From assembly GCA_043811375.1 (NCBI GenBank), contig JBDRNJ010000006.1, positions 54,296 through 118,295 on the forward strand: 64,000 nucleotides of DNA, given 5' to 3'. This DNA is from a bacterium (lineage in GTDB: Bacteria; Zixibacteria; MSB-5A5; GN15; FEB-12). Position numbers and translations under genes: made by a program. The notes under the pieces are model-generated. The model searched no databases. It had not been told where the DNA came from and worked only from the letters and a program-made list of their open reading frames with translations. Of this stretch, positions 1 through 64,000 are shown one piece after another (position 1 is the stretch's first letter; the number at the start of each line of letters is the position of its first letter).

Positions 1-266
1 GGAGAGCCGAACACCCGCTGCTGCATGTTGCCCCGGTAAGCCAGGTTTTCATCTTCCGCTTTTTCGGCGTAGCGAAAGCGGTAAATAGTGACACCATCGA
101 CCATCTCATATTCAATAGCGCCCCTGTCATGAGGCGCCAGGATAATCGGGTGCACACCCAGTTCCGTTAATCGCCGACTCAGCAATGAGATAAATACGCC
201 CGCATGATCGCCCTGGAAGCGCGGGTAGTTGTGAGTGAGGACCAGCAGCCGGATGCTTCCCTTCAT
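1..266 (-). CDS. Glycosyltransferase family 4 protein (N-terminal part; runs off window edge)
   Basis: Manual translation from ATG at 266: MKGSIRLLVLTHNYPRFQGDHAGVFISLLSRRLTELGVHPIILAPH...GVTIYRFRY, a typical GT4 N-terminus; not in the ORF track. Confidence 0.8.
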   Translation of the reverse strand, partial: MKGSIRLLVLTHNYPRFQGDHAGVFISLLSRRLTELGVHPIILAPHDRGAIEYEMVDGVTIYRFRYAEKAEDENLAYRGNMQQRVFGS

Positions 267-351
267 GCTGTTTATAGTACACAAACGGCAACAGGGATAA
301 AACATAATTTTATTGCTACCCTGACCCCGATTAGTATTTTCAGATAAGACC

Positions 352-1287
352 ATGACAACAGACAATCACAGAGAACTGGATTTCATTACTGAGATTCCGT
401 TTGATGAAATCCTGACCAATCCGATTCTTGATATCGCTGCTCGCTTCTGGGATGAGGAGAGATACCGCGCTTTTCGTGTTTGTTACCGCTCCATGCGCAT
501 CATCGATGACCTGATCGATGACCGCAGGACCGCCGGAGGGGTAATATCGGAACGGGAAAGACAGCATTACCGGCAGATGCTGAGTGATTTCATCGAAGCT
601 GTTCGCGGTCAACGACCGGCCGATGCCTTCCAGCAGGAACTGGTCGCTGTTATGCGGAAGTTCGATATCCCTGTCTGGCCCTGGGAGCGGCTGGCCAGGG
701 CTATGATCTATGACCTCTCCCACTATGGATTCCCCACCTTTCGGCGTTTTTTGAAATACTGTGAAGGAGCCGCCGTTGCCCCGGCCTCGGTCTTTATGCA
801 TCTGTGCGGTGTTACCCACCGGGAGGGCCGGTACATACGGCCAACGTTCGATAGTCGCCGGGCCGCCCGACCGCTGGCTCTGTTCTCCTACCTGGTGCAC
901 ATTATCAGGGATTTTGAACCCGATCAGAAGGCCAGTCTGAACTACTTTGCCGATGATCTGTTGAGCAGCTTTGATTTGAAACCATCAGACCTTACTGAGA
1001 TGGTTGAAACCGGACAGATTAAACCCGCATTGCGGGAATTGATCGGTCGCTATGGCCAATACGCCATATATTACAGAACCGAAGCGCGGTCAACTCTCGA
1101 CCGCCTTAAGCAGCATCTTGAAAGCCGGTATCGTCTGAGCCTGGAGATAGTCTATGGTCTGTATCTGCAGATATTTGAACGCATTAATCCGGAGCGAGGC
1201 AGTTTTTCGGCATCGGATCTCAACCCCCGACCGGAAGAAATCCGGCAACGTATCGACACTATAACGACATCCTTTCAGCGAAATTGA
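352..1287 (+). CDS. Squalene/phytoene synthase family protein
   Basis: CYRSMRIIDDLIDD Asp-rich motif, YCEGAA, second motif IIRDFEPD. Confidence 0.85.
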   Translation: MTTDNHRELDFITEIPFDEILTNPILDIAARFWDEERYRAFRVCYRSMRIIDDLIDDRRTAGGVISERERQHYRQMLSDFIEAVRGQRPADAFQQELVAVMRKFDIPVWPWERLARAMIYDLSHYGFPTFRRFLKYCEGAAVAPASVFMHLCGVTHREGRYIRPTFDSRRAARPLALFSYLVHIIRDFEPDQKASLNYFADDLLSSFDLKPSDLTEMVETGQIKPALRELIGRYGQYAIYYRTEARSTLDRLKQHLESRYRLSLEIVYGLYLQIFERINPERGSFSASDLNPRPEEIRQRIDTITTSFQRN

Positions 1288-1420
1288 GAGGATTTTTTGA
1301 GGAAGATATGTTATTCATGTCGGTATTACTTCTGACAGAAGAGCTGGCCGCTGTTGCGGTACCCGGACTTGCCGGGAGCCGGATCGGGCCGGGTAATGTA
1401 TAAGAGATGGAGGAAAAACT

Positions 1421-2770
1421 ATGAAAATGCTCACAATCACCGGTCTGTTGTTGGTGCTGGCCATGATGGTTCACGCCGATGAGGTTGCCGTCACGGTGTA
1501 CAACAGCAACCTGGGAGTGATCAGCGAAACACGATCGCTGCCGTTCGAGAAGGGTGTCCATCGGTTGGCTTTTCGCGATGTTCCCTCCCGGATCGACGCC
1601 AGTTCCGTCAGGTTTGACATTACAGGCTCCGATCGCGGGGCGACGATTCTCGAGCAGAATTATGTTTATGATCTGGTCAGCCCGGAGCAGATGTATATCA
1701 AGTATATCGATCACGAGATTGAGCTGATCGACACTGATGGCAAGCTCTACTCCGGGACACTGCTGGCTTATGGCGGTGGCGCTGTGACCCTGAAGGAAGA
1801 ATCCGGCCGGGTCAAGATTGTGAGGCTGGAACATGTCGCCGAAGTTAATTTCCCCAGTCTTCCGGAGGGGCTTGTTACCAGGCCGACACTATTCTGGCTG
1901 TACGCCTCCGATGTCAAGGGTCAGTTTGATTGTCGGGTCGGTTATCAGACTTCCGGGTTGATCTGGTCCGCCGAGTACGTCGGCGTGCTCAGTAGTGACG
2001 AGAAACAGCTTGACCTGTCGGGCTGGTCATCGATCAACAACACTTCCGGCAAGACTTACACTGACGCTACGTTGAAGCTGGTAGCGGGAGATATCCATCG
2101 CGCCAAGGGGGAGTCGGAGCCCCGGATGATGAAAACACTGGCGATGGCCGACGTTGCCGGCGCACCCGGTTTCGAGGAAAAGGCTTTCTTTGAATACCAC
2201 CTGTACACCTTGCCGCGTCGGGCGACCCTGGCTGATCGGGAAATCAAACAAATTTCGCTGTTTGAGCCGGCCGGCACGACGGTGGAGAAGGTCTTTGTGT
2301 ATCGACCCGAACGCAATCCGAAAAACGTCGAAGTGGCCCTGAAGTTTCAAAACTCCGCCGAAGCCGGGCTGGGCCTGCCGTTGCCGGCCGGGAGGGTACG
2401 ACTGTTTAAGGCTGATGACGACGGTTCTCTCATCCTGTTGGGTGAAGACCGGATCGACCATACGCCGCGGGATGAAGAGTTGAATCTGAAAGTAGGCTAT
2501 GCCTTTGACATCGCCGCCGAAGAGAGGATGATGGATCAGAGTCGCATCTCCAAGCAGGTCGAGGAAAGGACTTATGAAATCGAACTGCGCAATCGGAAAC
2601 AAGAGGACGTGACGATCAAGATCGAGAAGAAATTGTATGGAGATTGGGATGTGGTCGAAACCAACTTTGAATATACGAAGAAAGATGCCGGCACCCTGGT
2701 GTTTAATATCCCGGTCGGAGCCGGGGAGACGGTCACGGTTCGCTTTCGGGCGCGCTTCAATCTGCAGTGA
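1421..2770 (+). CDS. Secreted DUF4139-domain protein
   Basis: Signal peptide; VTVYNSNLGVISETR, ILEQNYVYDL, FEYHLYTL, GLGLPLPAGRVRLF, GEDRIDHTP motifs; SD GGAGG. Confidence 0.8.
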   Translation: MKMLTITGLLLVLAMMVHADEVAVTVYNSNLGVISETRSLPFEKGVHRLAFRDVPSRIDASSVRFDITGSDRGATILEQNYVYDLVSPEQMYIKYIDHEIELIDTDGKLYSGTLLAYGGGAVTLKEESGRVKIVRLEHVAEVNFPSLPEGLVTRPTLFWLYASDVKGQFDCRVGYQTSGLIWSAEYVGVLSSDEKQLDLSGWSSINNTSGKTYTDATLKLVAGDIHRAKGESEPRMMKTLAMADVAGAPGFEEKAFFEYHLYTLPRRATLADREIKQISLFEPAGTTVEKVFVYRPERNPKNVEVALKFQNSAEAGLGLPLPAGRVRLFKADDDGSLILLGEDRIDHTPRDEELNLKVGYAFDIAAEERMMDQSRISKQVEERTYEIELRNRKQEDVTIKIEKKLYGDWDVVETNFEYTKKDAGTLVFNIPVGAGETVTVRFRARFNLQ

Positions 2771-2781
2771 TTTCAATGCGG

Positions 2782-2810
2782 TTGACAAGCTTATTAACAT
2801 CAGTTAGATT
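2782..2810 (+). promoter_or_regulatory. Sigma70-type promoter for the TPR gene
   Basis: TTGACA (2782-2787), 17 nt spacer, TAGATT (2805-2810). Confidence 0.6.
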
Positions 2811-2855
2811 CAGCCGTTTAATTGGAGATAATACCTGTTAGTCTGCGAGGAATCT

Positions 2856-4241
2856 ATGTTAAGAGCATTCACAAAAGCGCTGGTGATTGGTTTGGGATTG
2901 ATGCTGGTCACAGGTGGAGTTGCGGCCCAGAAGAAGGGCAGGAAACTGAGCGTCGGTGCTTACCTGAAAACGGCCAAGATTGAGATTCTGTCGGGGGAAC
3001 CCGAGCGATACGAGTACGCCGTGGCCATGCTCGATTCCCTGTTCATGCATTACGGTCCCCATGCTGAAGGCCTGTACCTTATGGGCCAGATCATGGTCGA
3101 TGGGATCGAGCAGTCGCAAAGCCTGGAGGACAAGGGCACGTACCTGGGTAGTATGGTGGCCTATTTTGATTCCCTGAGGATGTGTTGTGAGAATGAGGAA
3201 ATCAAGAAGAGCCGGAAGAAGGGTTGCCAGGAATATGTAACGATATCCGATTCCCTTCAGGTCAAATACTGGCGTGAGTTCTTTAACTCCGGCCTAACCC
3301 AATTGAGTTTTGCCGAAGAACAGAATGCGGAACTTGAACTAACAACCGATTCATCCTCCCGGTCGTTTTTGAAGCAGGGTATCGAGGTCAACCTTGACTC
3401 CTGCATTCAGAATATGAAGCTTTCAATCATATCAATCGCCGACAGCTCCCGGCCCTACCTCATCATTGACAAGGCCTATGGATTGAAGGGGGATTACCAG
3501 TCGGGTATAGAATGGCTCAGGAAAGGTTTTGACAAATCAAATGACCCCACCGGGGTGCGGCTGTCCATTGCGTATGACTACATCAAGATGAGTGACTGGG
3601 CAGGAGCCATCCCATATTACGAGGAACATATCAGGGAAAACCCGGATGACATGGGTACTCTTAAGAATCTGGGTATCTGTTACAATAATGCCGGTATGTA
3701 TGATTCGGCAGCGATAATCAATCTCCGGGTCCTGGAGCTGGAGCCTGAAAATGCTGCCATAGCGGTGACTATCGGCCGGTACTTCAATTCCAAAGCCAGC
3801 GCTGCATCTGATTCCATGGCGATGTATCAGCAGGAGAACAACAGTGAAATGGCCAACGCCTGGTCGGAGAAAAAGAAGCAGGCATTTGACTCCTCGCGCG
3901 TCTTTTTCCGGCGAGCTTATGAAATCGACCCGGAGAATGTCTCGACTGCCGAGCAGTACGGGCTGGTCTGTGCCCTTCTGGGTGACTACGAGGAAGCAAT
4001 CATCGGTTTTGCCAAAGCGGCTGAACTGGAACCTGAGCGGGTCGGTACCTGGACGTCACTGGGCGATTGTCACCTGTCGCTGAAGCAGTTTGATGAAGCT
4101 CTGGTCGCTTATCAGAAAGTTGTGGCACTGGAACCTGACAACCGTAGTGTGTGGGAGCACCTGAGAGACCTTTACATCGAATCCGGCCAGAAGGCCAAGA
4201 GAGCCGAAGCGGAAAAGAAACTTCAGGAACTCGACAGATAA
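2856..4241 (+). CDS. Secreted tetratricopeptide repeat protein
   Basis: Signal peptide plus several TPR repeats (LKNLGICYNNAGMYDSA, WTSLGDCHLSLKQFDEALVAYQKVVALEP). Confidence 0.85.
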   Translation: MLRAFTKALVIGLGLMLVTGGVAAQKKGRKLSVGAYLKTAKIEILSGEPERYEYAVAMLDSLFMHYGPHAEGLYLMGQIMVDGIEQSQSLEDKGTYLGSMVAYFDSLRMCCENEEIKKSRKKGCQEYVTISDSLQVKYWREFFNSGLTQLSFAEEQNAELELTTDSSSRSFLKQGIEVNLDSCIQNMKLSIISIADSSRPYLIIDKAYGLKGDYQSGIEWLRKGFDKSNDPTGVRLSIAYDYIKMSDWAGAIPYYEEHIRENPDDMGTLKNLGICYNNAGMYDSAAIINLRVLELEPENAAIAVTIGRYFNSKASAASDSMAMYQQENNSEMANAWSEKKKQAFDSSRVFFRRAYEIDPENVSTAEQYGLVCALLGDYEEAIIGFAKAAELEPERVGTWTSLGDCHLSLKQFDEALVAYQKVVALEPDNRSVWEHLRDLYIESGQKAKRAEAEKKLQELDR

Positions 4242-4344
4242 ATCTATTTGGACTGTCCGCCAGTCGCTGGTCGGACATATAGACAGCAAACATTGACGGC
4301 AGGCACGAGGCCTGCCGTTTTTGATCGGCGAGGATGTCCCGGTA

Positions 4345-6744
4345 ATGGCTCGCACCAGCGAATACGTCACGGTGGCCGTATCCGGCCCCCTGCGCAGAAC
4401 TTTCACCTATCGCCTGCCGTCGATATCGACTACTCTACAGCCGGGACAAAGGGTTCTGGTGCCTTTTGGTTCGGCCAGGAAAGTTGGTTTCTACCTCGGC
4501 CCGGGTGAACCGATCGGGTCTCTGAAGATCAAGGAGATCATCAGATTTATCGATGAGTACTCACTGTTTCCCAAAGAACTGTTTCGCCTGTGCTGCTGGA
4601 TGGCTGACTACTATTTCGCCAATCCGGCCGACTGCCTTCAGACAGTATTGCCGCCGGGTATGAAGTCCGGCCACCAGGCAGTCTACTATTACAGCGAGAC
4701 GGCCGACCGAAGTGTTTCATTACCCGCCTGGCTGGAACCGTTAGTGAAGCCGGGACGACCGGTGGCGATATCAACGTTGCGCAGGATAAAATCCCAGGGT
4801 GGTCGTCTGCTGACACGATTACGACAGCAGGAAGTTATTACCGAAGTCTGGCCGGAAGTGAGTTCCCGGTCCCAAAGGAAGGCCGCCGGCTACCGGGTCG
4901 CGGCGGTCGAGAAATGGCATCTGTATTTTCAGAAGAAGGGCTTCACCCCGGAGCCATTTGATGGCACCAGGACCCGAAAAGAATTAACAGCCACCGGTTT
5001 CAGCGATTACCGCATCCGCCAATCGGTGGCGGATGGTCTCCTGCAACCGGTTTACCATGATGATCTCAAAACAATACTGAGTTTTATCGAACCAAGGCAG
5101 GATGTCGCTTCTCTCGTACTTAATGATGAACAACAGTCTGTGCTGGATACTCTCAAGGCCGATCTCAATAGTGGTTTCACTACCGGTCTGCTTCACGGAA
5201 TCACCGGTTCCGGCAAGACCCTGGTCTACTGCCACCTGGCCAGGGAAGTGCTGCGGCAGTCGAAGACCGTTTTGGTTCTTACACCGGAGATTGCCCTGGC
5301 CGGGACCACTTTGGCATATTTCAGGGGTTTCTTTGGCGGGCAGGTGACAGTAGTGCATTCGGCGATGACCCCGCGAGAGAGGATGGCCGGATGGCGGGGT
5401 GTCAGGGAAGGGAAATTCCGTGTTGTGGTGGGTCCGCGCTCGGCTTTATTGACGCCGTTGCCGGACCTGGGATTGATTGTGGTCGACGAAGAACATGACA
5501 GCTCCTACAAACAGAATGATCCGGCACCGCGCTTCCATGGCCGCGACACAGCCATCATGCGGGCCAGATTTAACGACATCCCTGTTTTGCTGGGTTCGGC
5601 CTCACCGTCTCTCGAATCATACTATAACACCCGCACCGGTCGGTATCGTCTGCTGCGTCTCACCAGGCGTCCCGGCACTACCAGCCTGCCGACCGTAAAA
5701 GTAGTAGACATGCGCAAAGAGCGAATCAGGGGTGACCTGCCGTTTCTGTCTTACCCGCTTAAAAAAGCAGTCGAAAGACGGCTGCAAAACGATGAGCAGG
5801 TTATTCTTTATCTCAACCGGCGCGGCCACTCCCCACAACTCAAGTGTGCATCATGCGGCCATGTACCCCAGTGTCCTCAGTGCCGGGTGAACCTGACCTG
5901 GCACAAAGCCGGTGGTAAGCTCTCGTGTCACTACTGTGGCCACCTGGCGGCCGGATTCAGCAGTTGTCCCCGGTGTGGGGGCGGCGATATTCTCTATCTT
6001 GGAGCCGGGACCCAGAAGGTGGAAGAGGCCGTTGGCCGCCTGTTTACCGATGCTCGAGCGGTCCGGTTCGATTCTGATTCTGTAGCTGGAAGGACCAAAG
6101 CCCACCAGGTCCTGACCCGGTTTGCCGCCGGAGAGCACAATCTGTTGCTGGGGACACAGATGGTTACCAAAGGGCTGGACCTGCCGGGAGTAACTCTGGT
6201 GGGCGTACTGGCGGCTGATCTCAGCCTGGACCTGCCTGATTTCCGTGCTTCCGAGCGAACCTTTATGCAACTTCTCCAGGTAGCCGGTCGTTGTGGCCGC
6301 GCCGACAAACCGGGTGAAGTGTTAATCCAGACTTTCTATCCTGACAGCCCGGTTATAAACGAAGCTGCCGCTCAGGACTATCAGACATTCTTCGACCGGG
6401 AGATAAAATCCCGCCGGGAACTTCACTATCCGCCGACAGCACGCCTGGTTAATTTTGTCCTTTCCTCGACGAACGAAAAGCAACTGGAGTCCGCAATCAC
6501 CTCTTTTCGTGACCGGCTTAACCGGACGGTCGACGAGTCCGGCGTCAAGGTCACCATACTGGGTCCGGCGCCCTGCCCCATGTATTTTCTACGCGGCCGC
6601 TACCGCCGGCAACTGATTGTCAAGACCCGACAGGTAATAAAACTCCTGAAAACCCTGACCGACTGGGAGAACCGCCGGCCACGATTCAAACTGCCCTCCT
6701 CGGTGCGTATCGCCGTCGACGTAGATGCTCAGGATATGATGTAG
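4345..6744 (+). CDS. priA: Primosomal protein N' (helicase)
   Basis: HGITGSGKT, DEEHD, LNRRG, paired CxxC zinc motifs, QVAGRCGR; ATG at 4345 follows GAGGA. Confidence 0.97.
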   Translation: MARTSEYVTVAVSGPLRRTFTYRLPSISTTLQPGQRVLVPFGSARKVGFYLGPGEPIGSLKIKEIIRFIDEYSLFPKELFRLCCWMADYYFANPADCLQTVLPPGMKSGHQAVYYYSETADRSVSLPAWLEPLVKPGRPVAISTLRRIKSQGGRLLTRLRQQEVITEVWPEVSSRSQRKAAGYRVAAVEKWHLYFQKKGFTPEPFDGTRTRKELTATGFSDYRIRQSVADGLLQPVYHDDLKTILSFIEPRQDVASLVLNDEQQSVLDTLKADLNSGFTTGLLHGITGSGKTLVYCHLAREVLRQSKTVLVLTPEIALAGTTLAYFRGFFGGQVTVVHSAMTPRERMAGWRGVREGKFRVVVGPRSALLTPLPDLGLIVVDEEHDSSYKQNDPAPRFHGRDTAIMRARFNDIPVLLGSASPSLESYYNTRTGRYRLLRLTRRPGTTSLPTVKVVDMRKERIRGDLPFLSYPLKKAVERRLQNDEQVILYLNRRGHSPQLKCASCGHVPQCPQCRVNLTWHKAGGKLSCHYCGHLAAGFSSCPRCGGGDILYLGAGTQKVEEAVGRLFTDARAVRFDSDSVAGRTKAHQVLTRFAAGEHNLLLGTQMVTKGLDLPGVTLVGVLAADLSLDLPDFRASERTFMQLLQVAGRCGRADKPGEVLIQTFYPDSPVINEAAAQDYQTFFDREIKSRRELHYPPTARLVNFVLSSTNEKQLESAITSFRDRLNRTVDESGVKVTILGPAPCPMYFLRGRYRRQLIVKTRQVIKLLKTLTDWENRRPRFKLPSSVRIAVDVDAQDMM

Positions 6745-6998
6745 GCAGCATCCGTATCAGCGCCAGTAAGTATCATCTACCGCCATTACCTGAAATTGAT
6801 AAAATCATCAGCCTGGTTCCGGCTGCAACCAAACCTGAACTTGATAATGTACTGGAAGGTGCTAAGTTCACTCAAGCCGTTTACGGCGGTTGGTTGAGGG
6901 TTATATTATGCTGTCATAGAGAGAGTTACGTCAGGTCATTTTCAGGCAAGTCTATTATTAAGAGATGTGAAAAAAATACGAATTGTCTAAGATAAAAG

Positions 6999-7027
6999 TT
7001 GACATAGGTTTTGTGGACATATTAAAT
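6999..7027 (+). promoter_or_regulatory. Sigma70-type promoter upstream of leader peptide / AsnRS-like gene
   Basis: TTGACA (6999-7004), 17 nt spacer, TTAAAT (7022-7027), with an AT-rich upstream tract. Confidence 0.55.
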
Positions 7028-7042
7028 ACAATTTTCAAAGAC

Positions 7043-7129
7043 ATGTTAATCATAATTTTAGGCATAGTACTACTATTGCTTTCAGACGCCAAACTGCTGG
7101 CCATAGAGGGAGCGGCGGTTGTCGTCTAA
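7043..7129 (+). CDS. Putative attenuator leader peptide MLIIILGIVLLLLSDAKLLAIEGAAVVV
   Basis: 28-codon ORF, 17 of 28 residues Ile/Leu/Val, many rare A-ending codons, lying between a promoter and a terminator. Confidence 0.6.
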   Translation: MLIIILGIVLLLLSDAKLLAIEGAAVVV

Positions 7130-7175
7130 ATTCACGAGGACTGGGGATAAAACCCCGCACGGTTTTGGCATTTGT

Positions 7176-7209
7176 GGCCACCCGGTATTGATCGGGTGGC
7201 CTTTTTTTT
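7176..7209 (+). terminator. Intrinsic terminator (attenuator) in the 5' leader
   Basis: GGCCACCCGGT-ATTG-ATCGGGTGGCC stem followed by T8, 22 nt before the ATG at 7232. Confidence 0.85.
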
Positions 7210-7231
7210 ACCCCAACATGAGGAGAGCGAG

Positions 7232-8227
7232 ATGCGGCATTTAGCGGTTACCAATGGCGAGTTTGTCAGGACCAGTGTCCTGCGTTCGAGGTTACTCAAG
7301 TCTGCCCGCGATTGGTTTGATGAACATTCATTTGTCGAGATTCAGGTACCTCATATTACCGGAGCAACCGGTTCCTGCGAGTGGTTTCCCAACGCCATGC
7401 CGGTCACGATGTTCGATCAGGATGGTGCCGAGACCACCATGTTCCTGCGGCAGACGGGGCAACTCTACCTGGAAGCCTTCACGGTCGCCCATAACCGTGT
7501 CTACACCATTGGACCGTCGTTTCGTCAGGAACGCAAGGTAACCGACCGCCACCTGTGCGAATTCACGCTAATCGAGTTTGAGGCTCGGGACCTTGACCTG
7601 GACAGCCTGATGGATCACATTGAGTCGTTGATCAAAACAATGTTTACCGGTGCACAGGAATTGTATCCCAACGGTTTGCTGTCTAAGTACGCACACCTGC
7701 CGTTTAACCGGATATCGTACGCTGACGCAGTTGCTCTTCTGCAGACGAACGGCCACACGATTGAGCTAGGTGATGATTTCGGAAGTGGCGAAGAAGGAGC
7801 TCTGTGCCGGATGCTTCACGATCTGCCAACTTTTGTGACTCATTACCCCTCCAATCCCAGACCGAAAAAGGGCGGCGTGATAAAGTTCTTCTCCATGAAA
7901 CGCGATAACGGGACCACGCTTTGTTGCGACCTGCTGCTGCCGCACGCCGGGGAATCAGTCGGCGGAGCCGTGCGTGAGGGCTGCACCGGGACCTGCAAGA
8001 AACAGTTTGAGGAATCTTACATGTACGACCACCTGGTGGAACGTGGTGTCGATCCGGCCCAGTTTGAGTGGTATTTTGAGACGCTCCAGCAGGCGGATGG
8101 TCAGTCGACCGGATGTGGGATCGGCTTTGAGCGGGTGGTGCAGTCAATCATGGCGACTGAGCAAGGCCACATGAGTATCAAGACGGCTGTGGAGTTGCCG
8201 CGATCACCGGAGTTCCTGACGCCTTAG
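7232..8227 (+). CDS. Class IIb aaRS paralog, catalytic domain only (AsnRS-like / archaeal-type asparagine synthetase-like)
   Basis: Motif 1 FVEIQVPHIT, LRQTGQLYLE, motif 2 SFRQERKVTDRHLCEFTLIEFE, motif 3 GCGIGFERVV; no N-terminal anticodon-binding OB fold; SD GAGGAG. Confidence 0.8.
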   Translation: MRHLAVTNGEFVRTSVLRSRLLKSARDWFDEHSFVEIQVPHITGATGSCEWFPNAMPVTMFDQDGAETTMFLRQTGQLYLEAFTVAHNRVYTIGPSFRQERKVTDRHLCEFTLIEFEARDLDLDSLMDHIESLIKTMFTGAQELYPNGLLSKYAHLPFNRISYADAVALLQTNGHTIELGDDFGSGEEGALCRMLHDLPTFVTHYPSNPRPKKGGVIKFFSMKRDNGTTLCCDLLLPHAGESVGGAVREGCTGTCKKQFEESYMYDHLVERGVDPAQFEWYFETLQQADGQSTGCGIGFERVVQSIMATEQGHMSIKTAVELPRSPEFLTP

Positions 8228-8354
8228 AGACGGCAACGGATTCAACTCAGTGGCGGCGGCATGGAAGTATCCAGGGGCGGATTGCCGGGCTTCAGGTAGT
8301 CGGTGAACGATGGCCGGGTCACGGCAGGCGGTCGGGCTGAAGTCTGGTGAAACA

Positions 8355-8427
8355 TGACCCCAACGGGAGTCGAACCCGTGCTTCCGCCGTGAAAGGGCAG
8401 TGTCCTAGGCCACTAGACGATGGGGTC
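8355..8427 (-). tRNA. tRNA-Glu(UUC)
   Basis: GACCCCATCGTCTAGTGGCCTAGGACACTGCCCTTTCACGGCGGAAGCACGGGTTCGACTCCCGTTGGGGTCA cloverleaf, anticodon TTC, CCA not encoded. Confidence 0.95.
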
Positions 8428-8452
8428 ATATTCGTGACTCTGTCGAGCCTTC

Positions 8453-8480
8453 ATAATACACCTTAATTGCCGCCTGTCAA
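8453..8480 (-). promoter_or_regulatory. Promoter of tRNA-Glu
   Basis: Minus strand TTGACA (8480-8475), 16 nt spacer, TATTAT (8458-8453). Confidence 0.65.
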
Positions 8481-8762
8481 GAAGATTACGGCTCTGAAGG
8501 CAGGGCCGATTCCGGAGTTATTTTCGACTGATCCTGCAACCGATAATATCGGGAGAAACCGACGAAGTCGGGAGTGTGACCAGACGAGCATTTTTCTTGC
8601 GCCGTAAAGAATTCTTTTGAAGCGGTCAGGAAAGGATTCCTGACTGCGTGTAAAAATAGAGGTGACTTGTCACTGGCGATGCCGGCGGCCGGGTCACAAC
8701 TCACCCGGAGGCGAGCCAAGACCTGACCGAACGGTAGACATCCCCGGGGATGACCGGTGGGG

Positions 8763-10160
8763 TTATGGACCCTCTGTGACGATCACGGTATCAACCGCCG
8801 CAGCCGTGCCGCAGCCGTTACTGATGAGCAGGGTCACGGGGTAATGGCCGGTGTCGGCATACTTGTGTGTCGCTGTCGGGCCGGTGGCGGTGGAGTCATC
8901 GCCAAAATTCCAACTCCAGTTCAGAATGACGCCGGGCGAAGCATCATCAAAGGCGAACTCGGTCGTGGTGTCTCCGGTGGTGGGGCCAATGCCGAACGAA
9001 ACAGTGTAGAGGGTGTCTGACAGTGTTACAAAACCGGCCTGAACCACTGTAGCCTCACCGCAAGCGCCCCAGACCTGCAGGGTGCAGTCGTATACACCCG
9101 GACTGGTGTAGGCGTGTACCGGATTGGAATCGTTGGCCAGACTGGTACCGTCGCCGAAAAACCAGAGCAGGCTGTCCAGGGCACCGGTTGATTCGCTTTT
9201 GAATTTAACCTGAAACTGTCGAGATGGCAGGTGGCAGCCCTCGGTCGGACTCTCGGCAATGAAATTGGCGTCGGTGGTAGCATAGGCTGTGATGGTGTCG
9301 ACCGCTACGGCGGTGCCGCCGTCACTGGTGGCGGTCAGGCTGCAGATGTACACTCCCGCCACGGTGAACGTGATGGTGGTATCCTGGCTGTCGGACGTGG
9401 CAACATCCCCGAGGGTCCAGTACCAACTCTGCATGGCGTGGTTGGGGCCGGCATCAGATGAATCGCGAAAAACAACTGTCAGAGGTACACATCCCTCGCG
9501 TGGAATGGCGCTAAAAGCGACCTCCGGACATTCACCTATGTGTATCATGCTGTCGTTGGTAATCACTTTGGTGCCGCAATTGCCCCAGGCCGTCAGCGTT
9601 ACATTGAAATACCCGGATGAGTCGTAAATGTGTGTGGGAGTGGTGTCTGTCGACCAGGCGGTCCCGTCACCGAAGTCCCACCGGAACGAATCCACAGCCC
9701 CATATTCGACCGGTGTGAAGGTGACTTCCAGGCCCTGGCAGCCTTCAGTTGTATCAGCGCTGAAATCTTTTATCGATGTGCCCGCGATTATCGCCCGTTT
9801 CTTGGTTTCTGTATCTATCCCGGAGTCGGCCGAGTTTTTGATCGTAAAGGTCACGTGGTAGATGCCGGCACTGTCGTAGGTGTGAGTTGGTTCGACCACC
9901 GTATCGTTCGTGTCACCGAATATCGAATCACCATCCCCAAACCACCAGAACAGGCTGTCATGCGGTCCGGACGACATGTCCTTAAAACGCACATCCAGTG
10001 GGATACATCCAGAATCGGTGCTGATTCCAAACTCCGCAGTGGGGTGGCCGGCGATAGTCACTTCGGTAACTTCCGTGATCAGTTCATCACAGCCCGGTAC
10101 AATTAGACCCAGGACTGCTGTAACCAGGCCAATTATCACAAGACAGATATTACGATTCAT
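8763..10160 (-). CDS. Multi-PKD-domain lipoprotein
   Basis: Lipobox IVPG-C; repeated W(D/F/N)FGDG..PxHxYxxxGxYxVTL PKD units (about five). Confidence 0.88.
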   Translation of the reverse strand: MNRNICLVIIGLVTAVLGLIVPGCDELITEVTEVTIAGHPTAEFGISTDSGCIPLDVRFKDMSSGPHDSLFWWFGDGDSIFGDTNDTVVEPTHTYDSAGIYHVTFTIKNSADSGIDTETKKRAIIAGTSIKDFSADTTEGCQGLEVTFTPVEYGAVDSFRWDFGDGTAWSTDTTPTHIYDSSGYFNVTLTAWGNCGTKVITNDSMIHIGECPEVAFSAIPREGCVPLTVVFRDSSDAGPNHAMQSWYWTLGDVATSDSQDTTITFTVAGVYICSLTATSDGGTAVAVDTITAYATTDANFIAESPTEGCHLPSRQFQVKFKSESTGALDSLLWFFGDGTSLANDSNPVHAYTSPGVYDCTLQVWGACGEATVVQAGFVTLSDTLYTVSFGIGPTTGDTTTEFAFDDASPGVILNWSWNFGDDSTATGPTATHKYADTGHYPVTLLISNGCGTAAAVDTVIVTEGP

Positions 10161-10342
10161 CCAACCTTCTTTCATGTATGGTGCCTATCGGCGGCTATAT
10201 AGCCTTGATACAAGAGCCTGTCAATCATTTACTTGTCATACTCCCGCTGGTGGCCATGGGTTCCAAAGGGGCCGGTCTGTAAAGTAATATGTCCTCGGTG
10301 ACGAAAATCTTAGAAAACCGCTTTTTCCATCCGGGAGGACAA

Positions 10343-11476
10343 ATGGGACTACTGATAGAAGTAATCGAATGGGTTGACCCCTCAGGCGAGGAGATGATAC
10401 ACCGCCTGCCCCAGGAGGGTTCGGCAGACTTCAAGTTGGGCGCTCAGCTTATCGTTCGTGACAGTCAGATGGCGATCTTTTTCAAGGATGGCCATGCCGC
10501 CGACTCTTTCGCCACCGGCCGCCATACATTGAAAACCCTGAATGTGCCGATCCTGACTCGCCTGGCGGCTTTCCCGTTCGGGTTCAACTCGCCATTTAGG
10601 GCGGAAGTCTACTTCGTGAATCTCAAGGTTTTTACCGATCTGAAATGGGGCACCAAACACCCGGTCACGTTCAAGGACAGCAAACTGGGTCTGATCCGCC
10701 TGCGCGGGCATGGCGCGTTTACCATGAAAATCGTTAAACCGAGCCTTTTTCTCAATTCTATCGTAGGCCGGCAGGCACGCTACACCAGTTCCGACATTCA
10801 GAGCTATCTGCGGGATGTTATTATCGCCCGCATGAACGACCTCCTGGGTGAAAAGCTGGACACGATACTTGATTTGCCGGCTATTTACACCGAGTTGGCC
10901 GAACAGTTCAAAGAGATCGTCAGTAACGAATTCGAAAAGTATGGTCTGGAACTGGTTGATTTCTACATTTCCTCGATCACACCTCCGGAAGAAGTTTCCA
11001 AAATGATCGATCAGCGCTCTGGATTGGAAGCGGTCGGAGACCTCGACAAGTTTCTCAAGTTCGAGATGGCTAAGGGGATTGGCTCAACAGCCGGGCCGGG
11101 GCAGGCCGGAGCCGGTCTTGGGATGGCCGCCGGTGTGGGGCTGATGATGCCAGCCATGATGTCGAAAGTGTTTGCGCCGGAACAAACTGAGCTCAAGCGC
11201 GAGCCGGTGGCAACAGTTCCCTGCCCCAAGTGCCACACCGATACTCCGGAGCAGTCCCGTTACTGCTATCGTTGCGGGTACACGATGATTCCGCAGAGTC
11301 TCTGTCCGGCCTGCAACCGGGAGCTGCCCACCGAGGCCAACTTCTGCCTGCACTGTGGCGCCCGGCTCGATGCCCGGACGAACTGCCCCCATTGTTCAGC
11401 CGACTTGATAACGGGATCGAAGTTCTGTGGCGAGTGTGGCAAGCCGATCAAGGACAATGACCAGCAGCAGGGATAA
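10343..11476 (+). CDS. SPFH (band-7, YdjI-like) domain protein with double zinc ribbon
   Basis: [38 protein letters not shown]-terminal CxxC...FCxxCG repeats; SD GGAGG before ATG 10343. Confidence 0.85.
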
Positions 11477-12866
11477 GAGCGGCTTTTTTATAGGTGTTAC
11501 CTGCCCCGGGTGCGGAGGGAAGTTGCAGCTTCAGGAGGATTTCTTTGTCCTCACCTGCTCCCATTGTGGTTCCGCTCTGAGAGTCGTGGCTCCGGACCTG
11601 CCACCGGCCTACCTGGCCACCGGCAGACTGACCCGTCGGGAAGTACGCTTCCATTGCGATCGCTTTCTGAAGGAGAAGGGTCTGCCGCTGACTGACTCCG
11701 ATCTGCAGGTCAAGGCGCTGTACTACCCGTATTGGAAAGTCGATGCCGTCCTGTTGAGGAAACGTAACAAGGTGGTCCAGCGGTTTACGTCTGACGATGA
11801 TGATCCTTATAACGAGGACAGCAACTCTTACGAACAGAGACGAACCGAAATCAATCTGTCGCCGTTCTGTATCACTCTGCCTGCCGGTTCTCCATTCCAG
11901 GGTATCCCGGCCTCCCTGGGTTTGCGGACCGAGTGCTTTCAGGTGGTGCCCTACAGCCGGGAGAATATCGCCGAGGGCTTTGATTCACTACCTGTTTTCA
12001 CCGGCTGGCCGGAAGCTGTAGATCGGACGATAGCGTCAGCACAGAATGTCGGGCGTATAGCTCCGGCTGATTTCGGTCGCAACCGGACCAGGCTTTTCCG
12101 GCCTGTCGGATCACTGATTTACTTTCCCTATCACGTAGTGGAGTCATACCAGAGCGGACAGTTTCTGCGGCTGGTCGTGGATGGTGTTACGGGACGGGTC
12201 GTCAACCATGTTACCGAGTTGTCGTCCGGTGATCCGGAGACATCGGTTGAGGTACCGGATTTTGAGTTCGGACAACTGACCGTCAATTTCCACCGCTGTA
12301 CCAACTGCGGCGAAGATCTGCCGACCGAGCAGTCGTATGTATACATTTGTAGGAACTGCCATGTCCTGACTATGCTTGAGACCAATCCGCTGGTGGCGCC
12401 TGAGGTCGATATTGTACAGTCGGCGGCCGGCGACAATGACCGGCTGCTGCCCTTCTGGTCATTCCGGCTGGCCGGTCCCGATGCCGCCCGCGTGCGGCGG
12501 CTGATGGGCGGTATCTACAATTCTGAGTTCTTCGTTGTTCCGGCCTTCAGATTGAACAATTTCGAGGCGGCTTACCGTCTGTCCAAAAGAATGTCGGCCG
12601 CCTGTGCGAAGCTGGAAATGGCCGTGGTTGCTGGTCCCGACGGTCGCTTTATACCGGTCACTGTCAGCCCCTCTGAGGCTATTATCCTGGGCCAGGCCGT
12701 TATCTATCGTGAGGAAATCAAAAAGGACGCTCACCGGGAACCGGAGGATATCAACCTGCAGGTCCCGCAGGCGCGGTTGTTCTATGCCCCATTCCACCTG
12801 GAGCAGTACTTCTACGTCGATTCGGCGATAGGTGCTGTGACTGTGGAAAAAAGCCTGGTAGGTTGA
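11457..12866 (+). CDS. Hypothetical protein with two zinc ribbons
   Basis: CPGCG...CSHCG, CTNCG...CRNCH and YYPYW / LLPFW motifs; overlaps the end of the SPFH gene. Confidence 0.65.
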
Positions 12867-13017
12867 TCATTTGGGGAACCTGCCGCTCCTTTCGGGGTGT
12901 AAAAGATCAGAATGTTGTCGCCAATCTCCAAATTGCCTTGCCCTCAAAGTTCCAAATGCCTATGTTCGGTCTGATACTGGTGTTAGAATAAATGCGAGAT
13001 TGACCGGGTAGGTCCGA

Positions 13018-15759
13018 TTGACTGTAACGAAAAATAGTATGAGTAGGGAAGGTCTCGTAAAGACCTGCCAAGCCTCTGTCGGAACCACAGGGGTTCCGAC
13101 CTACAAGACCACAGGGGTTCAGACCTACCGGACCAGATCGAGAATTACCAATAATATGCTTGTCTGCTGTCTCCTGGCGCTGATGGCTCTGTGGACCCTG
13201 CTGCCGTCATTTGCGGAAGCGGAAGTAGTCCAGTCTTTCGGCGACCCTGACACCGTTTTGGCCAGCAACCAGGTAGCCGATATCATCGGGCATTACCAAG
13301 ATGGTGTTATGGGAGTCTGGTTTGCTACATCTGAAGGAGTAAATTTCTCTCTCGATAACGGTCTGACCTGGTATCTCTACAATGCTAACAACGGTTTGGT
13401 CAGTGACAATCTCTCGGCCATATACTCTTTTAATGACAGCCGCATCTGGATAGCCACCGTAACCGGTTCAGGTGAGAACGCAATTTCCGACGGCCTGTCC
13501 TATTCTGATGATATGGGTCAGAACTGGACCCAGGTGAACTTTGGCGCCGCCGGTGTCAACATTCCCTTTGTCTGGGGCGGCAATCGGACCATTTACGATA
13601 TTACCGGTCACCACGATATCGATCATTTTGCCGACACGACTACGGACTGGCTGTTTTTTACGGCGTTCGCCGGGGGGCTGCTGGCGTCGCAGGATGGCGG
13701 CACGAGCTGGCGTCGCATATATCCTTCACCGACGGATTCGATGGATTTCTTCTGGGCTCATAGGGAAGAGGCTACGATAGTACTCTCGCTTCGCAATCGT
13801 TATTTCTCCTGTGTGGCCGACACCTCGCACAACGACTCGCTGTACCTGTGGGCGGGTACTGCCGGGGGGTTGTTTCAGTTTGTTTACTCCTCGCCGCGGC
13901 ACAAACCGTATTCCAGGCAGATAAACGCTATTGCTCTTTGTGACCAATGCCCCGATACCGGCGGTGGTTACATTTTTCTCGGAGGTGACAACGGTATGAC
14001 CCGCGGGTTGACGACCGGTGCTCCGTTTATTTCTCGCTTTGAAACGTTCGATAGTCTTCCGGGTCTGTTCATCACTTCTATTATAGACTTTGGCGGTAAG
14101 TTGTTCGTGGGAACTATGGATAGTGCCGGGGGAGAGTCGCAGGGGATAGCAATCTCGGATGACAGCGGCAGCAGCTACACCGCTATTTCACCGCCTTTCC
14201 TGGCTGAACCCAACCAGAAGATTTCAGATTTTGCGGTTATCGGTAACCGCCTTTATGTTGCTGCTGAAGAGGCGGGGTTGTATGTCTCTACCGACAGCGG
14301 CGGAAGCTGGATGTACATTGCGGTCGATACGCTCGATACATCACCGGCCAACCGGCGCAACGTCGTCCACGCTCTCGATGCGCTGGCCGATACGCTTCGT
14401 GTCGGAACCGATTCCGGCCTGGTGACGCTCTACTTAGACGCGCTGGGAGATATAGATTCTTCACGTTTCTACGTTTTCCCCGAGGATGACAGCAGTTCCG
14501 CGCAGGTTATCTGTGTCCGCACCCATCTGTACTACGACACCACTTCCGGCGCCTTTGATTCTCTGGCTGTCTGGACCATCAATCGCCCGCTGACGGTCGA
14601 CGGCACGCCATGCGTCTTCCGATCATCTAACGAGGACAAAGAGTTTTTCTCGACGCGCAACAATGAAGCGAGCAACGATATTGGTTTCATAGGTGACTCG
14701 GCGATATTAGTCGGTGACGACGGCCTGCGATACAACCGATACGGCCTGGACACCTGGTCCACGTTTCAGGTCTCTTCTGATAATGATAATCTCAATCAGA
14801 ACAACGTCAAGGCGATGGCTATTCGCGGCGATACGATTGTGATGGGAAGTGACAACGGCTTCGCTATCTCCAATGATCGTGGTGAAACGTTTGATATTTA
14901 CCGTCCGCACCCGGATACATTGGGCGCCGATTTTGTGGTCAACTACTCTTCTAATGTGCCGGGGATCACCGGCAACTGGATACCAGCCCTGGGGGTGCAG
15001 TACGTCGAGGGTGAACGCTGGGCACGTATCTGGGTATCGAACAGGCCAACGAACAGTTGGGAGAAAGCGGGCATTTCGGTTGGTATGGTCGTGGGGCTTG
15101 ATTCAGCGAAGGAGAATATAGTCGAATACGACCAGGCTGTCTCATTTATATACGCTTGGGCATGGGCTTACCGTGATAATTTCGCCTGGAACTTCGCCTT
15201 TAACGGAGATTCGGTTTTTGCCGCCACCGACGATGGTCTCTTATTGAACTACGGGGATACCGGCATCACTTGGGAGAATATTCCCCTGGTAGATTCGATG
15301 GGTGAAGATCTGGTGTTACCGGGGACACCGGTCTACGCGGTCGAGGTTATAGATGAACATCTCTGGGTCGGCACCGGTGATCGGACAATTCGCTTTAATC
15401 TGCCCACTATGGAAGTCGACCTGGCGCTCTATGTAGTCGACACAACCGAGGAAGTGTATGCTTTCCCGGTGCCGTTCAGCCACAAGTATCCGCATGATCT
15501 TGGTGTCGATTTTCATTTCTATATTGACCGGGAAGCTTATGTCACGCTGGAGATTTATGATTTCGCCATGAACCTGGTGCGACGGGTGATTGACAATCAG
15601 TTGTTTTCTCCAGGTTACTACCCCCAGGCGGGAGCCAACCGTCGAACCTGGAACGGTCTGAATGAGCGGGGCGATCCGGTGTCGGTAGGTGTTTACTACT
15701 TTAAGATCGAGTACTCCACGGGTGAAGTTCGCTGGGGCAAACTGGCGGTGATACCGTGA
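13018..15759 (+). CDS. Secreted beta-propeller (BNR/Asp-box) protein with C-terminal FlgD-Ig / T9SS-CTD-like domain; start may be 13156
   Basis: SxDxGxxW Asp-boxes; C-terminus YAFPVPFS...VTLEIYD...WNGLNERGDPVSVGVYYFKI...KLAVIP. Confidence 0.8.
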   Translation: MTVTKNSMSREGLVKTCQASVGTTGVPTYKTTGVQTYRTRSRITNNMLVCCLLALMALWTLLPSFAEAEVVQSFGDPDTVLASNQVADIIGHYQDGVMGVWFATSEGVNFSLDNGLTWYLYNANNGLVSDNLSAIYSFNDSRIWIATVTGSGENAISDGLSYSDDMGQNWTQVNFGAAGVNIPFVWGGNRTIYDITGHHDIDHFADTTTDWLFFTAFAGGLLASQDGGTSWRRIYPSPTDSMDFFWAHREEATIVLSLRNRYFSCVADTSHNDSLYLWAGTAGGLFQFVYSSPRHKPYSRQINAIALCDQCPDTGGGYIFLGGDNGMTRGLTTGAPFISRFETFDSLPGLFITSIIDFGGKLFVGTMDSAGGESQGIAISDDSGSSYTAISPPFLAEPNQKISDFAVIGNRLYVAAEEAGLYVSTDSGGSWMYIAVDTLDTSPANRRNVVHALDALADTLRVGTDSGLVTLYLDALGDIDSSRFYVFPEDDSSSAQVICVRTHLYYDTTSGAFDSLAVWTINRPLTVDGTPCVFRSSNEDKEFFSTRNNEASNDIGFIGDSAILVGDDGLRYNRYGLDTWSTFQVSSDNDNLNQNNVKAMAIRGDTIVMGSDNGFAISNDRGETFDIYRPHPDTLGADFVVNYSSNVPGITGNWIPALGVQYVEGERWARIWVSNRPTNSWEKAGISVGMVVGLDSAKENIVEYDQAVSFIYAWAWAYRDNFAWNFAFNGDSVFAATDDGLLLNYGDTGITWENIPLVDSMGEDLVLPGTPVYAVEVIDEHLWVGTGDRTIRFNLPTMEVDLALYVVDTTEEVYAFPVPFSHKYPHDLGVDFHFYIDREAYVTLEIYDFAMNLVRRVIDNQLFSPGYYPQAGANRRTWNGLNERGDPVSVGVYYFKIEYSTGEVRWGKLAVIP
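13043..13128. repeat. GTAG-type REP cluster
   Basis: GTAG-GGAAGGTCT..AGACCTGCC, GTCGGAACCACAGGGGTTCCGAC-CTAC and a partial tandem copy; related copies at 49730-49860. Confidence 0.7.
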
Positions 15760-15766
15760 GGAACCC

Positions 15767-16756
15767 ATGATATTGCGTGCCGGCTACATATCACTGGCGG
15801 TTTTATTGCTGCTTTGTTCACCTTTGGGAGCAGTTGAAGGCAACGGCGGTTATGCCGGTGCGTTTTTCCAGATTCCGATTGGCGCTCGTCCCACCGGTAT
15901 GGGCGGAGCTTATCTGGCCGTCTCAGACGACGGCGCCGGAACGCTGTTTAATCCCGCCGGACTGGCGAATCTGCAAAGGAAACTGTTCTCTACATCCTAC
16001 CGCTTTTTGGGACTTGATCGAACCCTGGGATATGCCACCGTCGTCTTTCCATCGCGGGGTCAGTCGGCTATCGGCCTTAACTGGCTTTATGCCGGTTCCG
16101 GTGAAGTTACCGCCCGAGACAGAAACGGCCGTGACCTGGGGCGGACGCTAAGCGAGCATAATCATTCTTTCGGTTTGATTTTTGCCAAGAGGTTTGAAAA
16201 GTACCTCTCGACAGGAATTCATGCCAAGTATCTGCACTCTGTTTTTGCGGAGATGACCGCCTTTTCGCTCTCGTTTGACTTCGGCCTGATGGTGCATGTC
16301 AACCAGTTCTTTGATCGTGAAACCAGAGACCTGATGGCTGTTCAGGATATGCGGATCGGCTTGACCGTTAAGAATATCGCAGCCGAGTATCGTTGGAATA
16401 ACCACAATTATCTCGTTAAGTATCGTAATCCGGAAGCTCTGAGTACCGATCAGGATGACCCGGTTCCCCTCGAGTTCGGTCTGGGAGGATCGGCGCGGTT
16501 TCTCGAACGCAAACTGCTGGCGGCCGTGGACGTGCGGAAAAACACCAAGCAGAGTTTTGATTTCCATGCTGGGGCCGAGTATCAGGTAGCCCCGGAGTTT
16601 ACCGTCAGAAGCGGTTTTTCGGCAGGCCGGTTCACGGCCGGGACCGGATACATGTTTGATCTGAAACACTACAAGCTGGCTGTAGACTATGCCTTCTCGA
16701 CCGATAGGGTTGGTGAAGGTTCTGAACATATTTTCTCGATGGATTTTTTGTTCTGA
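15767..16756 (+). CDS. PorV/PorQ family outer-membrane beta-barrel
   Basis: FFQIPIGARPTGMGGAYLAVSDD...FNPAGLA motif; C-terminal beta-signal ending F. Confidence 0.85.
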   Translation: MILRAGYISLAVLLLLCSPLGAVEGNGGYAGAFFQIPIGARPTGMGGAYLAVSDDGAGTLFNPAGLANLQRKLFSTSYRFLGLDRTLGYATVVFPSRGQSAIGLNWLYAGSGEVTARDRNGRDLGRTLSEHNHSFGLIFAKRFEKYLSTGIHAKYLHSVFAEMTAFSLSFDFGLMVHVNQFFDRETRDLMAVQDMRIGLTVKNIAAEYRWNNHNYLVKYRNPEALSTDQDDPVPLEFGLGGSARFLERKLLAAVDVRKNTKQSFDFHAGAEYQVAPEFTVRSGFSAGRFTAGTGYMFDLKHYKLAVDYAFSTDRVGEGSEHIFSMDFLF

Positions 16757-16769
16757 TGGCTGGTGAATT

Positions 16770-17672
16770 ATGAAACGAACACTTCTTATCATTGGTGTCA
16801 TACTGGCTATCGGTTGTGCCGGTTCGACGGAGATATGGGCTGTCGACGGACTCGCTCTGCTGAAAAACGATCCCAGCGCCCGGGCAGCCGGGATGGGTGC
16901 CGCGGTCGTATCCCTCGCCGGCGATGTGAGCGCCGTTGCATATAATCCTGCCGGTGCTGTCGGACTGGACAAGTTCACCGCTTCATTCGGACATGCCTTC
17001 TTCTGGCAGAGAATCCGCCTGGAGTCGGGTTACGTCGGTGCCCGGGTAGCATCACGTCTCTATGCCCACAGCGGGGTCAGGTTTGCCGTAGTGGATAAAA
17101 TGGAAGCCCGACGGTATCCGACCGCAGAACCGTATGATCTGTTCGATGCTCATGACGTTTCTTTCAAAGGCGGGTTGGCCTGCCAATTGACCGACAAGGT
17201 TTCCGCAGGTTTTGCAGTTGGTTGGTTTATAGAAAAGATCGACGCCTGGCGCGGCGCGGCGTTCAATGTCGACCTGGGTTTGCTGGTAACGCCGACCGAC
17301 GAGACAAGTATCGGTGCCGCCATCACCAATTTCGGTTCCGACTTTAAGCTGGAAAAGCGGAGCCTGGTCGGCTCCCGCGATATTTCCCTGCCGACCACCA
17401 TTCGGATTGGTGGTTCTTATCGCTACCAGGACTACCTGGGTGCGCTGGATGCCGTTATTCTGGACGACAAACTGCATCTTCACACCGGTGCCGAGGCCGA
17501 TTTGCACCCGCAATTGAAACTGCGAGCCGGTTACCTGTTCAACTATGACGTACGCAACTTCACGGCCGGGGCATCATTCATCAGGAAGAATATGACGGTG
17601 GATTATGCCTTCGTGCCTTTCTCGGGGAACCTTGGTTCCACCCATATGTTCAACTTCACTTTCACTCTCTAA
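16770..17672 (+). CDS. PorV/PorQ family outer-membrane beta-barrel
   Basis: PSARAAGMGAA...YNPAGA motif; DYAFVPFSGNLGSTHMF C-terminus. Confidence 0.85.
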   Translation: MKRTLLIIGVILAIGCAGSTEIWAVDGLALLKNDPSARAAGMGAAVVSLAGDVSAVAYNPAGAVGLDKFTASFGHAFFWQRIRLESGYVGARVASRLYAHSGVRFAVVDKMEARRYPTAEPYDLFDAHDVSFKGGLACQLTDKVSAGFAVGWFIEKIDAWRGAAFNVDLGLLVTPTDETSIGAAITNFGSDFKLEKRSLVGSRDISLPTTIRIGGSYRYQDYLGALDAVILDDKLHLHTGAEADLHPQLKLRAGYLFNYDVRNFTAGASFIRKNMTVDYAFVPFSGNLGSTHMFNFTFTL

Positions 17673-17692
17673 ATGACATAGGAGTCATCACT

Positions 17693-18811
17693 ATGCCGAA
17701 ATATAAGATCGCCTGGTTGCCGGGCGATGGAGTTGGCAACGACGTCATGGAGGCGGCCCGGATCGTCCTGGACCGGATGAGTTTTGACGCTGAGTATATC
17801 CACGGTGATATCGGCTGGGAATTATGGAAAACCGAAGCGGACCCGCTGCCGCCGCGCACAATTGATTTGCTGAAAAACACCGATTGTGCCCTGTTCGGAG
17901 CCATCACTTCCATGCCCAAAGAAGAAGCCGAGAACGAACTGGTTCCCGAACTTCAGGGGAAGGGTCATATCTACTCATCGCCGATTGTCCGCCTGCGGCA
18001 GGAGTTCAATCTGCGCACCAATCTCCGGCCCTGCCGGGCTTATACCGGTAATCCACTGAACTACAAAGATGGTATCGATATCGTCGTATTCCGGGAAAAC
18101 ACCGAGGACCTTTATTCCGGGGTGGAGTTTTTTCCCCTGCCGGACGAGGTTCGTGCCACCCTGAAGAAGCACAACAAGAAAATGGCTCGTTTCGACGCCA
18201 GCCCCGCCGATGAAATCGCCGTCTCGCTGCGCATCAACACCCTCACCGGATGCCGCAACATTGTCACCGACGCTTTCGAATATGCCAAGAGAACCGGCCG
18301 CAAGACGGTAACGGTGGTGGAAAAGCCCAATGTCATCCGGGAAACGTCCGGCCTGATGGTACGCACAGCGCGCGACGTCGCCAAAAACTACCCCGGTATC
18401 GAGTTATGGGAGACCAATATCGATGCCATGTGCATGTGGCTGCTAAAAAACCCGCATGACTACTCGGTGCTGGTGACTACCAACATGTTCGGTGACATCA
18501 TCAGTGATCTCTGTGCTCAGCTTGTCGGCGGGTTGGGTTTTGCCGCCTCGGGGAATATCGGTGATGACTATGCCGTCTTTGAGCCGACCCACGGCTCAGC
18601 CCCCAAGTATGCCGGGCTGTACAAGGTCAACCCGATGGCGATGCTGATCACGGTTCGCCTGATGTTTGAGTGGTTGGGTGAGAAAGACAAGGCCGAGGCT
18701 CTGGAGCACGCTATTGCCGAAGTCATCCGGGAGGGTAATATCCGCACCTACGACATGGGCGGCAGCAACACTTCATTGGAGGTCGCCGAGGAAGTAGCCT
18801 CGAAGGTGTAG
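17693..18811 (+). CDS. Isocitrate/isopropylmalate (possibly homoisocitrate) dehydrogenase family protein
   Basis: LPGDGVG, RENTEDLY, NMFGDIISD, FEPTHGSAPKYAG, RTYDMGG. Confidence 0.92.
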   Translation: MPKYKIAWLPGDGVGNDVMEAARIVLDRMSFDAEYIHGDIGWELWKTEADPLPPRTIDLLKNTDCALFGAITSMPKEEAENELVPELQGKGHIYSSPIVRLRQEFNLRTNLRPCRAYTGNPLNYKDGIDIVVFRENTEDLYSGVEFFPLPDEVRATLKKHNKKMARFDASPADEIAVSLRINTLTGCRNIVTDAFEYAKRTGRKTVTVVEKPNVIRETSGLMVRTARDVAKNYPGIELWETNIDAMCMWLLKNPHDYSVLVTTNMFGDIISDLCAQLVGGLGFAASGNIGDDYAVFEPTHGSAPKYAGLYKVNPMAMLITVRLMFEWLGEKDKAEALEHAIAEVIREGNIRTYDMGGSNTSLEVAEEVASKV

Positions 18812-18827
18812 CCTGTCCGTTACGCCG

Positions 18828-18971
18828 GTAGCAGAGAACCTTCAATCTCCAATCCGCAGTCGTGTAGTGCTGAACCCTTTAGTGGTTCTGCCGTGCGTTG
18901 TTTCTGCAGGCACAACCGCTACGGGTTGTGCCCTACAAAGTGCTAAAAAGCGCCCTACAGAGCGCCCCTAC
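18828..18971. repeat. GTAG-type REP cluster between convergent genes
   Basis: GTAG/CTAC-flanked hairpins such as GCAGGCACAACCGCTACGGGTTGTGCC-CTAC, and tandem GCGCCCTAC. Confidence 0.6.
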
Positions 18972-21109
18972 CGCTCTTCAATCGGTAAGTAGATCGTAAA
19001 CGTGGTGCCCTCGCCCTCGGTTGACTCTACCTTGAGGGTGCCGGCGTGGGCCGAGATGATCCGTTCCACCACCGCCAGCCCCAGGCCGGTGCCGGTTTTC
19101 TTGCTGGTGTAATAACGATCGAAAACCTTGGACAGGTTCTCTTTTTTTATGCCGACGCCGGTGTCGCTGATACGCAGGGCCAGGTAATCGTTCTTCTTGT
19201 GCTCCGGCCGTTCGATCAAACCGCGCACCGTCAGTTTGCCGCCGTCGGGCATAGCGTCGATAGCGTTGATAAACAGGTTCAGCAGCGTTTCCAGTACCTG
19301 GTTCTTATTGATGATAACATCCCAGTTGGCTTCGTCGAAAGAGGCCCCAAACTCGATGCCGTGTTTGTGCATATCCGGTTCGACCAGTTCGGCGGCGCGG
19401 GTGACCTTCCGCCGGAGATCGACCCGTTCCGTCTGGTACTTGTTGGGGTTGGAGAAATCGACCAGTTCCCGCACCAGTTCGTTCATGCGGTAAACTTCGC
19501 TTTCGGCCGTTTGCAGCAGTTCGGATTGTTTGATCTCCGGCCAGCGCTGCGTGAGAATATGCAGGCTGCCCTTGATGGAGGTCAGCGGTTTGCGCAGGTC
19601 GTGCGAAATTTCAGAAATCATATTGCCCATCGTCAGCAGGCGAGTAGCGTTCAGCAACGCCCTTTCTTTTTCGGACAACAGCGCCGCCTGTGAGATAACC
19701 AGCCGCGCCAGGGAGATATCATCATCGGTGTAGGTCTGCTCACTGTCGGCGCCGAAGTAGAACACGCCCACCGGTTCGTCAAAACGCATTATCGGTATGG
19801 CCATACAGGCCGGTCCGGGTTGCGGGAATTGCTGGTTGTGCGAAAGTTGCTCTGCCATAATCGTTGACAGCCCGGGGATATCATTCAGGTTCAGTCGTCT
19901 CAGATCGATCGGCTCCAGCGTGATGCTGTCCCGGTTTATTCGACGCAGATCAATGCCGCCACTGTCGGTCAGCGGCATATCCGTAGCGCCGGAGGCACTG
20001 CCGGGCAGCAGTGTCTTGCTGTTGCTGTCCCAGTTGAACCAGATCGCGTAGTCGATGGGGAAGACCCGGCGCAGTTTGTCTACCAGGATGCGCCGGAACT
20101 CGTTCATCGACTGGATATCCGGCAATTCCGCCGAAATCTCATGCAGAATCTCAAATTCAACCAGGCGTCGTCGATTCTTCTCAAACTGGTGAGCATCGTC
20201 AACAGCTACCGTGGCCTGGGATGCGAATGTCGTCAGCAACCGCAGATCGTTATTGGTGAAGGATTCTTCTCCCTGCTTATTGGCCATGTTGATAACGCCG
20301 ATCACTTTGTTTTTGATCGTCAGCGGGGCGCACAGCAGGGAAGCCGAGTGGTATTTCTCGCGATTGATTCTCCGGAAACGCTCATCGGATTCGATGTTCT
20401 CGATAACCAGCGGTCGGCCGGTCCGGGCAACATAGCCGGCGATCGATTCTCCCACCGGCAGACGCGTCTGGTCGATGATCGCCTGGTCCAGTCCGATAGC
20501 GGCTTCGATAGTCAGGTATTGTCGGCGCTCATCAAGCAGCATGATGGAGCCGATCTGCGCTTCGGTAACCGATGATGCCAGCGCCACAATCTGTCTCAGC
20601 AGGTCCTTGAGATTGGCTGTCGAACCGATCGACTTGCCGGCTTCGTACAGGGCGTTCAGTTCTCCGATGCGTCGATGCAGAATCAGGTTCGACAGCTTCA
20701 ATTCCTCCATCAACTGCAGTCGCTCCAGGTCGGAACGGCGTTTCTGAAGAGCCCTCTGGACAGCCAGTTCCAGATGCGTAAACTCCACCGGTTTCATAAG
20801 GTAGTCGTAGGCTCCGCGTTCCACCGCTTTCACCGCTGTGTCCAGAGAGGCGTAACCGGTCATCAGGATAACCGGGATATCTTCGTCGACCTCCTTGACG
20901 ATTTTGAGGATTGCCAACCCGTCCATTTCCGGCATCTTGATATCGGTGATAACCAGGTCGACCTTTTCGTTGCGGATGACGTCCGCTGCTGCAATCGGGT
21001 TCTGATAAGACTGGACCAGGTAACCGTCATCACGCAGTAACGTCGCCAGCGAGTCGCACATCCGCTCCTCGTCGTCAATGATAATGATTTTCTCGTTTTT
21101 CTTACTCAT
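18968..21109 (-). CDS. Hybrid sensor kinase (REC-GAF-GAF-HisKA-HATPase)
   Basis: N-terminal REC (IIIIDDE, DIKMP, KPV), GAF domains, SHDLRKPL, DTGVGI, GTGLGL. Confidence 0.92.
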   Translation of the reverse strand: MSKKNEKIIIIDDEERMCDSLATLLRDDGYLVQSYQNPIAAADVIRNEKVDLVITDIKMPEMDGLAILKIVKEVDEDIPVILMTGYASLDTAVKAVERGAYDYLMKPVEFTHLELAVQRALQKRRSDLERLQLMEELKLSNLILHRRIGELNALYEAGKSIGSTANLKDLLRQIVALASSVTEAQIGSIMLLDERRQYLTIEAAIGLDQAIIDQTRLPVGESIAGYVARTGRPLVIENIESDERFRRINREKYHSASLLCAPLTIKNKVIGVINMANKQGEESFTNNDLRLLTTFASQATVAVDDAHQFEKNRRRLVEFEILHEISAELPDIQSMNEFRRILVDKLRRVFPIDYAIWFNWDSNSKTLLPGSASGATDMPLTDSGGIDLRRINRDSITLEPIDLRRLNLNDIPGLSTIMAEQLSHNQQFPQPGPACMAIPIMRFDEPVGVFYFGADSEQTYTDDDISLARLVISQAALLSEKERALLNATRLLTMGNMISEISHDLRKPLTSIKGSLHILTQRWPEIKQSELLQTAESEVYRMNELVRELVDFSNPNKYQTERVDLRRKVTRAAELVEPDMHKHGIEFGASFDEANWDVIINKNQVLETLLNLFINAIDAMPDGGKLTVRGLIERPEHKKNDYLALRISDTGVGIKKENLSKVFDRYYTSKKTGTGLGLAVVERIISAHAGTLKVESTEGEGTTFTIYLPIEER

Positions 21110-22457
21110 AACTCTGTTTCTGGCTGTGGAGGGGCAGGAAAATCTCAAAACAACCGCCGCGGTCGGTGTTGTGAAATAATATCGATCCTTTATGTCTCCG
21201 GATGATGCCGTAGCAGACGGATAAACCCAGTCCCGTTCCTTCACTGGACTTCTTGGTTGTGAAAAACGGCTCGAAGATATGAGGAATCAGTTCCACCGAA
21301 ATCCCGGGACCGGTATCGGCAAAACGAACAGAGAGTTGTTCTCCGGCCGTCTGAAGACCGACTTCCAGCGTACCGCCGTCAGGCATGGCGTCGGCGGCAT
21401 TAATGACCAGGTTAATGAGCACCTGTTTGAGGTGTTCGGATGATGCCGGTATCTGCGGCAGCCCATCGTCGATTTGGCGCACGACGGCAATCCCGCTTTT
21501 TTCCAGTTTCTGCGACATCAGCGTCAGGACCTCTTCAACAACCGTCGCCATATCAGTAGGTTCCAGTGACAGACCGTCGGGGCGGTGGAACTGCATGAGT
21601 TCTTTGACAATTCGGGCTATCCGCGAGATTTCCTGGCTGACGACGTCGGTGTAGTTGCGAGCCTCGACATTTTCCCGCAAAGACCTCCGGATCAGCAGCA
21701 GGTAGTTCTTGATGATCCCCAGCGGGTTGTTGATTTCGTGGGCTACCTTGGCCGACATTTCACCGAGGGCTGCCAGACGCTCGGAATCGAGTAATTGTTG
21801 CTGAGCAGCGCGCAGTTGAGCCGTGGCTGTTTTTTCGGCATCATAGAGTCGGGCATTATCAATTGCCACCGCAATCTGATTTCCCAGGATCGACAGAAAC
21901 TCAACGTCGTCGAGGTTAAACGGACGCCCCGATATCTTGTCTGAAACCAGCAGCAGTCCGCTCAGGCGGGCCTGATTAATCAGCGGCACCACCAGTCCCG
22001 GTTGAAAGATTTTAAGAATTTTCTGTTCGTTGCCGCCGGTCAGATCACCTGACAGTTCCCCGGTGGCAACCGGTCGGTTTAGCCGTGTCAGATAATCCAG
22101 GAGCCTGGATCCGGTTTTGAAATGCAGGGCCGGACCCGGCATGGCGCCCGACCCTTTGCCCCTGGCCATTACGAAGCTATCGGACTGTCCGTCCTCCTTA
22201 AGGAAAACGGCACCCTTGGCGGCGCCGACCTGGGCCAGACAGGTCAGGACAAAAGAGTCCAGCAGCGTCTGATAGTTAAGAACCGAATTGAAGTTACGGC
22301 TGATTTCAAAGATCGTGTAAAGATCGAATATCTTGCGTTTCAGTTGGCGGTTGGTTTCGGTCAGTTTGGTGAGGTGACGTTCGGACGCCTCGGGTTCCGG
22401 TAAGGCTGGGGGAGTCCTGGAGGTCGATCCCGACTTAGTTTTTTTTCTGTCGTTCAT
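21102..22457 (-). CDS. GAF-domain sensor histidine kinase
   Basis: GAF, AHEINNPL, NLVINA, DTGPGI, EPFFTTK, GTGLGL. Confidence 0.92.
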   Translation of the reverse strand: MNDRKKTKSGSTSRTPPALPEPEASERHLTKLTETNRQLKRKIFDLYTIFEISRNFNSVLNYQTLLDSFVLTCLAQVGAAKGAVFLKEDGQSDSFVMARGKGSGAMPGPALHFKTGSRLLDYLTRLNRPVATGELSGDLTGGNEQKILKIFQPGLVVPLINQARLSGLLLVSDKISGRPFNLDDVEFLSILGNQIAVAIDNARLYDAEKTATAQLRAAQQQLLDSERLAALGEMSAKVAHEINNPLGIIKNYLLLIRRSLRENVEARNYTDVVSQEISRIARIVKELMQFHRPDGLSLEPTDMATVVEEVLTLMSQKLEKSGIAVVRQIDDGLPQIPASSEHLKQVLINLVINAADAMPDGGTLEVGLQTAGEQLSVRFADTGPGISVELIPHIFEPFFTTKKSSEGTGLGLSVCYGIIRRHKGSILFHNTDRGGCFEIFLPLHSQKQSYE

Positions 22458-23731
22458 CCAAGCCTGTATTTCTCGAAGAATTCACCTACCAAAAAATGAG
22501 AACCGGTTACAGTGATAATATCGTCACCGGAACAGGTTTTCAAAAGCCGCCGGTAAGCTGTTCCCAGTGAGCCACAGCGTCGGGTTGGAACTGAGCGCCA
22601 ATTAATGCCGGTAAAGAGTTCTTTTGTATTTGCCGAGCGGCTTGTTCTGAGCGGCACCACCAGAAACTCTGCTGCGATTTCCGAAAGCAAATCAAACATC
22701 GCCTGATGTTCCTTGCGTTTGACAAAGCCGGTGATGATATGGGTTTTGCGTCCGGGGAACCGGGACCGGAAGGCTTCCACAAAAGCAACCACGCCGCCGG
22801 TATTGTGGCAGACATCTAACACCAGAAACGGTCGGCCGCGTTTCTTGACGACCTGAAACCGGCCCGGCCACCGGGTCCGCATCAGGCCCTCGGGCACGGC
22901 CGCAACCGGCACCGGCAGGCCATCATTGTTCAGAATGGAAATCGCCTTGAGCACCAGTGCCGAGTTTCTCAACTGGTGCAGACCGTAGAGGCCGGGGGTA
23001 AGCTGTCTTAAGGTCAGGCCGTTGTGTTGAAAATCCAGTTGCATAGTAGTCTTGTGGATACTGAAATCATTCTTATTGAGACGAAAATACGGCGCCCCGC
23101 GTTGGCGGCATTGAGCACGTACTACATCCCGGGCCTCGCGCGGCAGCAGTCCGATCAGATGCGGTACTGATTGCTTGATAATGCCGGCCTTCTCCCGGGC
23201 GATCTTTTCAAGAGTTGAACCGAGTATTTCCATGTGGTCGCGGCTGATGTCGGTAGTGACGGTCAACACCGGTAGCAACACATTGGTGGCGTCAAGACGA
23301 CCTCCCAACCCGGTTTCGATCACCGCCACCTCAACTTCGGTGTGACGGAAATGACACAACGCCAGCGCCGTAACTACCTCGAAAAACGACAGTTTTCTGC
23401 GGACCAACTCAGACCGGTGGCGATCTATAAAAGCCGCCACTGATGGTCGGGGTATCTTACGACCGCGAACCCGTATCCGTTCCCGCAGGTCACACAGGTG
23501 AGGTGAGGTAAACAAGCCGGTCTTGTAGCCGGCCGTGCGCAGAATCGCCTCCAGCATTGCCGCCACCGATCCCTTGCCGTTGGTGCCGGCGATATGGATG
23601 GTCCGGTAGCTGTTCTGGGGTGAGCCGATCGAGTCCAGAAAGGCGGAGATATTCTCCAGCCCCAGCTTCATGCCGAAAAATTCCCGCGAGAGAATGAATT
23701 TCTCAGCCGAAACATAGGAATGCTTCGGCAT
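22454..23731 (-). CDS. folC: Folylpolyglutamate synthase / dihydrofolate synthase
   Basis: IHIAGTNGKGS, FTSPHL, ETGLGGRLDATN, WPGRF. Confidence 0.96.
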   Translation of the reverse strand: MPKHSYVSAEKFILSREFFGMKLGLENISAFLDSIGSPQNSYRTIHIAGTNGKGSVAAMLEAILRTAGYKTGLFTSPHLCDLRERIRVRGRKIPRPSVAAFIDRHRSELVRRKLSFFEVVTALALCHFRHTEVEVAVIETGLGGRLDATNVLLPVLTVTTDISRDHMEILGSTLEKIAREKAGIIKQSVPHLIGLLPREARDVVRAQCRQRGAPYFRLNKNDFSIHKTTMQLDFQHNGLTLRQLTPGLYGLHQLRNSALVLKAISILNNDGLPVPVAAVPEGLMRTRWPGRFQVVKKRGRPFLVLDVCHNTGGVVAFVEAFRSRFPGRKTHIITGFVKRKEHQAMFDLLSEIAAEFLVVPLRTSRSANTKELFTGINWRSVPTRRCGSLGTAYRRLLKTCSGDDIITVTGSHFLVGEFFEKYRLG

Positions 23732-24573
23732 TACTTTCTCCGCATGAACTTCAGCAAGCTGACAACAGTATTACGGAGATCCTGGCGCTCCACCACCTTG
23801 TCCAGGAATCCTTTTTCCAGGAAGAACTCCGAAGACTGAAAGCCCTCGGGCAACTTTTGACCGATTGTTTGCTGTATGACTCGCGGTCCGGCAAAACCGA
23901 GCAGCGCTTTCGGTTCGGCCAATATGACATCACCCAGCGAGGCATAGGAAGCCATTACGCCGGCAGTTGTGGGGTTGGTTAAAATCGAGATATACGGTAG
24001 TCGCTTATCATCCAGCCTGGCCAGCAGCGCCGACGTTTTGGCCATCTGCATCAGCGACAGAATCCCTTCCTGCATTCGGGCGCCGCCTGAACAGGAAACG
24101 ATAACCAGCGGTACTTCGTGCTTGATGGCTCGCTCTATAGCCCGAGCAATCTTTTCACCAACTACCGAACCCATCGATCCCCCGATGAATTGGAAGTTCA
24201 TGATAGCAAAGGATACCGGCATACCTGCAATTTCTGCCATGCCGGCCACAACGCCTTCAATAGTGCCGGTTTTTTGCTGAGCTGCCTTGATTCGATCAGG
24301 GTACTTTTTGGAATCTTTGAACTTAAGCGGATCCTTGGAAGCCAGTTTGATATCATACTCTTCCAGTTGACCGTCATCCAGCAGCAGATCAATGTACTTG
24401 CGAGTTGAAATACGGAAATGATACCGGCAGTTGGGGCAGACCCACAACAACTCTTCCATCTTTTTGCTGTAGACGATTTCGCCGCAGGAGGGGCACTTGG
24501 TCCACAGGCCCTCCGGTATATTTCTCTTCTCCTGTGTCGCCGGGCCGGATTTTGCCTTCCTAAACCACGCCAT
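23731..24573 (-). CDS. accD: Acetyl-CoA carboxylase carboxyltransferase beta subunit
   Basis: LWTKCPSC zinc finger, GGSMGSVVGEK, SGGARMQEG, GFAGPRVI. Confidence 0.97.
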   Translation of the reverse strand: MAWFRKAKSGPATQEKRNIPEGLWTKCPSCGEIVYSKKMEELLWVCPNCRYHFRISTRKYIDLLLDDGQLEEYDIKLASKDPLKFKDSKKYPDRIKAAQQKTGTIEGVVAGMAEIAGMPVSFAIMNFQFIGGSMGSVVGEKIARAIERAIKHEVPLVIVSCSGGARMQEGILSLMQMAKTSALLARLDDKRLPYISILTNPTTAGVMASYASLGDVILAEPKALLGFAGPRVIQQTIGQKLPEGFQSSEFFLEKGFLDKVVERQDLRNTVVSLLKFMRRK

Positions 24574-24575
24574 GT

Positions 24576-25064
24576 CTACCGAATTTCCTCGCTCTGTTCT
24601 ACCTGGCGCACCAGCACCAGCGCGTCTTCGACCGGATCATTATACCACTGTCGCCGACGGTACCGATAGATAAAACCAAATCGCTGATAGAATGCGCAAG
24701 CTGCGACATTGCCGGGACGCACCTCCAGGAACAATTGGTCGCAGCCACACTCATTCACGATGGATAAGATAGCCTTCAGGAGTTGCGTGGCAACCGATTT
24801 TCTGCGGCTGTCCGGGCTAACGGCAATGTTGGTCAGATGGCCCTGGTTGCCGCTATAACAACAGCAGGCATAACCGATTACGCTGCCGTCCCGGTCTGCC
24901 ACCAGGGCTCGGCAGTCAGCATTATCCAGGTGATCCTGAAAAGCCGAGCCCGGCCAGTGATCAGTGAAAATGCTCAACTCCAGCGACACAATGGCCGGCA
25001 GATCGGCGACTGTCATATCCCTGATTATTACCGCCGATTTATTTTTTCTTTGGTTGTTGTTCAA
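24576..25064 (-). CDS. rimI: Ribosomal protein S18 alanine N-acetyltransferase (start uncertain: TTG 25064 or ATG 25016)
   Basis: HLTNIAVSPDSRRKSVA, LFLEVRPGN, FYQRFGF, EDAL; located after tsaB. Confidence 0.88.
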   Translation of the reverse strand: MNNNQRKNKSAVIIRDMTVADLPAIVSLELSIFTDHWPGSAFQDHLDNADCRALVADRDGSVIGYACCCYSGNQGHLTNIAVSPDSRRKSVATQLLKAILSIVNECGCDQLFLEVRPGNVAACAFYQRFGFIYRYRRRQWYNDPVEDALVLVRQVEQSEEIR

Positions 25065-25713
25065 AGCGCAGCTCCGCGCGAGACTTCTGTACGTACAGCG
25101 GCTCCAGGGCGGCCAGGTCATCATAATCCCCGACCGTCAGCCGGTTTTGGCCCAGGGTGAGCAGATCCGCGGCATCGTACTCAATCAGATCCGTCCGGTC
25201 GACCCTGCCGAGATCAGGCGTGACCCCGACACCCAAAAGGCGATCCTCACCGACAACGGTCGCCAGTTCGGTATAAGCAACAACTCTGATGTCAGCGGCA
25301 TCAAATGATCCCTTGCCAACCGGAGCCAGCAGGCACTCGTCGCGATTCAGTCCGATTACGATCCGGACTTTGTGGTCCTCATCGCGCAACCGATGAGCCG
25401 CCATTTGAAACAAACTGATGCCGACTATTGGAATATCCAGAGCTACCGCCATTCCTTTAGCTGCCGCCAGCCCAATCCTCAGGCCGGTGAACGAACCGGG
25501 GCCGGTGCACACTACCAGAGCCTGAAGGTCATCCGGCTTAAGTCCCCCCGAGAGCATCAGGTCGCCCATTTTCTTGACGATTAGTCGTCCATGCGATCGA
25601 TCCACCCTTTCATTCAATTTAACGATTCTGTCAACGCCGGACGATACCGCCAGTCTCAGGTAGCTGGAAGAAGTATCAATTGCCAGGATATTCTGAAAGC
25701 GATTGTTGCTCAT
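25039..25713 (-). CDS. tsaB: tRNA t6A biosynthesis protein TsaB
   Basis: ILAIDTSS, GPGSFTGLRIG, LEPLY. Confidence 0.95.
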   Translation of the reverse strand: MSNNRFQNILAIDTSSSYLRLAVSSGVDRIVKLNERVDRSHGRLIVKKMGDLMLSGGLKPDDLQALVVCTGPGSFTGLRIGLAAAKGMAVALDIPIVGISLFQMAAHRLRDEDHKVRIVIGLNRDECLLAPVGKGSFDAADIRVVAYTELATVVGEDRLLGVGVTPDLGRVDRTDLIEYDAADLLTLGQNRLTVGDYDDLAALEPLYVQKSRAELRFEQQPKKK

Positions 25714-26144
25714 GGCTGAACCAGGGAAACAGATATTCGGCGCCGATGTTCTCCGACAATAGTGAAACAGATGCGATAATACTCATCCGGTATCAGATCA
25801 CCGGCTTTCTCACCCCACTCGATAACCATCAACCCTTCCCGCTGTAGATAATCATCCCAGCCAAGTTCATACAGTTCGGATGGGTCCGTCAGCCGGTAAA
25901 GATCAAAGTGAAACAGGGGATACCGACCGGGGTATTCATTGACCATCGTAAAGGACGGGGAATGGATCAGTTGTTCATCGATCCCCAGCGCCGACGCCAG
26001 GCCATGCACGAACAAAGTTTTGCCCGAACCCAGATCTCCCGACATGATGACCACGTCCGGTCGGCGCAGGTGCGGTGCCAGCCGGGTGGCCAGCGCCAAA
26101 GTCTGTTTCTCGGAATGAGAGACTATGTCCAGTTCCTGGAGCAC
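25710..26144 (-). CDS. tsaE: tRNA t6A biosynthesis ATPase TsaE
   Basis: GDLGSGKT, SPSFTMVNEY, HFDLYRL, IEWG. Confidence 0.95.
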   Translation of the reverse strand: MLQELDIVSHSEKQTLALATRLAPHLRRPDVVIMSGDLGSGKTLFVHGLASALGIDEQLIHSPSFTMVNEYPGRYPLFHFDLYRLTDPSELYELGWDDYLQREGLMVIEWGEKAGDLIPDEYYRICFTIVGEHRRRISVSLVQP

Positions 26145-26148
26145 TGTT

Positions 26149-27708
26149 CTACCGTGGTGTCAGCACCGCGAGCGGTACCACCATTTCTTCCAGGGAAATA
26201 CCGCCGTGCTGGAATGAATCCTGAAACTGGCGCACCATTTCGTTGTAATTGTTGGGGTAGACGAAGTAGAAGTCTTCCCGGGCAACCAGGAAGGTGGTTG
26301 CCAGCTTAAACGATGGCAGTCGCCAGTCCTGCGGCTTCTTGATCAGGACCGATTCTTTGGGGTCCGAATTCAGGTTATCACCGTACTTGTAGCGCAGGTT
26401 GGTCGATGTCGACCGCTTGCCGTGTGCCATCGTCCCGCGTCGGCACAGCACAGAGCCGTGATCGGAAGTTATGATGACGGTGAAATCCCGGGCGGCGAAC
26501 GATTTCAATAAAGAAAACAACGGCGAGTGTACAAACCAGCTTTTCATAAGAGAACGGAAAGCAGCCTCGGTACCGGCGATTTCTTTGAGGATGACATTGT
26601 TGGAGCGGCCGTGGGCTAGGATATCCAGAAAATTGAATACAAATGTCACCAGTTGGCGGTCAAAAAAATCGGCCGCTCTTTTGACGATGGCTTCACCTTC
26701 AGTATTGTCATTGATTTTGTTATAGCTGAGCTGGTGCGCCAGGCGCACGCCATTGCGAGCCAACTGGTCGGTCAGAAATTTTTCTTCGTGGCGGTTGAGC
26801 GAACCTTCATCCCCGCTGCTGTAGTTCTCGGGATAGGTGCGATGGATCTCATCGGGAAACATACCGGCAAACAGGGCGTTACGGGCAAACGGCGTGGCGC
26901 TGGGCAGTATCGAGAAATAGCAGTCCCTTTCAACGGAGTAGTAGTCTGCCAGCAACGGTTCCACCAGCATCCACTGATCCAGACGCATGCAGTCGACTAC
27001 AATCAGCAGTACCCGCTGTTTCCGCTTCAGGCGGGGGATCACGTATTTATCCAACACGTCGGGCGAGAGCACCGGCCGCTGGTCGTTATGCAGCCAGCCC
27101 TGGTAATTGTTCAGCAGGTACTTGGTGAACTCGGTATTCCACTCGCGACGGGTACCATCGAGAGCCTGTTCCAGACCGACATCAGCCTGCTCGTCCAGTT
27201 CCAGATTCCACCAGGCAATAACCCGGGCGGCCTCATGCCAGTCCTCGGCCGCCATGGCGCCATACAGCTTCTGATTGAAGCGATTAATCTCAGTAATATA
27301 GCGGCGCATCGAGGAACTGCCGATGATCTTGCGGGATTGCAGCAGCCGCTTGATTACCAGCAGTACCTGCGAGGGGTTGACCGGTTTGACGAGGTAATCG
27401 GATATCTTTTGCCCGATAGCTTCGTCCATCAATGTCTCTTCTTCCGACTTGGTGACCATAACCACCGGCAGGTGCGGCCGTTTTTCCTTGATTTCCTCCA
27501 GCGTGGTCAGACCGTCCTTGCCCGGCATCATCTCATCCAGCAGAACCAGGTCGAAGTTCTCTTTGCCAATGAGAACCAGGGCATCGTCACCGGACATGGC
27601 GCCGACAACCTCGAAGCCCTTGTTCTGAAGAAACACGATATGTGATTGCAGAGAGTCTATCTCGTCGTCTACCCACAGGATTCTACTCTTGTCTGACTGA
27701 CCTGCCAT
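26149..27708 (-). CDS. porX: Response regulator with PglZ/alkaline-phosphatase domain (PorX-like)
   Basis: ILWVDDEID, LDEMMPG, DCMRLDQW, ILPSATPFARNA, TSDHGS, FQHGGISLEEM; upstream of tsaE as in Bacteroidota. Confidence 0.85.
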   Translation of the reverse strand: MAGQSDKSRILWVDDEIDSLQSHIVFLQNKGFEVVGAMSGDDALVLIGKENFDLVLLDEMMPGKDGLTTLEEIKEKRPHLPVVMVTKSEEETLMDEAIGQKISDYLVKPVNPSQVLLVIKRLLQSRKIIGSSSMRRYITEINRFNQKLYGAMAAEDWHEAARVIAWWNLELDEQADVGLEQALDGTRREWNTEFTKYLLNNYQGWLHNDQRPVLSPDVLDKYVIPRLKRKQRVLLIVVDCMRLDQWMLVEPLLADYYSVERDCYFSILPSATPFARNALFAGMFPDEIHRTYPENYSSGDEGSLNRHEEKFLTDQLARNGVRLAHQLSYNKINDNTEGEAIVKRAADFFDRQLVTFVFNFLDILAHGRSNNVILKEIAGTEAAFRSLMKSWFVHSPLFSLLKSFAARDFTVIITSDHGSVLCRRGTMAHGKRSTSTNLRYKYGDNLNSDPKESVLIKKPQDWRLPSFKLATTFLVAREDFYFVYPNNYNEMVRQFQDSFQHGGISLEEMVVPLAVLTPR

Positions 27709-27717
27709 TAATGATCC

Positions 27718-28974
27718 TCACTTACCTGTTTGTACCGGCAACTGGATTTCAAAGACTGTTTCATCCGGTCGCGATTTTTTTAGTGATACTCGGCCGAAGT
27801 GCGATTCTTCAATTATACGTTTCACCAGCGTCAACCCCAGGCCCCAGCCGCGCTTTTTGGTAGTGAATCCGGCTCGGAAAATTTTACGCGCCGCGGCCGC
27901 CGAGATTCCCGGTCCGTTATCGCAGACCTCTACCACAGCACATTTTCCCGGTGGTTGCAATGATGTACGGACATTAACCCGGCCTGTCTTGGAATCAACC
28001 GTCTGCAAGGCGTTCTTAATCAGGTTTTCCAGCGCCCAACTCAGCAGTTCGGGATTGAGCGGGACATCCGGTATCTGCCCGGCCTCAAAGTTCAATTTTA
28101 TTCCGCGACCTTCAAACGGCAGCCGGCGTCGATAGTACTCGACCGTTTCCCTTACTACCTGGTTAAGATCACTCGGCTGCAAGTCCGGGACCGAGCCAAT
28201 CTGGCTGAAACGGTTGGCGATTCTCTCCAGCCGATTGATGTCTACTTTCATGTTGCCGGTAACCTCAGTCACCGTCACGGAACTGTCGTCCGTGGGATGT
28301 CCGGACGAGCACTCGCTCACCATTACTTCCGTCCAGCCCATCAACGAGGATATCGGTGTTCCCAACTGGTGGGCCGTCTCCTTGGCCATCCCAACCCAGA
28401 TGTGACGCTCTTCACTGCGGCGTATGTTCTGAAAACCGATCATGGCCACCACCATAAAGGCCACTATTATGCCGATTTCGATAAACGGCATCAGTCGCAA
28501 CTGACGGATCACCCTGGAGTCACCGTAGCAGAAGTAGTTGACATGACTCTCGCCGAACCGTAACGGGAAGCGGCCGTGGGTTTCGGTCATTCGAGCGGCA
28601 GTTTCCCTGAGGTGTTCCAGCGCCTGAACGGACGTATCACCGGCCGGTACACCGTCGATATTGCGCCAATGAATCGGTTCCCCGTCAGTCGCCAGCACAA
28701 TGATGGGAAAATTGGCTTTGACAATTATTTCATCGAATATGAACTGCAGTTCGGTGCCGGAAGTTGGGGAATTGGCTGCCATCTGCCACATGCGCACGTA
28801 CTTCTGAACCTGAGATCGGGTATCCCTTTGCAGTTGACCAATGACATTAAAAGTGTACCAGATAAAAACAGTCGAGATCAGGACCACTCCGCCCAGCAGA
28901 AATGCCTTAAAGACAGTCGATTTGCCGATATAAAGCCGGGACGTGCGGCCGGGGATGGTCGATAGCATGGTCAT
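27718..28974 (-). CDS. Two-TM sensor histidine kinase (probable partner of the PorX-like regulator)
   Basis: WVGMAKETAHQLGTPISSL, ENLIKNA, TTKKRGWGLGL. Confidence 0.9.
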   Translation of the reverse strand: MTMLSTIPGRTSRLYIGKSTVFKAFLLGGVVLISTVFIWYTFNVIGQLQRDTRSQVQKYVRMWQMAANSPTSGTELQFIFDEIIVKANFPIIVLATDGEPIHWRNIDGVPAGDTSVQALEHLRETAARMTETHGRFPLRFGESHVNYFCYGDSRVIRQLRLMPFIEIGIIVAFMVVAMIGFQNIRRSEERHIWVGMAKETAHQLGTPISSLMGWTEVMVSECSSGHPTDDSSVTVTEVTGNMKVDINRLERIANRFSQIGSVPDLQPSDLNQVVRETVEYYRRRLPFEGRGIKLNFEAGQIPDVPLNPELLSWALENLIKNALQTVDSKTGRVNVRTSLQPPGKCAVVEVCDNGPGISAAAARKIFRAGFTTKKRGWGLGLTLVKRIIEESHFGRVSLKKSRPDETVFEIQLPVQTGK

Positions 28975-30239
28975 CAGCCTATTGTCTCGATCCCGGCCAT
29001 GTATGACCGGAGAACTTCCGGTATCGTCACCGTGCCGTCGGCATTCTGGTAATTCTCCAGAATGGCGGCTACCAGGCGTGCCAGCGCTACTCCCGAGCCG
29101 TTAAGCGTATGCGGGTGGCGCACCTTGCCGTCCTCATCACGGAAACGACAATTCATCCGCCGGGCCTGGAAATCCTCGAAGTTCGAAACCGTAGAGATTT
29201 CCAGATGCTGTTTTACACCCATCGCCCAGATTTCAATATCGTAAGCTTTAGCCGAGGCAAAAGTCAGATCGCCGGTGCAGAGTTGAACCACACGGTACGG
29301 CAACATAAGTCCCCGGAGCACCTTCTCCGCCTGTGTCAGCAGGGACTCCAGTTCATCGTAGGAGTTTTCCGGTCGAACGATCTTCACCAGTTCCACTTTG
29401 TCAAACTGATGAACCCGCAGCATCCCGCGAGTATCCTTGCCGGCCGCTCCGGCTTCCCGACGAAAACATGGCGTGTGTCCGGCCAGATACAGAGGCAATT
29501 GCTGATAGTTGAGAATCTCATCGCGAAACAGATTGGTCAACGGCACTTCCCCGGTGGGAATCAGGTACATGTTATCTTTGTCGATCCGGTACATGTCATT
29601 TTCCAGCTTGGGCAGTTGCCCGGTGCCAAACATGGCTTCGGCATTGACGATGTAGGGCACGACATGTTCGGAGAATCCGTCGGCAGCGTGCAGGTCGAGC
29701 ATGTAAGCGATTAGCGCTCGATGCAGCCGCGCGCCCATGCCGCTCAGTACATAGAAACCGGAACCAGCCACCCTGGCGGCTGCCGGAAGATGTACAATCC
29801 CCAATTGGCTGCCGATCTCCCAATGCGGCAGAACTTCAAAATCAGCTTCCCTCGGTTCGCCCCAGTGGCGAATCTCCACGTTACCCTCGGTATCGGCACC
29901 GACCGGCACCGATTCATGCGGCAGATTGGGTACCCGGGACAGCTTTGTCCGCAAATGGTCGTCCAGTTCCCGCAGCGTCTTGTCCAGGGTGGCTATGTCC
30001 TGTCCGACTTGTTTCATGGCGGCGATGTCCTCATCAGCCGGTTCGGCCGCCTTTTTCTTACGGGCAATCTCTGCCGTCACCTGATTGCGTTTGGCCCGCA
30101 ACTGCTCAACCCGATTTACGGTCTCACGCCGGCGACCGTCCAGGGCCAGTATTTCATCAATATCGGAATCATCCTTTTTCCTGGCGATGGCCTCTTTGAC
30201 GGCATCCGAGTTTTCCCGGATGAATTTCAAGTCAAGCAT
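28974..30239 (-). CDS. serS: Serine--tRNA ligase
   Basis: MLDLKFIRE, GTGQLPK, FRREAG, RVHQFDKVE, TLNGSG. Confidence 0.98.
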   Translation of the reverse strand: MLDLKFIRENSDAVKEAIARKKDDSDIDEILALDGRRRETVNRVEQLRAKRNQVTAEIARKKKAAEPADEDIAAMKQVGQDIATLDKTLRELDDHLRTKLSRVPNLPHESVPVGADTEGNVEIRHWGEPREADFEVLPHWEIGSQLGIVHLPAAARVAGSGFYVLSGMGARLHRALIAYMLDLHAADGFSEHVVPYIVNAEAMFGTGQLPKLENDMYRIDKDNMYLIPTGEVPLTNLFRDEILNYQQLPLYLAGHTPCFRREAGAAGKDTRGMLRVHQFDKVELVKIVRPENSYDELESLLTQAEKVLRGLMLPYRVVQLCTGDLTFASAKAYDIEIWAMGVKQHLEISTVSNFEDFQARRMNCRFRDEDGKVRHPHTLNGSGVALARLVAAILENYQNADGTVTIPEVLRSYMAGIETIG

Positions 30240-30501
30240 ATGGTTTCCTGTTGTTTACGTGCCTTTCAGTCGGTCGCCAATACAGCGTCCCAGTAACCAT
30301 TATACACCAATGGCAATGTTTAGTCAAACAGAGACCCAAGCGGCCTTACCGGCTGTATCGGTGGGGGAGACCGGCTCGCTGAGATTTATGAGTGGAAGTT
30401 TCCAGTCACGGGGGGGTAGATATTTCTTGCATTTACCGAGAATATATCTTATATGTTAAAATTGGACTGCAAGAGGCTCTGGAATAGAATTGAGGCCTGA
30501 C

Positions 30502-30720
30502 ATGGCAAAAGTATGCGAAATTTGCGGCAAGAAAACAACATTTGGACATAACGTTTCCCACGCCCACAATGTGACCAATCGACGCTGGTATCCGAATCTC
30601 CAATCTGTCCGGGCGTTGGTTAACGGCACCTCCAAGCGGATCAAGGTCTGCACTTCCTGTCTGAAAGCCGGCAAGGTTATCAAACCCAGCTACAAGAAAG
30701 CCCCATCGGGCAAAGCCTGA
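30502..30720 (+). CDS. rpmB: 50S ribosomal protein L28
   Basis: [10 protein letters not shown]...[20 protein letters not shown]...[10 protein letters not shown]. Confidence 0.96.
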
Positions 30721-30864
30721 CCGATTTGGAAGACAGGGTGGGCGGCCGGACGCTCGCGATCCGTAACTTGATTTCCTGAAAAATAAGCGACCGCCAGACC
30801 GATGAGAGGCCTGACGGTCACCCAGGGGGGCTATCCTATAGCTGGGGGAGCAGGTACACTAACG

Positions 30865-31632
30865 TCATGTGCTCAGAAGACCGAGCACCGTTTTAGCGCC
30901 GATATGCGAGTGAGCCCACAGGGAGGCGCTCACCTGAAACTTGACCATCTCACCGATGAAGGAAGCATATTCTTTGGCGTAATCGGTATCACGAAGCACC
31001 GACTCGGCGGCCTGGAGATTTTCGGCTGTTACCTGCAGAGAAGCGCGATGAGTCTCCAACTCGTTTTTCTGAGTGGCGCCCAGATTGACCTGAACCGAAT
31101 CCAGTTCGGCAATCGCGGCATCGATGGTCGCAATCGACTGTTCAGCCGTCTCAGCCGTCGACAGATCAATCCCCTCCAACTCGCTGATATCAGCCAGTGA
31201 TTGCTGTGAACCATCCAGCAGCTTCATACCATTGTATTCAGCACTTCCAAGCATGTCGTTGTAGCTGGAGACAATGTATTGGCCCGTTGTCTCGTAAGCC
31301 TGTTGAGCGCTTTCGGAATTTCCTCCCGAATTGGCGGCGCCAACGGCCAGCGAACGAAGTTCCGATAGTTTGGAACGCATCTCACCGGTATACGACGAAC
31401 CGGTCTCGTACTTGCCGATCGTGGCGGTGGTATTCTCAATTTCCTGGTTCAGCGTGGCTATCTGTGACCGGAGTTGTTCTGAAATGACCAGAACCGCCGG
31501 TCCGTCCGAAGCCCGGTTGATTTTCAACCCTGAAGACAGCTTCTCAAGCGGATTTTTCATACCCAGAAAGTGGGTATTCAAATTTCTGGCCAGTAAAGTG
31601 CTGCCCAGATCAAAACGAACACTCAAGCCCAT
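30865..31632 (-). CDS. Minimal flagellin-like protein (D0/D1 only)
   Basis: LEKLSSGLKINRASDGPA, YNGMKLLDG, LGATQKN, ENLQAAESVLRDTDYAKE; SD AAGGAGG. Confidence 0.88.
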   Translation of the reverse strand: MGLSVRFDLGSTLLARNLNTHFLGMKNPLEKLSSGLKINRASDGPAVLVISEQLRSQIATLNQEIENTTATIGKYETGSSYTGEMRSKLSELRSLAVGAANSGGNSESAQQAYETTGQYIVSSYNDMLGSAEYNGMKLLDGSQQSLADISELEGIDLSTAETAEQSIATIDAAIAELDSVQVNLGATQKNELETHRASLQVTAENLQAAESVLRDTDYAKEYASFIGEMVKFQVSASLWAHSHIGAKTVLGLLST

Positions 31633-31670
31633 TGTAACCTCCTTGCCCGAAATGGCTATTGGTGGAGATG

Positions 31671-31686
31671 AGCATCCACTATGCCG
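31671..31686 (-). promoter_or_regulatory. Putative sigma54 (-24/-12) promoter of the flagellin-like gene
   Basis: Minus strand CGGCAT-AGTGG-ATGCT = GG-N10-GC, about 40 nt upstream of the ATG. Confidence 0.5.
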
Positions 31687-31953
31687 TGCAGTAGAAAAGT
31701 TAACTTATTGTGTGATAAGGCATTGGAATTCCGGGGAATGTAAGGCTGTTTCTTTCGGTGCCGGAGTATGGGCCGCTGCCCATAATGTATGGCACAGAGG
31801 AGACTATCGGGGTTGAGGGAAGCGGTTTCCGGTCGGTCCGTTGTATGGGTCGAGTCAGTCCCCCCGGTCTTTATCGGTGACAGAACCCAAAGGCGCTAAC
31901 CTGTGGCACAGATACGAAGGGGCAAATGAACAGAGATGAAATGGCGGGGCCGA

Positions 31954-32952
31954 TCAGTATTTTTGGCGCCGTTCGACCATGTAGATGGAGCCCTGACGCT
32001 GTTTCGCGGCTTTCTTAAGATCGGCCAGCATCCGGGACAATTCGCCAGCATGCGAGAACTTACCGTTGCCGTTGACTATGACGGCGATTGAGACAGTCAG
32101 GAGAGGAAAATCCTCTATATCGCCCCGGCGGCTACGGGTGGTGATATGCCCGTGCTCGCGATCGTCAGGGTCGTAGCGATAAGGAATCAACGCATCGAAG
32201 GTCTTAATCGTCCAGGTGCAGACAGGATCGATCAGTTGCGGGGGAATCATCATTATGAAATCGTCACCGGCTACGTGACCAACGAAACCCTCGGGGCAGA
32301 GATCGAAAACGACATCCTTGATGATCGCTGCGGTCAACCGTATTACCTTATCACCGGCGGCGTAGCCATAGTAATCATTGTAAGCTTTGAAGTTATCCAG
32401 GTCGGCGTAACAGACGGCAAACTCCGATTTCATGTCGATTTGACGCGTAATCTCCTTTTCAATCGTCGCCGGGCCCGGCAAATGGGTGGATGGATTAACT
32501 GACAGGTCGCGGCGACTGCGTTCGATCACCTTTTTGATACGTACCCGAACCAACTGGTTTTTCCACTCACCGTAGAGAAAATCCTCCACGCCATTTTCAT
32601 AGGCTGCCACCATCAGGCTCGCTTCAGGCTCGGGATGATACAAAATGATGGGGATTATCGACAAAAACGTGTTCTGTTTGATGGCCCGGACCAGTTCAAT
32701 CTCCCCAATGAATTCCGACCTGCCCCCCATCAGGATGGCATCAACCGGGAACCGCTGACAGATGGTTACCAGTTGCTCTATGCGATCAAAGTAATGAGAA
32801 CTGATTTGATTGGGGTGGAAAAACTGCTCCATGTAAAAATCAAGACTTACCCCATCTTGTTTTATGGCAAAGTGATAGTGAGGTTTTCTTGGCCGGTCAG
32901 TCGTCTTTGGACCCGGCCAGTTCTCGAGGATGGTATTTTCTGTGTTCTGCAA
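31954..32952 (-). CDS. Pseudo-receiver plus GGDEF-like domain protein (start uncertain)
   Basis: NPSTHLPG, YADLDNFKAYNDYYGYAAGD, GHVAGDDF; the REC-like N-terminus lacks the phospho-Asp (DAILMGG). Confidence 0.8.
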   Translation of the reverse strand: MQNTENTILENWPGPKTTDRPRKPHYHFAIKQDGVSLDFYMEQFFHPNQISSHYFDRIEQLVTICQRFPVDAILMGGRSEFIGEIELVRAIKQNTFLSIIPIILYHPEPEASLMVAAYENGVEDFLYGEWKNQLVRVRIKKVIERSRRDLSVNPSTHLPGPATIEKEITRQIDMKSEFAVCYADLDNFKAYNDYYGYAAGDKVIRLTAAIIKDVVFDLCPEGFVGHVAGDDFIMMIPPQLIDPVCTWTIKTFDALIPYRYDPDDREHGHITTRSRRGDIEDFPLLTVSIAVIVNGNGKFSHAGELSRMLADLKKAAKQRQGSIYMVERRQKY

Positions 32953-33793
32953 CCAGGTATTCCCGATCTATTGTCGTATATATCTGTGTTGTAGATATAT
33001 CGGCATGACCGAGCATTTCTTGCACGATCCGCAGATCGGCGCCCCCTTCCAGCAAGTGCGTGGCGAAGGAATGGCGAAAGGTGTGGGGGGAGACATTTTT
33101 GCTGATTCCGGCCTTGATTACTCGCCGACGGATCGCCTTGAACAGACCGACCCGGGAATAACGTTTACCCCAACGATTGAGGAAAACATACCGGCTTAGA
33201 GTGTTCTTAAGAACTGCTGCCTGACAGTCCAGATGGGTTTGAACAGCCTTTCCGGCGTAGGTTCCCAGCGGAACCAGTCGCTGGCGGCCACCCTTTCCAC
33301 GGACACGAATAAAGCCGGCCTCGAACTCGATTTCACTTACAGACAGATTGATCAACTCTGAGATTCGCAGCCCGCAACCGTAAAGCAGTTCCACTACCGC
33401 CCGGTCTCTTTTACCCAGTGGAGTTTTGTCGTCGATAGCCGTAATGATACGGTCTATTTCTTCCGGTGAGAGGTAGTGGGGGTGATAACGGGAGATTCTG
33501 GGCGTCGGCAGAGCCGTAAACGGATTCTCCGTGACCAGACCGTGTTCTTTCAGATAGGTAAAGAACTGTTTAAGGCATGAGATTTTACGGGCTACCGTGG
33601 TTGGTTTGCGGCTCGCTGTCATCTGTCGGCGCAGGTAGTCGTTGGCATCTCGCAAAGATATGGTCTCAACACCGGTCTTTCCCGACTGCCGGCAGAACTC
33701 GACCAGATCGCGTTTGTAAGACGATAAACTGTTCGGCGAAAGACCTCTCTCCAGTTTGAGGTGCTGCAGGTAGTCGTCAACATGTGCCAGCAT
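32897..33793 (-). CDS. xerD: Site-specific tyrosine recombinase XerD
   Basis: ERGLSPNS, LLYGCGLRISE, GKGGRQRLVP, SPHTFRHSFATHLLEGGADLR, LGHADISTTQIYT. Confidence 0.92.
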   Translation of the reverse strand: MLAHVDDYLQHLKLERGLSPNSLSSYKRDLVEFCRQSGKTGVETISLRDANDYLRRQMTASRKPTTVARKISCLKQFFTYLKEHGLVTENPFTALPTPRISRYHPHYLSPEEIDRIITAIDDKTPLGKRDRAVVELLYGCGLRISELINLSVSEIEFEAGFIRVRGKGGRQRLVPLGTYAGKAVQTHLDCQAAVLKNTLSRYVFLNRWGKRYSRVGLFKAIRRRVIKAGISKNVSPHTFRHSFATHLLEGGADLRIVQEMLGHADISTTQIYTTIDREYLVAEHRKYHPRELAGSKDD

Positions 33794-33807
33794 TATCAGC
33801 AATTCCC

Positions 33808-34521
33808 TCAGCGACTATGGGCCATAGCCAGCACCGCACAAACGTGGTACCCGCCCTGCTCAAGTTCCCGGCAAGCCTCCCGAGCGGTGGCGCCGCTGGT
33901 AACAACATCGTCGACCAGAATCACTCTGGTCGTTTTCTCACTGGTGTCGGTGACAGTGAAGACGTCACGCACGTTCTTTTCGCGCATGTTAAAGTTGAGT
34001 CGGGCCTGGGGTTTTCGCTTTTCAGTACGATGCAGGATGTCGGTTCTCATCGGTAGCTTCAGGAGTTGTGATATCTGCTCAGCGAACAGGGCCGCCTGAT
34101 TGTAACCCCGACGTCGTTCCCGGCCGGGATAGAGCGGTACCGGAATGACCAGGTCTGCTTTCAGGTCAGACAATTCTTTCTGAAACTGTTCGTAAAGGGG
34201 CGGCGCCAGGAGTGCTGCCGGGGCAGTCAGACCATGAAACTTGAACTGAATGATCACGTCCTGCAAGGGGGAAGTGTAGTTACCGTAGGCATACAGGGGC
34301 ACAGATATTCCTCCGCAGTCGGGGCATGTTTTCCCGGCGGGAAGAGTGGCAAAACAGCCGAGGCAGAGTGGCTGGTTGTAGGTATCAATCAGTTTCCGGC
34401 AGGCCGGGCAGATTCCCTTAGCGTCTTCATCGAATTTGCCACAAGCCAGGCAGAGCGGGGGCAGGATAAAGTCTATCAGCCCTTTCAACAGCGGGCTTTT
34501 TTTAAGAAGCGCAGGAAGCAT
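33808..34521 (-). CDS. comF: ComF family phosphoribosyltransferase-like protein
   Basis: Double zinc ribbon, IPVPL...RRRGYNQA, LVDDVVTSGAT. Confidence 0.92.
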   Translation of the reverse strand: MLPALLKKSPLLKGLIDFILPPLCLACGKFDEDAKGICPACRKLIDTYNQPLCLGCFATLPAGKTCPDCGGISVPLYAYGNYTSPLQDVIIQFKFHGLTAPAALLAPPLYEQFQKELSDLKADLVIPVPLYPGRERRRGYNQAALFAEQISQLLKLPMRTDILHRTEKRKPQARLNFNMREKNVRDVFTVTDTSEKTTRVILVDDVVTSGATAREACRELEQGGYHVCAVLAMAHSR

Positions 34522-34609
34522 GATTTACGGTTCTTCCGTTTGAGGCTCCGATTCCGGACATAGCTGGTGGCATCCACCACATCCGACTGCATAACGCCAA
34601 CCGGGGCTA

Positions 34610-35254
34610 TCAGTCACCAATCTGTTCCAAAAGTTCCCGTGCCTGTGCCGCAGCGCGACCGTTCGGGTCCAGCAACAAATACTCCTGCCAGTGAACACGA
34701 GCCGAGTCGGCTTGTTGCAGGTCATAGAAAACAATGCCTAAGTTGAAATGGGCTATCGAATGCGACGGGTCGGCTTTCAGCACCTTTTGAAATTCCTCGA
34801 TCGCACGATACGGCAGTCCCATTCCGTGCAGGCAGGCGCCGTAATCGACTCGCACATCGCCGAAATCTTCCTGCAATGTCAGGGCTTTTCGGTAGCACTC
34901 GGCGGCCACCGCGAAATCAGCCTGGTCCATAAACTGATTGCCATACTCTACCAGCGCGCCGTAATCGGTCGGCATATTCTGAAGTATCTGTCCGATGTCA
35001 TCCATCTCGTCCGACGTTACGCTGCTGTGCGGCCGGCTCTCTCCGTCGGTGCCCGGCGCCACCGGCAGCGGCTTCTTGAAGATGAAGAACCCGGCCGTGA
35101 TGGCCGTCATCACTACCGCCAGGATCAACCAGTTTCGGCGTCCGGCGGGATGCCTTGTTCTCACTGTTTTGCCGATAGCACCGACAGGTGCTCCACACGC
35201 CGGGCAATGCAGCGCTTTTAAGGGTACTCCCCGACCACATTCCCGGCATCTCAT
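34610..35254 (-). CDS. Zinc-ribbon, transmembrane and TPR protein
   Basis: CRECG..CPACG, one TM helix, three TPR repeats. Confidence 0.75.
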   Translation of the reverse strand: MRCRECGRGVPLKALHCPACGAPVGAIGKTVRTRHPAGRRNWLILAVVMTAITAGFFIFKKPLPVAPGTDGESRPHSSVTSDEMDDIGQILQNMPTDYGALVEYGNQFMDQADFAVAAECYRKALTLQEDFGDVRVDYGACLHGMGLPYRAIEEFQKVLKADPSHSIAHFNLGIVFYDLQQADSARVHWQEYLLLDPNGRAAAQARELLEQIGD

Positions 35255-35326
35255 TCGGACGTATCCTCGTTTTCCCACCGGCCGACGACAGCACATACCG
35301 AAATAGAGATCATCTTCCACTACCCT

Positions 35327-37045
35327 CTATTCGAAGACTACCAACAGAGTCAGTGTGTCTGCGTCGCGAACTACCACTACCTCAGTGCTGTCACCTTTGC
35401 GGAACTTCGACAGGCTGTTCATGTAGTCGTAGATGTCACCAATTTTTATGTCGCCCAGTTTGATAATAATGTCGCCTTCAATCAGCCCGGCCCGGTCGGC
35501 CGGTCGGTCGGGCGTCACACCATCTGCCCGCAATCCCTTTACCTCCGTAATGAAGTCCGGCATGATTCCCAGTGTCACCGATAATGATGCCGGGCGCCGA
35601 CCACCGCCGGGGTCTTTGGTCTTCTGAAAGGTCAGGCTTTCCGGGTAATGGTCGAAGTCGATCACAATCCCGGCGATCAGGTTTGCCACCGAGGCGATGC
35701 CCTCAAAGTCGATTTTGTCGATGTCGTCGGATGGTTTGTGGTAGTCCTGGTGAGCGCCGGTGAAGAACATCAGCGACGGAATCTTTCGATTATAGAAGGA
35801 AGTATGATCGGAAGGCCCGGTGCCCGGCTCCTTGAAAACCATCGTCATATCTCCCTGATCCAGACTGTCGAAGTAGTCCTTGAATTCCGTACACGTTCCG
35901 GTCCCGAATATTGCCAGCCCGTTATCCTGCTCCTTGAGGCGGCCAATCATGTCCATGTTGATCATCATCCGTACTTTCGTGGAATCGATCGTCATGTTCC
36001 GCACAAAATGACCGGACCCCAATAGCCCGGCTTCCTCCCCGGAAAACGCGATGTACACCTGAGAATACTTTACCGAGTCTCTTTTGGCATGGAAGTGTCG
36101 AGCCAGTTCCAGCAGGGCGGCGGTTCCGGAACCGTTGTCGTCAGCGCCGTTGTGGATCAGCTTTTCTTCACCTCGGTAGCGCGAGCTCGGTCCCCCATAG
36201 CCGAGATGGTCGTAGTGAGCGCCGATGATGATGGTGGTATCATTGTCGGTCGGCAGACAACCGATGACGTTATATCCGGTGTCACGTATGGTGACCAACT
36301 CCGTTTCACCGACCGCCGATGCAATTTGCGGCAGAGATAAATCGAGTCCCAGTCGCTCCAGGCCCAGGCGTCGCAGGAAGATTATGGGAATATTCTTCGG
36401 ATTGACTCGAACCGGGCCGAATCCCTGCAGCGTATCATCGTGGTCTTCGGGAGTGATGAAGAATACTCCGGTCACGCCGTGATCGATGGCGGTCTGAATC
36501 TTGGCTGTGAGCGAAGAGTAGCGGCTGAAATCAATAGCAGAATCTTCCGGTGACGACGGAGAGAACCGTTTAATCAGAACCGCCCGCCCGGTGACATCAC
36601 GATTCCGGTAGTCATCATAGTCGCCATCTTCCTCCCCGACCTTTATGCCATAACCGACACTGACCAGGCTGTCAAAGGCAAAGCTCATGCCGGCGGACTG
36701 CTGCATCGGTTGAAACTCTTCATATAACTCCAGTTCGACCCCATTGACGGTCAGACGATTTCCGTCACCGAAGTCAATTCTCTTGATGAAGCCAAAGGCC
36801 TGCAGGTAAGAATTGCTGTCACCAAGGGGAATCAGGCCGGTGGTTTCAAAGACAGTCTTTATGTACCGGGCAGCCTTCCATTCACCGATCTCGCCGACCT
36901 CGCGACCCTCAAGGGAATCATCGGCCAGAACAGAGATGTGATGTTGTATCGAATCGGGTGAGATCAGGTACTCTGCCGACCCGGCATTGATACCAAAGGC
37001 GACAATCGAAATCAGTACCAGCGCGAATAATCTGTAGCAATTCAT
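35327..37045 (-). CDS. M28 family peptidase with PA and PDZ domains
   Basis: GAHYDHLG, GADDNGSG, FSGEEAGLLGS, NMDMIG, SDH, YHKPSDD; C-terminal PDZ (LGIMPD). Confidence 0.93.
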   Translation of the reverse strand: MNCYRLFALVLISIVAFGINAGSAEYLISPDSIQHHISVLADDSLEGREVGEIGEWKAARYIKTVFETTGLIPLGDSNSYLQAFGFIKRIDFGDGNRLTVNGVELELYEEFQPMQQSAGMSFAFDSLVSVGYGIKVGEEDGDYDDYRNRDVTGRAVLIKRFSPSSPEDSAIDFSRYSSLTAKIQTAIDHGVTGVFFITPEDHDDTLQGFGPVRVNPKNIPIIFLRRLGLERLGLDLSLPQIASAVGETELVTIRDTGYNVIGCLPTDNDTTIIIGAHYDHLGYGGPSSRYRGEEKLIHNGADDNGSGTAALLELARHFHAKRDSVKYSQVYIAFSGEEAGLLGSGHFVRNMTIDSTKVRMMINMDMIGRLKEQDNGLAIFGTGTCTEFKDYFDSLDQGDMTMVFKEPGTGPSDHTSFYNRKIPSLMFFTGAHQDYHKPSDDIDKIDFEGIASVANLIAGIVIDFDHYPESLTFQKTKDPGGGRRPASLSVTLGIMPDFITEVKGLRADGVTPDRPADRAGLIEGDIIIKLGDIKIGDIYDYMNSLSKFRKGDSTEVVVVRDADTLTLLVVFE

Positions 37046-37130
37046 GTGAAGTCTTTCCTCATTTTCTCATTCCGGTCAAACCACGAATCCACGTCCGCGA
37101 CGGATATAGAAACAGCGCACGGTACGTCTC

Positions 37131-37883
37131 TCACACGATGGGCAGAACGCCATTGGGGTCGAACTTGTCCTTTACTTTGCGAGAGTATACGGCATCGACG
37201 GAAGTATTGGTTTGTGCGAGGCCGTTTAAGAAATCCTCCCGGCTGACAGCCTTCATTCTCATCGAACTCAACTCGGTCAGGCCCGATTCCGGCATAACGC
37301 GAAACGTTGCGGATACAATCATACCCAGTACCCCCCATGATCCGGAAAAGATCCTGATGATATCATATCCCGATACCGATTTGAAGCAGGTAGAGCCGGG
37401 TTTGATGATGTCTCCTTCGGGCGTGACTATCTCGGCCTTGATAAAGTACTTTTTCAGGGGCAGGTCCCGGCCGTGAAGATCGGCACTCAGGCCGACTGCG
37501 ATTGCTCCCCCCACCGAACTGACACAGGGCAGATTCGAGTGAGGCAAAGCCAGCTTCAACGGCGCCAGTTGCCGGTTGATTTCGCGCAACGGATAGCCGC
37601 CCCCGACCGTGATGTAATAGTTTTGCGCGGCAACCTCCAGCAGCGTATTAAGGCGGTCTGACTGGATGGTGATGATTTCGTCGAAAGCAGGTCCGGTGGG
37701 ACTGATATTGTTGCCGAAGCCGCTGATAAAGACTTTCTGTTGATGCTGGTTGGCCAGCTTGAACAACCCCGCCGCTTCTTCAGCCGTCTCCGGGTGAAAT
37801 GCAGGTACTCCCTTCTGAAAAGTGACTCGGTCGCCGGGGAATTCCGACCTGACTGCGCCCAGAAACTCATCCGATCGGCTCAT
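37131..37883 (-). CDS. FAD-binding oxidoreductase (GlcE/FAD_binding_4-like, short)
   Basis: SSVGGAIA, FKSVSGYDIIRIFSGSWGVLGMI, KDKFDPNGVL. Confidence 0.8.
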   Translation of the reverse strand: MSRSDEFLGAVRSEFPGDRVTFQKGVPAFHPETAEEAAGLFKLANQHQQKVFISGFGNNISPTGPAFDEIITIQSDRLNTLLEVAAQNYYITVGGGYPLREINRQLAPLKLALPHSNLPCVSSVGGAIAVGLSADLHGRDLPLKKYFIKAEIVTPEGDIIKPGSTCFKSVSGYDIIRIFSGSWGVLGMIVSATFRVMPESGLTELSSMRMKAVSREDFLNGLAQTNTSVDAVYSRKVKDKFDPNGVLPIV

Positions 37884-37940
37884 AGTGTCAAGATAACAGT
37901 TGCCGACGCCCTGTCAACGTTAGCCTGTCCGGCTCCGGAT

Positions 37941-37977
37941 AAAAAAAAACCGGGCAGGTGTTGTAAATACCTGCCCG
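37941..37977 (-). terminator. Intrinsic terminator of the dockerin gene
   Basis: CGGGCAGGT/ACCTGCCCG stem with a T9 tail on the minus strand. Confidence 0.8.
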
Positions 37978-38033
37978 ATATAAATTCCGTATTCAGTTTA
38001 CTCACAGCCTCAAAGACTGCTGCCTGGTTCCGC

Positions 38034-39827
38034 TCACCAGGGAGGGGTGCAGCAACCGGGCATCGGCGCCGGGCCACCCATGAACAAGTAAGCCACCAGG
38101 TAGGTCAGATCGCCGACATCAATGGCCCCGCTGCCGTCCATGTCAGCCACGCAGAGCATCGGATTCGGCGGCGGTCCACCTTGGAATAAATAGGCTACGA
38201 GATAGGTGAGATCGCCGACATCGATGGCTCCGCTGCCATCCACATCTCCGCAAACCACGACACCACCCGCTGGGACCACCACACACAGGCAGAACTCGGA
38301 AGTATTATTAACGGCGTCGGTAGCGGTGGCAGTAACATCATCTCCAGCCACCAGCACCGTCGTGGTCAGGCTCCAGTTGCCCAGCGCGTTGGGAGTGGTC
38401 GAACCTACATACAGCTCACCTTCGCCATGACCGGAGCCATCCAGCAAGGCACGGAAAACCTCGATGGTAGTCGTATTTGGTGCCGGTGTATCCAGAGTCC
38501 CGGTGACGGTGACGTTGCCGCCCATGTTGATGATACCGGTGATAACCGGGAAGTTCATCTCCTGGTTGGCGCCTACATCGGGGTCAGTGGGATCGTTGAA
38601 CGTCACATTGGGTATGAACAGGTCTATTCCCAGACCGCCGTTGTCATAGATGGAGTTCTGGGTGATCTGGTTCCTATCGCCGTTGACAATGTCGACACCG
38701 TCCTCCCAGACATAAACTCCAGCCAGGCCGTTTTTCGCGATAGTATTGTTGGGTCCAATGAAATTGCCGTCGGCACAGCCCCACAGTGCAGCTCCGTAGG
38801 TGCCGAGTGTCACCCCATACATTGTATTCGGCAGCGGGTTTAACGCGATGTCGAGTCCGATGATATTGTCCTGAACATGATTGGCGTAGGTCTGAATCGG
38901 TGGTGCAGGGAAGGGGATGTTGTTGTAACCCTGCATGCCGACGCCGTCGTAGTCGTTGCCTGAGATAAGATTGTACTGGACCCAGTTGTCGTGCGTCCCT
39001 TCACAGAGGCAGACACCTTCGTGGTCATTGCCCAGGTCGGCTGTCCCGGAGCGATCGGTCCCTATGTAGCAGTTGTAGATGCCGTTACCGTAAACGTCAC
39101 CGGGGACTATTGGTCCCCAGATGGCAATACCGTCGGCATAGTTGCCCGAGGAGAGGCAGCCGTCGACAATGTTCTGGGTGGCAATACTACCGCCGCCGGT
39201 GTTCTTGATTCGGACACCGGCCCAGGGAGTCAGTATAGTGCGGCCATTGCCGATATCGAAGGTACCGGTCGGATCGGTACCCACGTAGCAACAGTAGACC
39301 ATATTGAAGTTAGCCGTCAGATTGGTCACGCCCGCCTCTATCAGGATACCATCCTGCTCAAAATCATTGATGACCAGGCCGTCGATCACATTATTGTCCG
39401 ACTGGACCCAGAGACCGCAAGCGGGGCCGGCAGAGAGGCCGTTGATTTCAATCATCAGCGTGGCCGTGCTGGGTGGGTTAGCGCCGGTAGCGGATCCCGG
39501 TTGTGACAGTCCGGCGATGTAGCAGCCGGCAGGATCAGTTAGCGCTGGTAACTGGGCACCGGGTATGATCACATGCGGTCCCACGCCGGAGATGTTAAAA
39601 GTGATCATGTCGAATCCGGCGCTGGCGTTGGCCGAGTTTATGGCCCATAAAAGGTCACCCGGTATTCCGAAAGCAAAAGGCAAGGTAACGGTAAAGGTGG
39701 CGGCAGGTGATTGCTCGGGCCTTTCCGAACGCATTGGCGGCCGTGGTTGTTGCCCGCTGTCCCCAGCCAATGCGACAGCAAACAGACACAACAGAGCCAA
39801 GGCCACAGTTAACATTTTTCCAGACAT
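38034..39827 (-). CDS. Secreted parallel beta-helix protein with C-terminal dockerin type I repeats
   Basis: Signal peptide; GN/IGTD repeats, NSIYDNGGLGIDL, TATATDAVNNTSEF; duplicated GDVDGSGAIDVGDLTYLVAYLF. Confidence 0.88.
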   Translation of the reverse strand: MSGKMLTVALALLCLFAVALAGDSGQQPRPPMRSERPEQSPAATFTVTLPFAFGIPGDLLWAINSANASAGFDMITFNISGVGPHVIIPGAQLPALTDPAGCYIAGLSQPGSATGANPPSTATLMIEINGLSAGPACGLWVQSDNNVIDGLVINDFEQDGILIEAGVTNLTANFNMVYCCYVGTDPTGTFDIGNGRTILTPWAGVRIKNTGGGSIATQNIVDGCLSSGNYADGIAIWGPIVPGDVYGNGIYNCYIGTDRSGTADLGNDHEGVCLCEGTHDNWVQYNLISGNDYDGVGMQGYNNIPFPAPPIQTYANHVQDNIIGLDIALNPLPNTMYGVTLGTYGAALWGCADGNFIGPNNTIAKNGLAGVYVWEDGVDIVNGDRNQITQNSIYDNGGLGIDLFIPNVTFNDPTDPDVGANQEMNFPVITGIINMGGNVTVTGTLDTPAPNTTTIEVFRALLDGSGHGEGELYVGSTTPNALGNWSLTTTVLVAGDDVTATATDAVNNTSEFCLCVVVPAGGVVVCGDVDGSGAIDVGDLTYLVAYLFQGGPPPNPMLCVADMDGSGAIDVGDLTYLVAYLFMGGPAPMPGCCTPPW

Positions 39828-40122
39828 AGCTCCTCCATCAAAATGATATGGTAAAGTTGTTTTCTCATCGCCACTTGAATGAGCAGACCTCTCCGATAGT
39901 GGAGATACCCGCAATACGAATCGACAAACACAGACGTTCTAACATGCAGAATCACAAAGATGCAAGTACTGGTTTCTAACTACAATAAAACAATCAGCGC
40001 CCGAAAGTCAAGTCATTTTTGGACTTAGCAACGACCGGCGGAGTGTTCGGGCCGCGTCTGTGAGCAGTTATGATCAAGCAAGTCGTTGCTTCCCGTAGTA
40101 ATGTTGCTGTTAATTGTTAAAG

Positions 40123-41022
40123 ATGTCTGGTACAAGTGACAAAAACCAAATGATGCCGTTGTTGACCCTAACAATCGGCGCGTCTTGTATTAGTTTTGCC
40201 GCTGTCTTTGTCAAGCTGCTCGGCGGCCGGGGAATGGAGCCGACAGTTATCGGTTTCTGGCGGACTTTTCTGGGAGCGGTGATTTTGTTCGCATGGGCGG
40301 CGCTCAGGCGAGAACGATTGACACTTCCCGGTTCGGTAATGGGCTGGAGTGCTCTGGCCGGTTTTGTGTTTTTTCTCGATCTCTTTTTCTGGCACCGTTC
40401 CATCCTGTACGCAGGAGCCGGGATGGCGACAATTCTGGCCAATACCCAGGTATTCACAACGGCAATCCTGAGTCTTTTGATCTTTAAGGAAAGACTGAGC
40501 CTGAGATTCTTCGTCGCCATTGTGTCCGCTATTGCGGGAGTAGCCCTGTTGATAGGGTGGGGGAGTGGTATCGTGTTTACTGCCCGCTATCTCAACGGTG
40601 TCATTTACGGCCTGCTGACCGGTATCGTGTATGCCGGTTATATTGTCATCCTGAAAAATGCCGGACAGCACGCGCAGAAACCGGGATTCCTGACGCTGAT
40701 GGCCTTCACATCGCTGTTTTCCGCTCTGTTTTTGGGATTAGCCGGGCTGCTGGAGAAAGCCTCATTGGCACCTCCTGACTGGCTGTCGGTGTTGTGGCTG
40801 GTTATTCTGGCATTGGTGGCCCAGGCGTGGGGGTGGCGGGCGATAGCCGGGGCACTGCCACGGATTGAGGCTTCCCGGGCCGGGTTGGTCCTGCTGCTGC
40901 AGCCGGTTCTGGCCACCGTCTGGGGTGTCATCCTGTTCCACGAGTACCTGACCTCGGTTCAGATAATAGGAGCCGTAATAACGCTGACAGCCATCTATGC
41001 CGGATCTGTGCGCCGACGCTGA
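40123..41022 (+). CDS. DMT/EamA family transporter
   Basis: About ten TM helices, ISFAAVFVKL, LLQPVLATVWGVILFHE. Confidence 0.9.
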   Translation: MSGTSDKNQMMPLLTLTIGASCISFAAVFVKLLGGRGMEPTVIGFWRTFLGAVILFAWAALRRERLTLPGSVMGWSALAGFVFFLDLFFWHRSILYAGAGMATILANTQVFTTAILSLLIFKERLSLRFFVAIVSAIAGVALLIGWGSGIVFTARYLNGVIYGLLTGIVYAGYIVILKNAGQHAQKPGFLTLMAFTSLFSALFLGLAGLLEKASLAPPDWLSVLWLVILALVAQAWGWRAIAGALPRIEASRAGLVLLLQPVLATVWGVILFHEYLTSVQIIGAVITLTAIYAGSVRRR

Positions 41023-41185
41023 CCTGCCTTCAATCAGGAATATCCATGAGGCTAACTTGTTGCGATCAGTGTAATTATTATCTTGGCAAAGGGTTGGTTA
41101 TAATGTAGATTGTACTCTGAAAACAGGACCGGACCAGCCGGTGTTCAGAATTTGAGCAGTCCGTCGATAATGTGAGGGAAATGTT

Positions 41186-41500
41186 TTGGAATTTACGTGG
41201 CCAATTTTAATGTCCGGAGGCCAGGATGGCGGTGGCGGTGGCGCTATTACGCTCGTCTGGTTCGGGCTGATTTTTGTATTGATGTATTTGTTGCTGATTC
41301 GCCCCCAGCGCAAGAAACAGAAAGAACACCAGAAGTTACTCGGTGATTTGAGGAAGGGCGACAAAGTTGTGACCAGCGGCGGCATGTTTGGCATTATTTT
41401 CGCCATTGATGAAGAGCGCAATCGGGTGGTGTTGAAAATCAATGAAAATACCCGATTGGAGTTCCTGAAATCATCAATAGCCGCCAAGGTCGAAAAATAG
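41186..41500 (+). CDS. yajC: Preprotein translocase subunit YajC
   Basis: YLLLIRPQRKKQKEH, LRKGDKVVTSGG. Confidence 0.95.
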   Translation: MEFTWPILMSGGQDGGGGGAITLVWFGLIFVLMYLLLIRPQRKKQKEHQKLLGDLRKGDKVVTSGGMFGIIFAIDEERNRVVLKINENTRLEFLKSSIAAKVEK

Positions 41501-41514
41501 TTTAAGGAGTTACC

Positions 41515-42021
41515 GTGGCAGAGCGGCCGATCGTCGTATATGGCGATACGATTCTGCGGCAAGTGTCTCAGCCGGTTGAAGAAATCGACAACGAGGTTAA
41601 GGACCTGGTGGCCACATTGGTGGCTACTCTAAAAAAAGCTAATGGTCTGGGACTGGCAGCAGTTCAGGTCGGCGTTTTGAAACGTCTTTTTATTGTCGAT
41701 GTCTCAGTGGTTGATGCGAGCGAGACCCTGCGAGTGTTTATCAATCCCGAAATCATTGAAACCAGCGGCGAAGTGGAACTGGAGGAAGGTTGCCTGTCCT
41801 TCCCGGGATTGTATCAGAAGGTCGTGCGATCGTCCAAAGTCAGAGTGCGGGCGACGGACCTCGACGGCAACCAGTTTGCGCTTGAGGTGGATGGTATGGT
41901 TGCCCGGGCAATCCTGCACGAGTTTGATCACCTCGAGGGTAAGCTGTTTGTAGATCTACTGTCGCCGATTACCAGAACGCTCATCAGAGGCCGCCTGAAA
42001 AAGCTCTCACGGGTGTCTTAG
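41515..42021 (+). CDS. def: Peptide deformylase
   Basis: GLGLAAVQVG, EGCLS, HEFDHL. Confidence 0.97.
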   Translation: MAERPIVVYGDTILRQVSQPVEEIDNEVKDLVATLVATLKKANGLGLAAVQVGVLKRLFIVDVSVVDASETLRVFINPEIIETSGEVELEEGCLSFPGLYQKVVRSSKVRVRATDLDGNQFALEVDGMVARAILHEFDHLEGKLFVDLLSPITRTLIRGRLKKLSRVS

Positions 42022-42108
42022 GTCGCTGTTCGACCACTACCCCCGACCCCCGGAAGACACTGCCCTCCGGCCAACCACCGGGGCGCTCTCCCACGGTAGA
42101 AGTAACGG

Positions 42109-43083
42109 ATGAAGATTATCTTCATGGGTACGCCGAAGTTTGCACGCCAATCTCTGGTGTGCCTTAATGGCAGCCGTCACGATGTTGTGGCGGTGGTAAC
42201 CGGGCCTGACCAGCGCTCACGACGCGGCGGTCAGATGATTCCGACACCGGTTGGCCGGGAGGCGCAGGAACTGGGGCTGGAAATTTACAAACCGGCTTCA
42301 CTTAAGGAAGAGGAGTTCTGCACGAAACTAAGCAACTACGCGGCTGATCTGATCGTTGTGGTTGCTTTCAAGATTCTACCGGAAAAGCTATTTAGTCTTC
42401 CTGCGCGAGGTTCCATTAATATCCATACCTCGTTGTTGCCCCGTTATCGCGGGGCGGCGCCCATAAACTGGGCGTTGATAAACGGCGAGAAAGAAACCGG
42501 CCTGTCGAGTTTCTTTCTCAAGAGAAAAGTCGATACGGGTGACATTATCCTTCAGGAGAAGGTCACCATAACCGAAAATGATACATTTGATACCCTGTCG
42601 GCACGATTATCCGAGTTGGCCGGCCCCTTTCTGTTGCGAACGCTGGATCTGGTTGAGAATCCGGGTCCCCGGCGACCGCGGTCACAGGAAGATGACCAGG
42701 CCACACCGGCTCCCCGAATTCAGCCTTTCGATGCCATGATTGATTTTGGGATGCCAGCTTCAAGAGTGTGCAACTTTGTTCGCGGGTTGTCCTCCACACC
42801 GGGCGCCTACACTTTCTTTCGAGGCAACCGCATCAAAATCCTGGCCTGCCGGCAACACTCCGGCGCAACGCCAATTCCGGGAGAGCGACACCTACGCCCC
42901 GGCACCATCCTTGATGACCGTAGGCGATTCCTGGTCCAGTGTGCCGATTTGTGTGTGGAAGTTGTTTCAGTGCTGCCACAGGGTAAAAAACTCATCAGCG
43001 GACGGGATTTCCTTAACGGGATCACACCGCTACCGGGTGAATGTCTGGGTGAAATTCCCCGAGAGGAACAAAACCAACAATGA
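42109..43083 (+). CDS. fmt: Methionyl-tRNA formyltransferase
   Basis: IIFMGTPKFA, NIHTSLLPRYRGAAPI, DTGDI. Confidence 0.96.
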   Translation: MKIIFMGTPKFARQSLVCLNGSRHDVVAVVTGPDQRSRRGGQMIPTPVGREAQELGLEIYKPASLKEEEFCTKLSNYAADLIVVVAFKILPEKLFSLPARGSINIHTSLLPRYRGAAPINWALINGEKETGLSSFFLKRKVDTGDIILQEKVTITENDTFDTLSARLSELAGPFLLRTLDLVENPGPRRPRSQEDDQATPAPRIQPFDAMIDFGMPASRVCNFVRGLSSTPGAYTFFRGNRIKILACRQHSGATPIPGERHLRPGTILDDRRRFLVQCADLCVEVVSVLPQGKKLISGRDFLNGITPLPGECLGEIPREEQNQQ

Positions 43084-44618
43084 AAAAAGAGATTTTAATT
43101 AACTCCACCGACTACGAGACGCGGGTGGCTATTCTCGAAGAGAATCGGCTGGTGGAACTGCAAGTGGAACGACCCGATGCGGAACGCATGGTGGGTGATA
43201 TCTACAAGGGCATTATCAGGACGGTATTACCGGGGATGCAGGCGGCCTTTGTGGATATCGGCCTGCCGCGGGCGGCCTACCTGCATTCTTCGGACATCGG
43301 CAAGGAGTATGACCACCATTTTGACTCCGAAAGTGTCGAAGAAGAAGAGGCGCCGATTGACATCGTTCGTAAAAGACGCCGCGCCGGCATTGAGACGGTC
43401 CTGAAGAAGAACCAGGAAATCCTGGTGCAGGTGATCAAAGAACCGATATCAACCAAAGGGCCACGAGTGGCTTCGGAGATATCCATCCCCGGCCGACTGC
43501 TGGTGCTGGTTCCTGATGACGATCACATCAGAGTGTCAAAACGTATCCCCGGCTGGAACGAGAAAAAACGCCTCAAAAAGCTGCTGGCTCCCCTGCGACC
43601 GGAAGGATTCGGTCTCATCGCCCGCACTGAAGCAGCCGGCAAGGAAACCAAGGACTTTCGTGCCGACATCAAGAGACTGCACAAGTTGTGGATGATGCTA
43701 AAACGCAAAGCCGACAACACCGCCGCACCCAGCCTGATCCACAAGGAAGCCGAGATGCTTGTGGGTATGATCCGAGATATCTTCACCGATGATGTTCATC
43801 GGTTGCTGGTTGACAACCGGGACGACTATAAAAAACTGATCCGATTTGCCCGGCAGGTGTTGCCGCATCTGAAAAACCGTATTGAACTCTATCGGGGTAA
43901 CCAGTCGTTGTTCGATAAGTATAACCTGGAACCGGAAATCGAACGCATGCTGGAGCGCAAGGTCTGGATTAAGAAGGGTGCCTACCTGGTCATTGATCAG
44001 ACGGAGGCGATGGTGACTATTGATGTCAACACCGGCCGGTTTGTCGGCAGTGGGAATCAGGAAAACACGATTTTTCAGACCAACCTCGAATCTGCTCGTG
44101 AAGCCGCTCGGCAGATTCGGCTCCGTGACATCGGCGGACTGATTATCTGCGACTTTATTGATATGTACAGCCGCGAAAATCGACGCCGACTGTTCGAGGA
44201 GTTTCGGACCTGCTTCAGCAACGACCGGGCCAAAAGAGCTATCAGCCCCGTGACCGATTTCGGCATTATTGAAATGACTCGCGAAAGAGTACGACAGTCG
44301 CATTTGCATCAGCTTTCGGAGTTGTGCCCCTACTGCGATGGGCTGGGGCGAGTACTGTCCCGGCAGACTATGTCCACCAAGGTGGAACGCTGGTTTGTCC
44401 GAGCCAAAGCCGATAAGAAGTACGACCACTTCAATTTGCTGGTCAGCCCTATGCTGGCTGAGGCGATGTGTGAAAACGGCACCAACCGGGTTCAGCGGAT
44501 GATGAAAGCACACAATTTCAAGATCAACCTGGTGCGCGATACTACTATCCCCATCCAGGAATTCAAAGTGTGCCGAGCTGGCACCAAAGAGGATATCACA
44601 GACAAATACAGGGTCTGA
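43080..44618 (+). CDS. rng: Rne/Rng family ribonuclease
   Basis: S1 domain GMQAAFVDIG, IDVNTG, RLRDIGGLIICDFIDM, CPYCDG. Confidence 0.93.
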   Translation: MKKEILINSTDYETRVAILEENRLVELQVERPDAERMVGDIYKGIIRTVLPGMQAAFVDIGLPRAAYLHSSDIGKEYDHHFDSESVEEEEAPIDIVRKRRRAGIETVLKKNQEILVQVIKEPISTKGPRVASEISIPGRLLVLVPDDDHIRVSKRIPGWNEKKRLKKLLAPLRPEGFGLIARTEAAGKETKDFRADIKRLHKLWMMLKRKADNTAAPSLIHKEAEMLVGMIRDIFTDDVHRLLVDNRDDYKKLIRFARQVLPHLKNRIELYRGNQSLFDKYNLEPEIERMLERKVWIKKGAYLVIDQTEAMVTIDVNTGRFVGSGNQENTIFQTNLESAREAARQIRLRDIGGLIICDFIDMYSRENRRRLFEEFRTCFSNDRAKRAISPVTDFGIIEMTRERVRQSHLHQLSELCPYCDGLGRVLSRQTMSTKVERWFVRAKADKKYDHFNLLVSPMLAEAMCENGTNRVQRMMKAHNFKINLVRDTTIPIQEFKVCRAGTKEDITDKYRV

Positions 44619-44754
44619 AAAACAGATATGATCGGCTGTCTTATATGGTGACGATTACGGCCCGCTTAAGGGGGGGCTTCTAATCAGTGGCCGATGGCAA
44701 ACATGTAAAAAAAGATTGACTCCTCTGTACGCATATACCTACCTTACAGATGTA

Positions 44755-45393
44755 ATGGGAGATACAGGCGGTATAGGCCGTGAAATCGAGGTCAAGCTGC
44801 GCCTGGGATCATTCGCCGATTACCTGAAGCTGCTGGGATTCCTGGGTCAGGTTGAGTACGAAGAGCATCACGTTAACGGTTTTTTTGATACTGAGGACGG
44901 TCTTCTTGCCAAGGCCGGCTGGGCACTGCGTGTTCGTTCGACTGAGCGAGGCGGACTGATAACTCTCAAGGGGCAACCTGCAATGCTGGGGGCAGCCGTA
45001 ATCCGCGAAGAGATTGAGGTCGAAATTCCGCGAGGAGTGTCAAATGATATTCTGAACCTGCGCCGGGATGTTATGAGTCTGACGGTAGAACCGGTGGAGT
45101 TCGTTCGCAGAAAATGGGGCGATATCGCTCTGGCGAAATTCGTGCAATTCGAAAACACGCGGCAGAAAAAGCAGTTCAGGGTTGATGATGACAGCTTGAT
45201 GCTGGAACTTGACAAAACCGAATTTGCCGATGGTACCATCGAGTATGAACTGGAACTGGAATTGACCGAAGAAAGCCAGGTTCAGACCGTTGAGGACAGG
45301 CTCAGGCGATTGTTTGTTTCTTTGAACATCCCCTTTGAACCCAACCATGAGAGCAAGCTGCAACGCGCTCTAATGAAAGCCGGCCAGGTCTAA
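44755..45393 (+). CDS. CYTH domain protein
   Basis: EIEVK, FFDT, LRVR, YELELE, SKLQRAL. Confidence 0.88.
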   Translation: MGDTGGIGREIEVKLRLGSFADYLKLLGFLGQVEYEEHHVNGFFDTEDGLLAKAGWALRVRSTERGGLITLKGQPAMLGAAVIREEIEVEIPRGVSNDILNLRRDVMSLTVEPVEFVRRKWGDIALAKFVQFENTRQKKQFRVDDDSLMLELDKTEFADGTIEYELELELTEESQVQTVEDRLRRLFVSLNIPFEPNHESKLQRALMKAGQV

Positions 45394-45427
45394 ACTGTCG
45401 GCTGCCGGTATTCGCCGGTCGGCAATA

Positions 45428-46252
45428 TTAATAAGATTCACTTTCGTCCGGGTAGGCGCCCCGCTTGACATCATCAATATATTTCTCGACCGCGGCTGTT
45501 ATGATAGGAGGGAGGTTAGCGTATTGTCGAAGGAATCGAGGCGCAAAACCTTCCTCGCGAAGTCCCAGAATATCGTTGATTACCAGCACCTGGCCGTCAC
45601 AATGCGGTCCGGCGCCGATGCCGATAGTGGCGGCCTTGCTGAGTGAAGCTGTGATCTCACCGGCAATCTCGGCGTCAACCAACTCCAGCACCATCGCGAA
45701 ACAGCCCGCTTCCTCCAGGGCCAGAGCTGATTCCTTCAGGTATTGCCGGGATGCGGCCTTTTTGCCCTGCACCCTAGGTCCGCCAAAACCGTGAATCGAC
45801 TGAGGCGTCAGTCCAATATGTCCCATGACCGGGATCCCGCAGGCCACGACGCGAGTGATCGTGGCCGCCATTTCGGTGCCTCCCTCTATTTTGACGGACT
45901 CGGCCCGTGCTTCTTTGAGAAAACGCCCGGCGTTGAGAATAGCCGTTTCCGTCGACGGCTGAAACGACAGGAAGGGCATGTCGGCAATAACCAGAGCCCT
46001 GGAAGTACCGCGGGCAACGGCGGCTGTGTGGGCAACCATGACGTCCATGGTGATCGGTAAGGTGGAGTCAAAGCCGTGAACCACGTTAGCGGCGGAATCG
46101 CCCACCAGCGTGGCATCAACTCCCGCTTGATCCAGAAGACGGGCCACGAAATAATCATAGGCCGTCAAAACGGCAATCTTTTCACCCTTGTTTTTTTTTG
46201 CCAGGATCGTCTGAATCGATGTTTTTTTTCTGTGAGGGTCGGTTTTTGACAT
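45428..46252 (-). CDS. panB: 3-methyl-2-oxobutanoate hydroxymethyltransferase
   Basis: LTAYD, LVGDS, DMPF, VKIEGG, GHIGLTPQ, IGIGAG..CDGQVLV. Confidence 0.97.
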   Translation of the reverse strand: MSKTDPHRKKTSIQTILAKKNKGEKIAVLTAYDYFVARLLDQAGVDATLVGDSAANVVHGFDSTLPITMDVMVAHTAAVARGTSRALVIADMPFLSFQPSTETAILNAGRFLKEARAESVKIEGGTEMAATITRVVACGIPVMGHIGLTPQSIHGFGGPRVQGKKAASRQYLKESALALEEAGCFAMVLELVDAEIAGEITASLSKAATIGIGAGPHCDGQVLVINDILGLREEGFAPRFLRQYANLPPIITAAVEKYIDDVKRGAYPDESESY

Positions 46253-46256
46253 CGCT

Positions 46257-46910
46257 TCACCTCCGTACCAGATCGCCGGCCGGAACATAATACTTTTTGC
46301 CGGACAGAGGCCGGTTGATCTGCTCAATCAGGTCGTCAAAATGTTCCGGATTGCTGACGAAATCAATACTATCGGTCTTGACTACCAGCAGGGGAGCTTC
46401 CGTGAAATTGAAGAAGAAATAGTCATAGGCCTTGTTGAGCACCTCAATGTAGTCCGAATCAATAGTCCGCTCAATCGGCAGGTTGCGTTTTCCGATGCGT
46501 TGCAGCAGAATCGGAGTAGTCGCCTGCAGGTAGATAACCAGGTCGGGACGGGGCACGTCACGGGCCAGCAATGGCGCCAGTTTGTTATAAAGCGTCAGTT
46601 CGCGATCAGACAGGTTGACCGAGGCAAAAATGGAATCTTTGGCGAACAGATAATCGGAGATTATTCGCTGGGCGAACAGGTCGCGAGTCATCAGTTGTTG
46701 TTGCTGCTGGAATCGTGACAACAGGAAGTAAAGCTGGCAACTGAAAGCGTGCCGTTTGCGATTCTTGTAGAAATCGGCCAGGAAGGGATTTTCGAGAACC
46801 TCTTCATTGATCAGGTCCGCTCTCAGCCGCTCGGCCAGCATACCGGCAAACGAGGTCTTGCCGACGCCGATCACTCCCTCGATTGCGATATAGTTATTGG
46901 TTTCAGACAT
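46257..46910 (-). CDS. Deoxynucleoside kinase
   Basis: IAIEGVIGVGKTS, ENPFLADFY, QLYFLLSR, PDLVIYL. Confidence 0.93.
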   Translation of the reverse strand: MSETNNYIAIEGVIGVGKTSFAGMLAERLRADLINEEVLENPFLADFYKNRKRHAFSCQLYFLLSRFQQQQQLMTRDLFAQRIISDYLFAKDSIFASVNLSDRELTLYNKLAPLLARDVPRPDLVIYLQATTPILLQRIGKRNLPIERTIDSDYIEVLNKAYDYFFFNFTEAPLLVVKTDSIDFVSNPEHFDDLIEQINRPLSGKKYYVPAGDLVRR

Positions 46911-47412
46911 GGCGGGCAACTTGATCCTTAAACAGCAGCACTGCCTGACGTTGATCTTCCGTGAGAAACTCGGCGATGGGACGCCTGACAACCGGATGGA
47001 CGATATCCGGTTCGATCTCCAGAAGCGGTACCATGGCGAACGGTCGATTCAGCAATTCCCGGTGCGGGATTGATAACCGCTCGCTTTCTACGATCCGGTC
47101 GCCGAACAGAAGAATATCCAGGTCTATAGTGCGCGGTAGTTTGTGACCTTTGCCGGTGCGTCCCAGGTTCTTTTCGAGCAATTCCAGTGCGTTGAGCAAC
47201 TCATTCGGCAGATACTGATAGTCGGCCATCACGACCAGGTTCAGAAACGCCGGGCTGCCCGGAGGCATACCCTGTGGTTCCGAAAGATAAATACTGGACA
47301 CGGCTACAATCTCCAGTCCGGGCAGCGTGTGCAAACCGGCCAGTGCCGACGAAAGATTTTTCTCCCGGTCGCCTTCGTTGGATCCGATCAAAATGTAAAC
47401 CGTTTCTGCCAT
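46903..47412 (-). CDS. folK: 2-amino-4-hydroxy-6-hydroxymethyldihydropteridine diphosphokinase
   Basis: IGSNEGDR, PRTIDLDILL, IPH...RPF. Confidence 0.96.
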   Translation of the reverse strand: MAETVYILIGSNEGDREKNLSSALAGLHTLPGLEIVAVSSIYLSEPQGMPPGSPAFLNLVVMADYQYLPNELLNALELLEKNLGRTGKGHKLPRTIDLDILLFGDRIVESERLSIPHRELLNRPFAMVPLLEIEPDIVHPVVRRPIAEFLTEDQRQAVLLFKDQVARHV

Positions 47413-47424
47413 AATACACCTCTG

Positions 47425-47823
47425 TTAAGCCTGGCTGTCGCCATCTATTAGTTTCGACGGATCCCCTTGGGAGCGCGTCAATTCCACCTCGACGTACTTG
47501 ACGTATCCCGGTATCGGTGGGTTCATCTTGCGTACTCTCAAAGTTATGCGGTACACTGGAAAAGTGTCAAGAACTTTGGCGGCCAGAAGGCCGGCCAGCC
47601 CCTCCAGCAATGCGAATGCCTTTCCCTCAACGGTATCCTTGATGACCCGGTGGACATGCAGGTAATCAACAGTATCGTTCAAGCGGTCGGATCGGCCGGC
47701 ATCGGCCAGGTCAACTTCCATTTCGCAATCAACCTCAAACAGACCGCCGGTTTCCTTCTCGGCCGTGGTGACACCATGGTAGCCATAGAACGACATCCCG
47801 CTGAGGCGGATAACATCCTTCAT
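47425..47823 (-). CDS. folB: Dihydroneopterin aldolase
   Basis: FYGYHGVTTAE, SDRLNDTVDY, LLE, VRK. Confidence 0.96.
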   Translation of the reverse strand: MKDVIRLSGMSFYGYHGVTTAEKETGGLFEVDCEMEVDLADAGRSDRLNDTVDYLHVHRVIKDTVEGKAFALLEGLAGLLAAKVLDTFPVYRITLRVRKMNPPIPGYVKYVEVELTRSQGDPSKLIDGDSQA

Positions 47824-48998
47824 AAATCACCACCTGACTTTGCCGACCGCCGCTTTCGGCGCAAACGTTGGATAGCCGTCAGGTACGACTGAACGGGTGC
47901 CGTCAGGGAAAACCGGAGCAGACCTTCGCCGGCATCGCCGAAGGCCGTACCCGGTACCACCATGATCCGGTGGCGGCGGTACAGCAGGCCTGCCGCCGTT
48001 GCCGCCTGCCGCCGTCGTTCAATTCTGGCCCAGATGAACGGTACCGTATCAAAGCCGGTTCTCTGAAGGTTCAGTTGCGACAGCAGCCTGGAAGCTTCAG
48101 CGGAACTGCCCGCCAGAGCCGTGCGGGTCTCCTTAAGCGCATCATTGGGAAACTTGCGAATGCCATCTATCGCCTGTCGGACCCACAGCCGGCAGGCAAA
48201 CCCAGGTGTTAATCGGGTGGCCAGCTTGATACCACTGATGACTTCACGATTACCGACCACGAAACCGAATGGTGCTGCCGGCAATCCAAAGTGATAGGGG
48301 AAAGAGTATACTTCCACGCCGACTTTTTTGCCGCCACTGACCGATAGCAGTGACACATGCTTGCGGGCGTCTACCGCAGCATAAGCGGCATCGTTTACGA
48401 TGATTATGTTTTCCCGGCCGGTCAGCCAGGCCAGGTCAGTCAGTTCTTTTTCGGATAGCTCGGCACCGCTGGGATTGTGAGGTGAATTGAGGAACAGCAG
48501 TGTGGCCACGCGGCCCAGGCGGGTATGTACCCGTTCAAAACGGGGTGACCAGTTATCTTTAGCACGGACGGTGTAGCTGACACATTCCCCCCCGCAGGCA
48601 GTGGTGACCCGCCGATATAGCGGAAGGCCCATCTCCGGCACAAAAGCAATATCCCCGCTGTCGATAAAGGCCAGTGCGATCGTGAACATCAGGGTGGAGA
48701 TACTGCCCCCAATGAAAATTTCCTCGGAAGGATCTACACGCACCCCGTGATAAGCTTGAAACCATGCGGCCAACTCTTCCTTGAGATGGTTCAGATCGCT
48801 TCGTTCAGCCGGTCGGAAGTCAACCGCCTCCATTTCTGACGTTTCGCCTGCAACCGGCCAGGTGAACGAGGCCAGATCTACTGTTGCCGTTTTCCTTACC
48901 AGAGATCGTTTCGGCTCTGTCGGTACCAGGGAATAGATATCGGGCGGCAATTGATACAGGCGGTTGGCCTTGTCAACCAGGACTTTCTTGACCAGCAC
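47820..48998 (-). CDS. Class I/II aminotransferase-fold protein (DapL-like) lacking the catalytic Lys
   Basis: FLNSPHNPSG, NDAAY, PGTAFG..GEGLLRFSL retained; the SxSK..GWRIG region reads SFPY..AAPFG. Confidence 0.8.
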   Translation of the reverse strand: MLVKKVLVDKANRLYQLPPDIYSLVPTEPKRSLVRKTATVDLASFTWPVAGETSEMEAVDFRPAERSDLNHLKEELAAWFQAYHGVRVDPSEEIFIGGSISTLMFTIALAFIDSGDIAFVPEMGLPLYRRVTTACGGECVSYTVRAKDNWSPRFERVHTRLGRVATLLFLNSPHNPSGAELSEKELTDLAWLTGRENIIIVNDAAYAAVDARKHVSLLSVSGGKKVGVEVYSFPYHFGLPAAPFGFVVGNREVISGIKLATRLTPGFACRLWVRQAIDGIRKFPNDALKETRTALAGSSAEASRLLSQLNLQRTGFDTVPFIWARIERRRQAATAAGLLYRRHRIMVVPGTAFGDAGEGLLRFSLTAPVQSYLTAIQRLRRKRRSAKSGGDL

Positions 48999-49010
48999 CG
49001 GTGCCCCGAC

Positions 49011-49670
49011 TCAACCTTTGGCGTCCGTGGTTTCATCCAACCGGCAGCGCATCTTCTCCAGCCGCTGGAAATCTTGCGAGGGTATCCTCTCCACATCGCC
49101 CAGACGGCTGGCCAGAAACAGTATTTGAGCATAATGCTCGACCAGTTCGTGACGATGGAAGGCTTCATCAAGAGAGCGGCCGACCGTAACCAGGCCATGA
49201 TTGCGCAGGAGGAAGGCGTTGCAGGTTTCCACATGCGGTTCCAGCGATTTCGGAACGGCCTCGGTCCCGGGCGGAGCGTAGTCGGTCAGAGGTATCTTAC
49301 CAATCGACACCACCACCTCCGGCAAAACATCCTCGCTAATGGTCACACCTGCCACCGCAAAGGCTGTGGCGTATGGCGGGTGGGAATGGATGCAGGCGGC
49401 TACATCGGGTCGATTCCGGTAGAGAAACAAGTGCATCAGTAATTCCGACGAGGCCCCCAGCCGACCCTGAAGGTGTTTGCCGTTACCATCGATTATCACC
49501 ATGTCTTCCGCCGCCAGCCGACCCTTGGCCAGTCCGGCGGGAGTAATCATGATCCGGTCATCATCCATTCGGACCGAAATATTGCCATCGGTACCGGCGA
49601 CCAGACCCCGGTCGTAAAGTTGTCGCCCCGTCTCAGCGATGGCTTTCTTTGTTGTGATAGGTGACGTCAT
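49011..49670 (-). CDS. Class II aldolase/adducin family protein
   Basis: GTDGNISVR, ITPAG, SSELLMH, HSHPPYATA, LLRNHG. Confidence 0.92.
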   Translation of the reverse strand: MTSPITTKKAIAETGRQLYDRGLVAGTDGNISVRMDDDRIMITPAGLAKGRLAAEDMVIIDGNGKHLQGRLGASSELLMHLFLYRNRPDVAACIHSHPPYATAFAVAGVTISEDVLPEVVVSIGKIPLTDYAPPGTEAVPKSLEPHVETCNAFLLRNHGLVTVGRSLDEAFHRHELVEHYAQILFLASRLGDVERIPSQDFQRLEKMRCRLDETTDAKG

Positions 49671-49729
49671 ATCCGTCGGCAAGGTAGAGCGATTTTGACC
49701 GGTTGTCAACAGCTTCACCGCATAAGAAA

Positions 49730-49875
49730 GTCGGGACCACAGGGGTTCCGACTTAGGCGGTGTTCCCGGCAGAGACAAGCCCTGCCGCTACGCGATTAAA
49801 GGCGGCTTGCCGCTCGGGACCACCCTTCGACAAGCTCAGGACAGGCAGGGGTTCCGACCTTTTGCTGTTGAAAAA
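49730..49875. repeat. REP copies, one carrying a nested CCTTCGACAAGCTCAGGACAGGC insert, plus a GCTGTTGAAAAAG end
   Basis: GGGACCACAGGGGTTCCGAC matches the 13078-13104 unit; the second copy is interrupted at 49824-49846. Confidence 0.65.
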
Positions 49876-50023
49876 GTCAGCGATGACGGATCAATAGATG
49901 CCGCTTGCGGCCTGAAGTTTTTTTAAACCGAAGTTGTTCGGAAAGCGTTATAAAGTATGGGATTGATGAATACTGTTATAAAGAATTACAGTTACAAGGA
50001 ATTACCAGTTGCAAAGAATTACC

Positions 50024-50052
50024 TTGACATTGGGATGGAGAAATCGTATATT
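50024..50052 (+). promoter_or_regulatory. Sigma70 promoter of the Do protease gene
   Basis: TTGACA (50024-50029), 17 nt spacer, TATATT (50047-50052). Confidence 0.65.
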
Positions 50053-50083
50053 ACGAGGTTTTCTGGCTGGAGGACATGGGTAG

Positions 50084-51583
50084 TTGAAAAGGTACAATTT
50101 TTCCCCTGCAAGTAACGGCAACAGGGGGCACAAGCTGGCTGTCGTTGTAGTAGTGGCGGTGGGCTGTCTGATTGCGGGGATGATGATATCGGCCAACCTG
50201 GATGTGTCAACTCCGGTGGTGGCACAGGCTCCAATCAATATCGCTCAAACCGGACCATATCCGGTTGTCCAGCACGACGGGCAGTTTGAGTCGCCTTTTG
50301 TGGCCGTGGTTGAGCGGGTGCAGGATGCCGTAGTGAATATCTCGGCCAGGTCTCGAACCCGCGAAGACGTGCTTCCCTGGTGGCACCGAGGTTCCAATTA
50401 TGCCACATCGCAGGGGTCCGGATTCTTTTTCCGCGAGGATGGCTACATCCTGACCAATAACCACGTGGTGAAGAATGCCGTGCAACTGACCGTCAGGACC
50501 GCGTCAGGCTACGACTATGAGGCTGAACTGGTCGGCGCCGATCCCGCCACCGATCTGGCGGTACTGAAGGTTTCACCGGAAGAACCGATCACGACTATCC
50601 CCTTTGGTGATTCGGATGCTCTGAAAGTGGGGGACTGGGCTATAGCTATCGGCAATCCTTTTCCCCAACAGGGTCTGTACCGAACCGTCACGGTGGGTGT
50701 GATTTCGGCCAAGGGGCGCTCGAATCTGAATTTCGGTCGTGAAACACCGCAGTATCAGCATTATATCCAGACCGATGCCTCGATCAATCCCGGCAACTCC
50801 GGCGGGCCGCTGCTTAATCTTTTAGGCGAGTGTATCGGGGTTAATGCCGCTATTTCGACACCCACCGGCGGCTCGGTGGGCATTGGTTTTGCTATTCCGA
50901 TCAACCTGGGCCGGGCGATAGTTCCTGACCTGATTGCTCATGGCCGGGTTAGCCGGGGCTGGCTGGGTGTCTGGCTCTCGGATGTGACCGAACGTGAAGC
51001 CAAGCGGCAGGGTTTGGAGGCTGTCAGAGGGGTCAGGATTGATTCCGTTTTTAGCGGGTCGCCGGCTGATAGGGCCGGCCTTCGGAGTGGTGATATAGTG
51101 GTCGGTTTTGAAGACCGGGAGGTGACCGATGCCAGTCAGTTGTCCATTCTGGTCTCGACCATTGACGAAGGGTCGCTTGTGTCGCTGGAGGTTGTGCGTG
51201 AAGGTGAGCATCTGAGTCTGACAACCGGTATCGGCGATCGCGACACTTTTCTGGCCTCGCAGAACAGCGGAGACAGCCGAGACGATTTTTACGTGGTTCG
51301 CTGGTTAGGTATGGAATTAATGAATATCACTGACGAAATTGCCGAGGCCCTGTCGTTGGAGGCCGCTAAAGGTGTTTATGTCAGGCGGGTTTATTCCGGC
51401 AGCCCGGCCGACCGGGCTTCGATAACGAAAGGAACAATAATCCTTCAGGTGGCTAAACGAACCACCAAGTCGTTGGAGGATATTGAGAAGGTGGCTGACA
51501 GCATGAGACAGGACATCGAGCGCATCGCTCTGATTGTCCAGGAGCCTGACGGCACGATCGTCAGGAAGGTGATACGACGATAA
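50084..51583 (+). CDS. degP: Do/DegQ (HtrA) serine endoprotease with two PDZ domains
   Basis: GSGF, LTNNHVV, DLAVLK, QTDASINPGNSGGPL, two PDZ domains. Confidence 0.93.
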   Translation: MKRYNFSPASNGNRGHKLAVVVVVAVGCLIAGMMISANLDVSTPVVAQAPINIAQTGPYPVVQHDGQFESPFVAVVERVQDAVVNISARSRTREDVLPWWHRGSNYATSQGSGFFFREDGYILTNNHVVKNAVQLTVRTASGYDYEAELVGADPATDLAVLKVSPEEPITTIPFGDSDALKVGDWAIAIGNPFPQQGLYRTVTVGVISAKGRSNLNFGRETPQYQHYIQTDASINPGNSGGPLLNLLGECIGVNAAISTPTGGSVGIGFAIPINLGRAIVPDLIAHGRVSRGWLGVWLSDVTEREAKRQGLEAVRGVRIDSVFSGSPADRAGLRSGDIVVGFEDREVTDASQLSILVSTIDEGSLVSLEVVREGEHLSLTTGIGDRDTFLASQNSGDSRDDFYVVRWLGMELMNITDEIAEALSLEAAKGVYVRRVYSGSPADRASITKGTIILQVAKRTTKSLEDIEKVADSMRQDIERIALIVQEPDGTIVRKVIRR

Positions 51584-51673
51584 AGATGACAACGATATGT
51601 ATTTCTTTCATCGCCGGACCCGGAGGTCCGGTGTATCAACAACGTGTTAGGTACAAGGAGATAGTCAGAGAAA

Positions 51674-52528
51674 GTGGCTAAACAATCCCTAAAGTATCGC
51701 GATGAAGACCGGTCGCTGGACCTGTATCTTCGTGAAATAGGGGAAACACCTCTTATCAACGCCGAGGAAGAAGTGCGGCTGGCACGCAAGATCAAGCAGG
51801 GTGACAAAACAGCCCTGGAAAAACTTACCAAAGCCAATCTGCGTTTCGTTGTCTCGGTTGCCAAACAGTACCAGAATCAGGGTCTGTCCCTGGCCGATTT
51901 AATCAATGAAGGCAATATCGGCCTTATCAAGGCGGCTAAAAGGTTTGACGAGACCCGTGGATTCAAGTTTATCAGTTATGCGGTCTGGTGGATCCGGCAG
52001 GCGATTCTGCAAGCACTGGCCGAGCAGAGCCGTATTGTCAGATTGCCGCTCAACCGTGTGGGCACGCTTCACAAGATCGGCAAAATTTCCAGCCGACTCG
52101 AACAGGGCCTGGGACGGGTACCCTCGCCGGATGAAATTGCCAAGGAACTCGAACTGACTGCGGGGGAGGTTTCCGACACCCTTAAGATATCCAACTCACA
52201 CCTGTCGCTGGATGCTCCCTTTGCGGCTTCCGAAGACAACTCTCTGATAGACGTACTGGAAGATGAATTCCAGCCCTCCCCTGATGAAGCTCTTCTGAAG
52301 GATTCGCTGCGCGTTGAAATCGATAAGGCGCTGGACTCTCTCACAGCGCGTGAGGCGGAGGTTATCAACCTCTATTTCGGCCTCAACCAGGAGAAGGCCC
52401 TGACCCTTGAAGAAATCGGCGCTCGATTCTCGCTCACGCGGGAACGGGTGCGACAGATCAAGGAGAAGGCCATCCGTCGCCTGCGTCACGCTTCGCGTAG
52501 TCGCTCCCTGCGGGCTTATCTGAACTAA
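51674..52528 (+). CDS. RNA polymerase sigma-70 factor, RpoD/SigA family (short form without region 1.1)
   Basis: [56 protein letters not shown]. Confidence 0.95.
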
Positions 52529-52550
52529 ACGGGCTATCCCATACGAGATC

Positions 52551-52581
52551 AAAGCCGCCCCGCCCGGGGCGGCTTTTGTTT
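52551..52581 (+). terminator. Intrinsic terminator
   Basis: AAAGCCGCCCCG-CC-CGGGGCGGCTTTTGTTT inverted repeat with T tail. Confidence 0.85.
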
Positions 52582-52804
52582 GTGGGTCGTTTCCAATAGC
52601 AGGAATCCTGCCAGGGAGATGCCCGGTGCCCTGCTGCTACAACGACCGAAGGTGCCCTACGGCGTATGTTCTGTCTCCGGCCCGGGGTAAAATCAAAATG
52701 TTGTCACAATCACCGGTGACCGCCGGCTCCAGGATGGCAATAGTGTTGACGTGCATCAATGGAGCGTAATGTCGGCCTCACACATGATGACTTTTCTTCA
52801 TCCT

Positions 52805-54406
52805 TCAGTTACCGACTCCCTTTGGCAGGCTGGATAACTGCTGGTAGGTGAATGGGAGCGTCTTGTGTGCAAAGACCCAGTATGAGCGGTCATAATACCA
52901 ATCGTACCTGGTTTTCCCTATGAGACGGTACTGGTCTATGAACCTTGGGTCAGCTACCAAGACCTTGTGTTTCGTGTAGAAATTCGGTTCCGCCAAAGAA
53001 AACGACACAAGCACGACAATTCCTGGCCGTCGTGAAAAGAAGTACTCCTCTGACCAACCCTGTTTTACAATATGAATGTCCGTCAGTGACTTCGGATTGA
53101 TATCTACCGTGGCCAGCTTGGAGTAATAGGGAGTTGCTCCTACGTCACTGATAGCCAATAGCGTCTCGGCCGGAACGTTGTCTCTCAGCCACTCTCCTAA
53201 TGCAACCAGTGATTCCTGAGTACTGGTTTCATTTCTGATTGCATCGAATCTCAATAACGCTACAAACGAAAGATTGAGAACTACGAATGCAGTGCATAGT
53301 GCCAAATGCGGGAGTTCTCTTTTGTATGACATGGACAGTGCGCGTGGGAGGAGCGCTCGCAGCACAGGAAGCCCTGCAATTAAGAGCAGCGGAATGAGCG
53401 GAACGAAGTACCGCATGCCAGGCATCCAGTCTACGAAATTTACATAGAGGGACGCATATATTACCAGGAGAGCGAAGATAGTGTTTTCAAATAGCGGACG
53501 GTTATTTTTGGAGGAACACGGAATTAAGACCCCGATTAGAGCAACTACACCAAGCGCAATGTAGTAATAGCCGAGAGGTGCAAAATAGCGATTCTGGATC
53601 AGGAAGAAAAACTGGATATTGATATTCCACGCGTGCAACAGTGACTGGCCATCGCCACCCTTTGATAAGAGAGGTGTTGGAAAAATCTCCCCGAAATACA
53701 TGAGCCTCCAAGATTGATAAACAAGCACCAGCAAGGCGAAAAGTCCGAGACCTGCCAGCATCCACCTCATACGAGAATATGAGTGGTAGCCATTCATAGG
53801 TTTCAAGTAACGTGCAAGAATGAGATAGCCCACGACAGCTGGATAAAGCAGAAGGCCCTCTGGTCTACATAAGGTAAGAAGTGTGCATACTACGGCCAAA
53901 GATATCGACCAGACAGGACGTCCGTCGTGAATGATGCGATCGACACACAAGGTGGCTATTAGTATGAGAAGTGAAAAGAGAGGGGTCTCCATTCCAGAAA
54001 TCGAATACAGAACGAAGGGTCCGGAGGATGAAAGCAGAAGCATTACCAACATTTGCTGACCGGCAGAAAGTCGGGGGCGTATGATGAGCCAGAACACGAG
54101 TAGGTTCAGTATTCCAAAAAACAGGCCAAGATGCGGAACGAAAGAGGGTAAATCCAAGCCAAGTCGCACAGCGAGAGAGCAGAGCAGAATCCAAAGGAAG
54201 TTCGTATACCCCTCAACGGGAGTCTCTCCGGCATTGAATGTAAGCCCATTGCCGAGTGCAAGATTCTCGGCGTACCTGAACGAGATGTATGAGTCGTCCG
54301 GCAGGAACGGGGTAAGCTGTAAGGCAAGATACGTAAAAATCAGAACGCTGATAACGAGCACCAGGCGAGAAATGAGGGCCTTGTTACCGGACGGGGTGAA
54401 ATCCAT
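52805..54406 (-). CDS. Polytopic membrane protein, GT-C glycosyltransferase-like
   Basis: DDSYISFRYAEN..G.GLTFN..VEGYTNFLW, SGMETPL, RPEG motifs; many TM helices. Confidence 0.75.
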   Translation of the reverse strand: MDFTPSGNKALISRLVLVISVLIFTYLALQLTPFLPDDSYISFRYAENLALGNGLTFNAGETPVEGYTNFLWILLCSLAVRLGLDLPSFVPHLGLFFGILNLLVFWLIIRPRLSAGQQMLVMLLLSSSGPFVLYSISGMETPLFSLLILIATLCVDRIIHDGRPVWSISLAVVCTLLTLCRPEGLLLYPAVVGYLILARYLKPMNGYHSYSRMRWMLAGLGLFALLVLVYQSWRLMYFGEIFPTPLLSKGGDGQSLLHAWNINIQFFFLIQNRYFAPLGYYYIALGVVALIGVLIPCSSKNNRPLFENTIFALLVIYASLYVNFVDWMPGMRYFVPLIPLLLIAGLPVLRALLPRALSMSYKRELPHLALCTAFVVLNLSFVALLRFDAIRNETSTQESLVALGEWLRDNVPAETLLAISDVGATPYYSKLATVDINPKSLTDIHIVKQGWSEEYFFSRRPGIVVLVSFSLAEPNFYTKHKVLVADPRFIDQYRLIGKTRYDWYYDRSYWVFAHKTLPFTYQQLSSLPKGVGN

Positions 54407-54598
54407 CTTTCTCCTCAATTTCGAGCATCCAACTTGCAAAGTAATATAGTAGTGTACAAAACTATTTTATACATAAATAGCCAACCGGATAATCAAGCCT
54501 TTTCCGGAGGTGCTTGATATGTTAGTATTGGTTGACTGATTCATCTGAAACTGGCGTGGGTGAGTGGATCACCGGCGCTTGTCAAACTGGAGTATAAA

Positions 54599-55018
54599 AT
54601 GTTGACCGCTAAAATGAAGTGGGCCGGGGGGCTGAAATTCGAAGGCACCAGTGCCTTTGGCCACCTGATTATCACTGACGGAGCTAAAAAAGTCGGTGGA
54701 GAAGAAGCCGGTTACAAACCGACCGAGTTGCTGCTGTATAGTATCGCCGGTTGCACCGGGATTGATGTCGTCCGTATTCTCGAGAAACAACGTCAGAAAC
54801 TGACCTCTCTTGAGATTGAGTTGATTGCCCACCAGGGCGAGTCTTACCCGAAACCATTTCACACTATCGAGGTCAAGTTCATCGCTCGCGGGAAAGAGCT
54901 TGACGAGAAAAAGTTGGCGGCAGCTATCGAGTTGTCCGAGAGCAAGTATTGCGTGATCAGCCAGACTATCGAGAGCGAGACCAAAGTAGTCACCAGTTAT
55001 GAAATTGTACCGGAATAG
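54599..55018 (+). CDS. OsmC/YhfA family protein
   Basis: GYKPTELLL..IAGCTGIDVV..LEKQR, SESKYCVIS (two conserved Cys). Confidence 0.9.
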   Translation: MLTAKMKWAGGLKFEGTSAFGHLIITDGAKKVGGEEAGYKPTELLLYSIAGCTGIDVVRILEKQRQKLTSLEIELIAHQGESYPKPFHTIEVKFIARGKELDEKKLAAAIELSESKYCVISQTIESETKVVTSYEIVPE

Positions 55019-55071
55019 CGCGAACTTTTTGGTGCTCGGTCCGGTTCTATGTCTCAAAGGAGTATAATGAG

Positions 55072-55473
55072 ATGGAAGTGAACCAAAGAGAGAAGCTGGC
55101 CTGCCGGCGGGAGTCGCAACTGCCGTTTGATACGGTCGTAAATAATCTGCAGGAGCAGTCGGCTGCCAATCAGTTCCGGGTACTGGCGGTGCATAATGTA
55201 CAAAAGACGCTGGCCGAGAAGGGACTGGAAAGAGAACCCCTGACAATCATCGAGGTTTGTAATGCCGGGTTTGCTCACCAGGCACTGCAGCAGGCAATTG
55301 AAGTTTCCCTGTTTATGCCCTGCAAGTTTTCAGTATATACTGAAGGTAAGAAGACGGTCGTCCTGCTGGCACGCCCCGGCATGATTTCAGCTATGCTGCC
55401 GGATGCCGAGCTGGAGAAACTGGCCGGGGAGGTCGAAGACAGGCTGAAGAAGGTTATGGAAGCTGCAATCTGA
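55072..55473 (+). CDS. DUF302 domain protein
   Basis: FRVLAVHNVQKTLAEKG, IIEVCN, LFMPCK. Confidence 0.88.
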   Translation: MEVNQREKLACRRESQLPFDTVVNNLQEQSAANQFRVLAVHNVQKTLAEKGLEREPLTIIEVCNAGFAHQALQQAIEVSLFMPCKFSVYTEGKKTVVLLARPGMISAMLPDAELEKLAGEVEDRLKKVMEAAI

Positions 55474-55495
55474 CGGCAGTGTGAGCAGCCCGATT

Positions 55496-55666
55496 ATGAA
55501 GAAGAAAACAATATTATTCGTCGCTGTAGGCGGTTTGCTTGGTTTCGGCCTGTCTTTTTTGTATAATTCCTTCGGGTCGACCTGACAGCTCATGTGTAAT
55601 CCCTACCTGACAACGGTGGTAGGGGCGCTGGCCGGTGCGGTCATGTCGGGTGGAAAACGAGGTTGA
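55496..55666 (+). CDS. Putative selenoprotein, DUF6132-like two-TM peptide (UGA at 55583-55585 read as Sec)
   Basis: MKKKTILFVAVGGLLGFGLSFLYNSFGST-U-QLMCNPYLTTVVGALAGAVMSGGKRG; frame stays open past the UGA and ends 4 nt before the next ATG; SECIS-like hairpin 55601-55624. Confidence 0.7.
55601..55624 (+). promoter_or_regulatory. Candidate bacterial SECIS element 1
   Basis: CCCTACC/GGTAGGG stem; loop starts UG, 22 nt after the UGA. Confidence 0.5.
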
Positions 55667-55670
55667 CGGA

Positions 55671-55868
55671 ATGCCGATCTACGAATACAAGTGTATGGAT
55701 TGTACCAACGAGTTTGAAGAACTTGTTGGTGTGGGAGATTCTGCGCCGCCCTGCCCCTCCTGCCGGTCCGGCAATACCGTCAAGATGATCTCGTTGATTT
55801 CCGCAAGGGGTATTACCTCCGGCTGTTCCACCTGTGTGCCTTCCAATTGCTCAAGCAAACACACGTGA
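55671..55868 (+). CDS. FmdB-family zinc ribbon protein (may extend to 55874 as ...KHT-Sec-Gly)
   Basis: MPIYEYKCMDC..FEELV...CPSCRS, Cys-rich tail; stop context TGA GGT TGA. Confidence 0.88.
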   Translation: MPIYEYKCMDCTNEFEELVGVGDSAPPCPSCRSGNTVKMISLISARGITSGCSTCVPSNCSSKHT

Positions 55869-55883
55869 GGTTGACCTGATTCC

Positions 55884-55897
55884 CCTGCGGTCGCAGG
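55884..55897 (+). promoter_or_regulatory. Candidate bacterial SECIS element 2
   Basis: CCTGC-GGTC-GCAGG hairpin, loop 20 nt after the UGA at 55866. Confidence 0.5.
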
Positions 55898-55954
55898 CAA
55901 CAAGTTGCTTTTATCAACACAGTGTAATTTTCAGTTAGCACAGTATGAGTCCCT

Positions 55955-56102
55955 GTAGGTTGGTGTTCCCAGGGAGGTGGCGAAGCCACTTTCACTGACC
56001 GCGAAACCCGACCATAGCTTGACATGACCCCACCCCACCAAGGAGATGTCGGGTTTCTCATTCGTCCGTCTGACGCCGGACTCACTCGGAACGCCGACCT
56101 AC
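55955..56102. repeat. REPIN-like inverted doublet
   Basis: GTAGGTTGGTGTTCC...GGAACGCCGACCTAC outer arms; GAAACCCGAC/GTCGGGTTTC inner arms. Confidence 0.65.
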
Positions 56103-56146
56103 TGGACTACAATGTCTTGATTGGCAAAACCGCTTCGGGTTTTGTC

Positions 56147-57118
56147 TTACTCGTGCTGTTCCAGCGCTTTGAGAATCATATCACGCGGCGCCATGCCCTT
56201 GCGGTAGACCTCAGAGTAAACCTTCAGATGCCACTTGTCGTTCATCCGGGGGAGATCATACTCCAACTCGTCGGTACCCAAAATCAGCTTATTTAAGAAC
56301 ATGGCCATTGTCTCATAGGCGGCATACAGTTTGCGATGCTCATATCTGCCGCCGGCAGCGAGATCAAAGTAAATGTCAATCAACAGATGGGTGCCGATTT
56401 CGTGCGAAAGAAACTGGCAGGTCTTTTCCAACGGCTTGTCGTAGTAGAACAGGTTGCTGCTGTAACTGATTGAATTGTAGTCCGGGCCGTTTTTGTTGGC
56501 GTAACATAGCAGGATCTCGTATTGGTCGGCTGCAAAGGGGATACCCAGTAGATGCTCCCATTTCGCGACATAGTCCAGTTTCTGAAAGTAATCCTTTAAC
56601 TCGGCCGCGCGACGGGCCAGCGCCGGTTGAACCCGGGGCCAGACCTGCTGATGGTAGCTGTCAAAATTATCCACGCAGACCCGGCTTAGTCGCCGCGACT
56701 TTTCAATCAGGTCAGACTCGGCCGGAGTAAACTTCGCGCTTTTGAGATAGTGGGCAAAAAATCGATCCGACCAGTCAGCTTCCGGGTACGCTTCTACGAA
56801 TGGTGTCAGATTGCCCTGCTGTAGTGCCGTCTGAACGATTTCGAAGTATGACTTTAGATCAGGTTCGTTCTCAAAGCCCAACCACGCCGGCAGGGTAGTG
56901 AAAACCCCCGACAGGTCGCCGCCCTCACCCTCACCGAAGGCCAGCAGAGCTTTATTGTCCTCAAGGCAGGCCAGGTCCTCCGGATTGACGGTGTGCCGAA
57001 AGTTGTCGGCATACTCCGAGTCGTACCCGATTCTGGCGACTGCCATCAGGTGCCAGAGGTAATTGGGTTCGAGCTTGCCGGTGATAATGACCGGTTTGGG
57101 CCATGGTGCCATGTTCAT
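56147..57118 (-). CDS. Hypothetical protein (HE motif, possible metalloprotease-like fold)
   Basis: Long ORF with SD AGGAGG; contains FLSHEIGTH and a downstream YE. Confidence 0.65.
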   Translation of the reverse strand: MNMAPWPKPVIITGKLEPNYLWHLMAVARIGYDSEYADNFRHTVNPEDLACLEDNKALLAFGEGEGGDLSGVFTTLPAWLGFENEPDLKSYFEIVQTALQQGNLTPFVEAYPEADWSDRFFAHYLKSAKFTPAESDLIEKSRRLSRVCVDNFDSYHQQVWPRVQPALARRAAELKDYFQKLDYVAKWEHLLGIPFAADQYEILLCYANKNGPDYNSISYSSNLFYYDKPLEKTCQFLSHEIGTHLLIDIYFDLAAGGRYEHRKLYAAYETMAMFLNKLILGTDELEYDLPRMNDKWHLKVYSEVYRKGMAPRDMILKALEQHE

Positions 57119-57119
57119 G

Positions 57120-57902
57120 CTAACCTTTCCTCCTGGCAACGACGCAAATTCGGTAGTTGTCTTTCTTTGGTCTTTCAAAACTGAAACAACGATAGAACCC
57201 CTTGATCATAAACCCGGCTTCGCATAGCAGACGCCGGATTGTCTTGTTATCATAAGCTCTCTCGACGTGTTCTTCGTCGAAGCGCTCCCACAGTTTACCG
57301 CGTCTGACGAAAAAAGTCGTATGGCAGGTCGCGCTCGATGTTCTTGGAACGAACTTGTTCGTCCAGACCCAGGCGAGATCATCCCGGGTGCCGGCATAGA
57401 CCTGCCCGCCCCAGAGAATCTTCAGCGCTGCCGGTGTGTTCATGTCGAATATGAACCAACCGTCGTCGTTCAGATGATGGTGTACCGACCGAAAGGCCGC
57501 TTTCAACTCCCGCGAGTTGCTGAGGTAGTTCAGCGAATCATAAAAGCAGGTTATCAGGTCAAACCGGCGAATGTGATCGCCACCGGTACTGTCCGGAATC
57601 CTGAAACGTGGCAGCGATTCTTGATACAAGGGGATCTTGCGTCCGGACAGTTTCTTTGCCGCCACCTTCAGCATGGCGGCGCTGCCGTCGAGTCCCGACA
57701 TAGACAATCCCTGGTCGGCCATCAGGCTGATCGCCGTGCCCGTCCCGCAGCAAAGGTCGAGGCCACGAACGGCTTCTATTCTGAATTTGTGCAGAATCTT
57801 GAAAGTGTAGTCGACCATTTCCGCCGAGTGCCGGTCGGCACCCATCAGGTCGTAGACGCGGGCAAACTTGGTGTATGGTAGCTCAGGTTTCATGGCAGAC
57901 AC
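57120..57902 (-). CDS. Class I SAM-dependent methyltransferase
   Basis: YTKFARVYD, LDLCCGTG, DSLNYL, FIFDMNT, EEHVERAY. Confidence 0.92.
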   Translation of the reverse strand: MSAMKPELPYTKFARVYDLMGADRHSAEMVDYTFKILHKFRIEAVRGLDLCCGTGTAISLMADQGLSMSGLDGSAAMLKVAAKKLSGRKIPLYQESLPRFRIPDSTGGDHIRRFDLITCFYDSLNYLSNSRELKAAFRSVHHHLNDDGWFIFDMNTPAALKILWGGQVYAGTRDDLAWVWTNKFVPRTSSATCHTTFFVRRGKLWERFDEEHVERAYDNKTIRRLLCEAGFMIKGFYRCFSFERPKKDNYRICVVARRKG

Positions 57903-57917
57903 TGCTCCTCAAGGGCT

Positions 57918-58038
57918 TGTTGAAAAAGTCCTATTCTCGTCATTGCGAGCGACAGCGTGGCAATCTCGGATATTGAATGTCAACGAGATAGCCACGTCGC
58001 TTCGCTCCTCGCTATGACGGTTGTTATGTTTTTCAACA
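57918..58038. repeat. Nested palindromic (MITE-like) element
   Basis: TGTTGAAAAA/TTTTTCAACA outer inverted repeat enclosing CGTCATTGCGAG..GTGGCAATCTC..GAGATAGCCAC..CTCGCTATGACG. Confidence 0.7.
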
Positions 58039-58214
58039 TTTCCTCAGGGTACAGACAGAAGCCACCGCCGGCTTTTATATTGACAGTTAACACTATAGGG
58101 AGTTTTCATTGGTAACGGTACGATTTTTTTTGAATACCGTCTGCGTCACCGCGTAGTATAGTAGGACGTCTGGTGAAGCCGACCGGCGGTGCCGGACGTT
58201 GGAAAGGAGCGACG

Positions 58215-58640
58215 ATGACGACTATGTTCTGGATCTGGATGGCAGCGGTAGTCGTGTTTCTGATTCTGGAGATAATGACGCCGACATTGATATTTGCCTG
58301 TTTCGTGGTCGGTGCCGGGACAACCGGCATTTATGCCTATTTCTACCCTGAGGCATATCTCTGGCAGATCGGCATATTCGTCGGTGTCTCGATTATTCTC
58401 TTGCCACTGACAAGAACCCTGGCGAAGAAAATCACCAAGCCGTCGCCGCAGAAGTCAAACGTCGATGCCCTGATCGGCAAGGTAGCCCTGGTTACCAAAG
58501 AGATCGACCCTGACCTGGGCGGCCAGGTGCGTATCGAGGGGGAAACCTGGGTAGCCACCGCCGGTGAAAAGATTGACAGGGACCAGAAGGTGAAGGTAAT
58601 CAGTGTTTCCGGCACCAGGGTCCAGGTAGAAAAGATGTAA
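58215..58640 (+). CDS. NfeD family protein
   Basis: N-terminal TMs, LIGKVALV, GQVRIEGETW; SD AAGGAG. Confidence 0.9.
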   Translation: MTTMFWIWMAAVVVFLILEIMTPTLIFACFVVGAGTTGIYAYFYPEAYLWQIGIFVGVSIILLPLTRTLAKKITKPSPQKSNVDALIGKVALVTKEIDPDLGGQVRIEGETWVATAGEKIDRDQKVKVISVSGTRVQVEKM

Positions 58641-58658
58641 GCAGGAAAGGAGCTTGAA

Positions 58659-59621
58659 ATGAACCCGGCGATAATATTTCTGATCGTTTTCGTGATATTC
58701 GGTTTCATCATTGTGTCGATGTCCGTCCGAATTGTGCGTCCCTTTGAGCGGGGCATAGTGGAGCGACTGGGCAAGTATCAACGGATACTCGACCCCGGTC
58801 TCAATATGATTGTCCCCTTCTTTGACACGGTATTGAAAGTTGACATGCGCGAAGTGGTACTGGACGTACCGCCGCAGATGGTGATTACGCGTGATAACGT
58901 CAACGTGGAGGTTGACGCCGTTATCTATGCCCAGGTAACCGATCCGGTGCGTTCCCGCTACGAGGTGGCCAACTACATCGTTGCCGCCACCAAGCTGGCC
59001 CAGACCAACCTGAGGAACGTGTTCGGTGAGCTTGATCTTGATTCCTGCCTGACCTCGCGGGATGAGATCAACAGCCAGTTGCGCGACGTACTCGACACCG
59101 CCACCGACAAATGGGGTGTCAAGGTCAACCGAGTGGAATTGCAGCGCATCGATCCGCCGGTGGATATTACCGAGGCGATGAGCCGCCAGATGAAAGCTGA
59201 GCGTGACAAGCGTGCGACTATTCTGGACGCCGAGGCAATTCGTCAGTCTGAGATCACCAAGTCGGAAGGCAGCAAGCGCTCACAGATACTGGAGGCCGAG
59301 GGATATGCCAAGGCCGTGCGCGAGAAGGCCGATGCCGAGAAGTACCGTCAATTGACTGTGGCCCAGGGTGAGGCGGAGGCGATTTTGTCGGTATTCAAGG
59401 CTATCCACGACGGTAAGCCCGACGAGAAACTGATTACGCTGAAGTACCTGGATATGCTGCCGCGCCTGGCGGACGGACAGGCCAGCAAGATTTTCCTGCC
59501 TTACGAGGCCAGCGGCATTATTTCGGCGCTGTCGGCGATGGTGGAGGGAATCAAATCCAACGACAGTTCAGCCAAGCCTGAGCCGACTGTCGCTGCGGGT
59601 GGTGGCACACCGACAGCCTGA
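58659..59621 (+). CDS. SPFH/stomatin-like protein (QmcA-like)
   Basis: VERLGKY..LDPGL, VITRDNV, QTNLRN, WGVKVNRVE, QMKAERDKRA. Confidence 0.93.
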   Translation: MNPAIIFLIVFVIFGFIIVSMSVRIVRPFERGIVERLGKYQRILDPGLNMIVPFFDTVLKVDMREVVLDVPPQMVITRDNVNVEVDAVIYAQVTDPVRSRYEVANYIVAATKLAQTNLRNVFGELDLDSCLTSRDEINSQLRDVLDTATDKWGVKVNRVELQRIDPPVDITEAMSRQMKAERDKRATILDAEAIRQSEITKSEGSKRSQILEAEGYAKAVREKADAEKYRQLTVAQGEAEAILSVFKAIHDGKPDEKLITLKYLDMLPRLADGQASKIFLPYEASGIISALSAMVEGIKSNDSSAKPEPTVAAGGGTPTA

Positions 59622-59651
59622 AGACCGACAATCTGTCAGTAATTGGAGCAC

Positions 59652-59684
59652 GGGCCGGGTCTCATATCGAGGCCCGGCCTTTTT
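59652..59684 (+). terminator. Intrinsic terminator
   Basis: GGGCCGGGTCTC-ATATC-GAGGCCCGGCCT followed by a T run. Confidence 0.8.
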
Positions 59685-59743
59685 GGCCTGTTGAGAAATC
59701 ATTCCACCAAACTCGGATGGGAATGGGGATTTATCAACAAGCC
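59685..59743. repeat. Short inverted-repeat element (TGTTGA..AA family)
   Basis: GGCCTGTTGAGAAATC...GATTTATCAACAAGCC; ends resemble those at 57918 and 49865. Confidence 0.5.
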
Positions 59744-59869
59744 TTCTTTTGGGGTGGCTGTGAGCTCATTGACGAACATATGCAATGGCTTCGACAGTGA
59801 TTGACTTTTGCAAGGCCGGGCGTTAAACTGAATAAGTGATTGAAATGAGCAAGAGCACCAGTTAAATCC

Positions 59870-61306
59870 ATGGACGAGAGACAAAAAGAAATCAGAAAAC
59901 CGGCCGTGGCCGGGACGTTCTATCCGGCCGATCCCGTCAAGTTGAGCAAAGCTATCGCGGAGATGTTTGCCCGTTGCGACAAGCCGGCTCTCACCGGCAG
60001 GCCGCTGGCGCTGATTGTGCCTCATGCCGGTTATATCTATTCGGGGTTAACGGCCGCCAAAGCCTACAAGCTGTTGCAGGGGGAGCAGTATGACACGGTG
60101 GTGGTGGTCTCGCCCTCGCATACCGTGTTTTTCAAGGGTGCGTCGGTCTACACCGGGGATGGTTATGAAACACCGCTGGGGACAGTGGAGACGGACCGGT
60201 TCCTGGCTGAGCGGATTGCTTCTATCAATCCGTCTGTTTATGCATCCAAGATGGGCCATGCCGTAGGGGCCGCCCGAGGCGAACATGCTCTGGAAGTGCA
60301 GTTGCCTTTTTTACAGGTGGTATTGGGTCGATTCCGACTGGTCGCAATAGTGATGGGCGATCAGGAAGAAGACACCATCCGGTCGCTGGGGGAAACACTG
60401 GCGGCGGCGTTGAGGGATACCAATACCCTGATGGTAGCCTCCACCGATCTGTCGCACTTCCACACTGAGCAGGAAGCGCGCCGTCTGGATGAAGCAGTGT
60501 GTCAGGCAGTGGAGAAATGTGATCCGGACCTGCTGTTGCGCACTCTGGACTCCGGCAAAGGAGAGGCGTGCGGTGGCGGACCGATGGCGGCCGTGATGAT
60601 GGCTGCCGGACGGCTTGGCAAAACCAGCGTACAATCGGTGCAATACACGACCTCCGGCGAAAGCACCGGCGATTTCAACGAAGTGGTGGGATATCTTTCG
60701 GCTGCGATTGTTACCGAAAAAACGTCATCCCGGCCGGACTCAACGGTCGGTTCTCCCCGAGCTCTCCCGGAATCCGATACTATCTCGGCTGAAGACCGAC
60801 AGAAGTTGTTCGATATCGCCCGCGCTGCCATCCATGCCCGGTTGCGGGACAAAGACTACACTCCCCCCGAAATAGCCGGCCTGTCGGCTCTGTCAGGCGC
60901 CTTTGTGACGCTTAAGATCCATGGCCAACTGCGTGGTTGCATAGGTCAGATACGCAGCCATCAACCACTGTATCGTACCATAGCCGAGATGGCGGTAGCG
61001 GCGGCATTCGAGGACCCCCGTTTCCCGACCCTGTCGGCGGATGAGTTCGAGAGGCTGGAGTATGAAATCTCGGTGCTGTCGCCGCTGCGACGAGTGACCA
61101 ATTTTACGACCATTAGCATTGGGCGGGATGGCCTGATGATCAAACTGGATTTCCATTCGGGTTTGCTGCTGCCGCAGGTAGCCACTGAAAACGGCTGGGA
61201 TGTGACGGAGTTCCTGGAGCAGACCTGCCTGAAAGCGGGTCTGCCGAAAAACAGCTACAAAAGCAGGGACGCCGAGGTCTACAAGTTCTCAGCGGAGGTT
61301 TTCTGA
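59870..61306 (+). CDS. AmmeMemoRadiSam protein B (Memo) fused to protein A (AMMECR1)
   Basis: RKPAVAGTFYP, PHAGYIYSG, EHALEVQLPFL, STDLSH; then GAFVTL, LRGCIG, DPRF, GLLLPQVA. Confidence 0.93.
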   Translation: MDERQKEIRKPAVAGTFYPADPVKLSKAIAEMFARCDKPALTGRPLALIVPHAGYIYSGLTAAKAYKLLQGEQYDTVVVVSPSHTVFFKGASVYTGDGYETPLGTVETDRFLAERIASINPSVYASKMGHAVGAARGEHALEVQLPFLQVVLGRFRLVAIVMGDQEEDTIRSLGETLAAALRDTNTLMVASTDLSHFHTEQEARRLDEAVCQAVEKCDPDLLLRTLDSGKGEACGGGPMAAVMMAAGRLGKTSVQSVQYTTSGESTGDFNEVVGYLSAAIVTEKTSSRPDSTVGSPRALPESDTISAEDRQKLFDIARAAIHARLRDKDYTPPEIAGLSALSGAFVTLKIHGQLRGCIGQIRSHQPLYRTIAEMAVAAAFEDPRFPTLSADEFERLEYEISVLSPLRRVTNFTTISIGRDGLMIKLDFHSGLLLPQVATENGWDVTEFLEQTCLKAGLPKNSYKSRDAEVYKFSAEVF

Positions 61307-61350
61307 GTTTGGTCCGATCGGGGTGGGCACCTGGTGTCTGGAAAATTTTC

Positions 61351-61379
61351 TTGCCAGTTGTTTGTACACCACGTAATAT
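61351..61379 (+). promoter_or_regulatory. Promoter of tRNA-Arg
   Basis: TTGCCA (61351-61356), 17 nt spacer, TAATAT (61374-61379). Confidence 0.55.
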
Positions 61380-61408
61380 GTGGTAGTCATAAATTAGGCG
61401 AAGTCTAT

Positions 61409-61482
61409 GCCCCCGTAGCTCATCCGGATAGAGCATCTGCCTTCTAAGCAGAGGGTAGCAGGTTCGAGTCCTGCCGGGGGTA
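61409..61482 (+). tRNA. tRNA-Arg(UCU)
   Basis: GCCCCCGTAGCTCATCCGGATAGAGCATCTGCCTTCTAAGCAGAGGGTAGCAGGTTCGAGTCCTGCCGGGGGTA, anticodon TCT, CCA not encoded. Confidence 0.95.
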
Positions 61483-61528
61483 CTCTCTCGACATTTTGAC
61501 CCCTTCGGCGATCAAGTCGAAGGGTTTT

Positions 61529-62917
61529 CTAATATGTGGGATAAAGGGTTAGGCCGTCAATCGTGCAGTTCGAAAGTAGGCAGTTTAATAGTCGGCGCTT
61601 TTCCGGACCGCATTGTGTAACGTAAAGGGAATGCGCATGTTGGGCAAGTTCGAGAATTTTCGAACCCTGGTCGACGTAATCACGGTCGGCGTGCTCGAGT
61701 CGTGACAATTGGTCTTGCACCTGATTCTGTTCCGTCCTCCACCGTGATGACAAATCACTCCAGAAACCGTCGTCAATGACCCCGTCCAGTCTGTCCTCAT
61801 ACGCTTTGTCCAGCTTGGCCTGAAGGTGGTCAAGCTTGCGTCTCAACTTCTTGGTCTCAGACTCCCGGAACACTTTCTCGTCATCGTAGCTGCCTCTGAG
61901 GGCTTGCACAATCCATTCAGCAACCTCACTATCGATCTCAATTGCTTTGACCAACTGAGCCAGCTTGCTGTCGAGCGATTCTTCCCTGATATATGGCTGA
62001 TTACATTTACCGCGGCCACCAGTGCAGTGGTAGTAGACATACTTGCCCTTCTTGATCTCCGCTGTGATTTGACATCCGCACCGTCGACACCGGAGCAAAC
62101 CGGTAAATGCGAAGTGTCGCTTCTGTAATCCCTGCTTCCCATCTTTGTGTAGCGCCTGCTGCACACTGAAAAACAACTCCTGCGTAATGATTGATTCGTG
62201 GTTGCCGGAGTACTGGATTCCCTTCCATATGAAGTCGCCGTAATAAAACGGGTTTTTCAGGATGGACTCGACCATTCCCTTCGACAGTTTCTTACCCGTC
62301 CTGCTACGCAGGCCCATTTCATAAATGGTATCTCTGAGTTGGGCCAGAGAGTATTCATTAGTCGCGTATAACGTGAACATCTTGTGAATGTAGAGAGCCT
62401 TATCTGGGTCGATGTCAACCAGACGCGTTGTCTGGTTGTTTAGATAACCAAGCGGTGCCTGATGTGGCCAGTTGCCTTGACGGGCTTTCTCGCGCAGCCC
62501 TTTCGCGACCTCTTCAGACAGATTGTCAATGAAGTTCTTTGCCAGTACAACCTTGAGGCCATGAACGAGTTTGGCGTGAGAGTGGCTATTCTTACTGATA
62601 GTCTCGTTTTCTTTTACCAAGTGGATTTCAACATCAAGGTCTTCCAGAAGTAGATAGTCACGGAAGTTCCGATATAGCCGGTCGGTTTTCTCAACCAGGA
62701 TTATCCTGACTTCTCGGTTGGTCTTGAGATACTCTACCATCTTGCCAAACTCAGACCGACCGGCCACTTTCGCAGTCTCCACATCAGTGAACTCTTGGAC
62801 GATGTCTATTTCGTGCTTGGAAGCATATTCACGGAGCAGCTTCTGTTGGGCGGGAATAGAAAAGCCTTCCTTCTCCTGCTCCTTCGATGAGACACGAGCG
62901 TATAGAACGGCCTTCAT
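61529..62917 (-). CDS. Large serine recombinase (integrase)
   Basis: YARVSS catalytic motif, EKTDRLYRN, APLGY, NPFYYG, zinc ribbon CRRCG..YYHC..C, coiled coil. Confidence 0.93.
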   Translation of the reverse strand: MKAVLYARVSSKEQEKEGFSIPAQQKLLREYASKHEIDIVQEFTDVETAKVAGRSEFGKMVEYLKTNREVRIILVEKTDRLYRNFRDYLLLEDLDVEIHLVKENETISKNSHSHAKLVHGLKVVLAKNFIDNLSEEVAKGLREKARQGNWPHQAPLGYLNNQTTRLVDIDPDKALYIHKMFTLYATNEYSLAQLRDTIYEMGLRSRTGKKLSKGMVESILKNPFYYGDFIWKGIQYSGNHESIITQELFFSVQQALHKDGKQGLQKRHFAFTGLLRCRRCGCQITAEIKKGKYVYYHCTGGRGKCNQPYIREESLDSKLAQLVKAIEIDSEVAEWIVQALRGSYDDEKVFRESETKKLRRKLDHLQAKLDKAYEDRLDGVIDDGFWSDLSSRWRTEQNQVQDQLSRLEHADRDYVDQGSKILELAQHAHSLYVTQCGPEKRRLLNCLLSNCTIDGLTLYPTY

Positions 62918-63081
62918 TTTTTGCCCTTCCGTTGTTTCTCCAAATCCTGCAGCACCAGCATCCGGACATACTCCTGCATACTCACCCCCTGCAAGGCACA
63001 GTGGGCCTTCAGTTTCCGCCGCTCATCCTCGGTGAAGCGAACCAGCAACCCGTGGTCGATGTCTCCTTTCTTGTTTCTCAT
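62914..63081 (-). CDS. Ribbon-helix-helix (ParG/CopG-like) DNA-binding protein
   Basis: Manual translation MRNKKGDIDHGLLVRFTEDERRKLKAHCALQGVSMQEYVRMLVLQDLEKQRKGKK; ATGA overlap with the recombinase start. Confidence 0.78.
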   Translation of the reverse strand: MRNKKGDIDHGLLVRFTEDERRKLKAHCALQGVSMQEYVRMLVLQDLEKQRKGKK

Positions 63082-63087
63082 ACTATT

Positions 63088-63116
63088 AATCTATTAATAT
63101 ATCGGTCATTTGTCAA
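63088..63116 (-). promoter_or_regulatory. Sigma70 promoter predicted to give a leaderless RHH-recombinase mRNA
   Basis: TTGACA (63116-63111), 17 nt spacer, TAGATT (63093-63088), 6 nt before the ATG at 63081. Confidence 0.7.
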
Positions 63117-63320
63117 GCCCTTTTCATGTGTATTCAGGCAGTGGCCATACTTTTTTAGGGTTGGAGCGGGACCAGACCCGAAAACCTGGCCCCGCCGCTG
63201 GCTAAATGCATGATTGAAATACCCAGGCGGCAGACTTAAGCTGCCGTCCAACCGATTTTTACGACCCAAAAAGGTCCGTCGCTTTTCCTCTAACTCTTTT
63301 TTCTTCAGTGTTTTATAGAT

Positions 63321-63397
63321 AGGGATAGCTGGTAGTTGGTAAATGGTACATGGTAATTGGTAAAGGGTAAAAGGTAGAAAGTGACAGGTTACAGGTA
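63321..63397. repeat. Degenerate 7-bp tandem array (about 11 units, NNNGGTA)
   Basis: AGGGATA GCTGGTA GTTGGTA AATGGTA CATGGTA ATTGGTA AAGGGTA AAAGGTA GAAAGTG ACAGGTT ACAGGTA. Confidence 0.75.
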
Positions 63398-63447
63398 TGT
63401 TCCCACTCCAGCTTATCTTCAAGACAATCCAACTGTATTGGTACGAC

Positions 63448-63855
63448 CTATCCATGGCCAGGAACACCGGTTGGAGGTTTTAGGATGCTGTCCACGACGG
63501 AATACTGCATGTAACCGGGCTTAAGTCTGCCGTCGGAAAACATCCTCTGCGTATTGCGAACCAGAACTCGATACATCTTTCCTTTGAAGATGGTTAGAGA
63601 GAGCGGCTCGCCCTTCACCGGTCGGCGACCCTTAGCCAGAGTCCACTGCTCAAGATACTTGTGTCGGGGTGTCAACTTACTTTTTGGGTGCCATGTACAG
63701 GCCATGAACAACTCTGTGCCGTCGTACTTTCCACCATAGATTCTGAACCGGATGTAAGCGTCGGTTCTCCCACCCCAACTTTTCCCTGTCTCGGCTTTGT
63801 AGCAGATAGCCTCGTATTCGCCCGGTGGTATCGAGGACTCCTGGTTTCCAGCCAC
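63448..63855 (-). CDS. Hypothetical phage-type protein (DUF669/SSB-like), possibly 5'-truncated by the IS
   Basis: IPPGEYEAIC...IRFRIYGGKYDG pattern; GTG start 6 nt from the IS end. Confidence 0.5.
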   Translation of the reverse strand: MAGNQESSIPPGEYEAICYKAETGKSWGGRTDAYIRFRIYGGKYDGTELFMACTWHPKSKLTPRHKYLEQWTLAKGRRPVKGEPLSLTIFKGKMYRVLVRNTQRMFSDGRLKPGYMQYSVVDSILKPPTGVPGHG

Positions 63856-63861
63856 GGGAGC

Positions 63862-64000
63862 TGTATCGGTTCAGCAGAAGTCGGACACGGATGGGCTTTT
63901 TGTTAAGACGTAGTTTTAATAACTTAGTCTTAGAGAAAGGAGCAAGCCATGCGTGTCAAACAGGGCCAGAGTCCGGAATCGGTAGTGAAGGAGATTCGTC
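63862..64000 (+). mobile_element. IS3-family insertion sequence left end with start of transposase OrfA (ATG 63949)
   Basis: TG-initiated IRL-like TGTATCGGTTCAGCAGAAGTCGGACAC; SD AAGGAG; MRVKQGQSPESVVKEIR resembles IS3 OrfA N-termini. Confidence 0.65.

Follow-up and report, generated by a model that had tools for sequence, protein, structure and literature searches.

Overlapping leader ORFs across a terminator, with a probable pyrBI-type UTP response, ahead of a candidate CarAB-replacing AsnRS-like gene in Zixibacteria

De novo pyrimidine synthesis is taken to need, at its entry, carbamoyl phosphate from CarAB or carbamate kinase. Among described leaders, the closest to the one reported here is the Escherichia coli pyrBI attenuator, whose terminator lies inside a leader ORF of 135 bp and stays unrepressed when UTP is normal (PMC4824070, PMC5021804). 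At pyrBI, carAB, codBA and upp, a run of at least three T at the transcript start gives slippage that depends on UTP, and at pyrC and pyrD pyrimidines 6 to 7 nt past the −10 box give start-site switching (PMC6524683, PMC6245113, PMC7039003). Both pyrBI and codBA have G/A-A-TTT-like start signatures (PMC7039003). With the ilv, leu and trp attenuators our locus shares a short uORF and a GC-rich terminator with a U-tail before the gene, but it differs from them in having no conserved control codons or antiterminator, an SD-less uORF, a second ORF across the terminator and no such biosynthetic operon.

The locus lies in a 64,000-nt stretch of DNA (the window) on contig C6 of a source genome of 3.56 Mb that is 95% complete. 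The attenuator element is flanked by priA and a stand-alone gene of 331 aa at 7232–8227, downstream of which a tRNA-Glu gene lies on the opposite strand. A sequence-only reading of the window had taken the element for a leader-peptide attenuator governed by Ile, Leu and Val (ILV) codons. Judging from the analogy with pyrBI and from the genomic context, we think it fairly probable that the leader is a pyrBI-type, UTP-responsive attenuator worked by a relay of two ribosomes on an AsnRS-like enzyme that replaces CarAB. The features, in window coordinates, are these:

6999..7027, forward strand: predicted sigma-70-type promoter (−35 TTGACA 6999–7004, 17-bp spacer, weak −10 TTAAAT 7022–7027)
7032..7042, forward strand: start-site element, a candidate UTP-sensitive start or slippage site (T-run at positions 5–8 past the −10 box, purine run from 7037; start site predicted)
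7043..7129, forward strand: uORF1, 28 codons, no SD, AUG 6 nt past the first purine, putative first leg of the relay (27–29 codons in 14 short leaders plus L090)
7084..7127, forward strand: hairpin covering SD2 and start 2, which are about 0.8 paired in naked RNA
7098..7107, forward strand: 5′ strand of the antiterminator of the sequence-only reading (pairs with 7171–7180), particular to the source genome (p=0.005 here)
7107..7129, forward strand: relay cassette, with SD2 AGGGAG 7107–7112, start 2 TTG 7119–7121 and the uORF1 stop 8 nt after start 2 (cassette in 34/48 leaders)
7119..7244, forward strand: uORF2, 41 codons, SD-led, overlapping the uORF1 stop and running across the terminator; frame and peptide not conserved
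7142..7180, forward strand: candidate pause zone, from U content and a weak hairpin (small hairpin 7143–7156, U-rich stretch, 4-bp hairpin overlapping the terminator base)
7176..7209, forward strand: intrinsic terminator, 11-bp stem and T8 (terminator scan, ortholog conservation)
7232..8227, forward strand: 331-aa AsnRS-like catalytic domain (PF00152 only) without anticodon-binding domain, G[AS]CE family, stand-alone; candidate pyrimidine entry enzyme

The distance from start to terminator, about 135–140 nt, and the T-run at the transcript start are as in pyrBI, and so would be the terminator inside a translated leader ORF, the irrelevance of the peptide and the blocking of the hairpin by close coupling. 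In contrast to pyrBI with its single pyrL, the leader has a pair of overlapping ORFs, the second with a concealed start; short leaders begin an SD-less first ORF 3–6 nt from the likely 5′ end, with the T-run before the first purine; and the target is not ATCase, a UTP response being the candidate suggested by analogy. E. coli and Salmonella pyrC, pyrD, codBA and carAB P1 likewise have pyrimidines 6–8 nt past the −10 box and then a purine, and runs of at least three T, but differ in that our locus has no conserved 5′ hairpin over the ribosome-binding site, carries U rather than C, and has start sites that are predicted. In pyrC the start-site numbering is U6-C7-C8-G9.

We gathered 92 ortholog loci, of which 66 remained after removal of duplicates, partial genes and short flanks; those with names were mostly Zixibacteria, and no conserved gene neighbours were found among the 66. 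For leader comparison we used the 56 loci with protein identity of at least 60% and enough upstream DNA. Ortholog leaders fell into a short class of about 138 nt and a long class of about 200 nt. The gene was also surveyed across 285 genomes of the phylum, first by a single-protein query and then with a wider family profile. In the one metatranscriptome run, 6% of the sampled words were present, with contigs over 7820–7969 and the tRNA only.

The promoter is present upstream of the leader as had been claimed; it was unlisted by a consensus scan, yet its position is kept: when promoters are picked on the −35 and −10 boxes alone, 42 of the 56 ortholog upstream regions have one at the equivalent site. 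Pyrimidines at positions 6–8 past the −10 box followed by purines were found in 37 of these 42, and T occupied positions 6, 7 and 8 in 39, 38 and 32 of them, compared with a T frequency of 0.28–0.32 per position at 87 promoter-like sites of the source genome. Four of the five misses fit the pattern given a 16-bp spacer. In a distant clade of seven loci (49–52% identity), five of the six promoters found begin G/A-A-TTT at positions 7–11, as at pyrBI and codBA (PMC7039003). The sixth promoter of this clade (L084–L091) starts GCCCC. Partners for the 5′ pyrimidines paired above shuffles in 1 of 41 leaders, the only clear local case being L076, and a pyrC-style switch, in which 5′ nucleotides close a hairpin over the translation start, is on this count unsupported. 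We also rejected a long-range pairing between the 5′ end and the stop-1 region that had been spotted by eye in some leaders, as it exceeded shuffles in 0 of 16 short leaders. In both leader classes, whether or not an AUG is present, the start-site motif is followed, at positions 6–16 after the first purine, by an A/T-rich stretch with ATC at its end (window 7229–7250 and orthologs).

Short leaders carry an SD-less AUG 3–6 nt after the first purine and an ORF of 27–29 codons, with 3-nt indels in the alignment. Long leaders are mostly without an AUG at this place, and by eye the equivalent ORF begins at an internal SD. Over five close pairs, pN/pS was 0.77 for uORF1 vs 0.08 for the downstream gene; by this sequence measure the uORF1 peptide evolves nearly neutrally and is free in sequence. 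The window peptide is hydrophobic, as would suit a uORF1 that encodes a small membrane protein in its own right and ends at its own terminator, with the gene served by another promoter. In orthologs, however, the peptide is unconserved and often rich in Arg, only 30 nt separate terminator and gene, and the cassette would go unexplained, so we regard that reading as extremely improbable. The upstream regions of L044, L019, L073 and L032 hold apparent three-ORF chains, with a 5′-proximal ORF (31 codons, or just 2) ahead of uORF1 and uORF2.

The sequence-only reading mentioned neither the missing SD of uORF1 nor the second, SD-led ORF. An SD with ATG, GTG or TTG 45–64 nt ahead of the terminator was found in 36 of 48 leaders, in comparison with 8.9 in shuffles. 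The uORF1 stop lies 8, 11 or 14 nt after start 2 in 34 of the 48 (shuffles 1.05 ± 1.0, maximum 4), the offsets having been chosen after viewing the leaders, with 22 cases at +8 alone. In these 34 leaders start 2 is ATG (22), GTG (6) or TTG (6), and uORF2 stays open through the 5′ arm of the terminator in all 34, compared with 18.1 ± 2.8 (maximum 26) in shuffles and 19 for the third frame. The conservation of SD and start codon leads us to infer that uORF2 is translated. It reaches the terminator in all three frames (13, 15 and 6 leaders); since it meets the terminator in any frame and uORF1 is near neutral, the sequence of the leader peptide appears unimportant, as in attenuators of the pyrBI type. 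Among 58 terminator-before-ORF sites of the source genome, the cassette occurs at +8 only here, with one other at +14. By the test used it is absent from 14 of the 48 leaders, including weak-SD cases (L001, L065), other overlaps (L044, L076) and four close relatives laid out differently.

The leaders of L006, L007, L010 and L068 have a strong 5′ hairpin and a mid-leader hairpin with a T-run, three of them with a decayed U-tail at the usual terminator; we label this group a rewired leader. The distant clade has two tandem terminators, both crossed by long leader ORFs. A distant family member, L121:3440–3770 (G284), has by eye a simpler leader, with a pyrimidine run, an AUG 3 nt after the first A and a single ORF that runs through the terminator with no relay.

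A terminator scan recovered the terminator at 7176–7209 that the sequence-only reading had named, and one is present in 48 of the 56 ortholog upstream regions and missing from 8. Covariation had been put forward as a check on the stems; among 18 short leaders, 5 of the terminator's 10 pairs show two-sided changes. The antiterminator pairing exceeds shuffles in only 2 of the 48 leaders. The RNAalifold consensus of the 18 short leaders consists of the terminator only. The protector hairpin at 7084–7127, also proposed earlier, is found in the centroid fold; in orthologs SD2 pairs with sequence past stop 1 in 22 of 34 (mean z −1.8), whereas the window hides SD2 by the upstream protector instead. 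The U fraction in the 25 nt ahead of the terminator is 0.37 vs 0.22 in mid-uORF1 over the 34 leaders, a control internal to the leader, and terminator regions are often U-rich anyway. The 4-bp hairpin at the terminator base is weakly above shuffles (13 of 48 leaders at p<0.1). Masking 7152–7182 abolishes the terminator, trivially.

Many leaders have a weak hairpin that overlaps the base of the terminator, and pyrR heads the pyrB–pyrC operon; the two could point to a protein antiterminator, PyrR of the source genome or another, that binds the leader and leaves the uORFs incidental. A search of Rfam gave no match for PyrR, T-box or riboswitch leaders at E values up to 10, only tRNA-Glu passing; with a consensus fold of the terminator only and uORF2 open in 34 of 34, we consider protein antitermination highly unlikely.

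The conservation among orthologs of the T-run, of uORF1, of SD2 and start 2 under the uORF1 stop, and of uORF2 across the terminator shows that these parts are kept as a set. A real and conserved ribosome-dependent attenuator, the broader claim of the sequence-only reading, is thereby upheld by the cassette (34/48), the open uORF2 (34/34) and the terminator (48/56). In the proposed mechanism, a ribosome ending uORF1 would melt the hairpin over SD2 and reinitiate 8 nt back at start 2. If pyrBI is a guide, with plentiful UTP the polymerase would outrun the relay and terminate, and with low UTP it would slow in the U-rich zone while the second ribosome covers the 5′ arm, giving read-through. The T-run may act as a further UTP check, through slippage or the choice of start site, after the examples of pyrC, codBA and pyrBI. 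The relay so proposed is a variant of pyrBI-type working, outside the ilv/leu class, and not one that we found in print: the literature searched, with subscription papers largely outside it, described neither the enzyme family nor any relay of two uORFs over an intrinsic terminator. Attenuation would then be possible without control codons or an antiterminator, with reinitiation between two uORFs as the timer.

The same relay might respond not to UTP but to translation capacity in general, as set by growth rate, amino-acid supply or ribosome stress; the T-run would then serve only to fix a scrunched purine start at position 9–10, as at stable-RNA promoters. The relay needs no particular codon, the 5′ pyrimidines are without a pairing partner, and by eye some promoter-like sites ahead of apparent tRNA genes of the source genome have pyrimidines before a purine at position 9. 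On the other hand, it is T specifically that is kept, the distant clade has starts of the pyrBI/codBA type, and the gene is tied to pyrimidine genes. We regard a translation-capacity sensor as rather unlikely and retain UTP as the favoured signal.

The 28-codon ORF at 7043–7129 is present as had been described, with 11 ILV among codons 2–13, seven of them A-ending, and the run exceeds composition (11 vs 4.2 expected; 0 of 5000 shuffles reach 11). That the A-ending codons are unusual holds for TTA and CTA (4% and 3% of Leu codons) but less so for ATA (18%) and GTA (15%), as counted in a crude long-ORF set. The 10-bp pairing of 7098–7107 with 7171–7180 exists (−14.3 kcal/mol, p=0.005 vs shuffles), and refolding with a ribosome footprint masked, a check that had been suggested, raised no objection, the antiterminator having a probability of 0.97 with 7064–7091 masked and the RNA end at 7190. 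As a conserved element the pairing fails, with p<0.05 in 2 of 48 leaders and a median p of 0.52.

Considered by itself, the source genome suits the ILV model. In its lineage, a stall at Ile, Leu or Val codons could free 7098–7107 and let the antiterminator form, so that limitation for branched-chain amino acids or a rare tRNA induces the gene, as a genome-specific overlay. This would make sense of the 11 of 12 ILV codons and of the pairing, and the relatives show a mild ILV enrichment in codons 2–6 (38 of 65); 13 of 14 leaders, the window's included, have Ile as codon 3. The 95% complete source genome yielded no ilvD, and a classical attenuator with Trp codons stands ahead of its trpE. Neither the run nor the antiterminator is conserved, however: when the orthologs were aligned, 13 related short leaders had 2–7 ILV in codons 2–13, their codons 7–13 stood at the proteome level of 25%, and the closest leader with DNA, L053 (81% protein identity), had 7 of 12 and no antiterminator. 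In addition, the window was picked for its ILV look and the conserved uORF2 would be left unexplained. We judge an overlay of this kind improbable. Under the relay a stall in uORF1 would lower expression, opposite to the logic first proposed, and much of the ILV content would follow from the richness in U and A at the start of uORF1.

As a general account, sensing of Ile, Leu and Val through an antiterminator does not survive the comparison: control codons are not kept (2–7 in 13 relatives, pN/pS 0.77), the pairing occurs in 2 of 48 leaders and most long leaders are without an AUG there. Of the ilv/leu layout only a terminator before the first gene remains, with no conserved control codons or antiterminator. 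No operon for Ile, Leu or Val synthesis at the locus and no tie of the gene to branched-chain amino acids was found, the links being to pyrimidine synthesis. The classical attenuator ahead of trpE (G000 C25:3250–3560) has a leader ORF with YYW and a YWWWYY cluster, and a strong terminator; this trpE leader has an SD-like stretch and Trp/Tyr codons, and uORF1 is without an SD. A lone ilvC lies at G000 C69:38475–39428, with no ilvD found, perhaps for pantothenate synthesis.

The protein encoded at 7232–8227 has PF00152 as its sole domain, is without an N-terminal OB-fold and scores under every NCBIfam cut-off. Its fold is nearest to AsnRS 1x54 (TM 0.77, model pLDDT 79), in class IIb, and the QLYLE, RHLxEF, ExE and GGxxR motifs align with AsnRS, giving a pocket of the AsnRS type. 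The class IIb fold and these motifs are shared with the AsnRS catalytic domain and its anticodon-less offshoots (AS-A/AS-AR, EpmA), from which the protein differs in having no OB-fold, an invariant G[AS]CE loop, a separate tree group and scores below the named-family cut-offs. The invariant loop recurs in a wide family of short proteins including Bathyarchaeia and Aenigmarchaeota. In a quick tree, a branch with SH-aLRT 98 sets 44 G[AS]CE rows apart from full-length synthetases (32), a truncated AsnRS of the ordinary kind and a single AS-A. Identity as an asparagine–tRNA ligase was rejected on the absence of the OB-fold anticodon domain and the score below the family cut-off. The expectation of a job other than charging tRNA-Asn has held, given the missing anticodon domain, a full-length AsnRS encoded elsewhere in the source genome and the ties to pyrimidine genes.

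AS-A likewise consists of a class IIb domain that lacks an anticodon-binding part (PMC9437257). There are weak matches to PRK06462 models as well, and the enzyme could on these grounds be an ammonia-dependent asparagine synthetase of AsnA/AS-AR type, its leader sensing Asn or Asp. Against this, the score is 90 bits vs a cut-off of 368, the pocket reads QLYLE as in AsnRS vs LYKQ in the AS-A compared, AS-A falls outside the family in the tree, the source genome has genes with an Asn_synthase domain, and Asn makes up 1.4% of uORF1 codons across leaders and none in the window's own uORF1. The protein also has no Lys in the Asp pocket, where AS-A carries one. AS-A/AS-AR identity was accordingly dropped, and an Asn- or Asp-sensing leader on such an enzyme seems to us very unlikely.

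The distribution of the gene points to pyrimidine synthesis. By the single-protein query, 60 of the 285 genomes have the gene and 80 have carB, with both in 1 vs 16.8 expected; related orthologs are not independent, and kinship inflates the p value of this exclusion. The single overlap is a partial carB in an assembly that is 8% contaminated. Gene and carB swap inside six genera (g12, g35, g38, g45, g48, g81), and the source genome has pyrR-pyrB-pyrC and no carB. With the wider profile the carB overlap is 2 of 69 among inspected genomes, or 5 of 74 (20.8 expected): G280 has both, and three uninspected genomes may. By the single-protein query 146 of the 285 have neither, and carbamate kinase (267) and pyrB (262) are near-universal, from which it follows that neither the gene nor carB is essential. 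Replacement of pyrB by the gene was dropped on the same count of 262. Loss of carB could also concern arginine.

Of nine distant family members inspected, three lie directly after pyrC, one of them in pyrR-pyrB-pyrC, and one after a pyrD-family gene. In the Bacillus pyr operon, carAB occupy the slot after pyrC. Two of 22 proteins scanned are fusions, P0242 joining the AsnRS-like domain to MGS, DHO_dh and PRTase and P0195 joining it to MGS; they belong to the same tree group as the window protein, yet are about 30% identical to it. The MGS part of a fusion matches the end of CarB in one genome. No longer fused forms were found among 5439 candidates in the alignment A3 search, which is weak evidence. 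No leader of this build was seen upstream of carA in the 17 stretches read of 20, and the 20 held no AsnRS-like gene. Complementary distribution, pyr operon position and fusions together indicate that the enzyme is probably a functional substitute for CarAB, or for CarAB-PyrB-PyrC. The leader is separate evidence for a pyrimidine job, as its pyrBI-like build indicated UTP before the metabolic links were examined.

From this genomic context the enzyme may make dihydroorotate or a precursor, perhaps from asparagine, bicarbonate and ATP. Asparagine would already hold N1, N3 and C4–C6 of dihydroorotate and be without C2 only, so an Asn- and ATP-binding fold could conceivably bring about ring closure by activating a carbamate. 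That the fusion includes neither PyrB nor PyrC speaks for dihydroorotate as the product; the position beside pyrB-pyrC makes carbamoyl phosphate or carbamoyl-aspartate possible also. We tentatively suggest, as a possibility that we rate below even, that across uncultured bacteria and archaea one active site builds dihydroorotate (or carbamoyl-aspartate) from Asn, bicarbonate and ATP without carbamoyl-phosphate synthetase, and that in Zixibacteria it stands under a repressor-free UTP sensor made of a start-site T-run, an SD-less first ORF and termination-reinitiation onto a second ORF crossing the terminator. A synthetase-derived enzyme in place of CarAB would, if real, close a gap that many uncultured genomes have and give the tRNA-synthetase fold a new reaction.

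Some further observations lie to the side of this locus. Among the short AsnRS-like hits, P0241 is interrupted by an intein that has a LAGLIDADG domain. On plasmids, the matches listed (best 20 of 41) were for the most part ordinary asnS. The only GatB-family match, at G000 C64:122900–125050, is below the cut-off, and we take it to look like an archaeal-type GatE in a bacterium. A Streptomyces plasmid cluster (L120:164–3938) holds methylaspartate mutase, asparagine synthetase A, a glutamate-synthase-related protein and MbtH, and looks like a methyl-asparagine supply for a peptide synthetase.

Follow-up and report, generated by a model that had tools for sequence, protein, structure and literature searches.

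The Uxx-star glutaredoxin-like selenoproteins (NF041212, NF041211 and NF041114) carry selenocysteine (Sec) one to four residues from the C-terminus and have their SECIS in the 3' UTR. Selenoproteins of the FmdB family TIGR02605 are reported from GOS as two sequences with a predicted Sec in CxxU or UxxU (PMC2398784; the UxxU form in PMC13188914). The SAO locus is described as a conserved cluster with small selenoproteins truncated by annotation, and its protein SaoC as having a terminal Sec and a GGU-loop hairpin (10.1101/2022.07.06.499078). The YhfA subgroup of Ohr/OsmC proteins (structure 1ML8) is reported to be without the catalytic Arg/Glu pair of Ohr/OsmC peroxidases and to be biochemically uncharacterised (PMC8945050), and DUF302 proteins are found within sox clusters (PMC5037610). 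In the report on CstR persulfide detoxification operons, an x-C-x-C motif is that of persulfide sensors, a four-residue motif with its limits (10.1101/2021.07.25.453692).

We analyzed a window of DNA (the whole stretch of 64,000 nucleotides that was studied) and found a cluster of four small genes that resembles each of these systems in part. Its FmdB-type zinc ribbon belongs to the same family as the GOS proteins, but it retains all four ribbon Cys and has its predicted Sec in a C-terminal tail; U66 is preceded by K63 instead of Cys, and there is thus no CxxU or UxxU. The positions of Sec and SECIS are those of the Uxx-star proteins, and the Uxx-star member of this very genome shares the GGUC loop of the zinc ribbon, at +21. 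However, Uxx-star proteins have the glutaredoxin fold, whereas here the predicted Sec ends a zinc ribbon without a glutaredoxin-like domain, and no Uxx-star model was found for 20 zinc ribbons among the matches listed (25 of 26 families). The membrane peptide of the cluster has the two helices, the Gly pattern and the C-P-I-T-S-N-P loop register of DUF6132 (PF19628), but the invariant Cys is replaced by the predicted Sec, GCxxGxC lacks its first Cys, and a new Cys creates U-x3-C. The OsmC protein is like the YhfA subgroup in sequence, fold family and its two Cys, and differs in being placed with DUF302 and two predicted selenoproteins. Homologous clusters elsewhere have rhodanese and x-C-x-C repressors, as in the CstR operons, whereas the window operon has neither rhodanese nor CstR and the genome yielded no CsoR-family gene. 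No families shared with the SAO locus were found, and the cluster has neither an ABC transporter nor a MerB-like gene.

Organization of the cluster

The four genes span 54599-55874, all on the + strand, with intergenic gaps of 53, 22 and 4 nt (Table 1); the small, tightly spaced, co-oriented genes that an earlier note had described from the letters are therefore present. The upstream neighbor, a glycosyltransferase-like gene, is oriented away from the cluster and the downstream neighbor is oriented towards it, which bounds the unit. Comparison between genomes gives good support to a genuine small operon that carries two putative selenoprotein genes. An Rfam scan of 54000-56500 gave no family (best E-value 0.4), and a plasmid search gave no match. 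An RNA-library contig covers 55725-55916 without a difference, which confirms the letters of the second UGA of the locus and its hairpin, not transcription. As a separate observation, the sequencing runs all had small word shares.

Table 1. Features of the cluster, in coordinates of the window.
Feature	Position	Strand	Remarks
osmC, YhfA-type OsmC-family protein, 139 aa	54599..55018	+	PF02566; Cys52 and Cys118; no Sec
DUF302 protein, 133 aa	55072..55473	+	PF03625; Cys63 (EVCNA), Cys84 (MPC)
DUF6132-related two-helix membrane peptide, 56 aa	55496..55666	+	profile match; predicted Sec30 in U-x3-C loop
In-frame UGA, predicted Sec30 of membrane peptide (GST-U-QLMCNP)	55583..55585	+	
Predicted SECIS within membrane gene: CCCUACC / 10-nt loop / GGUAGGG, 7-bp stem	55601..55624	+	
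FmdB-family zinc ribbon, 67 aa; CxxC...CxxC, Ser/Gly/Cys tail, predicted Sec66-Gly67 end	55671..55874	+	TIGR02605
In-frame UGA, predicted Sec66 of zinc ribbon (HT-U-G-stop)	55866..55868	+	
True stop of zinc ribbon, TGA	55872-55874	+	
Predicted SECIS, zinc-ribbon 3' UTR: CCTGC-GGTC-GCAGG, 5-bp stem, GGUC loop	55884..55897	+	loop 20 nt after UGA

The OsmC protein matched PF02566 above the cut-off, with an E-value of 5e-19. Its best PDB match was 1ML8, the E. coli YhfA (E 5e-24), and its best NCBIfam model was PRK10738, at 100.8 bits below the cut-off of 138. The OsmC peroxidase model TIGR03562 reached 16.8 bits against a cut-off of 85.8, and the OsmC-like selenoprotein model NF041052 reached 24 bits against 95; OsmC is not a selenoprotein here. 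Cys52 and Cys118 were invariant in 58 of 58 loci, so that the two catalytic Cys of Ohr/OsmC proteins are present; judging from its assignment to YhfA, the protein would lack the catalytic Arg and Glu. This weakens peroxide handling, one of the roles that the earlier note had proposed. The DUF302 protein matched PF03625 (E 8.5e-17, above the cut-off) and the PDB entries 1Q9U and 1J3M, and its Cys63 and Cys84 were invariant in 57 of 57 loci and in 22 of 22 aligned proteins.

A zinc ribbon with a predicted C-terminal selenocysteine

The Sec machinery that the earlier reading called for was found: selA, selB and selD, all above cut-off, and a tRNA-Sec are present in this genome, which is 95% complete, and selD itself contains one TGA. 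As an internal control, the Uxx-star glutaredoxin of this genome, which scores 112 bits against the cut-off of 66 for that curated selenoprotein family, ends in U-G-F-stop and has its GGTC loop at +21; a thioredoxin-like gene with UxxC has the GGTC loop at +23.

The zinc ribbon scored 52.1 bits with TIGR02605 (cut-off 31.3) and was also above the cut-off of Zn_ribbon_8 (PF09723). C8, C11, C28 and C31, which form its two CxxC, were invariant. The tail in the window contains three Cys and the U (C52/C55/C60/U66), and most U-tails retain one or two tail Cys only.

We then compared the ends of the gene in the 76 genomes with a complete copy, genes cut at contig ends being dropped. The first stop was TGA in 76/76, compared with 639/1445 long ORFs (44%) of this genome, and a second stop followed within 1-4 codons in 76/76, compared with 81/639 in the background. 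This second stop was TGA in 35, TAA in 27 and TAG in 14 genomes. The residue after the UGA was Gly or Ala in 70/76, and a Phe stood two residues before it in 67/76. The loop of the best hairpin started 15-24 nt after the UGA in 71/76, and the hairpin reached -5 kcal/mol in 67/76 as against 18% of shuffles. A U-tract lay behind 9/76 hairpins only, so that they are not terminators; a scan of the window for terminators likewise called none at 55884-55897. A GGTC loop was in range in 51/76, and these 51 had 30 different stem arms, in which each of the five stem positions paired in 43-47 of the 51 (35-51% in slid controls) and all four Watson-Crick types were seen at positions 2-5. Because kin genomes are not independent, these counts make the significance look greater than it is, but the pattern extends over many families. 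Hairpins of this kind, with a G(G)T loop, were found behind 132 of the 11900 TGA-ended ORFs of this genome; this rarity, together with the joint conservation of TGA, short tail and hairpin in relatives, shows that the TGA and hairpin at the locus are more than chance. Thus, the in-frame UGAs with following hairpins that the earlier note had reported for the last two genes are both there and are kept in relatives. By these comparisons, the UGA of the zinc ribbon is almost certainly a Sec codon. The UGA at 55872 was also considered as a Sec codon and rejected, because the matching codon was TAA or TAG in 41/76 relatives.

The Sec-tailed zinc ribbon occurred in at least three phyla. All 21 strong matches among the 24/61 matched genomes from the phylum of a Calditrichia record had the tail. 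In this second phylum sample, the U-tail was present in 20/50 selA-positive and 0/10 selA-negative genomes (one-sided p 0.011, which incomplete assemblies could inflate). Five named genomes gave two with selA and a U-tail, two without detected selA and with Cys-rich tails, and one with no member. In the metagenomes, 79 of 80 FmdB loci were complete, and a near second stop followed 17/46 TGA ends and 5/33 other ends; 16 of these 17 TGA ends looked Sec-tailed by eye, that is, 16/79 complete genes. Non-Sec FmdB proteins often ended in Cys-rich tails, such as CxxCx4CxxC, but no such tail could be matched residue by residue to the F-[ST]-U-G end. The phylum of the window itself does not allow a Sec-loss contrast, since selA was found in 79/80 of its genomes, among them the carriers of the Cys-form membrane peptide.

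A DUF6132-related membrane peptide with UGA and Cys forms

The membrane peptide of the window passed no family cut-off and had no Pfam DUF6132 match; among 20 close relatives, PF19628 gave 2/20 weak matches (best E 0.005). In a profile-profile comparison (HHalign), however, it aligned with the Cys-type DUF6132 with a probability of 99.4% and E 5e-22 over 60 columns, the U falling on the invariant Cys. Cys-type relatives in other phyla passed the DUF6132 cut-off in nine loci. By sequence, the peptide is a relative of DUF6132, not a member.

Its profile matched 103/201 genomes of the phylum, 76 with a TGA, 24 without a stop and 3 with another stop only. Of 74 genomes entered into the codon comparison, 72 could be classified, and an additional genome, in which the motif is deleted, was excluded; the codon at the position of the invariant Cys was TGA in 50, Cys in 21 and AGA in 1, so that the suggested Cys/UGA alternation in relatives does occur for this gene. 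The Cys forms were found in genomes carrying selA, so that loss of the machinery does not force the switch between TGA and Cys.

RNA structure in the 39 nt behind the codon was scored relative to synonymous recodings of each protein. The mean z was -1.68 for TGA genes and -0.12 for Cys genes, and -2.5 for the gene of the window. The excess structure was confined to TGA genes (p 4.5e-6, with non-independent genomes), although z was above -1 in 15/50 of them. The loop sequence was not conserved and there was no GGUC tetraloop, which makes this hairpin the less canonical of the two. We consider it very likely that the UGA of the membrane peptide is a Sec codon.

The predicted model (pLDDT 69) is a helical hairpin with helices at 3-25 and 36-51, whose connecting loop contains U30 and C34. 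Foldseek with this model returned only two matches, with E above 4. The mean number of Lys and Arg was 3.25 ahead of helix 1, 0.15 in the loop and 1.3 past helix 2, and by the well-established positive-inside rule the Sec30/Cys34 loop is predicted to face outward.

Are the two UGAs recoded?

Without recoding, both UGAs would simply end translation, the hairpin downstream would act as a terminator, and the membrane gene would be a pseudogene. Several observations agree with this: the zinc-ribbon domain is already complete ahead of its UGA, no homologue was seen with Cys replacing U in the same F-[ST]-x-G end, the membrane hairpin is without the GGUC loop and its structure signal is weak in some TGA genes, and among relatives the membrane gene has AGA in one and has lost the motif in another. 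However, plain stops do not account for a zinc-ribbon TGA in every genome followed by a conserved small residue and a near stop, nor a terminator for hairpins with few U-tracts whose loop sequence is conserved while the stem co-varies. The membrane frame is conserved through the second helix and other lineages have Cys in it, and the same hairpin stands behind a curated selenoprotein of this genome. We therefore regard the absence of recoding as very improbable and are highly confident that both UGAs are read as Sec. SelB would bind the hairpin directly behind each UGA, as in standard bacterial UGA recoding.

Gene order and neighborhoods

Gene order was analyzed in 85 genomes of the phylum, chosen by DUF302 or membrane-peptide matches and thus biased to holders, with flanks of 1.5-3 kb. 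The complete chain osmC-DUF302-membrane-zinc ribbon was found in 46/85. Partial chains were membrane-zinc in 19, osmC-DUF302 in 7, DUF302-membrane-zinc in 5, osmC-membrane-zinc in 4, osmC-DUF302-zinc in 2 and DUF302 alone in 2. The membrane peptide and the zinc ribbon were adjacent in 74/85. The earlier idea of a conserved four-gene operon thus stands for the exact order in these 46 genomes, but the conserved core is the membrane peptide and the zinc ribbon only. Both osmC and DUF302 were missing from the chain in 19/85, and osmC was absent from it in at least 26/85, some of these absences being due to contig ends or short flanks. Across 58 upstream regions we saw no common operator; the leading 7-mers derived largely from the end of the gene upstream. 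A gene for a DUF255 thioredoxin-domain protein preceded osmC in at least 22/58 loci; in this genome it lies on a separate contig.

In three loci of other phyla (L037, L050 and L223), DUF6132, DUF302 and the zinc ribbon were joined with rhodanese and thioredoxin, and in one of them also with OsmC. Thioredoxin-like genes flanked the cluster in L033, L050, L097, L159 and L223. Among the U-tailed metagenome loci, 6/16 were near OsmC, DUF302, sulfurtransferase, thioredoxins or CsoR-family repressors, and the remaining 10/16 had unrelated or unrecognised neighbors. By motif spacing, two of the three neighboring CsoR-family repressors lacked the copper-sensor His, which fits the x-C-x-C persulfide-sensor motif, and the third had the copper-type His. 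In the second phylum, the commonest neighbor was a CoA-binding protein (13/20 loci), not a sulfurtransferase. In planctomycetes, DUF6132 adjoined ArsP/HMA permeases in five loci, was fused to thioredoxin in four, and had peroxiredoxin, rubrerythrin and desulfoferrodoxin genes nearby. One protein encoded in the genome of the window resembles CoA-disulfide reductase and has a rhodanese domain at its C-terminus, and two rhodanese domains lie outside the operon.

Possible functions

Because homologues adjoin rhodanese, thioredoxin and CstR-like repressors, our best guess, a tentative one, is that the cluster serves as a thiol/selenol relay for sulfane sulfur (persulfide or polysulfide). The membrane hairpin would expose its Sec30/Cys34 loop outside as the first nucleophile for incoming sulfane sulfur or disulfide; the cytoplasmic zinc ribbon, with Sec on a flexible Ser/Gly-rich tail, could be a swinging arm that passes on sulfur or electrons; the two-Cys proteins YhfA and DUF302 would be its soluble partners; and reductant might come from thioredoxin-type or CoA-disulfide-reductase-rhodanese enzymes encoded elsewhere. 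The presence of DUF302 in sox clusters and the CoA-disulfide-reductase-like rhodanese protein of this genome are in line with a sulfur substrate. The existence of a relay, and of transfer across the membrane, is our inference from these arrangements. Several observations argue against sulfane sulfur: the operon has no rhodanese, CstR or persulfide enzyme, and searches of the genome, which is 95% complete, revealed neither a CsoR/CstR-family (PF02583) nor a YeeE gene. Most U-tailed metagenome loci have unrelated or unrecognised neighbors, the second phylum mostly has the CoA-binding neighbor, the planctomycete permeases favor metals, and one repressor has the copper-type His. Moreover, the predicted side of the membrane Sec is opposite to the soluble proteins, two helices do not suggest an evident route through the membrane, some genomes have neither osmC nor DUF302 in the chain, and no shared upstream operator was seen.

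Some of the same neighbors would suit a general disulfide or electron relay, in which a minimal redox link spanning the membrane is formed by the peptide and thiols of the cytoplasm or envelope are held in the reduced state by the soluble proteins, with no specific sulfur substrate. The thioredoxin fusions and flanks and the DUF255 gene before osmC fit such a role, which we nevertheless consider somewhat unlikely, since it leaves the recurring rhodanese and x-C-x-C repressor neighbors unexplained and the DUF255 gene of this genome is on another contig. We find it unlikely that the proteins bind and traffic a metal or metalloid (Cu, As, Hg or an Fe-S cluster), with Sec as a ligand and C52/C55/C60/U66 of the tail as a second metal site. 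The Cys-rich tails of non-Sec FmdB proteins, the three Cys and U of the window tail, the ArsP/HMA permeases, the one copper-type repressor and the ligand roles suggested for the UXX-star Sec (PMC13188914) all point that way, but most U-tails retain one or two tail Cys only, and no efflux pump or metal chaperone was found beside the pair among 18 phylum-locus ORFs scanned. A role in peroxide defence, YhfA being a peroxidase that the selenoproteins recycle, is improbable; it can draw on the OsmC fold with both Cys invariant and on the peroxide-related genes near planctomycete DUF6132, but osmC is absent from the chain in at least 26/85 genomes and the OsmC is of the YhfA type, in which the catalytic Arg and Glu are reportedly missing, which leaves peroxide removal the least supported functional option. 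Returning to the relay, a minimal, undescribed version would consist of the 56-aa hairpin with outward Sec and a Sec-tipped zinc-ribbon shuttle, and would connect the envelope with cytoplasmic YhfA and DUF302 by carrying sulfane sulfur or selenium, or the electrons. This specific version is doubtful; if it were true, one pathway would account for four orphan families (YhfA, DUF302, DUF6132 and FmdB) in several phyla.

Annotation and novelty

The protein collection contains the zinc ribbon of the window as a 65-aa product that stops at the UGA; it has no entry for the 29-aa product that truncation of the membrane peptide would give. Among 26 database matches of the membrane peptide that were examined, five terminate at the Sec position or shortly ahead of it, and two have Trp in that place. 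This bears out the earlier statement that the genes are invisible to standard gene callers. A 119-family table from 2026 (PMC13188914) has FmdB as UxxU only and has no DUF6132 and no Sec form of it; NCBIfam (June 2026) has no selenoprotein model for the two proteins of the window, and none for 20 zinc ribbons among the matches listed (25 of 26 families). Among the matches listed for selenocysteine and FmdB in the literature, no title or abstract opening mentions a C-terminal tail, and a search on DUF6132 gave nothing related. Thus, neither Sec form is in the current lists compared; Haft and Tolstoy 2025, outside this comparison, could contain one.

The recoding mechanism is standard and the four protein families are known; what is new is two unlisted putative selenoprotein members of one neighborhood. 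This analysis contributes a predicted Sec version of DUF6132 whose Cys counterparts serve as controls, a conserved linkage with YhfA and DUF302, and functional evidence from gene neighborhoods. Evolution places Sec at reactive sites, and the UGAs therefore mark the likely functional residue in two families without an assigned function. The Sec-tailed zinc ribbon is widespread, and databases store such proteins truncated or omit them. The four uncharacterised families YhfA, DUF302, DUF6132 and FmdB are moreover tied together by the cluster in a way that can be tested; the proteins involved are very small, and controls are at hand in the natural UGA/Cys pairs.

Candidate selenoproteins and variants of the membrane peptide

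In the second phylum, that of a Calditrichia record, a further small membrane ORF contains a TGA in frame and lies just upstream of U-tailed zinc ribbons (FmdB proteins with a predicted C-terminal Sec tail); its hydrophobic stretch is followed by U and then C-[SP]-V. When four of these ORFs were scanned against NCBIfam, no meaningful match was found. We regard the ORF as a candidate third selenoprotein.

In genomes G202 (L068/L083) and G008 (L120), the membrane peptide gene shows apparent decay: one genome has AGA at the TGA position and retains the hairpin (z of -4 against synonymous recodings), and the other has the motif deleted. In planctomycete genomes, DUF6132-thioredoxin fusions (L038, L040, L048 and L051) adjoin ArsP/HMA permeases, and that of L051 is additionally joined to a peroxiredoxin domain.

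Two other possible selenoproteins occur in the window's own genome (G000). The thioredoxin-like protein with TPR has a GGTC hairpin at +23 from the UGA of SPT-U-RWC, and scored above the cut-off of none of the curated selenoprotein models. On contig C51, the frame stays open for 268 codons beyond KGS-TGA-GCT, and we presume it to be akin to a UGC-type selenoprotein. The genome's second FmdB-type zinc ribbon ends at TAG without a Sec tail, and its CoA-disulfide-reductase-like protein bears a C-terminal rhodanese domain, its gene adjoining that of DsrP.

Other features of the window

The palindromic element (-79 kcal/mol over 190 nt) has nine further BLAST matches in its own genome, across eight contigs, one copy sitting just 3' of tRNA-Ala. 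It has no Rfam match, and may be a repeat of the REP or MITE type, or else a structured RNA. The large serine recombinase gene lies just past a tRNA-Arg, and this junction probably marks one border of an integrated element.

Coordinates of the features (L, fetched loci; C, contigs of G000)
Feature	Location	Strand	Remarks
Small membrane ORF with in-frame TGA	L211:1800-2099		second phylum
Same	L214:1103-1402		second phylum
Same	L212:639-980		second phylum
Same	L215:1774-2169		second phylum
Same	L213:1191-1316		second phylum
Same	L224:1233-1307		second phylum
Thioredoxin-like + TPR protein	G000:C57, L235:344-1204	-	SPT-U-RWC motif, GGTC hairpin
Open frame past KGS-TGA-GCT	G000:C51 near 3534	-	hairpin at +20
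Second FmdB-type zinc ribbon	G000:C9 95544	+	different subfamily
CoA-disulfide-reductase-like protein and adjacent DsrP gene	G000:C39, L238:1560-3257 and 91-1443
Palindromic element, ~160 nt	window 55947-56108		directly 3' of operon; folding and BLAST
AmmeMemoRadiSam B and A, fused in one protein	window 59870-61306	+
tRNA-Arg	window ~61409-61483
Large serine recombinase	window 61529-62917	-

Follow-up and report, generated by a model that had tools for sequence, protein, structure and literature searches.

The small gene and its neighborhood

The window (the whole stretch of 64,000 nucleotides that was analyzed) contains a small gene on the forward strand at positions 55496–55666. It starts with an ATG codon at 55496 and terminates with a TGA codon at 55664–55666; another TGA codon is present in frame at 55583–55585. 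With this internal TGA translated as selenocysteine (Sec, U), the gene codes for a 56-residue protein, MKKKTILFVAVGGLLGFGLSFLYNSFGST-U-QLMCNPYLTTVVGALAGAVMSGGKRG (MKKK…FGST-U-QLMCNPY…GKRG), in which Sec is residue 30. The translated protein contains two hydrophobic helices, whose hydrophobic stretches read TILFVAVGGLLGFGLSFLY and LTTVVGALAGAVMS, respectively, and one G-S-T-U-Q-L-M-C-N-P-Y motif located between them. The ATG of the next gene is at 55671, and the gap between the small-gene stop, which ends at 55666, and this gene is therefore 4 nt. The hydrophobic helix, GST-UGA-QLMCNPY, the second helix and the stop 4 nt before the next gene had all been pointed out in an earlier note on this DNA, and all of them are present in the sequence.

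The neighboring genes are on the same strand. The first gene of the cluster (54599–55018) codes for an OsmC-family protein of the Cys form (PF02566, 69 bits; cut-off, 27.5 bits), and the second one (55072–55473) codes for a DUF302 protein (PF03625, 61.2 bits; cut-off, 23 bits). The downstream gene (55671–55874) codes for an FmdB-type zinc-ribbon protein, which scores 52.3 bits with TIGR02605 (cut-off, 31.3 bits) and 53.9 bits with PF09723 (cut-off, 34.4 bits). The read-through peptide was searched against 61 related genomes in six frames; 42 of them were matched at E ≤ 1, and 30 of these loci were examined in detail. As revealed by tblastn with the neighbors of the window, OsmC is located upstream on the same strand in 25 of the 30 loci, DUF302 is directly upstream in 23 and FmdB is directly downstream, on the same strand, in all 30. 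The conserved gene order is thus OsmC–DUF302–small gene–FmdB. Both OsmC and DUF302 carry little information on substrate.

No transcript over the small gene was found in the runs X1, X2, X3 and X14 (at most 0.15 of the sampled words each), which yielded DNA contigs of relatives. One 192-nt contig from an RNA library covers 55725–55900 only.

The in-frame TGA codon

In the 30 loci, the aligned site is TGA in 27 and TGT (Cys) in two (L026 and L031); the remaining copy (L032) is decayed, with the motif deleted and one TAA in frame. The 27 TGA loci share the motif G-[ST]-T-U-x-x-[MLIT]-C-N-P-[YW]. The second Cys is absent from three Sec orthologues (L033, L034 and L037); the U-x3-C pair is therefore not universal. 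One profile (A1), built from the 29 intact sequences, was run on 285 genomes of the phylum. It found the small gene in 149 genomes, giving 150 match rows. An in-frame TGA is present in 114 of the 150 rows, corresponding to 113 genomes of related sediment bacteria. Among the other rows, 32 are without any stop, three have TAG only, which is the normal stop at the end of the ORF, and one has TAA, which is the decayed copy. The gene is present in 87 of the 107 genomes that belong to the window's own family and in 28 of the 33 genomes of another family in the same order; in the other families of the class, Cys forms predominate. Within the window's family, one genome has CGA (Arg) and one has Cys at the site; in one further family, two genomes have GSQU and their relatives have GSQC.

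Like L026 and L031, the natural homologues P0002–P0007 have Cys at the site, and their motif is GSSCxxMCNP or GSSCxxxCNP. The Cys-coding homologues are translated as one single protein of 52–61 residues. Over the 19 codons after the TGA, the mean column identity is 0.74, 0.80 and 0.58 at codon positions 1, 2 and 3, respectively; before the TGA, the corresponding values are 0.67, 0.79 and 0.48. The frame is open to just before the FmdB start in all 27 TGA loci, and the sequence 3′ of the TGA behaves as coding sequence. The search for homologues with TGA aligned to Cys and with conserved coding downstream, which the earlier note had proposed, thus gave both.

The assembly of the genome is 3.56 Mb in size, in 92 contigs, and is 95% complete. 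It contains selB (324 bits; cut-off, 242 bits), selA (503 bits) and selD (389 bits), the last of which has one in-frame TGA itself; one of the 51 tRNAs of the genome is tRNA-SeC. No match to TIGR01553 (FdhA) was found in the genome at E ≤ 1e-20. We also analyzed ten genomes that have the Cys form, the Arg form, a decayed copy or no small gene. All ten have kept selB; the small gene can therefore be lost while Sec decoding is retained, and the idea that the Cys form or gene loss accompanies such a loss was rejected.

Two hairpins are located 3′ of the UGA. In hairpin 1 (55601–55624, forward strand), CCCTACC (55601–55607) pairs with GGTAGGG (55618–55624), forming one 7-bp stem with a 10-nt loop, UGACAACGGU. 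The loop (TGACAACGGT) reads UG… and starts 22 nt after the UGA; the earlier note had described this hairpin, and it is present. In the bacterial SECIS model, the apical loop lies 16–37 nt after the UGA, with a G in the first two loop positions (PMC13188914); both the distance and the UG-starting loop of hairpin 1 fit this model. Among the Sec genes, the hairpin starts ∼15–18 nt after the UGA and the apical loop lies 20–28 nt after it. We compared the stability of the region (42 nt from +10) with that of resamples, in which synonymous codons were redrawn and the protein was kept. The region of the 27 Sec genes is more stable than the resamples, with a mean z of −2.1; p is below 0.05 in 16 and below 0.2 in 24 of the 27 genes. 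For the two Cys genes, z is −0.85 and −0.13.

The fixed-register covariation of hairpin 1 is weak: 65% of the cells are paired (63% in shuffles), with 54 of 500 shuffles reaching this value. One simplified SECIS pattern (stem of at least 5 bp, loop of 3–14 nt, G in the first two places, distance of 16–37 nt) is present in 21 of the 27 Sec genes; as 17.6 are expected, the pattern alone does not discriminate. Both tests are weakened because the register of the stem slides between species. Hairpin 2 (55629–55643, forward strand; TGGCC, loop GGTGC, GGTCA) is the only helix in the RNAalifold consensus. All five pairs are formed in 17 of the 27 Sec genes, and the mean number of pairs is 4.41, compared to 3.48 under synonymous resampling. 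Its loop is GG-starting, and its distance from the UGA, 48 nt, is beyond the usual range. Taken together, hairpin 1 is likely the SECIS of the small gene, and hairpin 2 is an alternative SelB-binding candidate. In the selD gene of the same genome, as judged by eye, a stem of 7 bp carries a GUU loop ∼20 nt downstream of the UGA, whereas the minimum-energy fold is different. An Rfam scan of 55400–56000 at E ≤ 10 gave no SECIS family and chance-level matches only.

Could the TGA at 55583–55585 be an ordinary stop? The gene would then code for a 29-residue peptide with one single helix, and the conserved remainder would be an RNA element or a leader for the FmdB gene. Gene callers do stop at this TGA; the family gene calls P0082 and P0145 of the public protein library are N-terminal fragments ending in …GST. 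TGA is also the commonest stop of the genome, ending 1031 of the 2237 ORFs of at least 250 codons (46%), and the downstream stretch does fold. However, codon positions 1 and 2 are the best conserved ones downstream and position 3 is the least conserved, the 27 TGA loci keep the frame open to near the FmdB start, the Cys homologues are single proteins of 52–61 residues and, as described below, the second helix of DUF6132 has its counterpart in the downstream part; we therefore regard an ordinary stop as very unlikely. Even less probable, to the point of being negligible, is that the TGA represents a nonsense mutation or a sequencing error in a decaying gene, or that it is read as Trp or Gly. 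One truly decayed copy does exist (L032), and W stands at the codon in some metagenome gene calls (P0009, P0012 and P0047), but the same-site TGA in 113 genomes and the 1031 of 2237 long ORFs that end with TGA contradict this explanation, as does the presence of tRNA-SeC. Since TGA is an ordinary stop elsewhere in the genome, a reassigned code is excluded.

Decoding of the TGA as Sec is supported by several observations: the UGA is conserved in 114 of the 150 match rows, Cys is present in homologues, the sequence after the UGA is coding, and selA, selB, selD and tRNA-Sec are all present. The earlier note had inferred a Sec-containing protein and named the lack of TGA in homologues, of conservation downstream, or of selB and selC as findings against it; TGA-bearing homologues, downstream conservation and the decoding genes were all found. 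The gene at 55496–55666 is, with high confidence, a genuine selenoprotein gene, and it is hidden from gene callers because its UGA is used for Sec. The UGA at 55583–55585 would be recoded by the SelB/tRNA-Sec system of the cell, probably with the help of the hairpin just 3′ of it, most likely that at 55601–55624.

Relation to DUF6132 and the FmdB neighbor

The earlier note had called the protein DUF6132-like and suggested an HMM search of the read-through peptide. The outcome was negative: the small protein of the window has no match to PF19628, the Pfam model of DUF6132 (gathering cut-off, 23.2 bits), at E ≤ 10 and no relevant match in Pfam, and the genome-wide scan gave no PF19628 match either. 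Among the orthologues, three of 29 match PF19628 at E ≤ 1, the best one with an E value of 3.5e-4. The profile was also run against 1.84 billion representative proteins, with 310 matches at E ≤ 1e-3. Ordered by score, these matches run from close Cys forms with GSSCxxMCNP through intermediates with GGxCPLTCNPY to many classical DUF6132 proteins with GCxxGxCPITSNPY. In a Pfam scan of 40 retrieved proteins, 18 match PF19628 at E ≤ 0.01 and ten of these are above the cut-off; the intermediate Cys forms P0030, P0113 and P0140, which are of the GGxCPLTCNPY type, pass the cut-off.

We aligned the small-protein profile to 40 classical DUF6132-type proteins using hhalign. The comparison set was drawn from the matches of our own profile, with several members passing the Pfam cut-off, and the alignment has a probability of 99.5% and an E value of 3.3e-22 over 64 columns. 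The Sec column coincides with the second invariant Cys of DUF6132, which is the C of G-T-C-P-I-T-S-N-P; the placement of the UGA at a conserved DUF6132 Cys in the earlier note was therefore right. The DUF6132 pattern it had given also agrees with the consensus of the 40 proteins, GCxSGTCPITSNPYISTxYGAxxG. The downstream part of the small protein aligns to the second helix of DUF6132.

Like the small protein, DUF6132 proteins contain two glycine-rich hydrophobic helices and one central …G-x-C-x-x-x-x-N-P-Y… segment, and they are similar in length. Different from classical DUF6132, which has a C-x4-C pair (GCxxGxC) before P-I-T-S-N-P, the small family keeps the second Cys position only, as Sec. 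The first DUF6132 Cys is absent, being replaced by F or L followed by G, and one new Cys is present at +4, so the pair is U/C-x3-C. The small protein is most aptly placed in a distant sister group of DUF6132, which contains Sec and lies below the Pfam cut-off. Of the DUF6132 assignment, distant homology thus stands, whereas formal Pfam membership does not. Bona fide DUF6132 genes are present in only seven of the 285 genomes of the phylum.

The FmdB gene downstream is a second candidate. Its first in-frame TGA, at 55866–55868 on the forward strand, is followed by GGT and by the stop TGA at 55872–55874, so the protein, read as a selenoprotein, would end in …CSSKHT-U-G. The first stop is TGA in all 35 parsed orthologues, followed by one to three sense codons and a second stop; among the long ORFs of this genome, only 46% end with TGA. 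This set of 35 leaves out L014, L020, L022, L028 and L044, in which the start pattern was unmatched, the second paralogue of L013 and the distant loci L048–L050. The residues before the TGA are G-F-[STGRK], or [KRQ]-[FH]-T in the window's group, and the extensions after it are G, GS, GV, AS, ASC, ATC, AG, SI, GAT, GI and AN; the FmdB protein of L044 would end in CFT-U-G-U. Both CxxC zinc knuckles are kept in 35 of 35 orthologues.

One SECIS-type hairpin lies 3′ of this TGA, at 55884–55897 on the forward strand (CCTGC, loop GGTC, GCAGG); the distance from the TGA to the start of its loop is 20 nt. GGU-loop hairpins (stem of at least 4 bp, mostly GGUC) are present 3′ of the TGA in 29 of the 35 orthologues, compared to 2.7 of 35 in mononucleotide shuffles, and all but one are 12–23 nt after the TGA. 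For the covariation analysis, 26 sequences were anchored on the first GGTC, with no requirement for pairing. The six flanking pairs are 83% paired, compared to 50% in shuffles (none of 500 shuffles is as high) and 29–47% in slid registers; compensatory changes are observed in all six pairs, and the covariation score is 0.87, compared to 0.23. Without an anchor, MAFFT did not bring the hairpins of the 3′ regions into alignment, and 0 pairs were predicted by RNAalifold. The apical loop of the E. coli fdhF SECIS reads GGUC as well. These sequence features suggest that the FmdB neighbor is probably an unannotated selenoprotein ending in Sec.

Of the best 120 database matches to the FmdB profile, which belong to several phyla, 98 end in …[FY][STGRK] in the protein records alone, as would be expected if they were cut short at such a TGA; the C-terminal Sec form may therefore be widespread. 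The P0209 protein, which ends in GFGCGN, resembles a Cys form. A pattern search of the distant FmdB loci L048–L054 gave no DUF6132-like gene. Among five genomes without the small gene, the FmdB profile is unmatched in one and gives only weaker matches to the N-terminal ribbon in three; the fifth (G027) has kept OsmC–FmdB(U) and has no DUF302, a sample of five genomes being too small for a co-loss argument.

The FmdB-family selenoprotein known from the GOS survey has its Sec inside a CxxU zinc knuckle (PMC2398784), and the FmdB entry of the published family table is a UxxU form (PMC13188914). They share the zinc-ribbon family TIGR02605 with the protein of the window; different from the published Sec form, however, the latter has CxxC knuckles, and its putative Sec is at the C-terminus instead of in the knuckle. 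In this respect, it is like the 'star' families with near-C-terminal Sec, such as 'UXX-star' NF041114 and NF041211 (PMC13188914), in which Sec is followed by one to three residues and the stop. The FmdB protein matches neither of these two models at E ≤ 1, and no selenoprotein-specific NCBIfam model matches it.

Whether the small-protein family was already recorded as a selenoprotein had been left open in the earlier note. Table 1 of a 2026 review lists 119 selenoprotein families with domain identifiers (PMC13188914); PF19628, a U-x3-C motif, the small protein and an FmdB with C-terminal Sec are all absent from that table. In NCBIfam release 20.0, which includes the selenoprotein-specific models named in the same review, the small protein is unmatched at E ≤ 1. 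The literature, searched in full text, gave no description of a DUF6132 selenoprotein, a small membrane selenoprotein with U-x3-C, or a form linked to OsmC, DUF302 or FmdB. Such a protein is not mentioned in the available portions of the deep-Sep (PMC12013277), Olavius symbiont (PMC1976440) and BSepDB (PMC13326102) papers, and neither the motif nor DUF6132/PF19628 was found in the BSepDB supplement, of which Table S1, perhaps without the family table S2, was covered. The database matches contain no U-bearing record of either family, although such records may have been dropped when the library was built.

Like the small protein, the bacterial membrane selenoproteins in Table 1 of PMC13188914 have a Sec whose partner is a Cys or Ser close by, within a transmembrane segment or near to it. 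Compared to them, the small protein is much smaller, matches none of their models, has U-x3-C spacing and lies in another gene neighborhood. The small selenoprotein is probably undescribed so far, a new family in a kind of system that is itself well known. The selenoprotein inventory of 119 families would then gain one family, probably two. In both cases the genes are mis-annotated: the membrane protein is missed or cut to 29 residues, and FmdB would lose its last two to four residues, including the likely catalytic one.

Fold and possible function

The AlphaFold2 model, calculated on the family alignment, has helices at residues 3–25, 30–33 and 36–54, with a mean pLDDT of 68. The protein is predicted to form one helical hairpin in the membrane, with Sec30 and Cys34 on the short connecting turn, one helical repeat apart from each other. 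In the 29 sequences, the N-terminal tail has on average 2.97 Lys and Arg and no acidic residue, the connecting segment has on average 0.1 charged residues and the C-terminal tail is mixed. Owing to its lysine-rich tail and the nearly uncharged connecting segment, the N-terminus is probably cytoplasmic.

Five Cys relatives carry a thioredoxin domain at the C-terminus. In P0088, P0094 and P0141, the domain is above the PF00085 cut-off, with E values of 1e-14 to 7e-17; in P0024 and P0135, it is below the cut-off. In addition, five of the seven DUF6132 loci have one adjoining gene on the same strand for a thioredoxin-like lipoprotein or a membrane-anchored thioredoxin-like protein; for L058 and L059 this was tested with Pfam, and L061–L063 were judged orthologous by inspection of the sequences. 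From these fusions and neighbors, together with the conserved OsmC–DUF302–small gene–FmdB order, we infer a redox role for the Sec/Cys pair. Located in or at the membrane, Sec30 and Cys34 would be a redox-active pair (selenylsulfide/selenol-thiol), and reducing equivalents would be exchanged between this pair and partners that have a thioredoxin fold or are rich in Cys/Sec. In this clade, the pair would act with the co-transcribed OsmC peroxidase-type protein, the DUF302 protein and the FmdB protein. Given that the small protein is a selenoprotein, such a redox-relay function is plausible, with the balance of probability slightly in its favor.

CcdA and DsbD are membrane thiol-disulfide relays with thioredoxin-fold partners, and they have six or eight helices. 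Like the small family, they contain one Cys pair in a membrane-embedded segment and are linked or fused to thioredoxin-fold domains. The small protein has two helices only, however, its electron transfer is putative, and no homology is claimed.

The same residues could serve another purpose. The small protein would still be a selenoprotein, but Sec30 and Cys34 would be ligands of a soft metal or metalloid (Hg, Cu, Cd, As or selenium itself) that is taken up, exported or sensed, comparable to the small membrane proteins of the Mer type, and no electron relay would take place. The G-x-x-[CU]-x3-C motif between the two helices could act as a metal chelator, and the partner FmdB protein has four zinc-ribbon Cys residues and a Cys-rich tail. 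A putative mercuric transport protein, the SO_0444 Cu/Zn efflux transporter and a cation ATPase are listed among the selenoproteins, and Sec may be a metal ligand in some families (PMC13188914). On the other hand, the conserved cluster is without any metal-resistance or transporter gene, the fusions and neighbors of the Cys relatives are of thioredoxin fold rather than heavy-metal-associated (HMA) or Mer domains, and the second ligand is absent in three orthologues. We regard metal binding as rather unlikely, although it is the main rival of the redox role. With all evidence considered, the best overall explanation, which we hold to be likely and well supported, is a 56-residue membrane hairpin recoded by SelB and tRNA-Sec, belonging to a sister group of DUF6132 and carrying a putative redox pair.

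One more specific form of the redox explanation is that the two neighboring genes code for an undescribed two-selenoprotein relay, in which the small protein is partnered directly with the Sec-tailed FmdB protein. The FmdB protein would be cytoplasmic, and its flexible Cys-rich tail, which would end in Sec somewhat like the GCUG tail of thioredoxin reductase, would supply the Sec-x3-Cys of the membrane hairpin with reducing equivalents or with a chalcogen or metal that it has bound. We consider this relay attractive but speculative and rather improbable. Complex prediction with a natural Cys form of the small protein and FmdB gave scores of 0.00 and 0.00 and returned no verdict. If the relay is true, the hairpin would be the smallest known membrane thiol/selenol conduit, and in anaerobic sediment bacteria it would serve the detoxification of peroxides of the OsmC type; extended further, this would make DUF6132 proteins in general the minimal partners of thioredoxin-fold proteins in the membrane.

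For DUF6132 itself, the small selenoprotein provides a first functional lead, since the second conserved Cys appears to be replaceable by Sec and the family is linked to thioredoxin-fold partners. As a Sec/Cys membrane-hairpin peptide of 56 residues, it is also feasible for synthesis and would offer a handle for redox chemistry.

The FmdB gene and its terminal TGA

The FmdB-type zinc-ribbon gene of the window, together with its 3′ hairpin, occupies positions 55671–55897 and is a candidate unannotated selenoprotein gene. In the 35 parsed orthologues, the FmdB gene is ended by TGA in every case (35/35), and in 29 of them this TGA has a covarying GGUC-loop hairpin downstream. Judged from sequence, the gene appears to encode a second unannotated selenoprotein, with Sec located 1–3 residues ahead of the true stop.

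Among the best 120 FmdB-family database matches (P0158–P0277), whose named sources are GN15, Zixibacteria, Calditrichota, Bacillota and others, 98 terminate in ...GF[STG]. From their termini these 98 proteins look as if they had been cut at a TGA, and the C-terminal Sec form of FmdB may be widespread, as read from the protein termini among these best 120 matches. Two distant FmdB relatives in MAG records, L048 and L049, end in ...CSSCH-TGA-RE-stop and ...CGTCH-TGA...; these termini may represent another near-C-terminal Sec variant.

Variants at the Sec site of the small membrane gene

Within the window's own family, the small membrane gene is decayed at locus L032 (genome G008), the motif being deleted and a TAA standing in frame; at L044 (G132) and L045 (G095), the Sec site is CGA (Arg) in one and Cys in the other. 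selB is retained in all three genomes. The +4 Cys is absent from three Sec orthologues, L033, L034 and L037 (UQLTSNPY, UPLTINPY and UQVASNPY), and these show a closer resemblance to classical DUF6132.

Gene order, fusions and other genes

In one relative, L064 (G027), DUF302 and the small membrane gene are both missing, and OsmC is directly followed by a Sec-tailed FmdB gene (…GSGFS-U-SS-stop). In five database proteins (P0088, P0094, P0141, P0135 and P0024), a DUF6132-like hairpin of the CxxxC type is naturally fused to a thioredoxin domain, which forms the C-terminal part.

The selD of the window's genome (contig C27, 74133–75059; L006) is a selenoprotein gene too (…SCSG-U-ASKLAP). On the minus strand of the window, the ORF list alone records a 462-residue ORF (61529–62917, start MKAVLYARVSSKEQ), which we take to resemble a large serine recombinase.
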